A stretch of 64,000 nt of DNA, taken from a virus (taxonomy: Duplodnaviria > Caudoviricetes). The notes under the pieces were generated by a model, which saw only the letters and a list, made by a program, of their open reading frames with translations, was not told the DNA's origin and ran no database searches. The position numbers were made by a program, and so were the translations under genes. Of the stretch, positions 1 to 64,000 are shown one piece after another. Every line of letters starts with the position of its first letter. The stretch's first letter is position 1. Where the stretch lies: IMG/VR virus record IMGVR_UViG_3300037067_006113, positions 32,001 to 96,000 of that record; one strand, given 5' to 3'.

Positions 1-73
1 CCCCAATCAGAATTGGAAACTTTCATTGGCATAAAAATAATATGTAATTTTGGTAATTCTATTTTCATATAAA

Positions 74-151
74 TGGTCGGAGATACAGGACTTGAACCTG
101 CGACCCCTCGGTCCCAAACCGAGTGCTCTGGCGCCACTGAGCTAATCTCCG
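74..151 (-). tRNA. tRNA-Pro(UGG)
   Basis: Cloverleaf; anticodon arm CTCGG-TTTGGGA-CCGAG; GTTCAAGT T-loop; encoded CCA. Confidence 0.95.
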
Positions 152-154
152 ACA

Positions 155-343
155 TTGATAACTGAGTGCTGTGGAGGAGGAAAGTCATTATCTAGAATGA
201 ACCTTCTCAAGTTTACGAGTAGAGACTTGAATGGTAATTCTTTTACGTAAACAACCTATCTTGTCCTCTTTCGTTAAGAGGCGACGATAGTACCTTATCC
301 CTCTACTAAAGGATTATTCAGTCACACAACACTCAATTGTCAA
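155..343 (-). ncRNA. candidate structured ncRNA (~190 nt) inside the tRNA array
   Basis: Ends pair over 19 nt (TTGACAATTGAGTGTTGTG / CACAGCACTCAGTTATCAA); several internal hairpins; no ORF in the track. Confidence 0.55.
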
Positions 344-349
344 AGTTTT

Positions 350-423
350 TGGCTGGCACGGTGAGAATCGGACTCACATCCTTCGGTTAACAGCCGATCA
401 TAATACCATTATACTACACGCCA
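350..423 (-). tRNA. tRNA-Asn(GUU)
   Basis: Anticodon loop CTGTTAA; G73; CCA. Confidence 0.93.
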
Positions 424-436
424 TTACTTATTTAAA

Positions 437-510
437 TGGTTCTGGCGGAAAGATTCGAACTTCCATCTGCTGATCCAAAGTCAGCCGTGCTACCCTTACA
501 CCACCCCAGA
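437..510 (-). tRNA. tRNA-Gln(UUG)
   Basis: Anticodon loop CTTTGGA; GTTCGAAT T-loop; CCA. Confidence 0.93.
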
Positions 511-549
511 TCATTGGTTGGCGTAATTAGTTGCTCTGTTGATTTATAT

Positions 550-624
550 TGGAGGCCCAGAAGGGAATCGAACCCTTGCATATTGGTTTTGCGAACCTGT
601 CTGTTTCCACTTCAGCACTGGGCC
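550..624 (-). tRNA. tRNA-Cys(GCA), atypical (C33, weak anticodon stem)
   Basis: Acceptor GGCCCAG/CTGGGCC; U73 discriminator typical of Cys; loop TC-GCA-AA; CCA. Confidence 0.8.
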
Positions 625-675
625 TTATTTCAGACTCAGTACAACAGTATTCTTCTGATAAACCAATTATGCTTT

Positions 676-867
676 TCATAATGATAATTCTAATCTTTTT
701 ATTATTTCGGTCAAATGCTTGTTGCTCTGATTATTACGGAATGCTTTTTGCAAACGTCGAAGTTTATTCTTTTCTCTTCTATGTTCGCGACGGTATCTTT
801 CACACTTAACTTTGTTCCTTCCGTACTTCCTAGTGCCACCATGACCTACTTTGATATGCTTGGACAT
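676..867 (-). CDS. small highly basic protein (63 aa)
   Basis: ORF with AGGAGG SD; K/R-rich. Confidence 0.75.
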   Translation of the reverse strand: MSKHIKVGHGGTRKYGRNKVKCERYRREHRREKNKLRRLQKAFRNNQSNKHLTEIIKRLELSL

Positions 868-938
868 GACTTGCTCACCTCCTAGTGAGAGTTGTCTTCA
901 ATTAATTTTGACAACTATGCCGTCATGTTTAACTCCTT
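864..938 (-). promoter_or_regulatory. structured leader with 3-codon uORF that sequesters the SD and AUG of gene 676-867
   Basis: AAGGAG-N6-ATG ACG GCA TAG; ACATGAC/GTCATGT pairing; CTCAC-TAGGAG-GTGAG hairpin over the SD. Confidence 0.55.
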
Positions 939-966
939 CATATCATAAATTTATAAATATTAGCGC

Positions 967-1049
967 TGCAAGGTCCAGATTCGAACTGGCATTTCCAGTG
1001 GGGTTCTTGCGAACAACCCACTAGTGTCCTACCGCTAGACGAACTAAGC
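967..1049 (-). ncRNA. tRNA-like RNA whose anticodon loop is replaced by a GCAA-capped extended stem
   Basis: D arm TCGTCTAGCGGTAGGAC; T arm CCAG-TTCGAAT-CTGG; CTAGTGGG..GTTC-GCAA-GAAC-CCCACTGG; poor acceptor stem; no CCA. Confidence 0.65.
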
Positions 1050-1052
1050 ATA

Positions 1053-1126
1053 TGGAGCGTCTAAGCAGACTCGAACTGCTGACTGCTACTTGGAAGGTAG
1101 CTAGTTTGCCTCTAACCTATAGACGC
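1053..1126 (-). tRNA. tRNA-Gly(UCC)
   Basis: GCTAC-CTTCCAA-GTAGC; U73; CCA. Confidence 0.95.
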
Positions 1127-1132
1127 ACATTA

Positions 1133-1314
1133 GGTGAATAACCATGCTTTTAAGTTTAGGTTACCACCTTAATTCCTATCTTACAGGTCTTACGACCATC
1201 GGACGCACTTTCGTGGTAAGGACCGATATTCCTCGTTATTACTTTGATCTCTTTAGTGTCGGACTTAGGGTTTTATTTCGCACCCAGTCTGCTATACGCA
1301 GTTTTTCCCTCACC
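1133..1314 (-). ncRNA. candidate structured ncRNA (~180 nt) between the two tRNA-Gly genes
   Basis: Closing GGTGAG/TTCACC; hairpins CAC-GAAA-GTG and GGTC-GTAA-GACC (GNRA loops) and CTGC-GTATA-GCAG. Confidence 0.45.
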
Positions 1315-1326
1315 GAACTATAACAT

Positions 1327-1400
1327 TGGAGCGGAATACGAGAATCGGACTCGTGTTTCTTCCATGGCAAGGAAGCGTTGTGCCATTCAACTAATCCCGC
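1327..1400 (-). tRNA. tRNA-Gly(GCC)
   Basis: CTTCC-TTGCCAT-GGAAG; CCA. Confidence 0.94.
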
Positions 1401-1403
1401 AAA

Positions 1404-1478
1404 TGGTGGAGCCAAAGAGATTTGAACTCTTAACCTTCTAGTTGCAAGCTAGTTGCTCTGCCGTTGAGCTATGGTCCC
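1404..1478 (-). tRNA. tRNA-Ala(UGC)
   Basis: Loop CTTGCAA; G3:U70 pair; CCA. Confidence 0.95.
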
Positions 1479-1481
1479 ATA

Positions 1482-1555
1482 TGGCAGGAACGGAGAGAGT
1501 CGAACTCTCAGTCACGGTTTTGGAGACCGTTGGTTTGCCTTTAACCGACATTCCT
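1482..1555 (-). tRNA. tRNA-Trp(CCA)
   Basis: ACGGT-CTCCAAA-ACCGT; G73; CCA. Confidence 0.94.
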
Positions 1556-1616
1556 ATAGTGCCGTAAGATAATGTGTTGCGTTTAAACGAACTATTTATC
1601 TAAAACGGCGAATCTA

Positions 1617-1645
1617 ATTATAACAGAATTACTCTATTTTTTCAA
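1617..1645 (-). promoter_or_regulatory. sigma70-type promoter for the left tRNA array
   Basis: TTGAAA-17 bp-TATAAT with TGn extended -10. Confidence 0.75.
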
Positions 1646-2617
1646 GTTTGGAATATTGTTGATAGTATTGTTTAATTTTATAGTCACAATACCACTCGAT
1701 ACTTTCACGAGTTTTATTAGGCATTACACAAGAACTACCTAAAAGTTTTTCTAGAGAAGAACATTTAGATAAGAACTTATACAGAGTTATTGTTTTCTGT
1801 GGTTCGGTTTGATTCCTCATCTTTCAATAAAATCGGTGGTATCTTATCCCCATGTAAACAACTGTCTACATAGTCTTCAGATACTTTTAAGAATTTATTT
1901 TTGGAACCACAGTTAACGCAACACTCTAAGTTGCGATCAGAAAATTCATTATATAACTCGCCAGTCTTTATAAGAATATTTGCCTCCCCAATACTAATTA
2001 CATAATGAATTGTGCCACAATTTTGACACTCAACATATTGAAGATTTTTTAATGAGTCTTCCATAATATTTATTCAACCTTTGCTGTTTCAACTTTTTCT
2101 TCTGGTTTCTTCTCTTTTTTGATTGACTTTAATGATTGTTGTTCAGTTTTACTTTCTACTTTAGGTTTTGAGAAACCTTCTTTTGGATCGGCTAATACAA
2201 AGTGTTGAATCTTATCGCTGATTATTAAAGTTTCAACTTTCTCTACGCGAACTCCATTTTTAGCAAAACTTCCGAGAGCTTGGTTTAACTTTTTAATGTC
2301 ATCATACTGATATAGTTTCATTAACTAAACACCTCCGTTTCTATCAAATAGTTTATATGTTATATAAAAATATAGCAATACTATTTGAATATATCTTCGG
2401 ATATGACTGGTTCATCAAGTTTTGGAATCATTGCACCTTCTAGTACTTCTGGAAATTCCTCACTATATACAACAATTTTGAAATTATTAGTAAGAGTATC
2501 GTATTGTACTCTTACAGCTTCGGCATCATTAGGAAATTTATTCTTAATAGCTCTTTTACATAATTCAGCAACAATTTGTGCTGACATATCTATATACTTA
2601 ACTTTTGATAATTTCAT
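1629..2617 (-). CDS. four small hypothetical genes (1629-1820; 1777-2064 with two CxxC pairs; 2070-2321; 2381-2617)
   Basis: Tightly packed co-directional ORFs; no recognisable family. Confidence 0.6.
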
Positions 2618-2921
2618 ATATGTTTCTCACTATTACATCTTTACTAACAAGACCGTTTGTTTGGTTAATAAGTTTCTTATTCTTATCTAAGAATATAAGT
2701 GTTGGAATGCTCATGACATTATATCTTAAGGCGATATTTTGACTAATATCAACATTGACCTTAAATACAGATAATTTATCCTTATATTCTTCTGAAATCT
2801 CTTTTACTATAGGGGATATTGATTTACAAGGACCACACCAATCTGCGTATATATCTATCAAAATTGGAAGGTCGGTTTTTTCTATCTCCTTATCAAAATT
2901 TTTATCATCTAGTATGATCAT
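2598..2921 (-). CDS. trxA: thioredoxin
   Basis: WCGPC active site; SIPT cis-Pro motif; 107 aa. Confidence 0.95.
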   Translation of the reverse strand: MIILDDKNFDKEIEKTDLPILIDIYADWCGPCKSISPIVKEISEEYKDKLSVFKVNVDISQNIALRYNVMSIPTLIFLDKNKKLINQTNGLVSKDVIVRNIYEIIKS

Positions 2922-2927
2922 AATTTT

Positions 2928-3131
2928 TTACCATTCTGGATACTTTTCTAAATCAGTACCTTTTACACCAATAGTTAATATATCTCTTGTCGGAACTCTA
3001 TATGATTTTCCTGTCGTAATAAGAATTATCTTCTTATATTTACCAAATATCTTTTCTAATTCTTTTAGTGTTTTCTGACCTTCTGGTGTATCCCATTTAG
3101 CTTTTATTTTTTCCTTTTCAGTTTCATTCAT
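2928..3131 (-). CDS. hypothetical protein
   Basis: Packed ORF in operon. Confidence 0.65.
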   Translation of the reverse strand: MNETEKEKIKAKWDTPEGQKTLKELEKIFGKYKKIILITTGKSYRVPTRDILTIGVKGTDLEKYPEW

Positions 3132-3300
3132 TTATCTAATAAGAAATTGATAACTTCTTCTAACTCTAAAACTGCTTTTTTTATACGGTCGATCTTATCC
3201 TCTAGTGGTTTAAATTCACTTGAATCTGGTAAAACAGGGATTTCTCTTTCCTTAATTTCAACTTCTATTTTATAAATTGATCCATCTTTATTTTTGAAAA

Positions 3301-3600
3301 TCATTTTTTCTCCTTAAAAAAGGCAAGAAAGTCATTTTTATCTAATACTATAACTTCTATGCCAGTTCCTAACTGAATTGATAAACAAGGTAATTTTCTG
3401 CACTTTAACGCTTCAGTATTTATTTTATTCCAAATATCTTCGGTAATTGAGTAGCTTTTCTTATCTGTTGTTTTACAGTCAATTAAAAACTCTTCGGTAG
3501 AAACGTCACCAGGTGCAAACCAAAAACCACCACTTCGTGGTTTTAGTTTACCACGAAATAGTGATTTGTCTTTATTTTCCTTTTTTTGCCACTTTTTCAT
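3301..3600 (-). CDS. PD-(D/E)xK nuclease, Holliday-junction-resolvase-like
   Basis: SGG...GDV...LIDCK motif; adjacent to ssb and recA. Confidence 0.7.
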   Translation of the reverse strand: MKKWQKKENKDKSLFRGKLKPRSGGFWFAPGDVSTEEFLIDCKTTDKKSYSITEDIWNKINTEALKCRKLPCLSIQLGTGIEVIVLDKNDFLAFFKEKK

Positions 3601-4072
3601 CTTCTCCTAATATATCATCTACATCTCCAAGATCTAGATCATCGAAATTTATATCACTTAAATCTGTATCGTCTTGTTTTGTTTTCATTGCTGGTTCTGG
3701 TGGTGTAGGTTGATCACTTCCATCTGATTGATTAGCCGATTTTTTATTATCTAGTAATATCATTTCACTAGCAACAATCTCAGTTATATTATGGTTAGTA
3801 CCATCCTTATCTTTCCAAAGTCTGTTTGATATTCGTCCTTCTAAATATACTTTAGAACCTTTAACTAAATATTGAGATATAATCTCACCCAATTTGCTCC
3901 AAGCAATTACTCTGTGGAATGTAGCTTCTGTTTTAGTCTGACCAGTGCTATCTTTCCAATCTCTGTTTGTTGCTACTGTGAAAGAACAAACTGCTGTTCC
4001 AGCTGGTGTATATCGTAACTCTGGATCTTTAGCAGCATTTCCTATAAGTGTTACTTTGTTTAAACATTTCAT
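3572..4072 (-). CDS. ssb: single-stranded DNA-binding protein
   Basis: LNKVTLIGN..DPELRYT..KGSKVYLEGRI OB-fold; acidic tail. Confidence 0.96.
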   Translation of the reverse strand: MKCLNKVTLIGNAAKDPELRYTPAGTAVCSFTVATNRDWKDSTGQTKTEATFHRVIAWSKLGEIISQYLVKGSKVYLEGRISNRLWKDKDGTNHNITEIVASEMILLDNKKSANQSDGSDQPTPPEPAMKTKQDDTDLSDINFDDLDLGDVDDILGEDEKVAKKGK

Positions 4073-4305
4073 ATTTTTACCTCCTTTCTGTTTTCAATTT
4101 CTGATAATTCTCTTTCCCATTTTGCAATATCTTCCCTAGCCTGTTCGCTGTACATTTCATGATCTTTATATGCTTTAGTTAAGTTTATATGTAGTTTTAG
4201 CCACAATGTTCTTGGCATTCTATCCCATGATTTTCTATTAATAGAGCCATATAAATAACCAAATTCAAAGAAATTTAAATGTATGTCTATATCACTTTTT
4301 TTCAT
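4069..4305 (-). CDS. hypothetical protein
   Basis: Overlap-coupled ORF between recA and ssb. Confidence 0.65.
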   Translation of the reverse strand: MKKSDIDIHLNFFEFGYLYGSINRKSWDRMPRTLWLKLHINLTKAYKDHEMYSEQAREDIAKWERELSEIENRKEVKI

Positions 4306-5281
4306 TGACTTTTTCCTTCCATAATTTCATTAAATCTTCTTTAAAGTCATTATTAGTTCGGACTTCGTTTTCTAGTTCCTCTCTACCTTGAAATGTTTTT
4401 CCAACAACGTCATAGTATGAGGCGCGACGTATTATTTTGTTTTGAATCAACAACATTGATACTAATTCATCAGCTTCATCAAAAACTACTTGTGGAGTTT
4501 TAATATCCATATCTGGGTGATAAAACACAAAATAACCGTCTCTATACGGTGGACATACTTTGGATTTAGAAACCTTAAATTTAACTTGTTGTCCTATGAC
4601 TTTTTTATTCTCTTCTATTAAGTCACCTCTTGTAACTTCTACTCGTAATGACGCATAAAATCCTAATGCACGACCACCAGCGGTTATATTTGGATTACCA
4701 TATAAAGTTGGTTTTTCTCTGATTTGATTAATAAAAAGTATTAATGTTTTATTTTTAGCAGCCTTACCAGTAATCTTGCGAAGTGCTTTACTCATAAGTC
4801 TTGCATGAAGACCAATGGTTTGTTTTTCTATAGACTCATCCAGTTCGTATTGTGGAACAAGAGCAGCTACACTATCTACAACAATAAGTGAAACGTTACT
4901 ATCAAGTAGTTTATAAATAATATCAAATACTTCTTCTCCAGCTGAAACTTGAGATATGATTAATTCGTCTGGATTAATACCAATATGTTTTGCAAAGTCA
5001 GGATCAAAGGCGTTTTCAGAATCTAAGTAAACAACACTTTTACCTAACTTTTGGAATTCAACTACAGTTCTAAGTGCTATTAGTGACTTGCCCGAAGAAT
5101 AAGGGCCATATAATTCAACGGTTCTCCCAAGAGGCCAACCACCTCCAATACACCAATCTAAATATGGAGATCCAGTTGATACTCGATCAATAGATATTGT
5201 TGACATATCTGTAATTACACCAATAGTATTTTCGCCAAATTTCTTATTCAATTCTAGAATTGTCTTTTTAAGATCAGTCAT
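4292..5281 (-). CDS. recA: RecA-family recombinase
   Basis: Walker A GPYSSGKS, IVVDSVAAL, FINQIREK, GGRALGFYAS; start placed at MTDLKK. Confidence 0.95.
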   Translation of the reverse strand: MTDLKKTILELNKKFGENTIGVITDMSTISIDRVSTGSPYLDWCIGGGWPLGRTVELYGPYSSGKSLIALRTVVEFQKLGKSVVYLDSENAFDPDFAKHIGINPDELIISQVSAGEEVFDIIYKLLDSNVSLIVVDSVAALVPQYELDESIEKQTIGLHARLMSKALRKITGKAAKNKTLILFINQIREKPTLYGNPNITAGGRALGFYASLRVEVTRGDLIEENKKVIGQQVKFKVSKSKVCPPYRDGYFVFYHPDMDIKTPQVVFDEADELVSMLLIQNKIIRRASYYDVVGKTFQGREELENEVRTNNDFKEDLMKLWKEKVNEKK

Positions 5282-5531
5282 AAAGAGCTGGTGATTGTGA
5301 GGCATACATTCTTGCCTTTAATTCTTGAGAATTAGATATATACCTCTGTAATTGTTCTTGTTTAAAATAATCTTGTATCAATAATGACCTATCGTCGAAA
5401 TCTTCAAATATAAATTCGGCCCTCTTACTTGTTCCCCATTCTATATCTATGACATTATGGTTATTCATCATTAACCAAACAGCAATATAAAAATTTGTTG
5501 TTCTATACATGTTTTCTTCTTTTGTTTTCAT
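5274..5531 (-). CDS. small phage protein (DUF5659-like)
   Basis: YRTTNFYIAVWL...FIFED pattern. Confidence 0.55.
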   Translation of the reverse strand: MKTKEENMYRTTNFYIAVWLMMNNHNVIDIEWGTSKRAEFIFEDFDDRSLLIQDYFKQEQLQRYISNSQELKARMYASQSPALYD

Positions 5532-5577
5532 AAATATCGCCTTAACATTTAATTAAATTTTATATTAAAATTATATA

Positions 5578-5946
5578 CTATGTATGTTTCTTTCTCAATC
5601 TAATCCTTTTGGATTTTGTCATTTTTACTAATAATCGTAATCTTCTTTTAGTTTGTTCACTTCTCCTATAATTCTGAAATGTCCTTTCACCTTTCTTAAA
5701 CCTATAGGCGTACCCTAATTCCAGGTTTTTGTATGTACCTTTGTTATACACTGCTTCTTTAAGTTTGGCACGGACAGATTCTCCAATTAAAGGTTCCTTG
5801 AGGTTAATACCCCACTTAATTTTGTATTCTCGTGTAGTTATTTTGTGGTGTCTAGTTATATGACGCGCTAATGCTCTATACCACCTACCGCATTCTTCAC
5901 AGCGGTGTGCGTCAATTATTGGATCGTAATCAGGTTTTCCAAACAT
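5578..5946 (-). CDS. C2H2 zinc-finger (Ros/MucR-like) DNA-binding protein
   Basis: CEECGRWYRALARHITRHHKITTREYKIKWGI..PL. Confidence 0.7.
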   Translation of the reverse strand: MFGKPDYDPIIDAHRCEECGRWYRALARHITRHHKITTREYKIKWGINLKEPLIGESVRAKLKEAVYNKGTYKNLELGYAYRFKKGERTFQNYRRSEQTKRRLRLLVKMTKSKRIRLRKKHT

Positions 5947-5960
5947 ATTATTATAATGTT

Positions 5961-6008
5961 AATTTACTCTATAGAGCACCCTATAGCAAGGTGCTCAAAG
6001 AGTCAATT
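5961..6008 (-). terminator. long intergenic hairpin (terminator or processing stem)
   Basis: AATTGACTCTTTGAGCACC / GGTGCTCTATAGAGTAAATT inverted repeat after the LemA/TPM operon. Confidence 0.45.
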
Positions 6009-6405
6009 AAAAACCGCGACTTGTGCCACCTCCAGAGAACATACCTCCTCCAAAACCACCAAATCCTCCTCCAAAACTACTACCACCAAAGATTGGTGTA
6101 GAAGGTACTGAAGGTATTGAAGGTGTATAGTGGAAGAAATCACTATCGTCGTCTTCGTTCTTATCTTCAAACCATTTATCTAATTTATCTCTAAATGTTG
6201 GTTTTTTTGGTACCTCACAATTCAGACAAATTGCCTCCTTAGTTTCTGGATTAGACAATCTAAGTCCTAATCTTTTAAGAGTAACTAAGTCACCAGGTGC
6301 TATTTGATCTGCATCGATATTGACCATTAAATGACCGCAGTCATTACACTTAATGACTTCTACATTCTGTTTTTGTAATTCTATTAAATCTCCTACTTTT
6401 GGCAT
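6007..6405 (-). CDS. Zn-ribbon protein with Gly-rich C-terminus of the type normally found on TPM/YgcG proteins
   Basis: CxxC...CxxC; ends GGGFGGFGGGMFSGGGTSRGF. Confidence 0.7.
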   Translation of the reverse strand: MPKVGDLIELQKQNVEVIKCNDCGHLMVNIDADQIAPGDLVTLKRLGLRLSNPETKEAICLNCEVPKKPTFRDKLDKWFEDKNEDDDSDFFHYTPSIPSVPSTPIFGGSSFGGGFGGFGGGMFSGGGTSRGF

Positions 6406-6406
6406 G

Positions 6407-6958
6407 TTATTTTTTCACCTCTTTACTAATTGCTTCGACTCCTGATAGAGCTCCACCATTCCAATCATTATTTCTTAAGAATGGAACAACAGATTCGTCA
6501 AGAATTCTTCCAGCTTTAGCGTCATTAATTACTTCTTCAAGACCTCTTCCTACTTCAATTCTGACTTTTCGATCTTCGGTTACAATTAAAAAGATAATTC
6601 CATTATCTTTTCCCTTATATCCAGGCTTCCATTTATCAGCTAATTTAATTGCATATTGTTCTACACTTAGTGGTTGAGTAGTTTTAACAGTTACTACTGC
6701 CACCTGAGCTGTTTGATCAAGTGCTTTTAAATCAGATTCAATCTTTTGTTTAGTTTCTTCCTTTAAAACACCCGACAGGTCAACTACATAACCAGTAGGT
6801 TCGGGCAATACCAATCCTTGTTGCACTTTAGTTTCATATTCATTAAAAGAAGATATAGGTTTTGAATTTCTAATTACTGCCGCTGATATTGCCATTCCGA
6901 ATACTAATACAAAAGCAACTACAATTAATAGTTCAACTAATGAAAATCCTTTTTTCAT
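6407..6958 (-). CDS. TPM-domain (YgcG-like) protein with a type IV prepilin N-terminal leader
   Basis: GYVVDLSGVL, QVAVVTV, KDNGIIFLI, RIEVGRGLE; N-terminus MKKG/FSLVELLIVV. Confidence 0.9.
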   Translation of the reverse strand: MKKGFSLVELLIVVAFVLVFGMAISAAVIRNSKPISSFNEYETKVQQGLVLPEPTGYVVDLSGVLKEETKQKIESDLKALDQTAQVAVVTVKTTQPLSVEQYAIKLADKWKPGYKGKDNGIIFLIVTEDRKVRIEVGRGLEEVINDAKAGRILDESVVPFLRNNDWNGGALSGVEAISKEVKK

Positions 6959-6959
6959 A

Positions 6960-7550
6960 CTATTTCACCTCCAAATCTACTTTAGGAGCTTGGCTAGCAT
7001 CCTGTGTCTGAACCGTAAATAATGGCTTTTCTAAAAAATTAAATACTATAGCTAAAACATTTTTTGGAAATCTCTTAATATCAATATTGTAATCTCTAGT
7101 AGCTTCATTATATCTTTCACGAGCTACAGTTACTCTATTTTCTGTTCCAGCTAATTCGTCCATTAAACCTTTAACAGTTTGGTCAGCTTTAAGATTTGGA
7201 TAATTTTCCATAATTACCATTAATCTAGATAAAGCACCTTCGAGTTGAGAAGTAGCTTGAACTTTATCTTCCGAACCCATTGGAGCGTTAGCATAGTGAG
7301 TACGAGCGTCAGCAATATCTTTATATACCGCCTGTTCATGTGCCATATATCCTTTAGTGGAATTAGCAAGATTCGGAATTAAGTCATAACGTCTTTGATA
7401 TTGAGTTTCAACCTGAGACCATAAAGTTGATACAGTTTCTCGTTCGGTAACCATTGAATTATAGGAACCAGTTACCCAAGAAAATAACGACATGCCAAAT
7501 ATAACAATAGCAACTAATACAGATAAAATAACTATTTTTGTCTTACTCAT
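6960..7550 (-). CDS. lemA: LemA family membrane protein
   Basis: N-terminal TM; WSQVETQYQRRYDLIPNL, ENYPNLKA, GTENRVTVARERYN. Confidence 0.95.
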   Translation of the reverse strand: MSKTKIVILSVLVAIVIFGMSLFSWVTGSYNSMVTERETVSTLWSQVETQYQRRYDLIPNLANSTKGYMAHEQAVYKDIADARTHYANAPMGSEDKVQATSQLEGALSRLMVIMENYPNLKADQTVKGLMDELAGTENRVTVARERYNEATRDYNIDIKRFPKNVLAIVFNFLEKPLFTVQTQDASQAPKVDLEVK

Positions 7551-7568
7551 TCTTATTCACCTCCTCAA

Positions 7569-7943
7569 TTAATAACCTATCGACTTTAATAAATCTATTC
7601 TTTGAATTTGTAAATCCTCGTCTTCTTTATTAACTCGGTCTAATAAAGTTTTGTATACTTCCATATTTTTATTGCTTTTCTCAAATGACGAACGAACAAT
7701 ACGATCCGAGTATTCAATTCTATATGACGTATTTCTATATAATTTTTCGTCGATTGATTTAATTTTTAACCATACAAGGTCGTGGTCACAGTTATTAACT
7801 ATGACTTCTTTTGGAACTTCCTTGGTAATAGTTTCTGTTTTACTTTTTGGGGCAATGATCATTCCTAGTAGGAATGCACAAAATATTACAACTATTGTTC
7901 TAGTCATACTCCATTTTTTATCTTCATTATATATATTATTCAT
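7569..7943 (-). CDS. membrane-anchored hypothetical protein
   Basis: N-terminal TM; upstream TATAAT. Confidence 0.7.
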   Translation of the reverse strand: MNNIYNEDKKWSMTRTIVVIFCAFLLGMIIAPKSKTETITKEVPKEVIVNNCDHDLVWLKIKSIDEKLYRNTSYRIEYSDRIVRSSFEKSNKNMEVYKTLLDRVNKEDEDLQIQRIDLLKSIGY

Positions 7944-7971
7944 AATTCTCTATTAACTTGTTAATTATACA

Positions 7972-8646
7972 CTAATTTTCTGTTTTTTGCAATTTGTTTT
8001 TTAACTTATAGCGTCTTATCTTAATAAGAGCATTGCCAATGGCTAGTTTAGTCATACCAAAATGTTCGGACAATTCTTTATAGCTCATTCCTTTCTCTTT
8101 AAGTTCTAATATATTAGTATGTAGATTTAAAGTTTTATAATATAAACCTGGATTGTTATATCTAAATTTCCAATAATGTTTTTGACTGCAAAAAGAATGT
8201 TTACCATTTTTATATTTTCTATACCAATATGTATGAAATGGAGAATATTGTTTATTACAGTAACTACAAGTTAACATTCCTCGTCTTCGACTGGCGGCAG
8301 CTCTTTTTCTACAACGTTCAGAGCAATAAACCCACCTTCCGTTTGCATTATGGTTATATACTTTTTTACCACAAATTTTACATATAAATCTAAGTGCATT
8401 AAGTTTATTCTTTTTCTTTTCAATCATTTTTTTATGTATTTCCTCTTGTCTTCCGCTTGAATGACCTAGAACTTTTCTTACAATTTGTTCGGCTCTTTGT
8501 CTAGAAAAACCATATCTTTCTCCTATTTCCTCAAACCTCATTCCTTCATTAAATAGGTTGAATATTTCTATATCCCTTTTTGATATTATTTTTCTATTTT
8601 TCATATTATCGGCGACCCTTTCTTTTATCACTAGTTTTGATTTCAA
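7972..8646 (-). CDS. sigma region-4-like HTH and Zn-finger DNA-binding protein
   Basis: FEEIGERYGFSRQRAEQI; CxxC..YCSxxC; C-terminal second HTH. Confidence 0.7.
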   Translation of the reverse strand: MKSKLVIKERVADNMKNRKIISKRDIEIFNLFNEGMRFEEIGERYGFSRQRAEQIVRKVLGHSSGRQEEIHKKMIEKKKNKLNALRFICKICGKKVYNHNANGRWVYCSERCRKRAAASRRRGMLTCSYCNKQYSPFHTYWYRKYKNGKHSFCSQKHYWKFRYNNPGLYYKTLNLHTNILELKEKGMSYKELSEHFGMTKLAIGNALIKIRRYKLKNKLQKTEN

Positions 8647-9325
8647 TTACTCTGCACATTTCCATAATACGCGAAACAATCCTATCACCAAGTCTTTCTG
8701 ATAATTCGGATAAGGAATGATTACTAGTAATTATTGTTGGTTTCATATTTCCGTATCGTTCGTCAATTAATATATACATGGTTTCGGCTACCCACTCACT
8801 CGCTTTTTCAGCACCTAAATCGTCTAATACAAGAACTGGTAATTTAGCTAATCGATCAATAATAAGTTCGTTCTCGTATCCTTTACCGTCAAAATTTGCC
8901 TTAAGAGATAATAATAGTTTTGGTACTTTAACAAATTGCACACCTTCTACTTCCTGTGCAACCATAACTGCTAAATGTGTTTTACCAGTTCCAGCAGGTC
9001 CAAACAAATATAATCCTTTACCTTTATTTTTAATAAAGTCCAATATTGCCTCATATGCTTTTTTATTTCCGTCTTCAACTTTAAATTCAGGCAATTTCCA
9101 AAATCGTTCGTCTATACCAATATTAATAAATCGCTGAATTATTGATTTACATTCTTGGTGTATATCAGTTGCTACCCAATTATCAAATTCCCATTCTGGT
9201 TCGACTGGTTTATCACAAAAGGAACATTTATTCGGTTGTGGTTTTGGTACTTTAGATTGTTTATCTTTCAACAATGTCATCGTACTTTCCCTTTTCTGCT
9301 TGATCAGGGTGCTTATATCCTCCAT
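8606..9325 (-). CDS. DnaC/IstB-like AAA+ helicase loader
   Basis: GLYLFGPAGTGKTHLA, LVLDDLGAE, TIITSN, RIVSRI. Confidence 0.92.
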   Translation of the reverse strand: MEDISTLIKQKRESTMTLLKDKQSKVPKPQPNKCSFCDKPVEPEWEFDNWVATDIHQECKSIIQRFINIGIDERFWKLPEFKVEDGNKKAYEAILDFIKNKGKGLYLFGPAGTGKTHLAVMVAQEVEGVQFVKVPKLLLSLKANFDGKGYENELIIDRLAKLPVLVLDDLGAEKASEWVAETMYILIDERYGNMKPTIITSNHSLSELSERLGDRIVSRIMEMCRVIEIKTSDKRKGRR

Positions 9326-10037
9326 TGATACCTCCTTTGTTTTTTAAGTAATTTGCTTTAGCTATATCTAAATCGCGGAATTTTTCAAATCCCCGTATTA
9401 AAAAGTCATACAATGGCCATTTGTATTTAAAGAAATACTTTTCGTCATTAAGGATTTCTGCATAGTTATCAATGGTTGTTTTAATATCTTCAATTGAATA
9501 TCCTTCGGATAATCTCCCATTGATATGTTTCTCAATTCTTTCTCCTGTTGTACCAATTAAACTTTTGTGTTGAATAATATTTTTTGAATTCCAATGATCC
9601 AAAACCTGTATATATGTATCCTTTATATTATTATTATTTATACTATTATTATTTGGTAGGCGTTTTCGCCTAGTCTCACTTGGCGTTTTCGCCGAGTCAG
9701 AGTAGGTGTTTTCGCCTAGTCGGGTTTTCATCTTTCTGAATGTACCACCACTAGACTTAATAGTAAATTCAGCTTCAATTAAATCCTTATTTACAAGTGT
9801 GCTAACTGCTTTACTTATCCTATCAGAGTTTCTATCAAATATTTTTCCTAACTGCTGATTACTAAAATAAAACATTTCGTTACATGAGGTTGTATAATAT
9901 CTGACAAATCCATAAATCTTAGTTTCTAAATCACTCAATTTATATTTATTTTGAATGTATATATAAAACGGTATAAATTCGGGTGCATATATATTTGGTA
10001 GATTTTCCTGTACTTTTTCTATAACTATATCTTTCAT
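9261..10037 (-). CDS. phage replication initiator (lambda O-like organisation)
   Basis: N-terminal wHTH (FYFSNQQLGKIF), Asn-rich linker, directly upstream of the DnaC-like gene, internal repeats. Confidence 0.8.
   Translation of the reverse strand: MKDIVIEKVQENLPNIYAPEFIPFYIYIQNKYKLSDLETKIYGFVRYYTTSCNEMFYFSNQQLGKIFDRNSDRISKAVSTLVNKDLIEAEFTIKSSGGTFRKMKTRLGENTYSDSAKTPSETRRKRLPNNNSINNNNIKDTYIQVLDHWNSKNIIQHKSLIGTTGERIEKHINGRLSEGYSIEDIKTTIDNYAEILNDEKYFFKYKWPLYDFLIRGFEKFRDLDIAKANYLKNKGGINGGYKHPDQAEKGKYDDIVER
9657..9721. repeat. iteron-like direct repeats, probable replication origin
   Basis: GTTTTCGCC(T/G)AGTC at 9662, 9685 and 9708 (23-bp period) beside an AT-rich tract at about 9622-9655. Confidence 0.75.
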
Positions 10038-10366
10038 ATTTTTGTATTTAATGATTCTGCCTTTATCTTTTGTAGGATTTTTTCTACTTCAGATTCAGCA
10101 GTAATTTCAATAGACTTTATATCATTCTTATATTTAACAAATTGTAAATCGTAGCAAATTGGGCAATATTGGTCGGGATAGTCACCAAACTCATTAGGAT
10201 CGCTATGGTAACATTTGCTAAATGTTCCACTACATATGTGCCTACCACATCGAACGCACTTGGACATGTAACTACTTTCTTTACCACAAATATCACATAC
10301 ATATACTTCTTTTTCAACTTCTCTAGCTTTTTGTGCGGGTATAATTACTGTTTTTGTTTTAATCAT
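10034..10366 (-). CDS. Cys-rich Zn-binding hypothetical protein
   Basis: Three CxxC pairs. Confidence 0.7.
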   Translation of the reverse strand: MIKTKTVIIPAQKAREVEKEVYVCDICGKESSYMSKCVRCGRHICSGTFSKCYHSDPNEFGDYPDQYCPICYDLQFVKYKNDIKSIEITAESEVEKILQKIKAESLNTKI

Positions 10367-10372
10367 ATTTAA

Positions 10373-10451
10373 TATATGGGGCTTGCGTCTTATCCTCCAA
10401 ACATAGGAGTGGATAGATATTGGTTCGTTACCTACACCAAAACCCCATATA
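10373..10451 (-). promoter_or_regulatory. three-way-junction RNA structure in the intergenic leader
   Basis: TATATGGGGTT/AGCCCCATATA closing stem enclosing two hairpins. Confidence 0.45.
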
Positions 10452-10464
10452 GATTTAACTTAAA

Positions 10465-11331
10465 CTAATTAAACGGTATATCTTCAGTCGTTTCTTGGTT
10501 TTGTTTAGCTTTACTTTGTTGTTTAGGTGATCTCATGGATATAGTTCCATTTATATCAACATCATCAACATTATATCCTTTACAGTCTTTATTAGATCTC
10601 CAATTCGGACATGACCAGAAGATTCCACTTCCGTCTTTCCTTTGAAGTAAAGACATAGTTGCACCACAATTAGGACACTTAGGAGCAACTTGTGTAGGAT
10701 CCATACCATATTTAGCCATTAACTCTTGTTGAGTTGGATATTGGTTTCTTGGTGCACCACTAGATTGAGCAACTTGACTACGAGTTTGGTTTACAACTTG
10801 AGGTGTTAATTGTTTAACATGACCTTTTTTAATCCATTCAGTAATCATTTTTGCTACCATATCACTTGGAAATAACTGATTAAGTGCGTTACGTTGAGCT
10901 TTAGACATAGCCTTTGCTGACGCAAATCTGTCTTCAACTTCACCACCGCTTCTAGTTTTCATCATAGTATATCCGCGAGCCATACCCCATGAACCGATCT
11001 TTCTCAGTTTATCGTAAGCATATGCTGCGACATCAATAAAACCATCACCTGGAATAACTTTTAAATCCTCAGTTACTGTCATATCAGTAATTCCATTGCG
11101 ATTTAATTCCCACCAAACAGCTTTAGTCCCTTTCCAGCTCAATCCAGTAATATCTTTACCAGTGGCTCTATCAGGAAATGAATAAACAAATGTTTCCATA
11201 TCTTGGGGACTAAGTTTACCTTCTAGTTCGTCAATCATTTGAACCTCGTCAACCGAATCCATAGCCTCATAGGCTGTTAATTCAGTTACTTCAGTTTCAG
11301 GCGTTTCGACTTTATTTTCTTTATTTGACAT
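10465..11331 (-). CDS. putative ssDNA-annealing protein with C-terminal topoisomerase-type Zn ribbon
   Basis: AKAMSKAQRNAL helix; CPNCGATM..FWSCPNW..C; SSB-like DIPFN tail. Confidence 0.6.
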   Translation of the reverse strand: MSNKENKVETPETEVTELTAYEAMDSVDEVQMIDELEGKLSPQDMETFVYSFPDRATGKDITGLSWKGTKAVWWELNRNGITDMTVTEDLKVIPGDGFIDVAAYAYDKLRKIGSWGMARGYTMMKTRSGGEVEDRFASAKAMSKAQRNALNQLFPSDMVAKMITEWIKKGHVKQLTPQVVNQTRSQVAQSSGAPRNQYPTQQELMAKYGMDPTQVAPKCPNCGATMSLLQRKDGSGIFWSCPNWRSNKDCKGYNVDDVDINGTISMRSPKQQSKAKQNQETTEDIPFN

Positions 11332-11350
11332 AATTTCTTTTCACCACCTT

Positions 11351-12322
11351 TCAAACCTTAAATTTAGAGAAATCTATCTCATTATATTTATTAATTATCA
11401 AATCAATTATGGATTCAATTTTATTTAAAACATACATATAATATTCATGTGTTGCAGTTGGATCATTAATAGTTTTAGTAACTAATGGATCCTCTGAAAA
11501 GAACCTAAAGGAATCAAAGTTATATAATATATTTGCAGCAACCATTAATGGAAGTGAGTCCTTTTCGAGTAATGGTGTTATGCCACCAGACGATATATTG
11601 TCGATTGTTTTAGCAAAAAATCCTGCTGATACCAGTTTTTCTATAATCGTTTGGAATTTAGCACTTCCTTCATTAAATTGTTGAAAGTTAGATTGAGCAA
11701 GAAAATCAGATAAACTTTGTTCTTTGTTTGTTTCCATTCCAGGACAAGATCCTTTAGCGTCTTCTTGAAATATCCACGTATCTTTAGTTTCTTTGGTATC
11801 TTTATTTATTTCCTTAATTCTACCACACGGAAATAAACGACAGATTAATGGTCTATCTCTGTGAACTGCACATATCCAACGATCAATAGAAACTCCGTCA
11901 ATATGTTTTAATAAACTTTTTGGATCTATTTCATATTCTTTTTTAATTTCTTCTAATTGTTTGGGATCTTTAACAATTTCTTCAATTCTCGATATTACGC
12001 TTTCTATTTTCATAGCAGGTGACAAGAATGGACATTTACTTAGTTTTTCTGTATCCTGTTCAAAATTGAGAATAGCAACTGGTAGACCAGAAGAAGGACC
12101 AATATATATATCGACGAATTTATTTTGGATTATTTCTTGAGTAGTCATTCCTAGAGCATGTCTAAGACGAATCATATCATAGCTATTAATTAGAATATCG
12201 TTTTTGAAACAACATTTTCCACACATTGTACAGTCAAACTTAATCTTATCATTCATATTAATGGTTTTTTGTTTACCAGACTTAATGTCTTCTACAAGGT
12301 TTTTTTGCTCTTTTAAATTCAT
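11351..12322 (-). CDS. YkgJ/CxxCxxCC cysteine-cluster protein (large)
   Basis: FDCTMCGKCC, KCPFL, CAVHRDRPLICRLFP, CPG. Confidence 0.85.
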   Translation of the reverse strand: MNLKEQKNLVEDIKSGKQKTINMNDKIKFDCTMCGKCCFKNDILINSYDMIRLRHALGMTTQEIIQNKFVDIYIGPSSGLPVAILNFEQDTEKLSKCPFLSPAMKIESVISRIEEIVKDPKQLEEIKKEYEIDPKSLLKHIDGVSIDRWICAVHRDRPLICRLFPCGRIKEINKDTKETKDTWIFQEDAKGSCPGMETNKEQSLSDFLAQSNFQQFNEGSAKFQTIIEKLVSAGFFAKTIDNISSGGITPLLEKDSLPLMVAANILYNFDSFRFFSEDPLVTKTINDPTATHEYYMYVLNKIESIIDLIINKYNEIDFSKFKV

Positions 12323-12370
12323 AATTCTCCATTAATTTTCAATTAATTATATCATAAAGTAATTTAGACC

Positions 12371-12946
12371 TCAATGTCTTAATCCTTTAATTTGCAGAAT
12401 TTTACCAAATACAAAACCCATTCTTTCCATAATACTTAAAGGAACAGCTTTACAAACAGTTGTATATTTTGTTCCATCTGGCTTTTGGTTTATACTTTCA
12501 ATTGTTTTTAATGACCAAAAGTATGAGTTTATATCTTTCACCCACTCTTTTATCTTTTGAGCATATAGAAACCATATTCCTTTAGTTGGAAATAGATACG
12601 CTAATAATGTACTTTCCGAATCATATATCCAACCTTTTCTACCAGATTCTTTGTTACTTAAATACTCAATTAAAATGTCATCATAATCAACCCGTCTCAC
12701 TTTCTCGTCAATTATTTCCACATTACCATTATTAAAGTGTAAATGAACATCATGACCTTTATACTGTAATTCTTGGTTATTAATAACTTCTATTTTATTC
12801 AATCCTCTAAAGTACGTTTTATATAACGCATTGAACCTGTTTCGACTTCTTTCTTCAAAGTCTTTATCCTGTTTGTAATTGCGATATATCGGTAGCATTT
12901 TTGTCATTTCCCCATGTTGTCCACCCTTGACGTGTCGTTCTAGCAA
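12371..12946 (-). CDS. putative PD-(D/E)xK nuclease-fold protein (likely start 12907)
   Basis: LQYKGHDV..IDEKVR..IEYLSN..GW. Confidence 0.55.
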   Translation of the reverse strand: MLERHVKGGQHGEMTKMLPIYRNYKQDKDFEERSRNRFNALYKTYFRGLNKIEVINNQELQYKGHDVHLHFNNGNVEIIDEKVRRVDYDDILIEYLSNKESGRKGWIYDSESTLLAYLFPTKGIWFLYAQKIKEWVKDINSYFWSLKTIESINQKPDGTKYTTVCKAVPLSIMERMGFVFGKILQIKGLRH

Positions 12947-13859
12947 AAAGTTCTAAGTATTTACCATTCGGACATAGTCTTTCTATAAGTGAATAGTAAT
13001 AGTCTGGTTTCTTACTGTGGCTTGTTCTCTGTTCTCTATATACTGAACTTTCCCTAACTGATTCTGGTGGTGCGGGATATGTTCCTTTAACTCCAACTAA
13101 AAGTAACTCATGTTGTCCTCTTGCCCAATATCCCATTCCAATAATTTCTTTATCCCAAATCATATTAGTTTTGTATTCAAATCCCCATGATTCCATAACC
13201 TTTAAAGCCTCACGTAATTTTGGTGCTGTAGCCCATAAAAATAAAACTGCATTATCAGCAGAAGGAATCTGTAATTGCTCAATATCATTAACTTCCATTG
13301 TAGGATATTGATTTTCAATTTCTCTTTCAGCAGTTTCAGAAAAATCATATTTCCAAGGTGGATCAGCATAAATTACGTCAAACTCCCCATCTGGTAAATC
13401 GTTTGGTGACAATTGTCTTAAGTTATATTTATATTCTTTGACCATTTTTCTAATATCGCGAGTTGATAACTTATTCTTTTCAGCCAAATCTAATATTTTA
13501 TCTTGTTCTTCTGGGTCTAAATATGCTACTTCTGTATGATCTTTAAAATCTAAGTCATCACGCCGGCGTGACAACTCAATATGTGCAGCTACTGAAGCAA
13601 AGTTTCTAAGGGTTCCATATGCAAAATCGGTTTCATCCAATGCTTGGCTATACTTTTCCCCATATTTATTTTCGCCATAGTTAAGCCAATCCCCAAGCCA
13701 AAAACCAACTGATTTATTTATATGTCTTAAGAAGATTCCACAGTTTTCCCAATCTTCAAATGTCGGATTTCCTATTGGTTCTAAACCATTTTTAAGTAAC
13801 CTAAAACTCGAATATTCAATACTTTTATCTTTCGCTAATTTAGTAATATCATTAGTCAT
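12864..13859 (-). CDS. MT-A70 family N6-adenine methyltransferase with N-terminal extension
   Basis: VIYADPPW, LFLWAT, HELLLVG, HSKKP, LELFAR, GWTTWGN. Confidence 0.93.
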   Translation of the reverse strand: MTNDITKLAKDKSIEYSSFRLLKNGLEPIGNPTFEDWENCGIFLRHINKSVGFWLGDWLNYGENKYGEKYSQALDETDFAYGTLRNFASVAAHIELSRRRDDLDFKDHTEVAYLDPEEQDKILDLAEKNKLSTRDIRKMVKEYKYNLRQLSPNDLPDGEFDVIYADPPWKYDFSETAEREIENQYPTMEVNDIEQLQIPSADNAVLFLWATAPKLREALKVMESWGFEYKTNMIWDKEIIGMGYWARGQHELLLVGVKGTYPAPPESVRESSVYREQRTSHSKKPDYYYSLIERLCPNGKYLELFARTTRQGWTTWGNDKNATDISQLQTG

Positions 13860-13864
13860 ATCGA

Positions 13865-15022
13865 TTATTTCCTTTCTTTTATTAGACCTAATTTATTAAG
13901 AATGGTAAGAAGATTTTTAACCACAAAGTCAATCTCTTCTCTTGTTGTATAACGACTTAAAGATAACCTTAAACTACCTTTAATCCATTCCTCCTCTAAG
14001 TCCATAGCATCTAGTACATGAGATACTTCTATACTACTTGCTGTACATGCTGAACCAGAAGCCGAAGCGATACCTTTTTCTGATAATAGATTTACTATAT
14101 CTTCCCCATTCAAATCTTTAAATGCAAAAGAGGCTATATGTGGAACGCGTTGTGTTAGGTGACCAGTTAATATAACATTAGGAACTTGTGCCATACTATC
14201 AATTAATATATTTCTAAGTTCGGTGATTTTATCATTATGACTAAAGTCAATCATTTCAATAGCCTTACCAAGTCCTACTATGTAAGGCACATTTTCTGTA
14301 CCAGCTCGTAATCCAAATTCCTGACCACCACCGTCTTGCTGTCTACTCATTGGTGTTCCATATCGTACATACAAAGCACCTATACCTTTTGGTGCGTGTA
14401 TCTTATGTCCAGTAAAAGATAATAAATCAACACCAAGGTGATCAACATTACAATCTAAATATTGGATAGCCTGAGTAGCATCTACATGAAAATAAATTGG
14501 AGAGTGCGTTATATGATTTAACCTTGTGAGCATATCCCCTATTTCTTTTATTGGTTGGATTGTTCCTACCTCATTATTGACATACATTACTGACACTAAA
14601 ACCGTATTTGGTTTAATTGCCTCTTCAATATCTTTTACCTTGACCATTCCATATTTATCAACTGGAACATACGTAACTTCTGCATTAAGGTGTTTACACG
14701 TTTCTAATACAGCTTTATGCTCAATTTGAGTAGTTATTATATGTGGTTTTTCATACGGAGAAGTTATAGACTCTATTAAACCTTTGTGTGCTAAGTTGAT
14801 AGATTCGGTCGAACAGGAAGTAAATACGATTTCATAGGGTTTTGCACCTAAAAAATCAGCAATAATTTTCCTTGCATTCTCTATACCTACTTTAGCCTTA
14901 CGACCCCATGAATGTGGCTCGGAAGCATTACCATACTTTTCCATAAAATATGGTTTCATAGCATTAAATACTTTTTTATCTACTTGTGTAGTAGCCGCAT
15001 TATCTAGATAAACTTTTTTCAT
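13865..15022 (-). CDS. iscS: cysteine desulfurase (IscS/NifS group I)
   Basis: YLDNAATT, IEHKAV, NNEVGT, FTGHK (PLP Lys), SGSACT. Confidence 0.95.
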   Translation of the reverse strand: MKKVYLDNAATTQVDKKVFNAMKPYFMEKYGNASEPHSWGRKAKVGIENARKIIADFLGAKPYEIVFTSCSTESINLAHKGLIESITSPYEKPHIITTQIEHKAVLETCKHLNAEVTYVPVDKYGMVKVKDIEEAIKPNTVLVSVMYVNNEVGTIQPIKEIGDMLTRLNHITHSPIYFHVDATQAIQYLDCNVDHLGVDLLSFTGHKIHAPKGIGALYVRYGTPMSRQQDGGGQEFGLRAGTENVPYIVGLGKAIEMIDFSHNDKITELRNILIDSMAQVPNVILTGHLTQRVPHIASFAFKDLNGEDIVNLLSEKGIASASGSACTASSIEVSHVLDAMDLEEEWIKGSLRLSLSRYTTREEIDFVVKNLLTILNKLGLIKERK

Positions 15023-15425
15023 ATTTCTGGATTCTTTAAGTTCCTAATAGGAATTAGACTAATTTCCTGTAAGTCAAACTTTTTTATTATTAATGTTCCA
15101 TTCTTATCTATAGTTGACTCCTGAATAATCCCACCTATACCAAAGCAAAAATCAGGTGTAATAGGAATTGGACAATCTAAATTCATATATCCAATAGGTT
15201 TACCATCAAAGTTTTTGGTTACTGGTATTGTTTTATTCATGTTTGTTTTACCTTCTTATCATTTAAATACTGGAGTTCTTTCAATATTTCTAGTAGAACC
15301 ATCTGTTCAAACTCTTCTTTTGAGTTATTAACAAATACTAACTTAAGGAACTTTCTTTGAATGTGTTTCCAAGGAATTCTGTTTTTCTCGAAGCTTTCCT
15401 TTCTAGTCATTGGTTTAGTTATCAT
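15019..15425 (-). CDS. two small hypothetical genes (15019-15240, 15237-15425)
   Basis: ATGA-overlap coupled ORFs. Confidence 0.65.
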
Positions 15426-16147
15426 AACATAGCCTCCTGCAAATAGAACCTTTCTGCTGGCAATTCTACAGCAATTAAGTTAGTTCCTAATTTATTAGCA
15501 CAAACAGCGCCGTCTAATCCTATTTTGTTTTTCATTATAATTGGTTGGCCAAATTTACCCCACTGTGCCTTATAGGCAGGAGTATGACCAAATATAATCT
15601 TTTTACCCCAATCATAATCACTATTTATAAAGTCATCTCTAGCCCAAAGCATAGCATTTATATAAGTTTCATTTAATAAATGTTTTTCTATAGGTAATTT
15701 AGGTACTAATCCTCCATGCACAAATACATAATTATCATTCCAATATAGAAATTTAGTTTCTTTAAGTAGAAAATTTAAGTGATCTTCAGGAATTCCTTTT
15801 CTAACTGACTCTGATAAACCATATGATCTTAATGTATCTTTTCCGCCATTATAGAGAAAACAACTCCATTGAATATCCTCTTGATATTTCTGACCATAAT
15901 ATACCCAATTTTTTAAAATATCCTCGTGGTTGCCGTATAAGAATATCCAATGAGGATATTGCTTATGCCACTTAATTAATTGATCAACTACTTTATTGCT
16001 ATCAGGACCTCGATCCATATAATCACCCATAAATACAACTATATCCTTTTCAGGTTTTAATCCTGCCTTTAGCAGTTTTTTATATAGAGCCATTAATTCG
16101 CGATAACAACCGTGAATGTCACCTACCGACCACACTTTATCTATCAT
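15422..16147 (-). CDS. calcineurin-like metallophosphoesterase (lambda-PP-like)
   Basis: GDIHG, GDYMDRG, GNHE, FVHGG, FGHT. Confidence 0.93.
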   Translation of the reverse strand: MIDKVWSVGDIHGCYRELMALYKKLLKAGLKPEKDIVVFMGDYMDRGPDSNKVVDQLIKWHKQYPHWIFLYGNHEDILKNWVYYGQKYQEDIQWSCFLYNGGKDTLRSYGLSESVRKGIPEDHLNFLLKETKFLYWNDNYVFVHGGLVPKLPIEKHLLNETYINAMLWARDDFINSDYDWGKKIIFGHTPAYKAQWGKFGQPIIMKNKIGLDGAVCANKLGTNLIAVELPAERFYLQEAML

Positions 16148-16148
16148 A

Positions 16149-16370
16149 TTATTTTTCCTTTTTCCTAGACGATCTTATAGATTTAATCTTTGCACGAAGT
16201 AGCTTATTATCTTCAATTCGCATTTTATCAAGACAATTTGGCGCGAATTTCATAAAGGACATTAATCGTACTTTGTCTATTACGATTTCTTTATTATTTC
16301 TAAGATCAACAAGAGCAACTTTATGTCCACGAAGTTCCCACCTATAATCTAGAAGTTTTCTTACTAACAT
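16149..16370 (-). CDS. hypothetical protein
   Basis: AGGAGG SD. Confidence 0.7.
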   Translation of the reverse strand: MLVRKLLDYRWELRGHKVALVDLRNNKEIVIDKVRLMSFMKFAPNCLDKMRIEDNKLLRAKIKSIRSSRKKEK

Positions 16371-16414
16371 ATATGCCTCCTAACTGAGCTGAGTGTAAAT
16401 AATTACACACTTAA

Positions 16415-16507
16415 CTAATACTTCTTTTTTCTTTTAAGTCTTTCGCGTCGTTCTTCTCGTTTCTTTCGACGTACAGAAGCCGACATACCACCTTTTCTTT
16501 TACCCAT
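16415..16507 (-). CDS. 30-aa very basic peptide MGKRKGGMSASVRRKKREERRERLKRKKKY (not in ORF track)
   Basis: Hand translation; ATG just after the upstream stop; fills the operon gap. Confidence 0.6.
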   Translation of the reverse strand: MGKRKGGMSASVRRKKREERRERLKRKKKY

Positions 16508-16508
16508 A

Positions 16509-16661
16509 CTACCAGTGTTGTATCAAATAAATAACTATTACAAACGGAAACCAAATAGGAGAAAATATTACGATTAGTACTCCTATTACGAATATAAATG
16601 AACTAATAATTGCAACTACTGCTACTATTAATTCAACTAAACTTTTAATTATACTTTTCAT
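16509..16661 (-). CDS. 50-aa hydrophobic membrane peptide (not in ORF track)
   Basis: Hand translation MKSIIKSLVELIVAVVAIISSFIFVIGVLIVIFSPIWFPFVIVIYLIQHW; ATGA overlap with upstream gene. Confidence 0.55.
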   Translation of the reverse strand: MKSIIKSLVELIVAVVAIISSFIFVIGVLIVIFSPIWFPFVIVIYLIQHW

Positions 16662-17252
16662 TTAACAATTTCCTCATAAATAATAGGGTGATTTTTAGTA
16701 GTCATGTTTTTATCTAATACCAATACCATTGTTTTACATTCCCCTATATCACAAAAGGTCAGTTCAATTGTCAATAATTTTTTATCTTGTATCTTTTTTT
16801 CCTTGAAACATCCTGCACGTAGTGTCATTCCACCAAACCGACTAATTGTTCCTAATAGATTTGCTTCAACTTTTAAATCCATATTAAGTATTTCCTTGTC
16901 TCTTTTTGATATCTTCAATTACTTCTACAGTAACTGAACTTAACCCATATACTTTGAAACTATGATACCAACTCCAAATATGGAAAATACCACTTGGATA
17001 CTCACAATCTATACGTAATGATTGTGTCCCTGGTGCTACTGGTTCTCTATACATAAAATATATATCATCACAGAAAGCACAAATTTCCATATCTTGATTA
17101 GATTTAACTCCAACTACAGCAATTATTGTATATCCACTATCTTTATGTTTCTTCCTAGTCGGTACAATATATAAGGTATCGTAAACTGTTTCGTTATGAA
17201 AGAGATTTTTTATAACTGGTAAAGATAATAGATTTTTCTTATTAATATCCAT
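16658..17252 (-). CDS. two hypothetical genes (16658-16918, 16884-17252)
   Basis: Packed co-directional ORFs. Confidence 0.6.
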
Positions 17253-17253
17253 A

Positions 17254-17784
17254 TTACTTCTTAAATCTAATAGTTAATATTCTATCTTCTCTTTCTTTAG
17301 CACCTACTGGTATATTACCTGTTTCCTCGATATGTTTCTTAGCCTTTGTTATATCAAGACTTGGCTTAACTTCTTTTATAAATTCCTTACCAAGTATACT
17401 TAGAACAGCGTCAGGATCAATAATATCAATCTTTGTTTGTAATTTACTAACTGATACAGTAGCAATATCTGGTAATGATAATGTTTTACCTCCTTCAGGA
17501 GTTCTATCTACTGCTGGATCAATTAACATTGCCTTTTTAACTTCTTCTTTTATGTGTTGAATGGTACTTTCTTTAGATTCAATTACTTTATCAACGTCTT
17601 CAGTTATTTGCTGTCTATATGTCTTTAGTTTGATAACTTTATCCTCCATGAATTTGATAGCCCATAAGTATTTACGGTAAGCTATCAATCCTTTACCAGT
17701 TTCAATGGGTTCTACTTGAGGTTCTAGTTCAGAATCCATACCTACAAATTCGGATATAACTTCGTCATATTCTTGGTTTTCCAT
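17254..17784 (-). CDS. Mu Gam/Gp157-like coiled-coil protein
   Basis: Long N-terminal helix; GKTLSLP..TVSVSK; GNIPVGA..RF C-terminus. Confidence 0.6.
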   Translation of the reverse strand: MENQEYDEVISEFVGMDSELEPQVEPIETGKGLIAYRKYLWAIKFMEDKVIKLKTYRQQITEDVDKVIESKESTIQHIKEEVKKAMLIDPAVDRTPEGGKTLSLPDIATVSVSKLQTKIDIIDPDAVLSILGKEFIKEVKPSLDITKAKKHIEETGNIPVGAKEREDRILTIRFKK

Positions 17785-18750
17785 TTTTTCCTCCTAATCC
17801 TATAAGTTCTAACAAATTATTACCTATAAGTGTCCAATTTATTATTTGATCAAATTTCTTTAATATAATTTCATGACCTTTTAACGCATTTTTATATGTG
17901 GAGTAGCGGTGCATAAATGCTGTATTTGAATTAGTATCAAATACAATTGTTTCAAATAATAGAGGATTTCCTTTACCTATAAAATTGTGGTCTATACCTA
18001 AAAATACAGTAGATATAAAGTATCCATTCATTAATTTATCTTGTTTTACTATTCTTTCTTTTTTCTGTAAAAAATTCGACCAATCTATTATTGTGGAAGG
18101 TACCATATTCTTTTTACTATCAAGAGTATAAAATCTTATAGAATATCGTTTTCCAACATCAAGTTTTTCAATTGCTTCTCTCATGCTTTTTGCTGTATCT
18201 GCTTTTATATTATCTATTTCTTTCTCGGTTATTTTTTTACTTGTTGAGGTTCTTTCAATCCATATACCTTCATATGGTTGACCACACTCACCAGCAATCT
18301 TTTTATCAAGTTCGTCCATTCTATCCATAACTTTAGTTTCGTCAGTTGTTTTTAGTTCTTCTACAAAACTTCTTTTTCTAGTTGAAAGGTTAATTTCATA
18401 AATTTTCCAACTATTTTTATATTTCTTAGCAATTAAACCAGTATCTAAACTCATTTTTGATCCTTTCCTATTTTATTAAATTCTTTTCTTTTATCACGTT
18501 TAATCATAACTACAGGTGGTTGTCCTAATCTATCCATCATTTCATTAAGGAAATCTACTTTATGTTGGGGTTTCCACGGAGTATTAATTACACTATCAGT
18601 ATCTATAATCTTAATTCCAAACTTTTTTTCGGCCCAATCAACAAAATCTTTATCACTCAATTCACTAAGAGATAGATTACCCCAGTTTCCATTTGGTAAT
18701 TTTGCTCTAATGAATATGTAATCTAAATCTTTAATATTATATTTAAACAT
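17765..18750 (-). CDS. two hypothetical genes (17765-18454, 18451-18750)
   Basis: Packed ORFs; upstream TGATATAAT. Confidence 0.65.
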
Positions 18751-18798
18751 ATGTTTCTATTGGACTTGATTAACTATTTAATTATATCACAAACTAAG

Positions 18799-20223
18799 TT
18801 AAATATCAACTGACTGTAGCTCTTGGTATGTATCGGATATAAGTTTTAATTCGGTATTAGATCCATCTATAATTGTTGAATGAACTTTAATGTTTTTTAA
18901 GGCTTCCTTATTTATACTAACGCGGTCTTCCCCATCAGTAATAACCATAATTTCCGACTTTTCAAAATCTTCTGGTGCCTTATGTATGTCGTCAATAGCA
19001 GCCAGAATTGCACTTTGTATACTTGTACCACCCCCAGAATATGGATTTCTAACGAGTGTGTCACACAACTTTTGTGCGTCTTCTTTAGTTTTGACTTTAA
19101 TTACCTGACCTGGACTATCATCAAAGAACCGTAAGAAATATGTGGAACCCTCTGATATTGCCTGTCTAACTAATGCTAAAGCTACACCTGAGGCATATAT
19201 ATTCTTTTTACCTTGCATACTTCCAGATACATCGATTAGTAAATATAACGATTGCCTCTTTAATCTTCTAGATTGGTAATCTCTTACTAATAATTCTTTA
19301 CGTAATAATTTCTGCATAAATATATCGTCATCGTATGCATATTGTGTTGGAACAAGTTTTAATATCTCCATAGGATTATCTATATTTTTAACTGACATTT
19401 CATTATCAGGAAATGGCACGCTCTCAAGTACCTCGTCGCGACGATATTGTTCAGTAACTTCCTTAATTCTAGCAACATAAAATATGTCCATTTCACGACT
19501 TGATAACTTATTGGCAATCTTTTTAATAATATCCATAATATTACCAATTTTAAGATCCTTATGACCAATGCCAGCATGTTTATTAAGATAATCTTGCAGA
19601 TCTTCTGAATCAAACAAACCACTTTCAATGGTTTTTTCTATTTGGTCGACGTTCTTACGAAATTCTGTCATGTCTATAGGTAAATTACCTTCATCGGCAC
19701 TAGTACCTTGTTGATCTTCTGATTTTGAACTCTGACGTGGTTGTTTTTGATTTTGCGGTTCGTTTTCTTGATTTCCGTCTGTTGAGTCGTCTTCGCTATC
19801 TTCCGACTGTTCCTCGTCATTCTGTGACGTCTGGGACGGTTGTTGTTGAGGTTGTGCCTGTTTGGGTGGCTGAAACATATTCAAAAACACTCGTAAAGCT
19901 TCCATTGGATCAAGTTTATTTAGTTCGAAAAACAGTTTAGATATTATAAAGTATCTAAAAAATCCTCGTATCTTATTATAAAAATCTACATTTTTCATTA
20001 AATCGCCAAGTTTAGTTAAGGTATAGAGACTTCTTACATCCTTAAATATCTCCCAGAAGCTCTTTAATAATCTTCTTTTACTGATTTTCTCTTTGAATAA
20101 TGCATATGCGTCTTCAGCAAAGTCAGTAGCTAATGTCATATCTTTAACTTGGTTCATTTCGTCAACCATTTGGAATATTTCATTTCTTTCTTCTTCAGTT
20201 AATTTGGATTTAGTTATTCTCAT
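18799..20223 (-). CDS. VWA (MIDAS) domain protein, MoxR partner
   Basis: LLIDVSGSMQG, GGGTSI, VITDGE; acidic Gln-rich linker. Confidence 0.9.
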   Translation of the reverse strand: MRITKSKLTEEERNEIFQMVDEMNQVKDMTLATDFAEDAYALFKEKISKRRLLKSFWEIFKDVRSLYTLTKLGDLMKNVDFYNKIRGFFRYFIISKLFFELNKLDPMEALRVFLNMFQPPKQAQPQQQPSQTSQNDEEQSEDSEDDSTDGNQENEPQNQKQPRQSSKSEDQQGTSADEGNLPIDMTEFRKNVDQIEKTIESGLFDSEDLQDYLNKHAGIGHKDLKIGNIMDIIKKIANKLSSREMDIFYVARIKEVTEQYRRDEVLESVPFPDNEMSVKNIDNPMEILKLVPTQYAYDDDIFMQKLLRKELLVRDYQSRRLKRQSLYLLIDVSGSMQGKKNIYASGVALALVRQAISEGSTYFLRFFDDSPGQVIKVKTKEDAQKLCDTLVRNPYSGGGTSIQSAILAAIDDIHKAPEDFEKSEIMVITDGEDRVSINKEALKNIKVHSTIIDGSNTELKLISDTYQELQSVDI

Positions 20224-20527
20224 TTGGTTTATCCCATTCTCCTAGACTGGATTTAAATTTACTTATACTCTTTCTTGACATTTCTTGGTGTTTTGTAAGT
20301 GCATCTTTGTATCCTTTTTCAAACTCAGAACCTATAAGGATTCCAAATTTCTCTGAGTCAAATAATGTTTCTATGTACATATGTCCTGTTGATTGAAAAT
20401 AATCAAATGCTAATTTTCCTAATTTATAACTTCCTTCTATTAAGGAGTAATGTTCCTTCATTATTTTTTCATGTAGTATTTTAGTTTTATTTTTACTCAT
20501 ATAATTTATGGATAAAATACATAACAA
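20210..20527 (-). CDS. hypothetical protein
   Basis: Packed ORF. Confidence 0.6.
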   Translation of the reverse strand: MLCILSINYMSKNKTKILHEKIMKEHYSLIEGSYKLGKLAFDYFQSTGHMYIETLFDSEKFGILIGSEFEKGYKDALTKHQEMSRKSISKFKSSLGEWDKPNENN

Positions 20528-20946
20528 TAATCGAAATATTCTCTTACTAATTTACCACTATCCTGATTATGCCAAGGCGGTACATAATTACAAATGCCAA
20601 ACTTCCGTTTTGTATCTGCAAAATCACCTTTCCATTGTTTTAAAAACTCTTCCGTGGTCATATTATAGAATTCACACCATTCTTTTGGCGCGAATACTTC
20701 AAACTCTTTCCTTTGAACGGGATTAATCATTATATACTTTTTATGATTTCTGAAGAACCAACTTTGGAATCCATATCCACAACCTAAATCTACAACTACC
20801 CAATCTTTAGGTATAAGTTTGGAAAGGTAATAATAGGTATCTGTGAAACCTAAAAATGATCCGTCAATATCACCACTATTTGCTTCTAATATCTTAATTA
20901 CCTGATCTTTATATTTCGTTTTTATTAGTGTTTTATACAAATCCAT
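20506..20946 (-). CDS. small class I SAM-dependent methyltransferase-like protein
   Basis: VVDLGCGYG motif I. Confidence 0.65.
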   Translation of the reverse strand: MDLYKTLIKTKYKDQVIKILEANSGDIDGSFLGFTDTYYYLSKLIPKDWVVVDLGCGYGFQSWFFRNHKKYIMINPVQRKEFEVFAPKEWCEFYNMTTEEFLKQWKGDFADTKRKFGICNYVPPWHNQDSGKLVREYFDYCYVFYP

Positions 20947-20950
20947 GCAA

Positions 20951-22406
20951 TTATTTCTTATTATTTTTTAGTAGATAATTAACTTGCCTTATATCTAGTC
21001 TGGATAATACATTTAATACTAAGTTAATAATATGTTGGAGTTTAATGTAAGGAGTTCTTCCTTCGTCCTCCATATATATTAGAGATACAACTCTCTGTAG
21101 CCTTATATGTTTCTTTTTATTAAACATATAGTAAGTGACTGCAACTCCAAAAATATAACTTAATATGGCAACTATACATATATAAATTATGTTCATAATT
21201 ATTCTCCTTTAATAACTTATTTATACGATTGTCCATTCATTTTTATTGTCATTAGTTCTTGTGCAAGAAGTTCGGCTAAGTTGTTTAATTGTTGTGTATC
21301 TATATCCATTGTTAATATTCTATCTAGAAGTTTTGGCACTTCTATATTGAGCCAATCTATGATCTCAGGGTTAACTACTTTAATTTCCTCTCTTGTAATA
21401 CCATCATCCAATATATTAGTATGAATTGTGCCAAACCTATTGATATAAGAATCAATAAAATAACACCGCAAACTCTCTCTTATTATATATTTTTTAGTTC
21501 CGTCATTCATGTTTGTCTCCAACTTTATCTATAAAAAAAATAGGATACTTAGACCTTACTTCTTCTATAGATAGTTCGCTACCGAAAATGTAAACAGCTT
21601 TATTTATTTCTCCAGAATAAACAGTCTTATCTAATAAAGTAAACACTTCGGGATTTGTCAATGCTACCCCTACCCTCGACATACCTATTTTGAAATCTTC
21701 TTCAGTAGGTTTTGGTACTACATTTCCTTTAAAGGAAGAGATTACAGTTATGGAAGTGTATGAATGATACTTTTTCATATTTTCTCCTTTAATTTTTCAA
21801 TCATAGTTGCCACCTCTTATTCTCCTTTAACTCGTTTTCTTTAAGAGGATCCAAAGCTACTGTATTCTTTTCTAATTCTAATAAATGAACAACAATTCCA
21901 GTACTTTCAATTATTTTTGTACCATAGTGTTCTATAACTCTCCAAGGTATGTCCTGACCTGTAAGCACTAATACAAATACGCGTTTATCCTCTTTAGCTG
22001 TAGGGGTTACTAACGCCCACATATTAACAGATTCGTTTTGTATACCAAAATCGATAATATCTGCCCCCATGGGTAACCTAACTATTTCTGGTTCACTGTA
22101 ATATCTTAAGTTATATTTATATATTTTTTTCATTTTTCTTTGGTTTTCTATAATTTATTATATTAGTTCTTTAGTGTAATCACCTAACGCTTTTAATATA
22201 TATTTGGTAGCTTGTTTTCTTTCTTCCCCTTTAATATTGGCATAATGCAAACTATCTAATAAATAACGCAACATTCCATTTGCTATAGTCTCAATCATTG
22301 GCTGATAGGTTTCTTCTTCCATTAATTTTATTTTTGCCTTTTCTTTTTTTTGATATTGTATGCTCTTAGATTCTCTAGCAGAACCCCTTTTATATGTTTT
22401 TCTCAT
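20951..22406 (-). CDS. five small hypothetical genes (20951-21196, 21217-21522, 21503-21778, 21801-22133, 22158-22406)
   Basis: Co-directional ORFs, several with GGAG SD. Confidence 0.65.
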
Positions 22407-23638
22407 AGATCTATAACCTCACCTTCTATTGCCTCTGTTTTTCCATCTCCAAGTTTCTTTGTACTTGATCGTCTAAATAGTTTATCTCTATTAGTAGCAA
22501 CTATTTCTTGCATACGTTGTAATAATTCATTTCTTTTATTTGTTGTTTTTGGTGTCGGACTATTCATTCTTTGGATTGATAAAATATCTTCACTAAGTTT
22601 ACGCATTTTACTTAAGAATTCTTGGTCACTTAATGTGTCGAAATCTATTGGCATTTCGTTAATTTCCTTTTCAATTTCTTCCAAATCGAATAATACCTGT
22701 CTTTCTTCTTCAGCTTTACCTACACATTTCTCATACACAGCGTCAAATATTTCTTCCTCAATTCGTCTGTTAACAACACATAATATATATCGTAATTCTT
22801 CAAGATCAGAGTAAATAACTTCATCGCGACCATTAAGCAAAGCAGCCGCCTTTAAAACCTTTAAAGCTTTATTAGCAGTTCGTGGGGATATATACTTTTT
22901 ACTTTCTTTAGTAAATTCTTCAAGGAAATTATCAAACGTATCAATAATAGCTTTTGGAAATGTAACTGACTTTGGATCTTTGACTAAATTGGCACATTCT
23001 TTTAGTTTGGCTATAGTTAATATCTTATTTGGTATAAAGTCTGGTTGGTCAATATAATTTTGATAAATCTTAGTTCGGTCACCTTTAGCTGTGCTTGGAA
23101 CTACGTCACATTTGAATACAATACGGTCAAGAATAGCTTGAGTGACTTCGTTTTCACGTTGGTAATTAGAGGTAACAATTGCTGTATGAAGTTTAGCTTT
23201 AACCTGTTGAGAACCTTTCATCCATGTTCTTTCATTCAATACACCTAATAAGGAACGTAGTAATACGTCAGAAGCGTCAAAAAACTCGTCTAGGAATGCA
23301 AAATCAGCGTCCAAAATTGAGTTATTAGTATTGTGAACAATATTTCCTTTTTTAAGTTCAATAATATTTAGAGGTCCAAAAACATACTCCTCAGTTGTCT
23401 GTTTTGTTAAATGAATTTGGAAAAGTGAGGCACCTTCAATTACCGAAAAAGCATTAGTTGCAAATAAACTCTTAGCAGTACCAGCAGGACCCATCATAAG
23501 CATATGTTCTTGTGTGAGTAATGCATACATTAACTGTTTAGTCTCGCGTTCACGGTCAACTAATCCAATAACGTCACTATTAAATAAATCACTATCAAAT
23601 AATTTAGTGGGAACTGTGGATTTCTTTTTCTTTTTCAT
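22403..23638 (-). CDS. MoxR/RavA-like AAA+ ATPase
   Basis: GPAGTAKS, EEYVFGP, AFLDEFF, AILDR, ISPR. Confidence 0.9.
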   Translation of the reverse strand: MKKKKKSTVPTKLFDSDLFNSDVIGLVDRERETKQLMYALLTQEHMLMMGPAGTAKSLFATNAFSVIEGASLFQIHLTKQTTEEYVFGPLNIIELKKGNIVHNTNNSILDADFAFLDEFFDASDVLLRSLLGVLNERTWMKGSQQVKAKLHTAIVTSNYQRENEVTQAILDRIVFKCDVVPSTAKGDRTKIYQNYIDQPDFIPNKILTIAKLKECANLVKDPKSVTFPKAIIDTFDNFLEEFTKESKKYISPRTANKALKVLKAAALLNGRDEVIYSDLEELRYILCVVNRRIEEEIFDAVYEKCVGKAEEERQVLFDLEEIEKEINEMPIDFDTLSDQEFLSKMRKLSEDILSIQRMNSPTPKTTNKRNELLQRMQEIVATNRDKLFRRSSTKKLGDGKTEAIEGEVIDL

Positions 23639-23717
23639 AATTCTCCTATATCAGTATCAATTTAAATTTTCTTTATTAAATATTATATCATTTTTCAGGC
23701 AGAAAAACAACAGTATT

Positions 23718-24542
23718 TTACATGCAGTATGTTCTTGCCATCCAGTTTTCTATACCGCCATGGCTGATACTGAACATCATGGCTTGTATACTTGCCTCTG
23801 TATCAGTTCTTAGATCAATCTCCTCTAATCCCATTTGTTTTCTATGACCTAAAAAAGTAGCTAAATGATATTGGCATACTCCTTTAGCTGCTCCACTGTC
23901 ACCAACCACCTCGTCACGACCACCAGACTCATGATAAATAATACAATCCATTAGTCTTATATCCTCAACTCCATAGATAGACGCATATTTAGCAACTAAA
24001 TCTTTAACTTCAGTTGGCAAATTCTTTTCTGCATTGTTTCTATTAGTTATTATTGATTGTTGGTGAGCGTATATTGCTTCTTCTTTAGCTTTGGCTTCTA
24101 ACTTAGAATTTAGTTCTAATATTTTATCTTTTAATTCTTGAATTTCTTTATCTTTATCTTTGATAAATCCTTCCTGAACTTTAATTACTTTAATTTGGTT
24201 TTCTGACTTATAAGTTGCTATGTATTCATATCTAAATTGAAAAAGTACAATACTTATTGTAACTACTAAATAGATAAAAGTTACTATTAAGACATAATAT
24301 CCGCTAACCTCACTTTCCCCAAACCTTTGTATTCTATCCTTAATTTGTTTAATAGTGTATTTAGTTTTCTTATATAACCAAAGTATAAAAAGTACAACTT
24401 TAGTAAGAAACTTAAATATCAATATCAATACTTTCTCTACTATCTTCTTTATTATCCTTAATGTTGCTAAAAATAAACCTTTAATTATTCGGCCTATTCT
24501 TCGCCAATTTATTCGTATAAGTGGATCTTCTGCCTTTTTCAT
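23718..24542 (-). CDS. membrane-anchored coiled-coil protein with C-terminal lytic transglycosylase (SLT) domain
   Basis: TM segment; CIIYHESGG...AKGVCQY. Confidence 0.75.
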   Translation of the reverse strand: MKKAEDPLIRINWRRIGRIIKGLFLATLRIIKKIVEKVLILIFKFLTKVVLFILWLYKKTKYTIKQIKDRIQRFGESEVSGYYVLIVTFIYLVVTISIVLFQFRYEYIATYKSENQIKVIKVQEGFIKDKDKEIQELKDKILELNSKLEAKAKEEAIYAHQQSIITNRNNAEKNLPTEVKDLVAKYASIYGVEDIRLMDCIIYHESGGRDEVVGDSGAAKGVCQYHLATFLGHRKQMGLEEIDLRTDTEASIQAMMFSISHGGIENWMARTYCM

Positions 24543-24547
24543 ATAAT

Positions 24548-25306
24548 TTATGCTCCTCGTTTTTTAGCCAATAACATTTTGTCAATAATTATACGAGCGT
24601 ATTCCATGCCACTTGTAGTGGCTAATTGAACAGTATCGTATTGGCAAGGTTCAAACCAAATATCTATACCGTTGTGTCCTTTTATACCAACTTGATATTT
24701 GTGACCTTTCTTTCTGACAATAATGTCATTACCTTTATAATTAAATAACTTTTCTTTTTCCATCATTATTACCTATTAATTTTCTCAAAATTTCTTGACT
24801 TTCACATAATGTACATTCGGTTACTACTTCCACAATTCTCGCATTTGGGTTATATGTAATTTCAACACCACCAGTTATTGGAATCTCCTTTCCATCTATT
24901 AGAACTCTGTAGTTTCTGAGTTTAGTAGTATATTTCATATTTTTATAGTAATTACTGCCTTAACTGGTTCTAATATAGGATCTGGAAAATTGTCATTCCA
25001 AATCATATAACCACCACCACGGTAAACATATTTATATGTGTCTTTTAAATATTTACTTACAGTATTGTTGGTATTAATATATGTTCCTTTTATATGTCTA
25101 ATCGCCATACCTTTATCATTGTAAAGTAAAATTTTCTTTTTATCTTTAATGTCACTACACATACATAAATATTTAGATGATGCACCTTTCACAACTGCTT
25201 TATGCAATTTATCCATAACAATCCATACATTTTTCTTATATATCGTTGTACCTTCAAGCTTATCTGCAATTATATCTAATTCTTTTAATCTATCTTTATC
25301 ATTCAT
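24548..25306 (-). CDS. three hypothetical genes (24548-24766, 24741-24938, 24935-25306)
   Basis: Packed ORFs. Confidence 0.6.
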
Positions 25307-25307
25307 A

Positions 25308-25607
25308 TTAAAATACAGGTCTATAACCTTTTCTTTCTTTATCTGAAATTAATCTTTCCAATTCTCTCTCAGCATCGTATTTATCTTGAAAAATCAGTTC
25401 CATACGTTGACCTATTGTTCCAATTAAACCCCAACGTCTTACTAGAATATATGAAGTAATATTTCCTTTTTTGTCTTCTTGGATATCAGCAGCCCAGAAC
25501 TTATTATGTTCTTCTGATTTGTTCTCCCAATAAATTGGTCTTTTACTTGGTAATATTACCACCATACATTTTCCTAAATTTAACTCTTTATATAATGTAC
25601 CATTCAT
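25308..25607 (-). CDS. stand-alone WGR domain protein
   Basis: HNKFW..RRWGLIGTIGQ..KERKGY. Confidence 0.8.
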   Translation of the reverse strand: MNGTLYKELNLGKCMVVILPSKRPIYWENKSEEHNKFWAADIQEDKKGNITSYILVRRWGLIGTIGQRMELIFQDKYDAERELERLISDKERKGYRPVF

Positions 25608-26252
25608 TATACTGCAAAATTACCTATATCACTGCGTACATGATCACAAAATAAGCATTCTCCTAATCCTTTTAATATATCTAATCGTGTCCATTTTCCA
25701 CATCCACAATGACCGGCAACATAACGAACTATTTTTGCATTAGTTATACTAGGAGATAATTTCTTTACTTCTTCCAAAGCTTTAAAAGCTTCTTCTTCAC
25801 TATGATATTCTCCAATCTCACCGTCATTATGTTTTATCCACCATACATATTTTCTCATTTTGCCTCACTCTCTATTGGTGTACATTGGTGACTTTCATGA
25901 TATATTTTATAGGCACGTAACAGTTCAATAGACTTCTCATATTTATTAGATAGTTCTTGATATCTATTTAATGCATATGTTCCTATACCTAACGTTCCAA
26001 TTAGCACACCGAATAGGAAATACATAGTTGATACTAAAATTAACATTTTTATATTCATAATTTTTTACCTCCTTTACTTTTAAAACAACCACCAAATCCT
26101 AAATATCCAAATTCGTCTATCGTCGCTACTATTGCGGCTATACCTACTAATACAGCTACTTCAAAGTTAAAGAAGTGCCTAACTACTAAAAGTACTGATA
26201 TATTAAGTGGAAAACTTAAGTAACTTGCAACTATATATTTATTTATTTTCAT
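25607..26252 (-). CDS. three small genes (25607-25858; 25855-26058 and 26055-26252, both with a TM)
   Basis: Overlap-coupled ORFs. Confidence 0.6.
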
Positions 26253-26265
26253 ATTTTACCTTCTA

Positions 26266-26823
26266 TCATTCATCAAAATTTGTACTAATTTCTTCTTCTT
26301 TAGATCCGTCTATTCCAAACTCTTCTTTTAATTTATTACCCCATGAATTGATTATTTTATTATTAATGTTATCTATTTTGCTGTTCTCTTTCCAACACTT
26401 TGTAATTCTAGCCATTTTAGGTCTAACAGGATAAATCTTACATAAGTTGCCTTTTCCTAAGAAAATACATTTCCCTTCATTATAAGTTCTTCTAGCTGGA
26501 ATAAATTTACCTGCTAAATCTTTAATATTTACTCCTACAGGTTTAAGAAAATAAATATTTCCAAATGGTTGCTTATCAATAGCATAATACTTATGTATCA
26601 ATTCATTCGGTGTAAGTTTCAAGAATTTAGCAACTTTTTTTAATTCTGACAGAGTAGGTATACAAGATCTACAATGGCAACAAAAACCACATTTAACACA
26701 ATGATCTACTCCTCTCAAAGAGGCTGGTTTTAATCTCTTTCGCAGTGATTCTAATTTGTCATATGTTTCATGTTGTAAACGTAATCCATCTGCTAGTGTA
26801 GATAATAAATTAAACATCTCCAT
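26266..26823 (-). CDS. YkgJ/CxxCxxCC cysteine-cluster protein
   Basis: CVKCGFCC, KCIFL, CKIYPVRP. Confidence 0.85.
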   Translation of the reverse strand: MEMFNLLSTLADGLRLQHETYDKLESLRKRLKPASLRGVDHCVKCGFCCHCRSCIPTLSELKKVAKFLKLTPNELIHKYYAIDKQPFGNIYFLKPVGVNIKDLAGKFIPARRTYNEGKCIFLGKGNLCKIYPVRPKMARITKCWKENSKIDNINNKIINSWGNKLKEEFGIDGSKEEEISTNFDE

Positions 26824-27241
26824 TTAAATCCACCTCTTTTTCTCTTTCAAACCAGGCATCTGGCAAATTTAATTCTAAAAACTGACCTGCCTTATTAAAA
26901 TCTCTATATATCCATTTCAATATTACATTTCTCGGTGTCTTATTTGATATTTGATCTCTTAAAGTCTTTAGTCTTTCAAGTTTACCGAGCCATACGCGAT
27001 TAATCATATTAACTGCTAATTTACTATCCGAAAACACACATGCTACGTCTGTTTTTATATTCTGGTTTATCCAATCATATGCTTTTTCAATAGCTATGAA
27101 CTCAGCTTCATTATTTGTATGGTCACCAATATTTTCATGAATAATGACCTCATTTTCATATACTACGCATATTCTCGCGCTTTGATTTGCTTTTCCATTG
27201 TTATATGCTCCACCATCTACATAAAGTGTATGTATTTTCAT
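26810..27241 (-). CDS. rnhA: ribonuclease HI
   Basis: LYVDGG, TNNEAEFIA, FSDSKL, WIYRDFNKA. Confidence 0.85.
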   Translation of the reverse strand: MKIHTLYVDGGAYNNGKANQSARICVVYENEVIIHENIGDHTNNEAEFIAIEKAYDWINQNIKTDVACVFSDSKLAVNMINRVWLGKLERLKTLRDQISNKTPRNVILKWIYRDFNKAGQFLELNLPDAWFEREKEVDLNGDV

Positions 27242-27843
27242 GATTTATTTTCTTTCTTATGCTTTTCCATATATATTTTATGATATCTTTTATTTGCTTC
27301 TCTTTTTTTATTTCTCCAATTTTCATCATTTTCCCACTTATTGTGATAATAATTTCTCATATAAATCTTTCTTCCTGGAAGGAAATGGTACCACCATTTT
27401 CTATAGCATTTTATGCACATTCCTCTAGATCTGTCTTTCTTCTTTGTTATATCTTTATGGCAAACACTGCACTCTTTAGGATATAAAACACTTCTTATAC
27501 TATTTTTAGTTCTGTTTTTTCTGGTCAAATAGTTCTTACAGGCAACACAATATCCGCGTGAATGATTATTTTCAGTAAGTGGTCTATTACATGTTTTACA
27601 ATTTTTACCAAGCCAGGAACTCATATCATGAGGAGATTTTACTCTCTCTGGTATTCCGCTCTTTTTAACAATTTGTTCAACTCTTTGCCTACTTATGTTG
27701 TTTAACTTGCCAGTTTCAGCATATGATCGCGTTATTTTAAAATCAAATAATACTTTATTTCTATCGCATTTTATTTTATAAGTCATATCGTTTTTCTCTT
27801 TTCTTTCTATTAACCCAATCAGATATGTCAAACTCAGTTTCAA
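27238..27843 (-). CDS. HTH and Zn-finger DNA-binding protein
   Basis: ISRQRVEQI; repeated C..C/RGxCxxC. Confidence 0.6.
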   Translation of the reverse strand: MKLSLTYLIGLIERKEKNDMTYKIKCDRNKVLFDFKITRSYAETGKLNNISRQRVEQIVKKSGIPERVKSPHDMSSWLGKNCKTCNRPLTENNHSRGYCVACKNYLTRKNRTKNSIRSVLYPKECSVCHKDITKKKDRSRGMCIKCYRKWWYHFLPGRKIYMRNYYHNKWENDENWRNKKREANKRYHKIYMEKHKKENKS

Positions 27844-28084
27844 AATCCGATTGAGGTAACTTAGCTACAAAATCGTATTTAAATGTATGGTGAAATCTTA
27901 CGGCGGTTTCTCTATCAGTAACTGTCAACAATAGAGCTAAAGCAAGCTGTGAAGGTCCTGAACCGTGATAGCCCCATAAAAATCCATCAGGACTATGGTT
28001 AATAACCATCTGACTTCTAACAGGTGATAATTCCTTACCGTCTACTTTAACTATTTGTGTTTTATATGTTCCTTGTATTTTCAT
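27776..28084 (-). CDS. DUF6166-like phage protein
   Basis: NHSPDGFLWGYHGSGPSQLALALL. Confidence 0.7.
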   Translation of the reverse strand: MKIQGTYKTQIVKVDGKELSPVRSQMVINHSPDGFLWGYHGSGPSQLALALLLTVTDRETAVRFHHTFKYDFVAKLPQSDFETEFDISDWVNRKKREKRYDL

Positions 28085-39186: not shown

Positions 39187-39262
39187 GCCACTGTGGCGGA
39201 ATGGCATACGCGTACGCCTTAGGAGCGTAATTCTAGAGGTTCGACTCCTCTCAGTGGTACCA
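39187..39262 (+). tRNA. tRNA-Leu(UAG), short variable loop
   Basis: TACGC-CTTAGGA-GCGTA; CCA. Confidence 0.92.
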
Positions 39263-39263
39263 T

Positions 39264-39340
39264 GCGTGGTTAGCTCAGTTTGGTAGAGCAACGCTTCTAC
39301 ACAGCGAAGGTCGGGAGTTCAAGTCTCTCACTACGCACCA
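39264..39340 (+). tRNA. tRNA-Val(UAC), C33
   Basis: Loop TC-TAC-AC; CCA. Confidence 0.88.
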
Positions 39341-39341
39341 A

Positions 39342-39416
39342 GCGGAGATAGTTTAACAGTAGAACACGTGTTTCATAAGCACGATTATGTTAGTGCAAAT
39401 CTAGCTCTCCGTACCA
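39342..39416 (+). tRNA. tRNA-Met(CAU), elongator or Ile2
   Basis: CGTGT-TTCATAA-GCACG; CCA. Confidence 0.85.
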
Positions 39417-39420
39417 ATAA

Positions 39421-39496
39421 CTAGGTGTAGGAAAATAGACAATCCGCACGGCCTGGGACCGTGAGATTGCTGGTTTGAGTCCAGCCACCTAGACCA
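39421..39496 (+). tRNA. tRNA-Pro(UGG), C33
   Basis: CACGG-CCTGGGA-CCGTG; C1:G72 and A73; CCA. Confidence 0.87.
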
Positions 39497-39497
39497 T

Positions 39498-39573
39498 GGA
39501 AACTTTGCCAATGTGGTCAAGGCGCTCGCCTGAAGAGCGAGTTATACAAGTTCGATCCTTGTAGTTTCCACCA
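39498..39573 (+). tRNA. tRNA-Phe(GAA)
   Basis: CTCGC-CTGAAGA-GCGAG; CCA. Confidence 0.92.
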
Positions 39574-39577
39574 ATAT

Positions 39578-39652
39578 AGCGGGGTGTGAGTAATAGTAAC
39601 TCGTGGGTTTCATAAGCCCGAGATTTGGGTGCAAGTCCCAACTCCGCTACCA
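39578..39652 (+). tRNA. tRNA-Met(CAU), initiator-like
   Basis: AGCGGGG acceptor; GGG/CCC anticodon stem; loop TTCATAA. Confidence 0.85.
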
Positions 39653-39658
39653 AATTAT

Positions 39659-39907
39659 ATGGAAATAGTTAGTACAGACTTATATCAAGTTGCTCTATAT
39701 ATCTGTTACGGGGGTAAAGTAAAGAATTTTAAGGGAATGGGAACCACAAAGAGTGGCTATGCTAAAAAGTATTTCTACGTAGAAATTAGTCCTTTTAGGA
39801 AATGGTTAGCCGACAATATAGGCATAGTACATTACACAACATTTAAATGGGCAAGGCAATATGCAAAGAAGTTAGATAGAAAACAGATACCTAATAGGTT
39901 ATGCTGA
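39659..39907 (+). CDS. small basic protein within the tRNA array (possibly DUF5659-like)
   Basis: STDLYQVALY pattern; fills the gap between tRNAs. Confidence 0.6.
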   Translation: MEIVSTDLYQVALYICYGGKVKNFKGMGTTKSGYAKKYFYVEISPFRKWLADNIGIVHYTTFKWARQYAKKLDRKQIPNRLC

Positions 39908-39976
39908 TTTAGCACAATGGCAGTGCGGTCGTCTTATAAGCGACTTATAGTGGTTCAATTCCATTAGTCAGCACCA
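39903..39976 (+). tRNA. tRNA-Ile(UAU)
   Basis: GTCGT-CTTATAA-GCGAC; A73; CCA. Confidence 0.88.
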
Positions 39977-39990
39977 TAATAATATAATAA

Positions 39991-40064
39991 GGTCCTTTCG
40001 TCTAACAGTAGGATCTTAGGTTCTCAGCCTAAAGACGTGAGTGCGATTCTCATAAGGACTACCA
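39991..40064 (+). tRNA. tRNA-Glu(CUC)
   Basis: TTAGG-TTCTCAG-CCTAA; Glu-type D arm; CCA. Confidence 0.9.
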
Positions 40065-40068
40065 GTAA

Positions 40069-40146
40069 GCGCCATTAGCCCAAATGGCAGAGGCGGTAAG
40101 CTCAAACCTTGCTCATGTGTAAGTTCGAATCTTACATGGCGTACCA
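40069..40146 (+). tRNA. tRNA-Leu(CAA), short variable loop
   Basis: GTAAG-CTCAAAC-CTTGC; CCA. Confidence 0.9.
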
Positions 40147-40295
40147 TTGAAAACTGAATAGGCTCGTTATGGGCAGTGAACCATTAGGGACTAGGAGTCT
40201 AGTAATATGTTAACTAAACGGTAATTGCAATCTATTACCACCTAGAGGTGTACAACTCTGCAAGTCAAACCTTGCCGAGCCTACTTAGTTTTTAA
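40147..40295 (+). ncRNA. tRNA-like RNA (core 40160-40282) with a branched domain replacing the anticodon loop
   Basis: AGGCTCG/CGAGCCT acceptor; ATGG/CCAT D stem; GCAAG-TCAAAC-CTTGC T arm; outer TTGAAAACTGAAT/ACTTAGTTTTTAA duplex; no CCA. Confidence 0.65.
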
Positions 40296-40301
40296 GTTTA
40301 T

Positions 40302-40625
40302 ATGAAGATTAAAGAGATAACAGAAGATCATATTCTATTTGATAATGGTATAAAAATAACTTATTACCATAATCAAGATTGTTGTGAAAATGTATATGCT
40401 GATTTTAGGCAGTTATTAGATACTACAATATTAGTAGAGGATTTTAAGAGATTATATATGCAGGGTATAAAAGATACAGGGGTAAGACTTAATGGTTATT
40501 TAATACCTTGTTATAATTACCAAAATGGATATTATTCTAGTGATTTAACTATAATAGTTAGTTATCCAGACGGTAGAGTTAAAGAAATAGACGCCAGTAG
40601 TTTTGTGGAAGATCATATAGATTAA
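40302..40625 (+). CDS. conserved phage hypothetical protein
   Basis: HNQDCCENVY...NGYYS motifs. Confidence 0.75.
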   Translation: MKIKEITEDHILFDNGIKITYYHNQDCCENVYADFRQLLDTTILVEDFKRLYMQGIKDTGVRLNGYLIPCYNYQNGYYSSDLTIIVSYPDGRVKEIDASSFVEDHID

Positions 40626-40700
40626 GCTTCTATAGCTCAACGGACAGAGCACTCGTCTTCGGAACGAGTAATGGGGGTTCGATTCCTCTTAGAAGCTCCA
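40626..40700 (+). tRNA. tRNA-Arg(UCG)
   Basis: CTCGT-CTTCGGA-ACGAG; CCA. Confidence 0.92.
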
Positions 40701-40701
40701 T

Positions 40702-40779
40702 GCTTCGGTAGCTCAGTCTGAATAGAGCAGCCGCCTTCTAAGCGGAAGATCAAAGGTTTGAATCCTTTTCGGAGCACCA
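40702..40779 (+). tRNA. tRNA-Arg(UCU)
   Basis: Loop CTTCTAA; CCA. Confidence 0.92.
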
Positions 40780-40791
40780 ATATAATATTGC

Positions 40792-40867
40792 GGGTTTGTA
40801 GCTAAACGGTTACAGCAATCGGCTCTTAACCGAGAGATTGAAGGTTCAAGTCCTTTCAAACCCACCA
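40792..40867 (+). tRNA. tRNA-Lys(CUU)
   Basis: Loop CTCTTAA; CCA. Confidence 0.93.
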
Positions 40868-40868
40868 A

Positions 40869-40942
40869 GAACCCATGGCTTAGGGATTGAGCAGCGGCCT
40901 TTTAAGCCGCCTAGGAAAGTTTGAGTCTTTCTGGGTTCACCA
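40869..40942 (+). tRNA. tRNA-Lys(UUU)
   Basis: GCGGC-CTTTTAA-GCCGC; CCA. Confidence 0.92.
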
Positions 40943-40943
40943 A

Positions 40944-41019
40944 GCCGCCGTATCCCAACGGCAGAGGAAAACGACTTAAAATCGTTAAAGTAGTGGTTCG
41001 AATCCACTCGGCGGTACCA
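40944..41019 (+). tRNA. tRNA-Leu(UAA), short variable loop
   Basis: AACGA-CTTAAAA-TCGTT; CCA. Confidence 0.92.
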
Positions 41020-41020
41020 G

Positions 41021-41094
41021 GGTGCTGTCGTCTATAGGTAGGATCCTAGATTTTCAGTCTAGTGAACAGAGTTCGATTCTCTGTAGCACCACCA
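41021..41094 (+). tRNA. tRNA-Glu(UUC)
   Basis: CTAGA-TTTTCAG-TCTAG; CCA. Confidence 0.93.
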
Positions 41095-41105
41095 AATAAG
41101 AATAT

Positions 41106-41192
41106 GGAGGATTAAACCGTAATTGGTAGCGGCGCGGTCCTGAAAACCGTGGTGTCACAGCCTTATAGGTTCGAGTCCTGTATCCTCCGCCA
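41106..41192 (+). tRNA. tRNA-Ser(UGA), C33
   Basis: GCGGT-CCTGAAA-ACCGT; long variable arm; G73; CCA. Confidence 0.9.
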
Positions 41193-41195
41193 TAT

Positions 41196-41269
41196 GGGTT
41201 ATTAAGTTAACGGTAGACTGGTGCCCTGTCGAGGCATAAGTAGGAGTTCGACTCTCCTATAGCCCGCCA
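41196..41269 (+). tRNA. tRNA-Asp(GUC)
   Basis: GTGCC-CTGTCGA-GGCAT; G73; CCA. Confidence 0.92.
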
Positions 41270-41274
41270 AATAA

Positions 41275-41349
41275 ACTCTGGTAGCATAGTGGTAGTGCAG
41301 TCCTCCGATACAGGAAAGATCGTAGGTTCGATCCCTACTCAGAGTACCA
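41275..41349 (+). tRNA. tRNA-Ile(GAU), C33
   Basis: Loop CC-GAT-AC; A73; CCA. Confidence 0.88.
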
Positions 41350-41351
41350 AT

Positions 41352-41441
41352 GGAAGTGAACTCGAGGTCGGCTGATCGTGCTTGTTTGCTAAACAAGTTT
41401 ACTGTGAGGTAACGAGGGTTCGAATCCCTCCACTTCCGCCA
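41352..41441 (+). tRNA. tRNA-Ser(GCU)
   Basis: CTTGT-TTGCTAA-ACAAG; long variable arm; CCA. Confidence 0.9.
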
Positions 41442-41446
41442 TTAAT

Positions 41447-41683
41447 ATGAAACAAGTAAAATTAAGTTATAATAATATCGAATCCATTGTATGGTTAGAT
41501 GAAATAGTAAAGGTTGGAGATGGTGTTACATTGAAGGATTCTGAATATCCAAAAAGAATATGGAAAGTCATTGAAATATTTAATGCATCCATAGATAAGA
41601 GAAATATAAAAGATGGAAGAGATTGGTTTGGCACAGATTATGTAAAAAAGAGTGGTTCGTATTTAAGTAAACAATGGTCATAA
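41447..41683 (+). CDS. hypothetical protein within the tRNA array
   Basis: ORF fills the gap between tRNAs. Confidence 0.65.
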   Translation: MKQVKLSYNNIESIVWLDEIVKVGDGVTLKDSEYPKRIWKVIEIFNASIDKRNIKDGRDWFGTDYVKKSGSYLSKQWS

Positions 41684-41689
41684 ATATAT

Positions 41690-41765
41690 GTTGGGCATAG
41701 TGTAATGGTTAGCACTCTTTGCTGTGAACAAGGAAGTGTGAGTTCAATTCTCACTGCTCACCCCA
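41690..41765 (+). tRNA. tRNA-His(GUG)
   Basis: Loop CTGTGAA; G-1:C73; CCA. Confidence 0.92.
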
Positions 41766-41774
41766 ATATAATAT

Positions 41775-41857
41775 GCCAGTCGACCCAGCTGGGAACGGGT
41801 GCTGACTGTAAATCAGTTGCTTCGGCTAGTATGGTTCGATTCCATAGACTGGCACCA
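41775..41857 (+). tRNA. tRNA-Tyr(GUA)
   Basis: GCTGA-CTGTAAA-TCAGT; variable arm with TTCG loop; CCA. Confidence 0.92.
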
Positions 41858-41884
41858 TTGTGATATAATAAATAATATTGATTT

Positions 41885-41960
41885 GCCTGTATAGCTCATC
41901 TGGTAGAGCGGGGATTTTGTAAATCTCAGGCGGGGAGTTCGAGGCTCTCTACAGGCTCCA
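41885..41960 (+). tRNA. tRNA-Thr(UGU)
   Basis: GGGAT-TTTGTAA-ATCTC; CCA. Confidence 0.93.
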
Positions 41961-42054
41961 TTTACAACTCTCTTTTTGATCATATTGAATTTATTTCTCT
42001 TATAAGGTATTATTATTTTGCTGGAAGTCAGGCCAAGTTAAGAAAGGTAAAGTT

Positions 42055-42396
42055 ATGCCAGATACAGTTCGGTCAAACTTACCCCCAATAGTTGAGGGTT
42101 ATAAAGAAGTAGGTCAAGTTATAGACGATAGTGATATAAATTGTCTTATAGGTAAATTGCTTACTTATATTGACGCAACTTATTCAGATAGAGAGCAGAG
42201 AGAAGCTCATAAATCTCTTGTTAAGCAGACAGTATATAATTGGTATAATTCTCATAGAGAATATCAAGGAATATACCGTATACAGTTTACATATGGTGAA
42301 AACTCGCCAATTAAAATTCCTGAATCTTTTGAATGGGAACACAACGGCACTACCTACCATAGTAGTGATATAAAAGTGAGTGGTAGTACTAGTTAA
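42055..42396 (+). CDS. hypothetical protein flanked by inverted repeats (42018-42038 / 42426-42440)
   Basis: AGAAAGGT SD; TTGCTGGA..GCCAAGT pairs with ACTTGGC-TCCAGCAA. Confidence 0.75.
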   Translation: MPDTVRSNLPPIVEGYKEVGQVIDDSDINCLIGKLLTYIDATYSDREQREAHKSLVKQTVYNWYNSHREYQGIYRIQFTYGENSPIKIPESFEWEHNGTTYHSSDIKVSGSTS

Positions 42397-42467
42397 GTAA
42401 TTAAGTTAGTTATTAATTTTAATTTACTTGGCTCCAGCAATTATTATTTGATAACTCTCCTGTTGAT

Positions 42468-42890
42468 TTATATATGCTTTAAATTCCAACCGTGTTTATT
42501 ACCCCATTCCGCAGCTTCATTTTCCAGTTCCTCTTTTACTTTCGCAAATTCAGGATTTTCTTCTATTAGTTTACTAAAGTACTCCATATTATATTGATAG
42601 TCTGATTTAAATGGTCGCGGATCGTCTTTATACTGTTTTCCACATAAGAACTGACGACATGGATATGGACGAATATCATAAACTAAACATGAAGTGCCAT
42701 TTTCAGTCGTTTTAAGAGCTGGACATGGTTTAGGCCATAGGATCATACCGTTATTTAATAATGTTCCTTTTAGTTCAATTCCTAGTTTTTTAAGTTCTTC
42801 AGCCACTAAGATAAACTCGCCTTTCGACGAGTACTTATCTATACTGGCACCACAGCACCAACCGCAAAAATAACATCTAAAATTACACAT
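42468..42890 (-). CDS. YkgJ/CxxCxxCC cysteine-cluster protein
   Basis: FRCYFCGWCC, PCPAL, CLVYDIRPYPCRQF. Confidence 0.85.
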   Translation of the reverse strand: MCNFRCYFCGWCCGASIDKYSSKGEFILVAEELKKLGIELKGTLLNNGMILWPKPCPALKTTENGTSCLVYDIRPYPCRQFLCGKQYKDDPRPFKSDYQYNMEYFSKLIEENPEFAKVKEELENEAAEWGNKHGWNLKHI

Positions 42891-42900
42891 ATTAATTGTG

Positions 42901-43179
42901 TTACATTTTTGCTATTTTGTTAGCGATTTTGCTATTGCGGAACCAATAATTGTAGACTGATTGTGAAGCTATTAAAGCGGTTCCAATTGAACCAACAATC
43001 GCGTCTAAATTGGCGGTTTTAAGTTCACCATTAATAAGTGAGGATATAACACCGATAATTGCACAAGTTCCTAATGTAATAGAATAGTTAACGATTTTAT
43101 TATCGGCAAATTTAGTTTTTATATATTCCACTACTGGTGGTAAAAATAAACCTAATATAAATGATAGTTCTTCTGACAT
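42901..43179 (-). CDS. putative holin
   Basis: 92 aa, 2-3 TM segments, basic tail, near the endolysin. Confidence 0.65.
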   Translation of the reverse strand: MSEELSFILGLFLPPVVEYIKTKFADNKIVNYSITLGTCAIIGVISSLINGELKTANLDAIVGSIGTALIASQSVYNYWFRNSKIANKIAKM

Positions 43180-43225
43180 AATTTTATTCCTTTAAAAAAT
43201 CTGACACTTTAACTTTTACTTGAAG

Positions 43226-43408
43226 TTATCTTTTTGGTCCTCCTTGAACAGTTTGTCCTTGACTATTAGGATTTACAGAACTTGAGCCGTTTGGTGCTCC
43301 CGCTCCTGGTTTAGTTGAACTTGCTGCTGGCATAGGACTCATTGGCTTACTTGGACCTTTTGTTGATCCTGGTCTTGGTCCTGTTGGAATGTTTGGTGCT
43401 TTAGGCAT
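43226..43408 (-). CDS. Pro/Gly/Ser-rich disordered peptide
   Basis: Strong AAGGAGG SD. Confidence 0.7.
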   Translation of the reverse strand: MPKAPNIPTGPRPGSTKGPSKPMSPMPAASSTKPGAGAPNGSSSVNPNSQGQTVQGGPKR

Positions 43409-43458
43409 AATTTATTTCGCCTCCTTCTTTAATTTCAAATTAATAATATAACTTTTAC

Positions 43459-43725
43459 TTATAAAACATATTCGCCTTCTTTAATAGCGTAGTGGTCAGT
43501 TATTGGATTATAAGTCATACAAATATGTTCACTGCCGATTGCTGCTGTCCATTGTGCATTAGCAAAGCAAGCTGCTGTATATAAAGAATATTCTTCATGA
43601 GATCCTTCTTCTAATACTTCTTCGTTCTTGCTATAACTTCCGTTAATTCCGTCAAACCAGTGATCTGCATAATAGAAATATTGAGTTGTTAGGCCTCTTA
43701 ATGAGGTTGCGGTTGGTGCTGCCAT
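43459..43725 (-). CDS. hypothetical protein
   Basis: Co-directional ORF. Confidence 0.65.
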   Translation of the reverse strand: MAAPTATSLRGLTTQYFYYADHWFDGINGSYSKNEEVLEEGSHEEYSLYTAACFANAQWTAAIGSEHICMTYNPITDHYAIKEGEYVL

Positions 43726-43764
43726 ATTACTTTTGTATTACTTTATGTAACAAATATGAGCTTA

Positions 43765-44190
43765 TTATAAGGAAAGAAGATATTTTGAATATTTAATGAC
43801 TGTATTTTCGTTAAATGACAAGTTACTTTTACCAAAGTTTGGTATCAAGTGTATATCTATAACTCTATCGTCATTATCCTTGCGAATAAGTAAATATAAA
43901 TCAGTAGTATCTTTTTGTTTCATTAAAAAGAACTTCCATCTATAAGTACCTCGATTTGTCATTGTTGGTTTGGCTGTCTTGACATCAACTAATTTTCTGT
44001 TCCAACTCAAGTCGCAAGGTCTATTTATCTTCTTTGACCCGATTAATACTTTGAGAGCCAATTCCTCACCCCTATAACCAATACTGGTACCGTGTCCAAT
44101 GTATTGTTGTGGATGTTTTTTTCTATACTCTCTAAAATATGCTCGTCTGCTTATGCCACGAAGCCTCTCTTTTTCGGGATCTTTTGCCAT
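43765..44190 (-). CDS. free-standing PD-(D/E)xK endonuclease-like protein
   Basis: GYRGEELA..PCDL..VDVKTA; own promoter TTGACT-17-TATTAT at 44197-44225. Confidence 0.65.
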   Translation of the reverse strand: MAKDPEKERLRGISRRAYFREYRKKHPQQYIGHGTSIGYRGEELALKVLIGSKKINRPCDLSWNRKLVDVKTAKPTMTNRGTYRWKFFLMKQKDTTDLYLLIRKDNDDRVIDIHLIPNFGKSNLSFNENTVIKYSKYLLSL

Positions 44191-44230
44191 ATCCCTATAA
44201 TAGGCTCACAATGTCATAAAGTCAATACTT

Positions 44231-45115
44231 TTATTTTTCGCCTCCTTTTTTAATTTTGTTAAAAATAGTCAAAATACTCATACATAGTTTATATGAAGTA
44301 GTATCTTTGACTTCTAAGTACTTCTTATACGGACCCTCCAACTGCTTATCCCACTCAATCTTAGCTTCATTAACGGCAACTTCCGTTGCTACCTTTGCCT
44401 TTTCCTCTGTTTCTTCCACGGCTATTTTTACCGCTTCCGCCTTTTGATTTTCCCATAATTGTTTCTCCTTTTCAAAATTACTTGACAAACTTTCTTGCAA
44501 TTTTCCTTTTTCTGTGTTACAATCCGTAACTGTCACATATTGACCAGAATGTAACTTCAGATCCGATCCATGCATTTCCTTGATTACGTCAAGGTGCGTT
44601 TCGGAATTTTGGTAACCAATACTCACCAGATATTCCTTGATTGGTATACCGTAATTATCCGCTGGTTGCGGTTGAATCGGATCTGAAATCACGCCAATAT
44701 ATGGTGTTTGATCTATAAATCCATTATAACCATTATTTCTATTTCTTGGAAGACGATAATATCCGATATGTAGGTGAGGACCAGTAGAAGCTCCAGTATT
44801 ATTAGATACTCCTATTTCTTGTCCTTCTTTTACTTTATCTCCTACTTTCACCGATAATGATTTCATATGACCGAGGACTGATCCTTCTTTATCGTTTTCT
44901 ATTTTCACATATTTACCGTATCCATTAGTATCATTCGCAGATTCTATTATTGTTCCATCATGTGGAGCTAAAACTCTAGTACCTGTTGGTAATCCATAGT
45001 CTATACCATTATGTCCAAGTAAATTCCACTGAGCATAGTAATCTTTCCCATCAATAATGAGCTTATTTCCGAACGTTTGTGTAATTATAAAATCTTCATC
45101 AAAAGGTTTTCGCAT
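44231..45115 (-). CDS. endolysin, M23 peptidase with C-terminal coiled coil
   Basis: GHNGIDY, YGKYV, STGPHLH. Confidence 0.92.
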   Translation of the reverse strand: MRKPFDEDFIITQTFGNKLIIDGKDYYAQWNLLGHNGIDYGLPTGTRVLAPHDGTIIESANDTNGYGKYVKIENDKEGSVLGHMKSLSVKVGDKVKEGQEIGVSNNTGASTGPHLHIGYYRLPRNRNNGYNGFIDQTPYIGVISDPIQPQPADNYGIPIKEYLVSIGYQNSETHLDVIKEMHGSDLKLHSGQYVTVTDCNTEKGKLQESLSSNFEKEKQLWENQKAEAVKIAVEETEEKAKVATEVAVNEAKIEWDKQLEGPYKKYLEVKDTTSYKLCMSILTIFNKIKKGGEK

Positions 45116-45117
45116 AT

Positions 45118-46291
45118 TTATTTACTCCTAATATCTTCTATGTAATTATGCATTTTCATTATAACAAAAAATACACCAGTTATGCCAACTAATCTCAAAA
45201 AATTAACTGTGTTTTTATCAAAGTTAGTGGCGAAAAATGGCTTTAATATACTAATTAATGCGATACCACTGAAATTATTTGAAATACTATCAGAAACTAA
45301 TAGTCCATATATAATTAATTGACTTGCCGCCCATGCAATGAAGTAATTTGGCGCTTTTCTAACAATTCCATGTATTAGGAAGTATAAATTCCATAGTAAT
45401 ATATATAAAGACACTGCATAATCACTAATTATTAAATCTGGCATAGTTTTATATTAACCTTTTGCGATTTTTCTAATGCTTTTTTGTATTTCTTTGTCTT
45501 TTCTTTGATTATTTCCACCATTTTTTATGGTATGCCATAGTGCTAAACTACGTACAGTAATACTCTTTTGGGTGTGTCTACCATTAATTCTACCTTTAGA
45601 TTCTAGTAGTTTTGATTGGTAAACTAGATTTTTTGGTATATATCTTTCAGAAAGTTCCCAAAGTCTCCATATTGTAACTGCACTGGTTAAAAACTGTAAA
45701 AATATAAGTGTTCTTAATACAAATGGTGTTAACTGATATTCTAATTCATTAATTCTTAAATGCACACTCTTAGGAGAAAAATGAATAAATAAAATGGTAT
45801 TTATTAATGCCATTAGTAACGACCATGCCTGAAAATTCAGTAGTGACTTCTTATATCTCCAAAATACAAATAATGCCAAAGACAATGAGGCTATAAAAAG
45901 AGCCAAAGAGGCATCTTCCCACGAATGGTATGGTTTATTAGTCATTAACAGTAAATTAGTATCAATCAGTCGTTGAAGTATCATTTTTACTATCCTCTTT
46001 CTTGGGTGATTCAAGTTTCTTCTGAATAAAGGCTAACACATAAACTATGAAATATCCACCTAGAAATGCCCATACAAAATTATTATCAAATAATAATGCG
46101 CCAGTTACACTAACAATAATGGCTCCTAATAAAGAGCCATCGTTCCACCAAGATCTGAAGTTGGCTTTGTATCCACCTCGGATCGAAAGTCTGGTAAGTC
46201 CAGCTAATACACCTGTAATAATATATAAGATTATAAGTTCTGGTGTATATGTTTTTTGCAGAAATAACTGCTTTAAAAATTCTTCTGTCAT
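45118..46291 (-). CDS. three multi-TM membrane proteins (45118-45444, 45454-46014, 45962-46291), holin or lysis-accessory candidates
   Basis: Hydrophobic segments; immediately upstream of the endolysin. Confidence 0.6.
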
Positions 46292-46293
46292 AA

Positions 46294-46563
46294 TTATTTT
46301 CTCCTTATTTTTTTCAAAATTATATCTATTCTATAATCATAGATACTAATGGGGTTTTTATCAAGTTCCAATGCAATATCTTTCTGTTCCAAATCAGCGA
46401 GATCAGGTTCATATACTCCAGATTCATTTTTTATCCAATTAATTATTAATCTCTCTGTTTTTTCTTTATCCCCAATCCATTGGTTTAGGTGCATATTACT
46501 ATGAACACGACCTTCTATTGTCCCAATGATTTTTCCTGTTTCTTTTTCATAAAATATAATCAT
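46294..46563 (-). CDS. hypothetical protein (possible tail fibre accessory)
   Basis: MIIFYEKETGKIIG N-terminus; follows the tail genes. Confidence 0.55.
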   Translation of the reverse strand: MIIFYEKETGKIIGTIEGRVHSNMHLNQWIGDKEKTERLIINWIKNESGVYEPDLADLEQKDIALELDKNPISIYDYRIDIILKKIRRK

Positions 46564-46596
46564 ACTAAATCCTCACCCTATATTATAGAACAAATC

Positions 46597-47682
46597 CTAA
46601 GTAAATTTTAGTTCATTTTTAAACACAAAGAATTTTATATTAAAAGTAATACTTGCATCAGTAAAACCAGTTTCTTCCGCGTAGAATACTATATCAGTTG
46701 TTGTTACTTTATAAGTTATTCTCCATGACGTTGTTGCACCAAATCCATAACTTGGCATGTATTCCCATTCTCCAGTTGGCAATTGAACAAAAGCCTCCAC
46801 ATATGGATAGTATCCAAGATTATGATTATAAGTAGCTGAACCTGCAACATAATCGTAGTCTATTTCTATTGTTATTGCTAGTGTGCCACTTGTATGATAC
46901 TTCAATGTTCCGAAGTTTGAGTTAAAAATGAAATGGCTCGGATTGAACGCTGTTAATACATCATAAGTTGGTTTTGTGACAAAAACTCCATATAATGACG
47001 ATTGCAAAAGATATGCCTTAGCAGTACATGTTCTTGTTCGAGTAGTAGGAGTAATATTTCCTGTCAGATCTCCTTTCGCACCAACAGTTTTAGGTACTGC
47101 ATTTCTTATATCTGCCTTAACCGTGCATGTTTGCGTAGTAGTAGAAAGTGGTGGGGTATATGTTACTTCTAATAATGCACATTTTGAGTGGTTTCTATCA
47201 ACAGCATATACATCACCAAAACTACTACTACCATTCTCTTCCATAAGAAAACCCATAGCATTACCAGAAACCCAACCACCTCTATTAACTATTTCTTGAA
47301 CAATAGTACTTAAATCCACACTTGTATCAGTATGTCCTACCTCTTTTTCTATAGTAAAACTCCAACTTTTATTAGCTGTAGTATGATCTCTTCCAAATGG
47401 ACTAGTATCAAATGTTGCTGTATTATCCTCGTCTATTCCATATACTTTAACTTTTACATCTGCGTCGTCATCAAAAAGATTTGTACCTGCTGACATTACT
47501 GTTATTCGAGCGTCAGAAATTATAGAATCTTTTGGAATAGTTACATTAATAAACCTAAAAGCTGGTTCCCAAGGCCAAGAAGCAAAACCGATACTTATTT
47601 CATCTGTTTCTTTACTCCAATTTCCATTAGCTAAGAATCCGTCGTCATGACTTTCGGCTACATGTGCTGAAAAACTTGCCAT
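46597..47682 (-). CDS. tail/receptor-binding protein with beta-sandwich domain and repeat linker
   Basis: FRFINVTIPKDSIISDARI..IVQEIVNRGGWVSGNA module; start placed at MASFSAH. Confidence 0.7.
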   Translation of the reverse strand: MASFSAHVAESHDDGFLANGNWSKETDEISIGFASWPWEPAFRFINVTIPKDSIISDARITVMSAGTNLFDDDADVKVKVYGIDEDNTATFDTSPFGRDHTTANKSWSFTIEKEVGHTDTSVDLSTIVQEIVNRGGWVSGNAMGFLMEENGSSSFGDVYAVDRNHSKCALLEVTYTPPLSTTTQTCTVKADIRNAVPKTVGAKGDLTGNITPTTRTRTCTAKAYLLQSSLYGVFVTKPTYDVLTAFNPSHFIFNSNFGTLKYHTSGTLAITIEIDYDYVAGSATYNHNLGYYPYVEAFVQLPTGEWEYMPSYGFGATTSWRITYKVTTTDIVFYAEETGFTDASITFNIKFFVFKNELKFT

Positions 47683-47683
47683 A

Positions 47684-48091
47684 CTATATCGCCTCCAGAC
47701 AAAAATACCTAACTTTAATAGTTCTCTCACTTGTATCGGTATTATTAAATGTAAATATTATATTAGTAGCGTCTGATTTTATTGATAAAAACTTAACTCC
47801 TGTACCAAATATACCTACCTTTCCACTATACCAATTAATATCTTCTGAATTTGGTGGGAATACCTCACTTTCTGCGTCGTCTTTAGCAAAAGCTGTTACT
47901 AATGGAGTAAATAGCATTTCATGTATTTCAGTAAATACTTGATTATCAGTACTAGCCGTCAGAACGCATGTTTTAATTCCAGTTTTTACAATCTTGAATG
48001 TATTATAATCCGAATGGAATACAAAATTGTTTGGATCTGTTTCTGTGGTAACATCTTTAGTTTTTTTTGTAATTGCAATTATGTAACTCAT
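47684..48091 (-). CDS. minor tail protein
   Basis: Paralogous to the C-terminal domains of both neighbours. Confidence 0.65.
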   Translation of the reverse strand: MSYIIAITKKTKDVTTETDPNNFVFHSDYNTFKIVKTGIKTCVLTASTDNQVFTEIHEMLFTPLVTAFAKDDAESEVFPPNSEDINWYSGKVGIFGTGVKFLSIKSDATNIIFTFNNTDTSERTIKVRYFCLEAI

Positions 48092-49122
48092 GATATTTGA
48101 TCATAAAATATATAATACTTAAATGTTTTTGCACTATCTGTGTTGTTCCAAAGTGTTAAATATGTATTACCTATAGTAAAATAGACACTTGGAAATGTAG
48201 GACTATCGTAAGTACTTATAGGTTGACCATAAGATTTGGTATATACACCAGTTGTTTCTTCAACAAATACCAATACAAACGGTATATATGCTAATCCATG
48301 TGCTATTTCTACATAGTCTGTAGCTGGTACAGACGTACTTCCCCTCGTTTTTTCTTTAATTAAAACATTATCATATGTATCGTCAGCGACTGACCATAAC
48401 GCGAAATTATCTAATTCCGTTTCAGTGCCAGCGTCATATCCAGGTAGTGCTACCTTAATTCCATAACTACTACCTATTTTACCAATAATAACCTGATCAT
48501 TTGTAGTATCGTTGACTACTATTACACCATTATCTAAATCAAAGTATGTTTTTCCATTGGCCGACGATATCCTACCTGTAGTGACAACATCACCGTCAAT
48601 AGTTGTTCCTTTGGGTATAAATGGATAAACATTGCATTTACCAGTTCCAACTGCTACTGGATCTACTATTACAAGTGGTATATTTGTAGAACTTTGTGCT
48701 GTACTTTCATGCGGAGTTTTCTTCAATGTAGAAGTTTCATCAAAGTAAATATAATTCTTCTCAGTTAGATCACCTGTAGTACCAGCATTTATTGAAGTTA
48801 TAGTACCATCTGCAAAAACTATTACTCCAGCCGACCATGAACATGTATTCTCATCATCTGGTGTCCATACAATATCTTCCGCGTATCTTTTATTTCCTAT
48901 AACAAGTTTATCAGTAGTTACAATTAGTGCGGATAATCCTTCAGTAGTTATATAACCACCATCAATTAATGTTTGACCAATAGAATTGTAAACATATATT
49001 TTTCCGTGATATATTATTAACTTTGTAGGTTCACCTGGATCTCCTATACAGACTCTTTCAACAACTTCTTCACCACCAGCTAATCTAGACGCACTTTTTA
49101 TTTCATCTAATAATCCACTCAT
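48088..49122 (-). CDS. minor tail protein
   Basis: TIDGDVVTTGRISS..TYFDLDNG tail motif. Confidence 0.7.
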   Translation of the reverse strand: MSGLLDEIKSASRLAGGEEVVERVCIGDPGEPTKLIIYHGKIYVYNSIGQTLIDGGYITTEGLSALIVTTDKLVIGNKRYAEDIVWTPDDENTCSWSAGVIVFADGTITSINAGTTGDLTEKNYIYFDETSTLKKTPHESTAQSSTNIPLVIVDPVAVGTGKCNVYPFIPKGTTIDGDVVTTGRISSANGKTYFDLDNGVIVVNDTTNDQVIIGKIGSSYGIKVALPGYDAGTETELDNFALWSVADDTYDNVLIKEKTRGSTSVPATDYVEIAHGLAYIPFVLVFVEETTGVYTKSYGQPISTYDSPTFPSVYFTIGNTYLTLWNNTDSAKTFKYYIFYDQIS

Positions 49123-49769
49123 GTTTTCTTTCCTATCAAGACTCTGTTAACTGAATCCTCGTCGTTAACAACTAATCTATTATTACTTAAATCAAAATAT
49201 GTTTTACTATCTATTGATTGAACTTTTCCAGTAACAATTTGATCTCCTTTTATTGTTGTTCCACCTGAACTAATTGGCGTAATAATACATTTTCCACCTG
49301 TATCTCCTATCTCAACAATTGCAAGTAATCTCTTTGTATCACCTAAAGCAGATATAATATTGGTTGTAGTAGCAAGAGTTGAACTATTGTTATAATAAAT
49401 ATATGTAGTTGCAGCAATATTTCCTGTATTTCCAGCTAATATAGTTGTTGTAGTTCCGTCAGCCCATGTGATTGTTCCAGCCGACCAAGAACATGTATTC
49501 TCGTCTGTTGCTGTCCAAACCAAATCATGAAGAAATCCTTGAGAACTCACAGTTAATTTACTAGCTGTGATTGAGTTCGCTAATAGCGCACCTGTCATTA
49601 CATAACCACCGTCAATGACTGTTTCTCCATTTTCACCATATAAGTACAACTTACCATTATGAATAATAAGTTCTCCTGGCATACCGTTATCACCAATTTC
49701 CATTACATCAATTGGTCTAAACATATTCGGTAATCTACTTCCACTTGGTATTTTTACTTCTGTTGCCAT
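49119..49769 (-). CDS. minor tail protein (paralog of the N-terminus of 48088-49122)
   Basis: Shared DENTCSWSAG..ADGT motif; ANSITASKL. Confidence 0.7.
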   Translation of the reverse strand: MATEVKIPSGSRLPNMFRPIDVMEIGDNGMPGELIIHNGKLYLYGENGETVIDGGYVMTGALLANSITASKLTVSSQGFLHDLVWTATDENTCSWSAGTITWADGTTTTILAGNTGNIAATTYIYYNNSSTLATTTNIISALGDTKRLLAIVEIGDTGGKCIITPISSGGTTIKGDQIVTGKVQSIDSKTYFDLSNNRLVVNDEDSVNRVLIGKKT

Positions 49770-49781
49770 ATTATTCTCCTA

Positions 49782-52370
49782 TTAAATATGTGCCTTTGCG
49801 GTCACAGTCTGAGTTGAAAATGTACCAATTCTTGCCTTTGCGTCAACTCTCGCGATAGACGGGAATAGGTATGGATTAACCATTGTTAATTTCTGCATAA
49901 ATCCACCATCATCTAATGTCCAATCAATTGTATCAATCATATAATTCTTAAATACACCAGGTAAATATTCAACTGAAAGAGTATCACCACAAACAATATA
50001 TGGAATTCCAATTATTCCTATTTTGAATAAATTTATTGCATCTTGTCGTCTCCATAATTCTTCATATGCAATAGCTGTGGCAGCATACTCGTCTTGAACA
50101 AAATCATTTTGTATTTCTAAGTCTTGTCTTCCATAATTGGCAATACTCGGATCGTCTGTAGCAGTAACGGATATATAGTTTAGAATTCTTGCAGGATTAC
50201 CACGAATCTGGAATTTTGTTAGATATGCGTCCGTAGCACCATTGTTGACTACTGTTAAAAACACAGCATTTCCATAGTTTGTGAAGTTAGTAACGGATAT
50301 ATTGTCCGTGAGATCTGTTCCAGTACCATCCTGTAAACTATTGGCTGTGTAATCAGTATTTGCTATTGGAGTAATAAATAATGTACATGGATCTTCTAAA
50401 TCCAACCATGCATTTTGACTTCCATTACCAGGTACCATTACTAATGTATCTGAATATGGATCTAAGTATGCAACATTACCATTATTCCATATTACTTGAA
50501 CTCCAGCATTGGCTCTTGGTTTAGCTTGAACAGTAACGGCATTCTTAACCTGGTGTTCGGCAACAGAATAATCCAATTCAGTAACCCAATCATCTTGAGT
50601 TAAAGCAATAACATACGATCTATTATGTAATCTTTCTCTATTCCAGAATTTTAATATACCGTCTCTATCAAAGAATACTCTACCGCGCTCTGCCGAGGCT
50701 ATCTCACCCATAATTGGCCATACATTTCGATCTTCAAAATATCCGAAGTTTACCACATGAACTCCAGTATCAAAACTATATAAAGAAGGATCTAAGTAAT
50801 CAGTATCTTTCATACCTAGAGCTAGTTTGTATAGTATGACAAGTAATTCCTCACTTCTTTTATCTTCATATACAATTCCATTTGCTCGTTTATTACTTAC
50901 AATAACTTGATTATCATAACATTCAAAACTACATACTCCAGTCTTAGTATTTGGGTGAATATTCTTAATATATCCAGTAAATAATCTATATGTATATCCA
51001 CCCATTATTATAGATATTCTAATTGGTACTCTTGGTTTCAAATACGCATAAATTGGTGATAGTGTGTTACCTGGAGTAAATCTACCAGTGGTATTATCTA
51101 CTTCTATGTCTAAAGTTGCAGCTACACCTTCGCCAGATTCATCTGACATTTGTTCATTACCTTGAGCACTTATAAAATAATCGGTTTCGTCAGTCCAAGT
51201 TATTCCATCCCATTGCATTTTGACTTCTACGTCTATTACGCGTGCCACTTTATTAACCTCGTCTATAAAAGATTGTGAAGGATATATATTTGCTCTTGCA
51301 AAAGCTGTTCGTGTTGTTGTTGAAAATATATCTATTTTTGCTTTAGCAGTTACCGTTCGAGTAGTTAATATGCACATATTAGCTTTTGCGGTAACTGTAC
51401 GTGTAGTTGTTACTCGTATATTGGCTTTAGAAGTGATAGTTCTTGTTATTACTTTAAATATACTTGCCTTTGTAGTAATTGTTCGTGTTTTAGTTGCTCG
51501 TATATTAGCTTTTGAGGTAACAGTTTTTGTTAATGATATTTTTATTCTAGCTTTAGAAGTGGTTGTTCTAGACACACTTCCTGGTACACAAGCTTTAGCT
51601 GTTACTGTTTGTGTTTTGCTTACTTTAATTCTACCTTTAGCAGTTACAGTGTTTGTTCTTGGTTGTTGTAATCTGGATTTAGCTGTAGCAGTTTTACTTT
51701 CTATAAATAACTGATATTGTTCGGTCTCAGATAATGCTTTAGAGAAAATTGCAAAATCATCTAATTTATTAGTTAAGAATTCTGCATTTGCAGAACTTTC
51801 ACCTGCACACCAATAACAACCTAACCTACATGACGTATTAGTTCCGTATGCATTATAGTATGCCCAAGCAGTTGTTGCACTCCATACACCATCAATATAT
51901 ATTTTTAGATTGGTACCATCCTGAGTTATAGCAACAAAATGCCATTTATCATCACATACATTTACAGTACCAGTTACACGAGCAAAATGTCCGGCACCCG
52001 AACCTGTGTTTTTCCATGAAGTTAATAGTGGATATCCATTTGCATCATTATTTATATACCATCCACCATAATAACCACCATTCAAGCCCATAGCATCAGC
52101 TACCAATGTATTTTTGGTTGTACCTTTTATTCTAAACGTCCAAGATACTGCACCTGTTTGTTTCCAATAGGAATTATTATCAGAAGCGGAAAAAGCGTCA
52201 TTACTATCAAGATCTACAGCACCTCCATATATACCAGTAGTATCAGCTGGATCGGAAATAGCGGTTAATGCTGCGTGTCCTTTTGTATCAGTTGTCAGAG
52301 CACCACTTTCAAAGCGGTAATATACCTGGCAATAGCCTTCGCTATATAGTGAGTTGGTTATAAGTTCCAT
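49782..52370 (-). CDS. tail tip/hub protein with N-terminal LamG-like lectin domain and 14-aa repeats
   Basis: DDKWHFVAIT..KIYIDG..LDDFAIFSKALS; GRVFFDRDGILKF. Confidence 0.8.
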   Translation of the reverse strand: MELITNSLYSEGYCQVYYRFESGALTTDTKGHAALTAISDPADTTGIYGGAVDLDSNDAFSASDNNSYWKQTGAVSWTFRIKGTTKNTLVADAMGLNGGYYGGWYINNDANGYPLLTSWKNTGSGAGHFARVTGTVNVCDDKWHFVAITQDGTNLKIYIDGVWSATTAWAYYNAYGTNTSCRLGCYWCAGESSANAEFLTNKLDDFAIFSKALSETEQYQLFIESKTATAKSRLQQPRTNTVTAKGRIKVSKTQTVTAKACVPGSVSRTTTSKARIKISLTKTVTSKANIRATKTRTITTKASIFKVITRTITSKANIRVTTTRTVTAKANMCILTTRTVTAKAKIDIFSTTTRTAFARANIYPSQSFIDEVNKVARVIDVEVKMQWDGITWTDETDYFISAQGNEQMSDESGEGVAATLDIEVDNTTGRFTPGNTLSPIYAYLKPRVPIRISIIMGGYTYRLFTGYIKNIHPNTKTGVCSFECYDNQVIVSNKRANGIVYEDKRSEELLVILYKLALGMKDTDYLDPSLYSFDTGVHVVNFGYFEDRNVWPIMGEIASAERGRVFFDRDGILKFWNRERLHNRSYVIALTQDDWVTELDYSVAEHQVKNAVTVQAKPRANAGVQVIWNNGNVAYLDPYSDTLVMVPGNGSQNAWLDLEDPCTLFITPIANTDYTANSLQDGTGTDLTDNISVTNFTNYGNAVFLTVVNNGATDAYLTKFQIRGNPARILNYISVTATDDPSIANYGRQDLEIQNDFVQDEYAATAIAYEELWRRQDAINLFKIGIIGIPYIVCGDTLSVEYLPGVFKNYMIDTIDWTLDDGGFMQKLTMVNPYLFPSIARVDAKARIGTFSTQTVTAKAHI

Positions 52371-52394
52371 ATTTGTATACCTCTATCTTTTCAA

Positions 52395-52766
52395 TTAAAT
52401 CCTACTACTAACTTCAGTTAATGTTAGTGTTACACTTGAATAATAAGTTGAATCACCAACACCAACCATTAAAGTTCTAGCGGATAGAGTTCCTAGGCAA
52501 CTTACAGCAGTAGCACTTTGTGGCCATTTACCATAGGTGAAGTTAGCAGCTACTAATCCATTAATAACTGTTTCTAAGTTATTATAATCAGTAACTGACA
52601 TATAATCCCATCTCATTGTATATTGGTACTTTCTAGCCATCACGTCGCGTCTAGTTTTACCACCTAATGTTATATTGTCCGCAGATATCCATAATGGAGT
52701 TATCACCGCTTCACTTGGAAATGGTAATGTGGCCGATCCCCATGTTGGTGCTGAAATATTTGCCAT
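52395..52766 (-). CDS. distal tail (Dit-like) protein
   Basis: Directly downstream of the tape measure; beta-rich; ends SVTLTLTEV. Confidence 0.6.
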   Translation of the reverse strand: MANISAPTWGSATLPFPSEAVITPLWISADNITLGGKTRRDVMARKYQYTMRWDYMSVTDYNNLETVINGLVAANFTYGKWPQSATAVSCLGTLSARTLMVGVGDSTYYSSVTLTLTEVSSRI

Positions 52767-52768
52767 AT

Positions 52769-55700
52769 TTACCTTCCTTCCTCAAATTTATCATACTCTT
52801 TTATCATTCTAACAAAATTTCTAACCTCACCTCTTGTGGCAATCATTTGGCTTGGTTGTATATAATAATTCTTGTTTACTGTAGATGAATTCGTTGTAGT
52901 AGGTACATTTTCTAGAGAATTGCCTTTTATGGAGGATATCTGTGTCGCTTGATCTGATATATTTGTACTTGCGTTGCTAACTATGGGGCTAATATCCATA
53001 TTAGCTGATAAATCAGTATCTGAAATCTTCTTAGCTACATCGTTTAAAGAATCTAGTGCGACAGAACTGAAATCATTAATACCAGATTTTAGACCTAACA
53101 TAATATCTTTTCCGAATCCTGCAAATACTGTAGATGGAGAGTGAATTCCAAGTGCATTCTTTATTCCATCTTTTATTTTATTCCATATATTATCAAAGTT
53201 ACCCTTAAGACTATCCCAAACATTTTTTACCCCCTGCCACAAACCGTTTATTAAATCTGCACCCCAACCGTATCCTTCTTGCCATATGTATTTCCAACCA
53301 GTTTTTATATATTCCAATGCTTTTCCTACTACTCCAGAAAGAAACTCAAATCTTGATTTCATACCGTTAGCTAAGTTTTCTATTAAAGAGGTTCCTGTAC
53401 TGTATATTACAGATCCCCATTCTTTAAACCTCTCTATTAGTGCGGTTTGAAATGCATTAGTCAAATCCCTTCCTTTACTTTTTGCTTCTTCATTATGTCT
53501 ATCCCAAGTTCCTTGACCAAAAATTGTATCTACAATAAATTTATCAAAAGTATCTCCCATTTCATCTTGAGCAGCTTTTACACCAGTAAAGAATGCTATA
53601 ATTGTTCCTACACCAGCATCTTTAGCTTTAGTTTTAGCATCTTCATAAGCCTTACCCATTCGATCCCATAAACCACCTGATTCAACTTCTGCTCCAGGAG
53701 TTAAAGACTCTTTCATTTGCTTTTGTAGATCTTCTACTTGTTTACTAAATTCTCCATATAACTTATTATATGCATCTACAGCATCCTGAGTTACTTCTGG
53801 TAATTCTGAAACACCTGCATCTTTCAAACTTTGAACCAAGTCTTTTTCCGCATCTAATTTATCTTGTAGTATACTTTCTTCTTCGTTGTATTTTTTTTGT
53901 AATTCATCCTTTTCGTCTTTTAGTAAGTCGAGTTTCTTTTGGTCAGAATCTTTAACTTTATCTAAGGCATCCTGTCTGGTTTTTAGTTCGTCTTCTATTA
54001 AGTCGACCTCTTTATCAACAACCGCTGTTCTTCTTTCTAAAGCATTTTTTAGGTCATCTAAATTACTTTCTGATACATCAACTTGTTGTTGAGCTTCATC
54101 GACTATAGCTTCTTGAGCTTTTATTTGTACATCATATGCCTTTGTAACTTTTATCTGTTCTTCTTGAGCAAGTTCATATGCTACTTGTGCATTTTTTACT
54201 CTTAGTTTAGCTGCTCGATAGCTTGCGTCATACTCATCATTTCCTAACTTTTTTTCGGTATCCAATGCTTCTTGAGCTGCGTCTAAACTCATTTTTGCTA
54301 GTTCTACTTCTCCTTTAGCTTTATCTACCGCACTGTCTTTTTCTTTTTCTAATGTACTTAATGTTGCTTTTTGAGCTGTAAGAATCTTTTTTGCGGCCTT
54401 TACAATATCTTCCTGAGCATCTATTTGCTCATTAGCCGCTCTTTTTTCGTCTTCCCATGCTTCTTTCTTTTGATCTAATATTTCTTGTTGTTTATCAACG
54501 GACTTTTGAGCTGATTCCACTTCTTTGTCCATTACTTTTTCGTATTTATCTACAGCATTTTGTTTAGATAAAAGTTCTTTATCATCCATTTTCTTTTTAT
54601 CTCTCAATTCTTTTTCTAATGCTTTTTCTTCTTTTTCAGCTAATTCAAGTTTCTTTTTTCTACTTTCTTCTTGTTGTTTATCTTCTGCTTCCTCTTCTTG
54701 AGTTTTAGGTTTTTTACCCGTTGGCGCAGTTGGTGCAGTTGGCATATTTACCTCTGGCATTGAAGGTAATTTTAATTTTACCCCGAATACTTTTCCAAGA
54801 AGATACATAGCACCGGCAACAGCTGCTATAACACCTAGTACAACTATAAATTGAATTGATAATGCCGCCAAACCAATTAAAAGAGTTTTTATTCCACCAA
54901 GTAAACTACCCATTGCCAATCCAGCAAAGGTCGACGCTTGGCCAAATACCGTCATTCCAGTAGCTGCTATGGTGGAAATTTGAGCAGTTGTTCTTAATGC
55001 TACTAATGCTTTACCAGACATAGTGATAAAAGTAACTAAACCAGATAATGGACTAACAAATAATGTGGTAAGGAGTAATACTAAAGGACCAATTAATGCC
55101 GCTAAACTAGCAAACAAAAATATTGCAGCTTTAACAATTGGATTAAGTGCTGCCCAACCTTTAGCTAAATTAGTTAGCCCAGTAACAGCTGTTTTCAAGA
55201 AGTAATTAACGTATGGAGCTAAATCCTTACCAACTGCATATCCTACTGCTTTAACTGAATTACCAAATACAGTCATTGTTCCTGATAAACTATTTGCTTG
55301 TGTTGCAAAATCGGCTGATAATAAAGTACCATTTTCAAATTCTTGGTTAGCTCGTTTTTGTAAATCAATTAATAGTTCAGTATTTTGTAATAAGGGCAAT
55401 AGAGCTCTCATTGAGGTTTTACCGAATATTTCCTCAATTTTGTCTACTTCAGCTATTCTTCCACCTATAGCACCATATCTATTAACAAGTTCGATTAACA
55501 CACCCATCATGTCGTTTTGCATTCTGTCACTAATTTCTTTGACACCCGAATCAGCATAACCAAGTGATTGTGCTACTTTATCGGCATTTTTCGACATATC
55601 TAAAAAGATTGTACTTAATTCTGTTCCAGCTCTATTTGCTTGAACACCAGAAGCAACTAATGTTCCAACTAATGCTGTTGTATCAGCTAAACTTAAACCG

Positions 55701-56611
55701 AATGTAGCTGCTGTTCCAGCTGCTCTTCTCATACCATCTGTAATTTCACCTAATCCACCAGGAACCGCTTTTGCTACTACTAAAAGAGTAGAAGCTATAT
55801 TATTTACCTTTCCCCAATTATCACCTGTTTCACCAAATGCAATAGATAACTTTGCAAGTTTTTCAGCAAGATCTTCTATTGGTAATCCTTTTAAGGCATC
55901 TCCACCAACTTGTGATAATTCAACAGCGGCTCTTGAGAAGTTGGTAATTGCCTGTTCCCCAGTTACACCAGCCTGTGCAGCAGCATAACCAGCCTTAATT
56001 AGATCATCTACAGTTAATGGTACTTGAGTGGATATATCAATGAAGTTTTGAACTATTTTATTAGATTCTTGGCTAGTAATTTCAGCAGCTCTTTGAATTG
56101 CTATAGTACCTTTTTCCCAGTCAGTAAAAGTTTTTATTGATAATCCAGCGGCAGCAACTATTGGTATTGTAAAGTTAGTTACCATTGCTCTACCAAATTG
56201 CAATAGACCAGTTTGAACTAACCATAATGAACTAGATAAACCTTTTAGACCATCTGTCATTTGCTTCAAACTTTGAGTAGCCTCGTTCTCTTTACCAACA
56301 ACAGATCCCATTTCTTTTATAGCCATTTGGTTAAGTGCAGTTTGGTTTTTGGCGATTTCGGTATTTTGTTTAGCGAGTTCTTTTGTTAATGGTTGTATGG
56401 AATTTACAGCTTCTCGTGCTAATTTACCTAATTCTGAATTTGATTTAGCAATATTCTGAATAGTTTGAGCATTAAATTTCTCAATTTCTTTACCAGCCTC
56501 TATCGCGGCTTTAGAAAATTTGGTTAGAGCGTCTACTCCTTGTTGCAATGAACCTGCAAAAGGTTTTGCGTCTCCAGATAATTGTAATAGTATTTCACCT
56601 ACTGTCGCCAT
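52769..56611 (-). CDS. tape measure protein (TP901-type core)
   Basis: About 1280 aa, Ala/Gly-rich helical, hydrophobic segment, coiled coil, ALGIHSPSTVF; start placed at MATVGEI. Confidence 0.93.
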   Translation of the reverse strand: MATVGEILLQLSGDAKPFAGSLQQGVDALTKFSKAAIEAGKEIEKFNAQTIQNIAKSNSELGKLAREAVNSIQPLTKELAKQNTEIAKNQTALNQMAIKEMGSVVGKENEATQSLKQMTDGLKGLSSSLWLVQTGLLQFGRAMVTNFTIPIVAAAGLSIKTFTDWEKGTIAIQRAAEITSQESNKIVQNFIDISTQVPLTVDDLIKAGYAAAQAGVTGEQAITNFSRAAVELSQVGGDALKGLPIEDLAEKLAKLSIAFGETGDNWGKVNNIASTLLVVAKAVPGGLGEITDGMRRAAGTAATFGLSLADTTALVGTLVASGVQANRAGTELSTIFLDMSKNADKVAQSLGYADSGVKEISDRMQNDMMGVLIELVNRYGAIGGRIAEVDKIEEIFGKTSMRALLPLLQNTELLIDLQKRANQEFENGTLLSADFATQANSLSGTMTVFGNSVKAVGYAVGKDLAPYVNYFLKTAVTGLTNLAKGWAALNPIVKAAIFLFASLAALIGPLVLLLTTLFVSPLSGLVTFITMSGKALVALRTTAQISTIAATGMTVFGQASTFAGLAMGSLLGGIKTLLIGLAALSIQFIVVLGVIAAVAGAMYLLGKVFGVKLKLPSMPEVNMPTAPTAPTGKKPKTQEEEAEDKQQEESRKKKLELAEKEEKALEKELRDKKKMDDKELLSKQNAVDKYEKVMDKEVESAQKSVDKQQEILDQKKEAWEDEKRAANEQIDAQEDIVKAAKKILTAQKATLSTLEKEKDSAVDKAKGEVELAKMSLDAAQEALDTEKKLGNDEYDASYRAAKLRVKNAQVAYELAQEEQIKVTKAYDVQIKAQEAIVDEAQQQVDVSESNLDDLKNALERRTAVVDKEVDLIEDELKTRQDALDKVKDSDQKKLDLLKDEKDELQKKYNEEESILQDKLDAEKDLVQSLKDAGVSELPEVTQDAVDAYNKLYGEFSKQVEDLQKQMKESLTPGAEVESGGLWDRMGKAYEDAKTKAKDAGVGTIIAFFTGVKAAQDEMGDTFDKFIVDTIFGQGTWDRHNEEAKSKGRDLTNAFQTALIERFKEWGSVIYSTGTSLIENLANGMKSRFEFLSGVVGKALEYIKTGWKYIWQEGYGWGADLINGLWQGVKNVWDSLKGNFDNIWNKIKDGIKNALGIHSPSTVFAGFGKDIMLGLKSGINDFSSVALDSLNDVAKKISDTDLSANMDISPIVSNASTNISDQATQISSIKGNSLENVPTTTNSSTVNKNYYIQPSQMIATRGEVRNFVRMIKEYDKFEEGR

Positions 56612-56612
56612 A

Positions 56613-57005
56613 TTATTTTTCCCTATATATGACACCTCTCAAATTACTTGGGATTTGAGAAACGCCACTAATATCAGTTATTGTTCTATCACTTTGTTTT
56701 TCATCTTCTGGAAATGGAATAGGTATATCTACCCATTTACCAGCTGATTTTTTATCAGCGTGAATCATAAAGTGGAACTTTAGTTCAGCGTTTCTTTCAT
56801 CTGCCGAGAAGTTCGCTGCAATTTGGACTAATTTCCAGAATTCCTCCCAAAAGAGTTCTTCCTCGCAATATCTTTTAGTCCACCCGTAGCGAGTAGCAAG
56901 TGTATCTATACACCATAAGAAAAAGTCGACCTTCGGAGCTCTTATCCTTGATTTACTTGTGGGAACTGTGCCCCTAACTCCTTCATAGGGGCGACGAAGT
57001 TTTTT
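56613..57005 (-). CDS. -1 frameshift extension of the tail assembly chaperone (gpGT analogue)
   Basis: A-AAA-AAC slippery site at 56999-57005, downstream hairpin, -1 frame open to TAA at 56613. Confidence 0.85.
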   Translation of the reverse strand, partial: KKLRRPYEGVRGTVPTSKSRIRAPKVDFFLWCIDTLATRYGWTKRYCEEELFWEEFWKLVQIAANFSADERNAELKFHFMIHADKKSAGKWVDIPIPFPEDEKQSDRTITDISGVSQIPSNLRGVIYREK

Positions 57006-57424
57006 AGGTTTTCGCTAACCCTATTAAGATTAAAGCAAATCTTAAATGCTTCTGTTATTTGTTCTGGATAAGATTCTTCACGGATTTTTTCTTGTGTGAT
57101 TTCAACGGTTTGATCTTGATTATCACCAGTTGTTGCTTTGTAGCAACAAACGGCAATAAATTTTGTCATATTCTCTGGCCAAGATTCGAACATGCTGACT
57201 ATTAGTTTATCTAAGTCAACTTGTGCTTCACCCTCCCTGTTTTCTGAAGTTTTTGGAGCCATACTCCTAATAGTATCCATGTATATTTTTAAGGCTTCAT
57301 AGAACTTTCCAGCTCTAAGCCTATATATTGTATATTTATTATCTCCAATTGTTACTTCTGCTTTATTTTCAAAAACAGAAGAAACCCCAGACTCTGTGGG
57401 TTCTTTTAATTCTTTATCTTCCAT
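56942..57424 (-). CDS. tail assembly chaperone (gpG analogue)
   Basis: Between the major tail and tape measure genes. Confidence 0.85.
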   Translation of the reverse strand: MEDKELKEPTESGVSSVFENKAEVTIGDNKYTIYRLRAGKFYEALKIYMDTIRSMAPKTSENREGEAQVDLDKLIVSMFESWPENMTKFIAVCCYKATTGDNQDQTVEITQEKIREESYPEQITEAFKICFNLNRVSENLKNFVAPMKELGAQFPQVNQG

Positions 57425-57461
57425 ATAAACCTCCCTACTAATTTATATAACCTCATCAAGT

Positions 57462-58019
57462 TTACGATTTAGCCTGTTTAACTTGAAACAGTTGCTTTCC
57501 TGACGCATGTGAAGTTTCTGCATAAGCAGTAAATGTTATTCCAAATGCGGTAGGATTTTCTCTCTCGAAGTTAGCTGTAATTCCACCTGGATGGCAACGG
57601 AAAAATGTCCAAGTTGTCAAATAACCAGTGTCATTATCAGTTATTATTAGCTGTAATGGTTCGAAGGCAGCACCTACGACACCACCAATACCGACATAAT
57701 AAGCAGAAGTTGCATCTTTCGATACAGATCCTCCACCTAATACAAGGTCGAGATTTTGAGCTGTTGACTCTAACATCGAGAACTCAACTGTTGCAGTTTC
57801 ACCAGTAACCGCGACTTGAACAGGGGAAGTCACTTGATCGCAGAAGATATCAGACGTTTCAATAGTGTAGGTTACTGTAACCCCACCGTTAGTACATCCG
57901 ACATCAGTTCCTAAGACGTCCATGTCATAGAATCCGTCCGCATTGGGCGAAGCATTGACACGACCTCCTACTTTGACCACAGCACCACCAGTGTTAATAT
58001 TCGTAGCTGTAACTGACAT
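57462..58019 (-). CDS. major tail tube protein
   Basis: DVGCTNGGVTVTY..GETATVEFSMLE..ITFTAY. Confidence 0.85.
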   Translation of the reverse strand: MSVTATNINTGGAVVKVGGRVNASPNADGFYDMDVLGTDVGCTNGGVTVTYTIETSDIFCDQVTSPVQVAVTGETATVEFSMLESTAQNLDLVLGGGSVSKDATSAYYVGIGGVVGAAFEPLQLIITDNDTGYLTTWTFFRCHPGGITANFERENPTAFGITFTAYAETSHASGKQLFQVKQAKS

Positions 58020-58073
58020 AGTTTAGTCCTTCATTTTAATTTATTAAACGTCTAACCCTACCGCTAAAAAACT

Positions 58074-58844
58074 TTAACTATTATTTATTATTCTTGCCTG
58101 TTCTAATTCTAAATCCCATTCCCTTTTGGACATAAATAGGAGTTGTGGATCTCGTCTGGCACAACCTCTTCCTTTTTCAGAGATAATACCAGGATAATCC
58201 CTTTCGTCTATTGAAGTTGCTTTTGGCATTTTGTAACTGTCTTTTGTAAAGACATACGAATTGCCAGTAACTGCACCGATTCTTTCTGCTTCATCGGCTG
58301 TTCCAAGATAGACTACCTCTCTATATCTTATATCAGGAAAATCACTTTTAACAATTGGTTTTTCAGTTTCTTCAACTGGTTCTTCCTTTTGTTCTTCAAT
58401 GATTTCTATTGGTTTATAATTTTCATCTGGTTCAGTAACCATATCTTCAGTAACAGTTTCATCTTTTATTTTTTTAACCATATGTTTATTTTACTCCTCT
58501 TTTTCCTTACCGATTGGTAAGTATTTTCTAACAACAATGCAAAGTTTATCAAGACCTATTTTTTGGTGACCGATAATATCTCTCCAAGTATCTCGAATTC
58601 TGGCTTTAGTGAATTCTTTAAAATCCTCTGGCATATTTCTATTTTCAATCTCTTTGCAAAGTTGAGCTTCAAGTTTTCTTAACTCACTCCAAAGATCTCC
58701 AGATAAATCTTTCAATGCTTCAAATGCCTCTCTATCTTCGATACCTGTCCATCTTTTCCACTTGTTCTCAAGTTCTATAAGATATGACGGTTTCTTAATT
58801 AATGATCCTTCTGGATCATGTGTAACCTTTACCTCTGTAGTCAT
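58074..58844 (-). CDS. two hypothetical genes in the neck/tail module (58074-58481, 58491-58844)
   Basis: Co-directional ORFs. Confidence 0.7.
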
Positions 58845-58878
58845 AATTTTATCCTCCTACTATAACTAAAACTTATTA

Positions 58879-59328
58879 TTAAGATTGCTCTTTAGTAGCC
58901 CATGTAACCCTATATCTAATTGGTGTAAACCAAGCTTGTATATCAGGATCATGCATTGGCTCTGTTAAAGAATCTCTGACACAACTATAGCAAATAACCT
59001 CATCACTGTCTAATGTTCTTTGTCCATGTAATAATTCCTTAATCCTTGCCTCTATATTATCTGATTCAGAAGTAGTCGATTTATTACTAAATATTTCAAT
59101 TCTAAAATTAGATCTAGATATCTTTCCACTTATTTGTGTTTCGTCATATGGGTGGTCACTATCATTAATTACATAGTAAACTACACATGGATAAGATACT
59201 TGTTTTGGTGGATTACGGTGGAATATTTTACCTGTACCACCTAAAAGACCTCTGAGTGTTACATCATTGTTTAGTAATTCAAATATCGCTTGTTTTAAAT
59301 AATGTATATTTTTTTGATATGTACTCAT
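58879..59328 (-). CDS. tail terminator/completion protein
   Basis: AIFELLNNDVTL..YPCVVY..FRIEIFS; synteny. Confidence 0.75.
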   Translation of the reverse strand: MSTYQKNIHYLKQAIFELLNNDVTLRGLLGGTGKIFHRNPPKQVSYPCVVYYVINDSDHPYDETQISGKISRSNFRIEIFSNKSTTSESDNIEARIKELLHGQRTLDSDEVICYSCVRDSLTEPMHDPDIQAWFTPIRYRVTWATKEQS

Positions 59329-59837
59329 GACATGCTAAATCCTTTCACAAATCTACCCGTTGATTTACTTCGTGTCCTTCCAACCTCTTTACTAAAATGT
59401 GTAAGACTTACCTTTAAGGTATCAGATATTTTCTTACTAATAGTAGGTCCAACTTCCAAATAAGCACTTTCTAGATAGTGATAGCCTTCCCACCACGAAC
59501 CAGTTGGTTTTCCTGTCCACGGGTTAGTAATTCTATGTCCAATTTCTACCCATTCACCGTGTCTCGCTGACCTTAAATCAACTCCAACTTCAATACCAAT
59601 CATTTCTGTTTCGTTAGTTTTAATAGTCGATTTTATTGCATTTTTTAATTGTCCAGTCCAATATTTCTTACCAGTTCGTGATATAGATTGTTCTTCGAGT
59701 ATTTCTTTTGCTCTATCACGAATTGTATTACCTTGATTCACCAATCCACTTCTAAAATCTTTATTAATAACTAAACCTAAATCATTCAAATTCTTAATCG
59801 TTGTATTAATCCCACTCAAGGACATTCCTATTTTCAT
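59325..59837 (-). CDS. HK97 gp10-like neck protein
   Basis: TGQLKNAI..WVEIGH..YLESAY; synteny. Confidence 0.75.
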   Translation of the reverse strand: MKIGMSLSGINTTIKNLNDLGLVINKDFRSGLVNQGNTIRDRAKEILEEQSISRTGKKYWTGQLKNAIKSTIKTNETEMIGIEVGVDLRSARHGEWVEIGHRITNPWTGKPTGSWWEGYHYLESAYLEVGPTISKKISDTLKVSLTHFSKEVGRTRSKSTGRFVKGFSMS

Positions 59838-60265
59838 GCTATTTTTCCTTTGCTAGTAACAGTACTTACATTTAGTTGTTCATTTGGTACTCCAGTTATT
59901 GCTTTCAATATTATTTTAATATGGTGACTATCTGTAATTTCTACATTAGCTGATTGCCAATTTTCAACTCCAAGAACAAAATATCTAATATTAGTTTCTT
60001 GATCTAATGCAATATCACCAATTTGTATATCTCTTAAATTAGAATCGTCATATCTATTTATCCATGCAGCATGATCTTGCATATGTACTTTTCCATGGAT
60101 CTCAAATTCGGTAGTTGATTTCTCTGGTTGAATGTTTGCCTTTAGAGAAGCATACGCAAGACTTTGAGAAGTCGACAAATCACCTATTGAATCAATAACA
60201 ACTGATTCTCTAAATATATGTATAGTTGTATTCAAATATTTGTCTGGAATGCGATGTATAGACAT
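59834..60265 (-). CDS. head closure/stopper protein
   Basis: Synteny; ANIQP..DIQIGD..YFV..HHIK. Confidence 0.65.
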   Translation of the reverse strand: MSIHRIPDKYLNTTIHIFRESVVIDSIGDLSTSQSLAYASLKANIQPEKSTTEFEIHGKVHMQDHAAWINRYDDSNLRDIQIGDIALDQETNIRYFVLGVENWQSANVEITDSHHIKIILKAITGVPNEQLNVSTVTSKGKIA

Positions 60266-60321
60266 ATTTTATTTCCCTTATTACTTAGTAAACTATTTCC
60301 ACATCATATTTATATTATAGG

Positions 60322-61296
60322 CTACCCCAAAGGACCCGCGAACGGGAATCTTTGATACGATTGTCGATATGGATTTAATAATTTTATAATTGTTCTCGCA
60401 CCTTTTAATCCAAGTTCGGAAATAGCATCATCCTCTGCCTTAGCATTACTATATACTTCAGTTATTTTATCTATTGTAAATCTTTGTAATTCCTTATCTT
60501 CGCCGTTAGTTTGTTTGTATAACTCTTCAACTAACATTACCGCAGCTTGTTTTACTGCGTCAGGAACTGTTATATATCCAGCAGTATAAACTACTGTCGC
60601 GACAGGAATAATTTGAGTTGCTGAAGGATCAAAGGTACAAATTCTTAAAGTAGGAACAGATATATCACTGAAATATTCTAGATAACCCGATTGTTCATTA
60701 ATTCGGATATAGGTTACGTCTAAATTAAGTGTATCCGTAGGACCTTGTTCTAATTGAACGCTTGTCAAAGAAATAATAGGTCGGTGAGATAATTGAATAT
60801 GAACACCATTATGAACTTTATCTAGAACACATCTTCTCTTTTCAGTATAAATTGCATAGTTAATCGAATCTCCTAAATAGGAATCTATTATCGCAGTAGC
60901 TCTATCAATATATCTTTGTAGGATTTCATCGGTTGGTGAAGTTGCTGTAATTTGTGTATATACTGATTTTTGCCTTACTTCATACGGTGTGACATACCCA
61001 GTTCTAACTGAAGAAACGACTTCAAAATATTGAGTGTGTTCATAAGTTGAACCGTTAATAACAAATCTCCATATAGCAGTATAAATTCCGAGTGTAGCTG
61101 TATTAACAGCTGCCATTGTATATTCATATCTACCAACAGTAGATCCAGCAACTGGCGTAACATTTGTAAGAATAACCGTTCCATTCGGATCAGTTATTTG
61201 TCTAATAAGAATAGAAGTCGGGGTAGTTAAAACATTATTATAATAAATATCAACTTCTATTTTATCAGCTGTATTTTGTAAAATCTGGTCAAGCAT
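60322..61296 (-). CDS. head-tail adaptor with N-terminal Ig-like domain
   Basis: GYVTPYEV..IDRATAIIDSY..YTAGYITVPDAVKQA. Confidence 0.75.
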   Translation of the reverse strand: MLDQILQNTADKIEVDIYYNNVLTTPTSILIRQITDPNGTVILTNVTPVAGSTVGRYEYTMAAVNTATLGIYTAIWRFVINGSTYEHTQYFEVVSSVRTGYVTPYEVRQKSVYTQITATSPTDEILQRYIDRATAIIDSYLGDSINYAIYTEKRRCVLDKVHNGVHIQLSHRPIISLTSVQLEQGPTDTLNLDVTYIRINEQSGYLEYFSDISVPTLRICTFDPSATQIIPVATVVYTAGYITVPDAVKQAAVMLVEELYKQTNGEDKELQRFTIDKITEVYSNAKAEDDAISELGLKGARTIIKLLNPYRQSYQRFPFAGPLG

Positions 61297-61307
61297 AAAA
61301 TTTCTCC

Positions 61308-64000
61308 TTATTTTTCAATTGTAGCTCTTGCCGTAATCCATTTAATTTGTTGTACTTTTGGTTCAACGACATTTACTACATTAACTTTATTATAATCAAT
61401 ATCTTTACCTATTGTATATCGATTCTTAATTTCTTGTACTCTCACTTTATTATATACTATTTCTTTGGTAACTTCTTTAATATATGTTACTTCCTTTATT
61501 CGATCCTCTGTTCTAACTGTGGTAATTATCTCAATAACTACTATAGTATTGATCTTTGCCTTAGCTGTTACTAAATGAATAATATTATTGACAATACTTG
61601 CTTTGACTCCTGATATTGTTGCAATATAAATATATCCAATTCTTCCAACTGAACATACTGTTTGTATAATTATGGATTCTATATCACCTTTAGCAGTTAT
61701 ATGTTGAGTTGGGTATGCTCCTAATCTACTTTTTGCTGATATAGTTTGTAAATAAGTATTAATAATTCTAGCTTTAGCAAAAATATTGAATTGAGAAAAA
61801 CCTCCGACTCTACCACGTCCAATAACTGAACGTTCGTTCTGTTTTTTAATGTTACCAATTGCACTGATTAATTTGGTATTGAATGTTTTAATGCGACTCA
61901 ACGCATATAATGTTTGACTACTATGTAACTCGATTACAATTCGACCTTTGGTATTTAAATTTTGTATTACATTAATGGCTATATCCCCTTTTGAAGTAAT
62001 AGTTTTAATTGTAGTTAATGTTATTCTAGCAATTGCATTAATGTATTGATAAAAAGATTGATTAATTCTAGATTTTGCATTAATTGTTACTAATCTGTTG
62101 ATTTCTATATGACCACTAGTTGATATATTATGTGTTGTAGTAACTTTAATGTTACCTTTCGCATCTATGTTATGACCATACGGACTACCTATACTTGCTT
62201 TCGCGACGATAGTTCGAGTTTCAAATATATATACTGACCCCTTGGCAGTTATTGTTCGTATTCTATCTATATTAATTCTTCCAATAGATCGAATTGTCTG
62301 TGTGGATTGTTTTTCTATTCTACTTTTTGCAACAATGGTATATGCTCTTGGTTTTTCAATTCGTCCTTTTGTATTTATTGTTTTATTTTGTGTGTTATTA
62401 ATATCTGCTTTAGCGTTTATATAATATATACCTATAACATTAATTCGACCTTTTACATTAATTATTCTTAATATATCAGTAATTAATATAGAAGCTTTGG
62501 AGTTAACCGTTTGTTCATTTGTATTTCGGATATTACCTTGAGCATATACATTTGGCATACCGTAAAGTTGAAGGCGAGCTTTTGCATTCAATGTTCTAAT
62601 TACTTCATTTCTGATATTAGATTTGGCATTAATTGTTTGATTTGTAACAAATGTAATTCTAGATTTGCTGGTTATAGATTGTTCAAACATTCTTTGGATT
62701 AATGAGTTTGCTGATATGCTACGTTCAGTATTAATAGTAATTCTTCCAAGTGCATTTATATATTGTTGAGATATTACTTCAATACGACCAAGAACATTTA
62801 TTTTTTCAGTTCTTAATTTCCCAATTCTTGATTTAGCAGTAATAATTCTTTCAGAATAAATAGTCACCCTTGCTTTTGTAGTTATCGTTTGGATTGTTCT
62901 AACTTCAATTCGTGATTTAGTTGATATTGTTTTAGATTCAGTAGTAGTAACTCTAGATTTAGCCTGAATATTTCTTTCAGTATTTCTTAATATCGAAGCT
63001 TTAGATTCAACGGTTTTATATCTACCAAATTCGATTCTTCCAATTGAACTTATGGTTCTGGTACTAATTATTTGTAATCTAGATTTAGAAGTAACTGTTT
63101 GTATGAATCCAGATTTAATATTTGCTTTTGCGTAAATAGTACGGTTACTACTTTGTGTGATTCTTCCTAATCCAGTTATATTTTGAGTTGAGAAAATACT
63201 AATTCGTCCTTTCGCATTTATAGTTACTAAATTAGCAACTAATATTCTTCCTTTAGAAGTAATAGTACGAGCCGATAGTATCTCAATTCGTGCTTTAGAT
63301 TGTAATATTCCAGCAATTTGGCTTTGAAGAACGTTTGATTTAGCAATCAACGTCTTTGATTGCAAGGTCTTTATATTAGCTTTGACCTCCATACTTTTGG
63401 TACTCATTTTAGATATTCTAGCCTTAGAAGTGGTTGTTTTTTGTTGTGTATTAGCAATATTTCCTATTGCATTTACTGTTTTAGTAACATTTCGCTCAAT
63501 TCTAGATTTAGCACCTATAGTTTGAGTACTCATTATCTGTATTCTTGATTTTGATATTAAAGTCTGAGTTCTAGATTGTTGTAATCTAGCTTTAGTAGTT
63601 ATGGATTGAGTACATATTTGGTATATATTAGCCTTAGCAGTTATTGTTTGAGTTGTAGCTGTGATACCTGTACCAATATTTGCTTTGGAATTTATTGTTT
63701 GGGTATTTGTTTGAAATAATGTGATAATAGCCTTTGCCTCTATATTATGTGGATTTTCATAATTCCACATTGTCGCATAAATGGACATCATTGCACTATC
63801 TCCAATATTACCATTACCAGTTGCCCATACCGAAATAGTTGGATGATTTAAAGAAGGGTTAGTAAAAAACATTCTTGGCAATGAATTCCACCCAGTAGAC
63901 GTATAAAATGGTACTGGATTCCATATAGTAATATTTTCAGTTAATGTTCCAGCTGTTAATCTAGATCGAATATAGTAAAATGGACCTCTATTTTCTACAT
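61308..64000 (-). CDS. large virion-associated repeat protein (5' end lies beyond the window)
   Basis: Roughly 50 copies of a 14-aa T-I-x-A-K-(A/G/S)-(R/N)-I unit; frame stays open from 63881 to the window edge. Confidence 0.85.
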   Translation of the reverse strand, partial: VENRGPFYYIRSRLTAGTLTENITIWNPVPFYTSTGWNSLPRMFFTNPSLNHPTISVWATGNGNIGDSAMMSIYATMWNYENPHNIEAKAIITLFQTNTQTINSKANIGTGITATTQTITAKANIYQICTQSITTKARLQQSRTQTLISKSRIQIMSTQTIGAKSRIERNVTKTVNAIGNIANTQQKTTTSKARISKMSTKSMEVKANIKTLQSKTLIAKSNVLQSQIAGILQSKARIEILSARTITSKGRILVANLVTINAKGRISIFSTQNITGLGRITQSSNRTIYAKANIKSGFIQTVTSKSRLQIISTRTISSIGRIEFGRYKTVESKASILRNTERNIQAKSRVTTTESKTISTKSRIEVRTIQTITTKARVTIYSERIITAKSRIGKLRTEKINVLGRIEVISQQYINALGRITINTERSISANSLIQRMFEQSITSKSRITFVTNQTINAKSNIRNEVIRTLNAKARLQLYGMPNVYAQGNIRNTNEQTVNSKASILITDILRIINVKGRINVIGIYYINAKADINNTQNKTINTKGRIEKPRAYTIVAKSRIEKQSTQTIRSIGRINIDRIRTITAKGSVYIFETRTIVAKASIGSPYGHNIDAKGNIKVTTTHNISTSGHIEINRLVTINAKSRINQSFYQYINAIARITLTTIKTITSKGDIAINVIQNLNTKGRIVIELHSSQTLYALSRIKTFNTKLISAIGNIKKQNERSVIGRGRVGGFSQFNIFAKARIINTYLQTISAKSRLGAYPTQHITAKGDIESIIIQTVCSVGRIGYIYIATISGVKASIVNNIIHLVTAKAKINTIVVIEIITTVRTEDRIKEVTYIKEVTKEIVYNKVRVQEIKNRYTIGKDIDYNKVNVVNVVEPKVQQIKWITARATIEK

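Follow-up and report, generated by a model that had tools for sequence, protein, structure and literature searches.

LemA and TPM proteins are encoded by one of the most widespread gene pairs of the bacterial envelope without a settled function, and the locus that is analysed here raises the question of what such a pair does in a phage, where the TPM protein begins with a prepilin-type leader and a Gly-rich tail is found on a separate protein. The locus is part of a window of 64,000 nucleotides, i.e. the whole stretch of DNA that was analysed, which belongs to a 115-kb IMG/VR virus record of an uncultured phage (G000). A sequence-only reading of the window had described the locus as a rewired LemA–TPM operon and had proposed that its TPM protein is a phage pseudo-pilin, which could enter or block the type IV pili of the host.

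That the gene set is carried by a phage, as this reading had taken it to be, is supported by the record itself: its completeness is estimated by CheckV at 100%, and genes for a tape measure protein and a head-tail adaptor are present. The source DNA was found in landfill and groundwater metagenomes. The LemA–TPM cassette is located within the replication/early module, flanked on one side by genes for a DnaC-like loader and a Mor-like regulator and on the other side by Ros/MucR, RecA-like and SSB genes, while the head and tail genes are distant. The window also contains 28 tRNA genes; a 385-aa protein of the phage is an IscS-like cysteine desulfurase, and the Pfam search of the ORFs of the tail and lysis region identified an M23 peptidase and a laminin-G tail fibre, and nothing else. 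None of the four proteins encoded at the locus was matched by the PADLOC defence-system models at E-values up to 0.01.

Our check of the reading frames placed four minus-strand ORFs at positions 6007–7943, exactly where they had been reported from the sequence, and their features are listed in the table. Three of them, encoding a LemA-family protein, a short TPM protein and a small soluble protein that we refer to as ZnGly, form a tight cassette with 1 nt between neighbouring genes. The fourth, upstream ORF is probably transcribed together with the cassette, but it had been counted as part of the same unit and this part of the description did not hold: the 124-aa product matches no Pfam, NCBIfam or PHROG family and has no homologue in any of the related loci, and since even the syntenic relative (L005) lacks it, we place it outside the cassette. 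In the scan for promoters and terminators, the site counts in the region were not above the shuffled expectation.

Features of the LemA–TPM–ZnGly locus, with positions in the window
Feature	Position	Strand	Description
Promoter-like site TTGCAA-17-TATAAT	7964..7992	-	Upstream of the four co-oriented ORFs; weak evidence
Upstream single-TM ORF, 124 aa	7569..7943	-	Probably co-transcribed; not a conserved cassette member
LemA-family protein, 196 aa	6960..7550	-	PF04011, E 3.5e-52
Short TPM protein, 183 aa	6407..6958	-	Leader and anchor helix, flexible linker, TPM domain
Prepilin-type N-terminus: leader MKKG (residues 1-4), F+1, E+5	6872..6958	-	Helix to residue 29
TPM domain, residues 58-179, extracytoplasmic (inferred topology)	6422..6787	-	PF04536, PDB 7TBR, AF2
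ZnGly, 132 aa, soluble	6007..6405	-	Small N-terminal domain, acidic DDDS-FF stretch, Gly-rich tail
ZnGly N-terminal domain, residues 1-80	6166..6405	-	C20xxC23, C60xxC63, M-x-N-x-D, SNP-x-T; alignments A2, A4
Detached Gly-rich tail, residues 104-132	6010..6096	-	FGG..GGFGGFGGG.F.GGG..RGF

The identity of the LemA protein is clear: its score against PF04011 is 176.6 bits, above the gathering score of 26.2, and its structural match is PDB 2ETD (1.3e-41); the NCBIfam model MamQ also matches it (1.5e-33), under the cut-off of that family. A single N-terminal membrane anchor precedes the LemA domain, the N-terminus being composed of the residues MSKTK, with Lys residues ahead of the helix, a TM helix (residues 6-25) and the motif GSYN. 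In diderm bacteria, the cellular LemA homologues are lipoproteins (..LSGC/GYN), and the end of the phage TM helix aligns with their lipobox Cys-GYN, at the same G(S/T)YN position; because the diderm homologues are cleaved exactly where the phage helix ends, we infer that the LemA domain of the phage protein is located outside the cytoplasmic membrane.

The TPM protein is equally well assigned, with residues 58-179 matching PF04536 (E 3e-39; 134.3 bits against a gathering score of 22.1) and with PDB matches to 7TBR (1.1e-19), 2KW7 and 5ANP. Its AF2 model (mean pLDDT 86.8) consists of a helix at residues 7-28, a disordered segment at residues 29-45, whose length varies within alignment A1, and the TPM fold at residues 58-182, where the pLDDT exceeds 95; between the helix and the domain, 20-30 residues rich in Ser, Thr and Asn form a flexible linker. 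The chain stops at residue 183, 4 residues past the TPM domain, so that the earlier observation of a TPM protein that ends right after its domain, with the Gly-rich tail on a separate ORF, is correct; the single-chain architecture of the canonical YgcG-type (COG1512) proteins does not apply here, as there is no C-terminal TM helix and the tail belongs to the next ORF.

The N-terminus of the TPM protein, MKKG/FSLVE followed by a hydrophobic helix of approximately 25 residues, has the sequence of a class III signal, and the leader that had been recognised from the sequence is real. This copy falls just under the family thresholds (PF07963, 15.9 bits against a cut-off of 21.2; TIGR02532, 15.4 bits against 16.3), while orthologues from other viral contigs score 25-32.6 bits, over the Pfam cut-off, and many of them retain the leader. 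The motif is not one that arises frequently by chance, because a scan of all ORFs and all start codons of the 115-kb genome returned, besides this N-terminus, one internal-start false positive. Residues F5 and E9 are invariant in alignment A1, the rows of which were picked for having the motif. A pilin head is absent from the model, where the helix ends at residue 28 and gives way to the disordered linker and the TPM fold, and no other pilins were found in five phage records that carry the module.

ZnGly carries the part that the TPM protein lacks: as had been noted, its Gly-rich tail, ending in SRGF, stands behind two CxxC pairs (C20xxC23 and C60xxC63) on a protein without a TM helix, and the absence of any hydrophobic stretch is a property of the family (maximum Kyte-Doolittle value 1.34 over 19 residues). 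The label “Zn-ribbon” that had been attached to the protein does not extend to the family, in which C20 is the only invariant cysteine; one sub-clade has lost the others, and zinc binding is therefore not a constant of the family. The family is small, with 171 homologues, and it comprises 48 clusters at 50% identity among 1.84 billion proteins. Nearly all matches are 70-181 aa in length, and the three long ones are weak, repetitive matches; longer or fused forms of the N-terminal domain were not found, a negative result that is weak evidence. Two homologues are labelled, according to their MAGs, “Patescibacteria group” and “Bacilli”. The protein matched no Pfam, NCBIfam, PHROG or PADLOC family, no PDB fold at E-values up to 0.001 and none of 50,697 GenBank phages, and the ESM Atlas search returned no informative neighbour. 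In the AF2 model, residues 1-55 have a pLDDT of about 80 and the tail is disordered; this same tail is nearly invariant across the family, and its pattern recurs at the ends of canonical cellular TPM proteins (e.g. P0088, P0104 and P0116). A scan of metagenomes and a second viral scan with the ZnGly alignment, which were swamped by the Gly-rich pattern, gave at least five loci and at least one locus. A complex of LemA, the TPM protein and ZnGly was also predicted, with ZnGly as the partner, and a control in which LemA was replaced scored equally, so that the prediction weighs on neither side of the question of binding.

The triad of LemA, short TPM protein and ZnGly is found in at least nine viral contigs of IMG/VR, among them L001-L005, L013, L114 and L115, and apart from the syntenic relative the flanking genes are mostly unrelated. 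The domain matches, the tight layout and this conservation bear out the description of the locus as a rewired LemA–TPM operon. Variants of the arrangement occur at several loci: in L010, ZnGly adjoins a TPM protein that bears a tail; in L002, L013 and L115, a TPM protein with a plain TM anchor accompanies a TM-anchored LemA; in L002 and L013, a gene of the SPFH/Band_7 family follows ZnGly; and in L001 and L004, a third mini-ORF encodes a TM helix with a Gly-rich tail, whose last 9 residues (L001) or last 14 residues (L004) are identical to those of the ZnGly tail at the same locus. The window contains no SPFH gene, no PspA gene and no mini-ORF of this kind.

Cellular loci share the gene order, with lemA immediately followed by the TPM gene, and their TPM domains are 40-51% identical to that of the phage. 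The background claim that such loci typically encode Sec-signal proteins agrees with our comparison, where the majority of the 80 top-ranking cellular loci have a TPM protein of about 250-310 aa with a Sec signal, usually preceded by lemA. In these proteins, one chain combines the TPM domain with a Gly-rich tail (...GGGGASG(S/G/R)W at its end), which comes after a C-terminal TM helix, whereas the phage divides these parts between a short, N-terminally anchored TPM protein and a separate soluble protein that joins a new N-terminal domain to the tail, with the Gly-rich signature and the aromatic last residue unchanged; loci L001 and L004, with their third mini-protein, are further removed from the cellular form. 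The 80 best GTDB loci and 602 genomes of Chloroflexota and Omnitrophota, the latter all canonical, contained neither a pilin-leader TPM protein nor a ZnGly gene, in a sample drawn outside Patescibacteria; in this sample, the fusion of a pilin-type N-terminus with a TPM domain, which would have spoken against the sequence-only reading had it been common in host chromosomes, is absent. Likewise, 401 genomes from the phylum of Thermobrachium celere contain no ZnGly gene, and matches to the tail alone occur in two of them.

The significance of the leader is best judged from the relatives of the TPM protein, 1467 in total, the closest 120 of which were compared at their N-termini. The pilin-type leader, present in 32 of these 120 and therefore not unique to this phage, alternates with lipoprotein signals and with Sec signals or TM anchors; in a phylogeny built from the TPM domain alone, 17 parsimony changes are needed to account for the type of N-terminus, and at least 11 are forced by well-supported branches. 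ZnGly accompanies TPM proteins of every N-terminal type, a pairing that is deduced from the IMG/VR loci and from homologues whose contigs are equal in length. Since the type switches often while the ZnGly partner stays, the leader behaves as an exchangeable export signal or anchor, and it seems to belong to a set of export anchors that can replace one another, not to be a device for pilus sabotage. In several close relatives, the G-1/F+1/E+5 pattern is eroded but the helix is kept (MKKGTTPIE, MKKGATLIE). Conversely, G-1, F+1 and E+5 persist in proteins whose identity to this TPM domain is no higher than 40-50%; because their retention in most pilin-type members, across many lineages, goes beyond the needs of a plain anchor, the class III leader may do more than tether the protein.

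These observations bear directly on the proposal that the TPM protein is a pseudo-pilin, which would be cleaved by PilD and loaded into type IV pili or jam them, thereby altering attachment or excluding superinfection by pilus-dependent phages. The complete class III motif, its frequency among the closest homologues and the scores of the orthologues speak for this proposal, and it has a precedent in P. aeruginosa, where FimU-like minor pilins encoded by prophages are incorporated into the pili and block tip-binding phages (PMC12952977). The likeness to our protein lies in the phage origin and the prepilin-type N-terminus; however, the FimU-like proteins are complete pilins that replace a subunit of the host pilus, while here only the pilin-like signal and the first helix are found, and the pilin head, which modular pilins also possess, is missing. 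Together with the replacement of the leader, many times, by other signals within the same cassette, the eroded motifs, the invariant partners LemA and ZnGly, which have no link to pili, and the virulent-like appearance of the phage, with its 115-kb genome and its many tRNA genes, this makes the pseudo-pilin unlikely, and we do not retain this part of the sequence-only reading.

The same leader could instead be a true secretion or display signal, which would let the type IV filament machinery carry the TPM domain across the wall of a monoderm or CPR-like host, for action at the surface, a reading for which the class III-signal substrates of archaea offer a parallel. The flexible linker, the conserved motif and a LemA that is anchored by a TM helix, as in non-proteobacterial loci (Chloroflexota, Omnitrophota, Clostridia), would suit it, but the plain-TM TPM proteins of L002, L013 and L115 occur in the same type of cassette, again with a TM-anchored LemA, and the vicinity gives no evidence of filament genes; we regard it as improbable. 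An extended form of this idea, which we find just as improbable, is that phages of landfill and groundwater bacteria employ the prepilin peptidase and the type IV machinery of the host to deliver the TPM domain, as an enzyme or chaperone that is not a pilin, either for display on or through the wall or as a pilus cap against competing phages, with the soluble Gly-tailed adaptor linking the cytoplasmic side; if it were true, the TPM protein would be a phage-encoded cargo with a class III signal and not a mimic of a pilin. At the opposite end, the pilin-like N-terminus could be a mere TM anchor, the remnant of a recombination with the 5' end of a pilin gene, neither cleaved nor methylated: the sub-threshold scores of this copy, the eroded motifs and the free exchange with uncleaved TM anchors point in this direction, yet the survival of the three key residues in distant relatives and orthologue scores of up to 32.6 bits leave it doubtful. 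Finally, LemA matches phrog_1383, annotated as “virion structural protein” (E 2.1e-20), from which it might be argued that LemA, perhaps together with the rest of the cassette, belongs to the virion and is not an effector of the host membrane; with the cassette in the replication/early module, at a distance from the head and tail genes, and with the cellular envelope-protein architecture kept in all three proteins, this is very improbable.

The reading that we favour, with moderate confidence, is that the cassette is a phage-borne, split LemA–TPM module of the YgcG type that stabilises or remodels the membrane of the host, the leader serving mainly for export and tethering. The N-terminal helices would insert LemA and the TPM protein in the cytoplasmic membrane of the host, with both domains outside; the anchor of the TPM protein, as a class III signal, would probably be recognised and cleaved by the host prepilin peptidase, although its main task would be the one that is performed in the relatives by lipoprotein, Sec or plain TM signals. 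The module would be expressed together with the early and replication genes, the outside LemA/TPM pair would act on the envelope or sense it, and the host membrane would be stabilised or reshaped during the infection.

In this proposed module, the Gly-rich tail would be supplied in trans by ZnGly. The tail of the cellular TPM proteins is expected to be cytoplasmic because it follows the C-terminal TM helix, and the soluble tail protein of the phage may recruit, on the same side of the membrane, a scaffold of the SPFH/PspA kind. The near-invariance of the tail in the ZnGly family and its repetition on the mini-ORFs of L001 and L004 mark it as a functional unit; its occurrence on a separate soluble protein, and on a bare TM helix in these two loci, argues that it is an independent cytoplasmic interaction motif. 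Our search of the literature found no explanation for the conserved, aromatic-ended Gly-rich tail of TPM partners.

An architectural parallel to this arrangement comes from B. subtilis, where SamG, with a cytoplasmic Zn finger, SamH, with an extracellular TPM domain, and the SPFH protein SamI together bring PspA to the membrane (PMC8581546, PMC13713150, PMC11237479). The two systems would have in common an extracellular TPM domain on a membrane protein and a cytoplasmic Zn finger, putative in the phage, to which L002 and L013 add the SPFH gene; they differ in that SamG sits in the membrane and has other domains, while ZnGly is soluble and without a family match, in that the Bacillus operon (also known as YdjGHI) has no LemA, and in that the phage window has neither an SPFH nor a PspA gene. 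As ZnGly matches no family and no solved fold, it is compared with SamG by architecture, and the parallel does not imply homology; for the phage cassette we propose a membrane role resembling that of SamG/H/I.

Such a role would be in keeping with the behaviour of LemA proteins, which restructure membranes and drive the formation of vesicles when overproduced (bioRxiv 10.64898/2026.10.21.759321). The phage protein shares with the remodelling LemA/MamQ proteins the LemA domain (PF04011, 2ETD) and the N-terminal membrane anchor, and is set apart from them by being encoded by a phage; with its domain probably outside, it would be similar to the exported PaLemA2 and unlike the cytoplasmic PaLemA1 of the same study. 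For the TPM protein, the comparison is with class III signals that have been grafted onto functional non-pilin domains. Such signals occur on archaeal sugar-binding proteins and on modular pilins, e.g. PilB of S. sanguinis; the modular pilins have retained a complete pilin module, which the phage protein does not have, and unlike the systems compared, the phage cassette is not linked to any filament machinery.

The phage version can be regarded as a natural dissection of the LemA–TPM module, in which the TPM domain on the outside tolerates any N-terminal export or anchor signal and the tail is released on a protein of its own; at 132 aa, ZnGly offers a small handle for pull-downs. With the cassette, a set of phage genes joins the emerging picture in which LemA, TPM and SPFH/PspA proteins take part in the remodelling and repair of membranes.

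The phage genome that contains the window corresponds to an IMG/VR virus record of 115,271 bp (CheckV completeness 100%), whose source DNA is present in landfill and groundwater metagenomes; its G+C content is about 31%, almost all of its genes are located on the minus strand, 28 tRNA genes occur in the window, and among its products are a tape measure, a head-tail adaptor and a tail fibre protein. The cassette consists of three consecutive genes with 1-base gaps between neighbours, which encode LemA, a TPM protein and a protein that we refer to as ZnGly; the identities of the LemA and TPM proteins are unambiguous, and we consider the anatomy of the cassette, as described here, to be very probably correct. 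The cassette is located in the replication/early region of the phage: a DnaC-like ATPase and a Mor/sigma-r4-like protein are encoded upstream, while a Ros/MucR-like protein, a RecA-like protein and SSB are encoded downstream. The Mor-like and Ros/MucR-type proteins are two small regulators that flank the cassette. Another gene of the phage codes for an IscS-like cysteine desulfurase, with homologues in phage records of Listeria, Staphylococcus, Enterococcus and Acinetobacter.

Features of the cassette, its surroundings and related viral loci (L numbers, IMG/VR contigs)
Feature	Location	Strand	Match or remark
Single-TM protein, 124 aa	window, 7943-7569	minus	ORF, same orientation as cassette
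LemA	window, 7550-6960	minus	PF04011 3.5e-52; PDB 2ETD
TPM protein, 183 aa	window, 6958-6407	minus	PF04536 3e-39; PDB 7TBR, 2KW7
ZnGly, 132 aa	window, 6405-6007	minus	ORF; name coined in this analysis
Ros/MucR-type zinc-finger protein	window, 5578-5946	minus	PF05443 2.5e-9
Mor / sigma-70 region 4-like protein	window, 7972-8646	minus	extra Cys-rich motifs
Hairpin	window, 5974-5996	minus	7-bp stem GAGCACC...GGTGCTC just past ZnGly stop codon; T-run absent
IscS-like cysteine desulfurase	window, 13865-15022	minus	phrog_12787 3.5e-122
TM helix + Gly-rich tail mini-ORFs, 71-79 aa	L001:6102-6317; L004:5889-6128		directly after ZnGly
SPFH/Band_7 genes	L002:5939-7234 (431 aa); L013:6077-7393 (438 aa)		directly after ZnGly; PF01145 1e-14
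Tail-bearing TPM	L010:4926-5615		183-kb viral contig
ZnGly	L010:6047-6418		two genes further on

The comparison with cellular genomes bears out what the sequence-only reading had taken as background, i.e. that bacterial lemA is commonly followed by an exported TPM protein with its own Gly-rich tail, and also the claim that the phage layout departs from it, since the sampled cellular loci are canonical. In the best 80 loci listed among GTDB species representatives (phyla other than Patescibacteria), lemA is nearly always followed by a TPM protein of ~250-310 aa that carries a Sec signal and whose tail ends in ...GGGGASG(S/G/R)W, with no pilin-type leader and no ZnGly homologue nearby. Neither element was found in 301 Chloroflexota and 301 Omnitrophota genomes, where the matches start with the TPM domain and the frames are ~240-340 aa long; one locus from this set, initially considered an exception, proved canonical on inspection. 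The ZnGly profile, searched against 401 genomes from the phylum that includes Thermobrachium celere, matched nothing but the tails of two proteins of the canonical type.

The phage TPM protein begins with MKKG/FSLVE (slash, predicted cleavage site), followed by hydrophobic residues up to position 29. This leader scores slightly below the curated cut-offs (PF07963, 15.9 vs 21.2 bits; TIGR02532, 15.4 vs 16.3), while the leaders of orthologues on other viral contigs score above cut-off, at 25 to 32.6 bits; apart from the TPM protein, a motif scan of all ORFs and start codons of the phage genome returned a single false positive, at an internal start. In the AF2 model, which has a mean pLDDT of 86.8, a helix (residues 7-28), a disordered stretch (29-45) and a confident TPM fold (58-182) are seen, and there is no pilin head. 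Among the 120 closest of its 1467 homologues in a large protein collection, 112 are tail-less short forms and 32 have a pilin-type leader.

Members of the short-TPM family have one of four kinds of N-terminus: a pilin-type leader, a lipoprotein signal, a Sec signal that can be cleaved, or a plain TM helix. On a maximum-likelihood tree built by quick search from 132 columns of the TPM domain alone, the pilin label requires 17 changes by parsimony, and at least 11 are forced by well-supported branches; the count is rough, because the columns are few and many forks are unresolved, but a single origin of the pilin-type leader is excluded all the same. ZnGly shares contigs with TPM proteins of each N-terminal type, a pairing deduced from contigs of identical length in the homologue listings and read directly in the IMG/VR loci. 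In the clade nearest to the window, several members lack G-1, F+1 or E+5 but retain the helix; in L005, a phage syntenic with the window, the N-terminus is non-pilin; and no other N_methyl match was found in five module-bearing phage records. Because the N-terminal type switches, ZnGly pairs with all types, motifs erode and the five records contain no other N_methyl match, the leader is best read as one of several means by which the TPM domain is exported and tethered.

The sequence-only reading had proposed a phage pseudo-pilin that enters or blocks type IV pili, for which prophage FimU-like pilins offer a precedent (PMC12952977); the exchangeable leader, the absent pilin head and the partners without a pilus link speak against it, and this claim is not supported. 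Nevertheless, the likelier outcome is predicted to be that the host prepilin peptidase cleaves the leader, because its motif is well conserved where the TPM domains share only 40-50% identity with the window copy. Two less probable alternatives to the export-and-tether reading are that the class III signal may serve display or secretion, and that the leader may be a purely vestigial anchor. That LemA is a virion component, as the PHROG label of its match ('virion structural protein') would have it, appears improbable for a gene located far from the structural genes.

ZnGly has no TM segment; it contains two cysteine pairs (C20xxC23 and C60xxC63), an acidic stretch (DDDS-FF) and a Gly-rich tail with a terminal Phe. 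In its AF2 model, residues 1-55 form a small domain rich in beta structure (pLDDT ~80) and the tail is disordered; a fold search with this model gave no match. There are 171 homologues (117-165 aa among those listed), none with a Pfam domain; several have been named 'YgcG' by JGI because of their tail, which is the most conserved part of the family alignment. The N-terminal domain profile retrieves only 48 clusters at 50% identity from 1.84 billion representatives, nearly all of 70-181 aa and 33 with a clear Gly tail; no fusion with TPM was found, and no match occurs in 50,697 GenBank phage records. Three longer proteins retrieved with the N-terminal domain profile (P0282, P0283 and P0289; 375-969 aa) match it weakly (E 4e-5 to 4e-7, 3-6 stretches each) and may be unrelated. 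In one sub-clade (e.g. L013, L114, L115; alignments A2, A4), three of the four cysteines are replaced, CxxC becoming ..ETGV.. and ..ALGV.., while the M-x-N-I-D-A-D and SNP-x-T motifs are retained; the fold thus seems able to survive without zinc.

The order LemA–short TPM–ZnGly is conserved in L001-L005, L013, L114 and L115. Apart from L005, these contigs have hardly anything else in common with this phage, and therefore the triad moves as a unit; no homologue of the 124-aa ORF was found in any of them or in L010. The mini-proteins of L001 and L004, by their composition, represent one more fragment, the third, into which the canonical TPM protein is divided; their last 9 and 14 residues, respectively, are identical to the ZnGly tail of the same locus, which suggests a common partner or recent copying. 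L010 has both a fused and a detached tail, and thus the detached tail is not always a substitute for the fused one.

With respect to topology, LemA of diderm cellular loci is a lipoprotein whose lipobox ends in ...SGC, followed by GYN. In LemA of the phage and of the non-proteobacterial loci (Chloroflexota, Omnitrophota, Clostridia), the TM helix is flanked by Lys and its end coincides with the same G(S/T)YN; by homology, the LemA domain would lie outside, beside the TPM domain. The canonical TPM tail probably faces the cytoplasm, since a TM helix separates it from the exported domain, and the detached tail would be on the same side, since ZnGly has neither signal nor TM segment and most members have the cysteine pairs.

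According to a 2026 preprint (bioRxiv 10.64898/2026.10.21.759321), thirteen LemA proteins restructure E. coli membranes, and LemA1 and LemA2 of P. aeruginosa, which associate with PspA, promote the formation of vesicles. In B. subtilis, SamH, whose TPM domain is extracellular, and SamG, whose zinc finger is cytoplasmic, bring the SPFH protein SamI, and via SamI also PspA, to the membrane (PMC8581546, PMC13713150); the samGHI operon is echoed by the SPFH genes that follow ZnGly in L002 and L013. In a comparative study, TPM was proposed to act much like a chaperone within membrane complexes (PMC11237479). On the basis of the LemA preprint, the SamGHI parallel and the SPFH genes, we tentatively propose, by analogy, a role in membrane stabilisation or remodelling: the phage module may act early, maintaining or reshaping the host membrane, with ZnGly as its cytoplasmic adaptor.

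What the first reader, a model, noticed from the sequence alone, without database searches (positions are those of the whole stretch)
40147..40295. tRNA-like scaffold with a two-hairpin domain at the anticodon position, enclosed by a TTGAAAA stem
Seen: tRNA geometry (7-bp acceptor, 2-nt linker, 4-bp D stem, variable hairpin AGAG/CTCT, 5-bp T stem). The anticodon stem TAGG/CCTA encloses ACTAG-GAGT-CTAGT and GGTAAT-N8-ATTACC. The outer arms TTGAAAAC.../...GTTTTTAA echo the gene-wrapping repeats at 34-38 kb. This is the third anticodon-less tRNA mimic in the window. Inference: natural tRNA-scaffolded RNAs displaying different cargo domains, released by the same processing signal as the wrapped genes.
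Basis: partly seen in the sequence, partly recalled or inferred. Interest (0 to 1): 0.72.

Follow-up and report, generated by a model that had tools for sequence, protein, structure and literature searches.

The report
Clamped tRNA wreck in phage tRNA operon
The 149-base element is a real folded unit in a phage's tRNA operon, but it looks like the remodelled wreck of the phage's own lysine tRNA gene held shut by a long end-to-end helix, not a tRNA scaffold showing off foreign cargo, and no relative carrying it could be found.

Summary
AGAG/CTCT shares one A with CCTA. The "T loop" has 6 nt, not 7. The D and variable stems are thermodynamically disfavoured (pair probability about 0.1 and 0).

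Only the 19-of-20-pair closing helix is statistically exceptional. It runs from the base after tRNA-Leu(CAA)'s CCA to 6 nt before the DUF7448 start codon. The whole unit folds at z about -5, the 109-nt interior alone at z -1.2.

The interior (40211-40271) is homologous to this phage's own tRNA-Lys(CUU), positions 8-71 (1 of 1000 shuffles reach the score). The "cargo" hairpin GGTAAT/ATTACC is therefore rebuilt from that tRNA's D loop and anticodon loop.

X is not a decoding or intron-bearing tRNA and matches no Rfam family. No homologue was found in any collection searched. In the one detectable relative, different sequence follows tRNA-Leu(CAA).

Best reading: a tRNA-derived, non-decoding, end-clamped RNA module. 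Its helix marks and protects the tRNA-to-mRNA boundary, probably as a host RNase III-type site. A trans-acting mimic and a neutral relic remain open.

The scan has noted anticodon-less tRNA-frame RNAs in other phages. None shares sequence with X.

The parts
40147..40159 (+). 5' arm of the closing helix (outer 10 bp plus the A of the A/C mismatch). It starts at the base after the CCA of tRNA-Leu(CAA).
   Evidence: (I6), 46: pair probabilities 0.92-1.0. 17 Watson-Crick pairs, 2 G-U pairs and 1 mismatch over 20 positions.
40160..40166 (+). Acceptor-like 5' strand AGGCTCG.
   Evidence: P 0.95-1.0.
40167..40210 (+). 44-nt 5' segment with no tRNA similarity. It holds the TT linker, the D-like hairpin ATGG/CCAT (40169-84), TAGG (40185-88) and the hairpin ACTAG-GAGT-CTAGT (40190-40203).
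   Evidence: best tRNA match no better than shuffles (fraction 0.79). D stem P about 0.1, ACTAG hairpin P 0.85.
40211..40271 (+). Fossil of a tRNA-Lys(CUU)-like gene (tRNA positions 8 to about 71). It has a 3-nt deletion in the anticodon stem and a 5-nt deletion in the T stem. It includes the hairpin GGTAAT/ATTACC (40220-39), CCTA (40241-44) and GAG/CUC (40245-58).
   Evidence: score 17.5; null 11.85 +/- 1.37; 1/1000; MAFFT; best score against 30 tRNAs of another phage is only 11.0.
40260..40275 (+). T-arm-like hairpin GCAAG-TCAAAC-CTTGC. It abuts the acceptor 3' strand and has a 6-nt loop without the T-loop consensus.
   Evidence: (P 0.97-0.99).
40276..40282 (+). Acceptor-like 3' strand CGAGCCT, followed by A and then CTT (no CCA).
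40283..40295 (+). 3' arm of the closing helix. It ends 6 nt before the ATG of the DUF7448 gene.
40069..40146 (+). tRNA(CAA), the upstream neighbour. Its 3' maturation would set the 5' end of the element.
40302..40625 (+). DUF7448 gene (107 aa) with no Shine-Dalgarno sequence. Its stop codon abuts tRNA-Arg(TCG) at 40626.
39144..39172 (+). Sigma-70-like promoter (TTGATT-17-TATAAT with TG) upstream of the first tRNA of the array. It is the likely start of the transcript that includes the element.
   Evidence: consensus match only.

Best explanation
X is a single-copy, non-decoding RNA module of the phage's + strand tRNA operon. It was built from a duplicated copy of the phage's own tRNA-Lys(CUU) gene. 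That copy lost its cloverleaf (deletions in the anticodon and T stems, loss of the D stem), gained about 44 nt on the 5' side, and is now clamped by a helix of 19 pairs over 20 positions formed by its two ends.

Shown:
- The helix fills the gap exactly, from tRNA-Leu(CAA)'s CCA to 6 nt before the DUF7448 start codon.
- The helix carries almost all of the statistical signal.
- The interior is a tRNA-Lys paralogue.
- X is not a tRNA, not an intron-bearing tRNA and not in any Rfam family.

Inferred:
- X is co-transcribed with the tRNAs from the promoter at 39144-39172.
- Its 5' end is made by 3' maturation of tRNA-Leu(CAA).
- The long helix stacks on the T-like hairpin into about two turns of duplex. 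This duplex is either cut by the host's double-strand-specific RNase (RNase III type) or stays as a 5'-terminal clamp.
- Either way the helix separates the tRNA part of the transcript from the DUF7448 mRNA. It leaves that SD-less mRNA with a very short leader, as tRNAs do for the other two ORFs in the array, and it shields the ends of the excised piece from exonucleases.
- No function is assigned to the interior hairpins.
For: - Stems present and highly probable.
- z -5.1 for the whole unit against -1.16 for the interior.
- Helices of at least 19/20 pairs are rare (about 3 per strand per shuffled genome), and this one spans the intergenic gap exactly.
- Two of the three non-Watson-Crick positions are G-U on the + strand, and the + strand folds slightly better (-48.9 against -44.8).
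- Homology to the phage's own tRNA-Lys(CTT), 1/1000 shuffles, and not to tRNAs of another phage.
- Acceptor and T-like hairpin in tRNA register, 0.18% of shuffles.
- Not called by ARAGORN even with introns allowed, nor by Infernal at E<=10.
- No CCA and a 6-nt T loop, unlike all 30 tRNAs.
- The three in-array ORFs lack an SD and start 5-6 nt after a tRNA or after X. The DUF7448 stop codon abuts tRNA-Arg.
- Precedent: the T4 tRNA cluster is one transcript holding 8 tRNAs, species I and II RNAs and the segB ORF, whose stop abuts tRNA-Arg (PMC2330249).
- Promoter upstream of the array.
Against: - No homologue of X was found, so no covariation test is possible. The copies in four landfill and groundwater runs are identical.
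- In run X5, near-identical tRNA-Glu/Leu(CAA) genes are followed by other sequence, so X is dispensable in a relative.
- The other two in-array ORFs do without such a helix.
- The phage encodes no RNase III, so cleavage would depend on an unknown host.
- A helix this good arises about 3 times per strand per genome by chance.
- The + / - strand energy difference is small.
- No expression data are available.
Confidence: 0.45

Rival explanations
1. Trans-acting tRNA mimic or decoy. X is released as a stable tRNA-frame RNA that occupies a tRNA-recognising protein. Candidates are a host tRNA nuclease, a modification or repair enzyme, or the neighbouring DUF7448 protein. This would form part of the phage's investment in tRNA supply and repair.
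For: - The acceptor plus T-like hairpin keep the 12-bp tRNA stack and junction lengths.
- The phage carries a full tRNA set, RtcB, RlaP and a phosphoesterase next to other end-paired RNAs.
- DUF7448 genes recur beside RtcB, in tRNA arrays, or behind long non-coding structured stretches in other phages.
- Another phage's array (L021) holds sealed tRNA-like units with extended acceptor helices.
- The changes relative to tRNA-Lys all improve the GGTAAT/ATTACC pairing.
- Earlier scan notes describe such RNAs in other phages (unchecked).
Against: - The tRNA elbow cannot form canonically: there is no GG in the D-like loop and the T loop has 6 nt without TPsiC.
- The D and variable stems are disfavoured.
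- The interior is no more structured than shuffles.
- The ex-anticodon loop is buried in a stem.
- X shares no sequence with the other elements.
- No conservation was found, and X is not at this junction in a relative.
- No Ro60 gene in the phage.
Confidence: 0.2
2. Neutral relic. X is a dead duplicate of tRNA-Lys(CUU) decaying between a tRNA and an acquired gene. The flanking inverted repeat is a by-product of the DNA event that created or inserted it and has no RNA function.
For: - The interior is a broken tRNA paralogue.
- Its fold is unexceptional.
- X is single copy.
- It is not at this junction in a relative.
- DUF7448 is a mobile accessory gene found in unrelated phages.
- Comparable helices arise by chance a few times per genome.
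Against: - The helix ends coincide with the tRNA end and the gene start.
- It extends a tRNA acceptor stem by 10 further pairs, which decay would not create.
- Its mismatches are mostly G-U on the transcribed strand.
- Spacers elsewhere in the array are 1-12 nt, so 155 nt of junk is unusual in this compact operon.
Confidence: 0.2
3. DNA-level element. The 20-bp terminal inverted repeats mark a miniature mobile element or a recombination/insertion scar linked to the arrival of the DUF7448 cassette.
For: - Terminal inverted repeats, 85% complementary.
- X and the DUF7448 gene sit together between two tRNA genes.
- A relative has another sequence at the junction.
Against: - Only one copy in the genome.
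- No hit in any collection.
- No target-site duplication is visible.
- DUF7448 homologues elsewhere have no such repeat.
Confidence: 0.07
4. A working tRNA after all: either one with an intron or insertion that is removed, or one with an expanded anticodon domain.
For: - It lies in a tRNA array.
- It has a 7-bp acceptor with A at the discriminator position.
Against: - ARAGORN with introns up to 120 nt and lowered thresholds does not call it.
- No Infernal tRNA hit at E<=10.
- There is no 7-nt anticodon loop anywhere in register.
- No CCA, although all 30 tRNAs encode it.
- All 20 amino acids are already covered.
Confidence: 0.02

Closest known systems
Phage T4 species I and II RNAs (rnaC, rnaD) and the segB ORF in the T4 tRNA gene cluster
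   Same: - Non-tRNA small RNAs and a protein gene are embedded in one tRNA-cluster transcript.
- The ORF's stop codon abuts tRNA-Arg, and its expression is thought to be limited by RNA structure and tRNA processing (PMC2330249).
- From my own memory, not checked here: species I RNA is about 140 nt, of unknown function, and can be cut by RNase III in vitro.
   Different: - No sequence relation could be tested, because the T4 RNAs are not in Rfam and no blastn hit to any phage record was found.
- X is visibly a wreck of a specific tRNA paralogue and is closed by a much longer helix.
- The host and phage group differ (siphovirus-like, 32% GC, landfill and groundwater).
Canonical tRNA (Rfam RF00005), specifically this phage's tRNA-Lys(CUU) at 40792-40867
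   Same: - Sequence homology over tRNA positions 8-71.
- 7-bp acceptor and a 5-bp hairpin abutting it.
- A 2-nt linker after the acceptor.
   Different: - No anticodon arm.
- The D stem is lost.
- 6-nt T loop.
- No CCA.
- 44 extra nt after the acceptor 5' strand.
- The acceptor is extended by 10-11 pairs.
- Not scored as tRNA by Infernal or ARAGORN.
Bacterial Y RNAs with a tRNA-like domain (YrlA, RF02553; D. radiodurans Yrn1)
   Same: - Non-decoding RNA with a tRNA-like domain and paired 5'/3' ends.
- In Yrn1 the D-like and T-like arms have the same order as in X (PMC4201824).
- These RNAs are linked to RtcB-type repair operons.
   Different: - No RF02553 hit on X.
- No Ro60/TROVE gene in the phage.
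- No GNCGAA motif.
- YrlA has T before D, a closed acceptor loop and canonical D/T tertiary nucleotides, which X lacks.
manA RNA (RF01745), a structured RNA of T4-like cyanophages
   Same: - Another element of the same phage (164-346, - strand, between two tRNAs) matches it full length below threshold.
- X shares the short CUGAAUA motif right after its 5' arm.
   Different: - X itself gives no manA hit at E<=10.
- It lacks the rest of the consensus.
RNase III processing stems that bracket units of polycistronic transcripts (rRNA operons, T7 early mRNAs)
   Same: - A long-range duplex of about two turns is formed by sequences flanking a unit and lies exactly at the unit's boundaries.
   Different: - Cleavage is untested.
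- The host is unknown.
- The phage encodes no RNase III.

Membership tests
tRNA (RF00005) | Scores at or above the 29-bit gathering threshold, or is called by ARAGORN | tested here: not met
   No hit on 40147-40295 even at E<=10. ARAGORN at default settings, with introns allowed, and at thresholds down to ps50 does not call it.
tRNA (RF00005) | Anticodon arm: 5-bp stem with a 7-nt loop | tested here: not met
   A 4-bp TAGG/CCTA stem encloses 52 nt with two hairpins. No 7-nt loop lies in register.
tRNA (RF00005) | 7-nt T loop with T54-Psi55-C56, and GG in the D loop for the elbow | tested here: not met
   T-like loop is TCAAAC (6 nt). D-like loop is GCAGTGAA, without GG. All 30 tRNAs of the phage have 7-nt T loops.
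tRNA (RF00005) | Free 3' end with CCA (encoded in every tRNA gene of this phage) | tested here: not met
   The acceptor 3' strand is followed by A-CTTAG, which is paired with the 5' flank.
tRNA (RF00005) | 7-bp acceptor stacked on a 5-bp T stem with no spacer, and a 2-nt linker to the next helix | tested here: met
   The joint occurrence appears in 0.18% of shuffles.
Intron-bearing tRNA | Removing an insert restores a canonical tRNA | tested here: not met
   ARAGORN -i0,120 gives no call. Alignment to tRNA-Lys shows deletions in the anticodon and T stems, not a clean insert.
tmRNA | tRNA-like domain with CCA plus a tag reading frame; detected by ARAGORN or RF00023 | tested here: not met
YrlA / Y RNA (RF02553) | Covariance-model match | tested here: not met
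   No RF02553 hit overlaps X at E<=10. The weak hits lie on pairs of real tRNAs.
YrlA / Y RNA (RF02553) | Ro60 (TROVE) gene nearby | tested here: not met
   No PF05731 match in the 115-kb genome at E<=1. The host genome is unknown.
manA RNA (RF01745) | Covariance-model match | tested here: not met
   None for X. The element at 164-346 scores 29.1 bits against a threshold of 55.2.
T4 species I/II RNAs | Sequence or structure homology to T4 rnaC/rnaD | tested here: inconclusive
   blastn of X against 50,697 phage records gave only two chance-level hits (E = 2), none in T4-like phages. No covariance model exists for these RNAs.
RNase III processing stem | Duplex of about 20 bp or more formed by the flanks of the processed unit | tested here: met
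   19 of 20 positions paired, extended by the stacked 5-bp hairpin.
RNase III processing stem | Staggered cleavage in the duplex in vivo or in vitro | not testable with these tools
   No RNA run holds the sequence.

The most novel reading that the evidence does not exclude
X, the sealed tRNA-like unit at 36219-36352, the RNAs beside RtcB, and the sealed tRNA-frame units in the tRNA arrays of other large phages (L021, L024) are members of an undescribed functional class. These would be end-clamped RNAs recycled from tRNA genes that work with RtcB-type repair and DUF7448 proteins in the conflict over tRNA cleavage, for example as nuclease decoys or repair platforms.
Probability: 0.12. Interest if true: 0.75.

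Novelty: new variant of a known kind. Interest (0 to 1): 0.33.

Why it matters
If the end-clamp reading holds, a phage has turned a spare tRNA gene into a punctuation and stability module for a gene embedded in a tRNA operon. That would be a bacterial-virus counterpart of tRNA punctuation and of T4's unexplained species I and II RNAs.

The result also corrects a tempting over-reading. A "tRNA scaffold with cargo" can be an illusion produced by a decayed tRNA refolding on itself. This matters for the many similar calls this scan has made in other phages.

The recurrent placement of DUF7448 genes next to RtcB, tRNA arrays and long structured non-coding stretches gives that unknown protein family a testable link to RNA.

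Tried and rejected
**Searches for homologues (all empty or chance level)**
- megablast and blastn against 50,697 phage records (for the sister element).
- Exact-pattern scans of IMG/VR and JGI metagenomes with an X segment, two tRNA-Leu(CAA) anchors and a degenerate tRNA-Lys/X D-arm pattern. The single IMG/VR hit was an unrelated GC-rich phage tRNA and the eight metagenome hits had no tRNA.

**Searches through proteins**
- The 857-aa virion protein has no IMG/VR relative.
- The best non-self hit of the 377-aa tail protein is 41% identical, and its contig has no tRNA.
- DUF7448 homologues are at most 66% identical, in other genomic settings, and have no X-like sequence upstream.
- The genome search cannot draw relatives for a virus record, and the L021 record is not held.

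**Sequencing runs**
- No RNA holder is listed, so there is nothing on expression.
- The DNA holders carry X without any change, so no covariation can be read.

**Ideas dropped**
- A shared TTGAAAAC processing signal.
- X as a paralogue of the other end-paired RNAs.
- Similarity of the T-like hairpin to the tRNA-Leu(CAA) anticodon arm: 15 of 16 nt, but within chance (fraction 0.09).
- Similarity of the 5' segment to tRNA-Glu or tRNA-Trp: not significant.
- Genome-wide excess of long-range helices: not shown.
- Phage-encoded RNase III or CCA-adding enzyme: none.
- Palindromic loop motifs (UGCA, GUAC, GUUAAC) as kissing sites: post hoc and untested.

Full report
**Setting**

The window is bases 32001-96000 of a 115,271-bp IMG/VR phage record rated complete. 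It is about 32% GC and has a siphovirus-type tape measure gene. It also encodes RecA, a cysteine desulfurase and an MT-A70 methylase.

The phage has 30 tRNA genes covering all 20 amino acids: 28 by ARAGORN and two more by Infernal. Every one encodes its CCA.

The finding, called X here, lies in the + strand array. It starts at the base after the CCA of tRNA(CAA) (40069-40146) and ends 6 nt before the ATG of a 107-aa gene (40302-40625). That gene belongs to DUF7448, and its stop codon abuts tRNA-Arg at 40626. A good sigma-70-like promoter sits at 39144-39172, ahead of the first tRNA.

Three details need correcting:
- AGAG/CTCT shares an A with CCTA.
- The T-like loop is 6 nt (TCAAAC).
- The cloverleaf costs 8.5 kcal/mol relative to the MFE (-40.4 against -48.9).

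In the ensemble the following all have pair probabilities above 0.85:
- the closing helix
- the acceptor
- TAGG/CCTA
- ACTAG/CTAGT
- GGTAAT/ATTACC
- the T-like hairpin

The D stem has about 0.1 and the variable stem about 0. Those two segments pair with each other in a long interrupted helix instead.

The motif TTGAAAAC is not enriched (6 found, 5.7 expected). The ORF-wrapping repeats near 35.5 and 37.8 kb have different arm sequences.

**What carries the statistical signal**

The whole unit folds far better than shuffles (z -4.9 and -5.1). The parts alone do not:
- 109-nt interior: z -1.16
- anticodon-position domain: z -0.85
- Lys-like part: z -1.5

The exceptional feature is therefore the closing helix. 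It has 17 Watson-Crick pairs, 2 G-U pairs and one A/C mismatch over 20 positions. Across the genome, helices of this quality at 80-450 nt spacing number 6 and 9 on the two strands, against 2-4 and 1-7 in shuffled genomes. They are therefore not enriched. One whose ends coincide with a tRNA end and a gene start is still very unlikely by chance.

The - strand folds nearly as well (-44.8). Strand assignment therefore rests mainly on the operon context and the two G-U pairs.

Given the acceptor helix, a D-like hairpin after a 2-nt linker together with a 5-bp hairpin abutting the 3' strand occurs in 0.18% of shuffles of the interior. The tRNA register of the outer frame is therefore not accidental.

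**Ancestry**

A gapped alignment of X against the phage's 30 tRNAs singles out tRNA-Lys(CTT) at 40792-40867.
- X 40211-40271 aligns with tRNA positions 8-71.
- 18 of 22 bases are identical across the D arm.
- The local score is 17.5. The null, taken as the best of 30 tRNAs over 1000 dinucleotide shuffles, is 11.85 +/- 1.37, and one shuffle in 1000 reaches 17.5.
- MAFFT gives a colinear alignment in which the T-like hairpin and the 3' acceptor strand of X correspond to those of the tRNA.
- Against the 30 tRNAs of another phage the best score is 11.0, which is chance level. The likeness is therefore to this phage's own gene and not to tRNAs in general.

Relative to tRNA-Lys, X lacks 3 nt of the anticodon stem and 5 nt of the T stem, and the D stem no longer pairs.
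- The GGTAAT strand of the "cargo" hairpin is the old D loop, and ATTACC is the old anticodon loop.
- CCTA is the old 3' anticodon stem.
- The "variable hairpin" loop is, in the local alignment, the old T loop.

All four differences from tRNA-Lys within GGTAAT/ATTACC improve its pairing. That hints at selection, but it was noticed post hoc.

**What it is not**

- Not a tRNA, with or without an intron.
- Not a tmRNA.
- Not any Rfam family at E<=10.
- No YrlA match, and the phage has no Ro60 gene.
- No manA match for X.

**Conservation**

None could be shown. All of the following returned nothing:
- sequence searches of phage records
- exact and degenerate pattern scans of IMG/VR and JGI metagenomes
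- searches through neighbouring proteins

The closest tail-protein relative is 41% identical.

The same phage, with an identical X, is present in landfill and groundwater runs. One further run holds near-identical tRNA-Glu(CTC) and tRNA(CAA) genes, but the sequence after the CCA differs and looks like the start of another tRNA. X is therefore not at this junction in the only detectable relative.

**Context that bears on function**

Three ORFs sit inside the array: 39659-39907, 40302-40625 and 41447-41683. None has a Shine-Dalgarno sequence, although other genes of the phage do. Each starts 5-6 nt after a tRNA or after X, and each ends at or within 8 nt of the next tRNA. X thus occupies the place a tRNA holds for the other two.

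This mirrors phage T4. There, eight tRNAs, species I and II RNAs and the segB ORF share one transcript. The segB stop codon abuts tRNA-Arg, and structure plus tRNA processing are thought to limit its expression (PMC2330249).

DUF7448 genes elsewhere are notable.
- One lies inside a 29-tRNA array 5.5 kb from RtcB in a 113-kb contig (L021).
- One sits directly upstream of RtcB and behind a 557-nt structured non-coding stretch with a degenerate tRNA-like core (L024).
- Three lie behind a 218-nt structured stretch (L025-27).

None of these stretches resembles X in sequence. In L021 the gene is preceded by a small membrane ORF and a normal ribosome-binding site.

**The other "mimics"**

X shares no sequence with the other end-paired RNAs of the genome.
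- The unit at 164-346 (- strand) is a full-length, sub-threshold match to manA RNA (29.1 bits, E about 1e-5). It is not an inflated tRNA.
- The unit at 36219-36352 (- strand) does look like a sealed tRNA. It has a Leu-like D arm, a TGCAAAT T loop and a closing helix of about 16 pairs (6 + 10 around an A/G mismatch), but no Rfam hit.
- Three large RNAs lie between RlaP and a phosphoesterase on one side and an intein-bearing RtcB on the other.
- L021's array also holds sealed tRNA-frame units.

The scan has reported anticodon-less tRNA-frame RNAs in other phages. Those notes are unchecked leads. X cannot be tied to any of them by sequence.

**Mechanism and rivals**

I commit, at 0.45, to a tRNA-derived end-clamped module whose working part is the helix. 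It is made in the tRNA operon transcript, and its 5' end is set by tRNA(CAA) maturation. The two-turn duplex is either cut by a host RNase III-type enzyme or kept as a 5' clamp. Either way it separates the tRNAs from the DUF7448 mRNA and protects the ends. All processing steps are inferred.

Rivals:
- a trans-acting tRNA mimic or decoy (0.20)
- a neutral relic (0.20)
- a DNA-level repeat element (0.07)
- a working tRNA (0.02)

**Verdict**

The feature is real, but the "tRNA scaffold displaying cargo" reading is largely an artefact of a decayed tRNA refolding on itself. There is no conservation and no expression evidence. It is a new variant of a known kind, namely non-tRNA RNAs in phage tRNA clusters. 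Interest is moderate to low (0.33). The genome-wide theme of tRNA-derived and RtcB-linked RNAs is worth more than this single element.

Noticed in passing
window 164-346 (- strand): The 183-nt unit between tRNA-Asn and tRNA-Pro is a full-length but sub-threshold match to manA RNA (RF01745; 29.1 bits against a cut-off of 55.2; E 3.5e-5 to 6.6e-6). The conserved GUGACUGAAUAA...UAAGGU core is intact. manA was described in marine T4-like cyanophages. Here it sits in a landfill/groundwater siphovirus-like phage, flanked by tRNAs and not upstream of a gene.
   Followed up: partly
window 36219-36352 (- strand): Sealed tRNA-like unit with a closing helix of about 16 pairs (6 + 10 around an A/G mismatch), a TG linker, a Leu-like D arm (GCGG...CGC), a 60-nt central domain and a T arm with loop TGCAAAT, as in the phage's Met tRNA. 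No Rfam or phage blastn hit. Its 5' arm resembles that of RNA B next to RtcB.
   Followed up: partly
L009 14855-15653 (- strand; genome coordinates, upstream of the window): Three large end-paired structured RNAs lie between RlaP (PF10127) plus a metallophosphoesterase and an RtcB gene that carries an intein with an HNH domain. B and C share an 18/20 core (TGCAAC..GACTATACGAGT). There is no Rfam hit and no Ro60 gene in the phage.
   Followed up: partly
window 39187-39262, 40069-40146, 40944-41019: All three tRNAs with leucine anticodons (TAG, CAA, TAA) are 76-78 nt with a short variable region (class I shape). Bacterial tRNA-Leu is class II. The Ser and Tyr tRNAs of the phage keep long arms. 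The tRNA(CAA) of the unrelated phage contig L021 (3247-3322) is also 76 nt.
   Followed up: no
window 39659-39907, 40302-40625, 41447-41683: Three ORFs inside the tRNA array lack Shine-Dalgarno sequences. Each starts 5-6 nt after a tRNA or X and ends at or within 8 nt of the next tRNA. This suggests tRNA-punctuated, nearly leaderless mRNAs, as proposed for T4 segB.
   Followed up: partly
window about 985-1052 (- strand): Right after tRNA-Gly(TCC) lies an aberrant tRNA-Glu-like sequence with a D arm and a TTCGAAT T arm, but also an anticodon stem of about 10 bp, a 9-nt loop and no matching acceptor 5' strand. Its best match is tRNA-Glu(TTC) (shuffle fraction 0.04).
   Followed up: partly
L021, L024, L025-L027: DUF7448 genes recur in RNA-related settings. 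One is inside a 29-tRNA array near RtcB (L021 6001-6324). One is immediately upstream of RtcB behind a 557-nt structured non-coding stretch with a degenerate tRNA-like core and a closing helix of about 25 bp (L024 868-1424, z -3.3). Three lie behind a 218-nt structured stretch (z about -4) near a metallophosphoesterase (L025-27).
   Followed up: partly
L021 3497-3620, 3978-4180, 5605-5752, 5531-5604: The tRNA array of this 113-kb NCBI contig holds several sealed tRNA-frame units. For example, one has acceptor GTCACTG/CAGTGAC extended by 5 pairs, D arm GCTT/AAGC, T loop TGCAAGT and an 8-bp stem with an insert in place of the anticodon arm. ARAGORN also calls a tRNA there with a four-base anticodon (atac).
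   Followed up: no
window 39986-40146, in sequencing run X5: A low-coverage 2024 run under a different organism label holds tRNA-Glu(CTC) and tRNA(CAA) with only two spacer changes, but with different flanks on both sides. A relative of this phage therefore exists with a rearranged array.
   Followed up: partly
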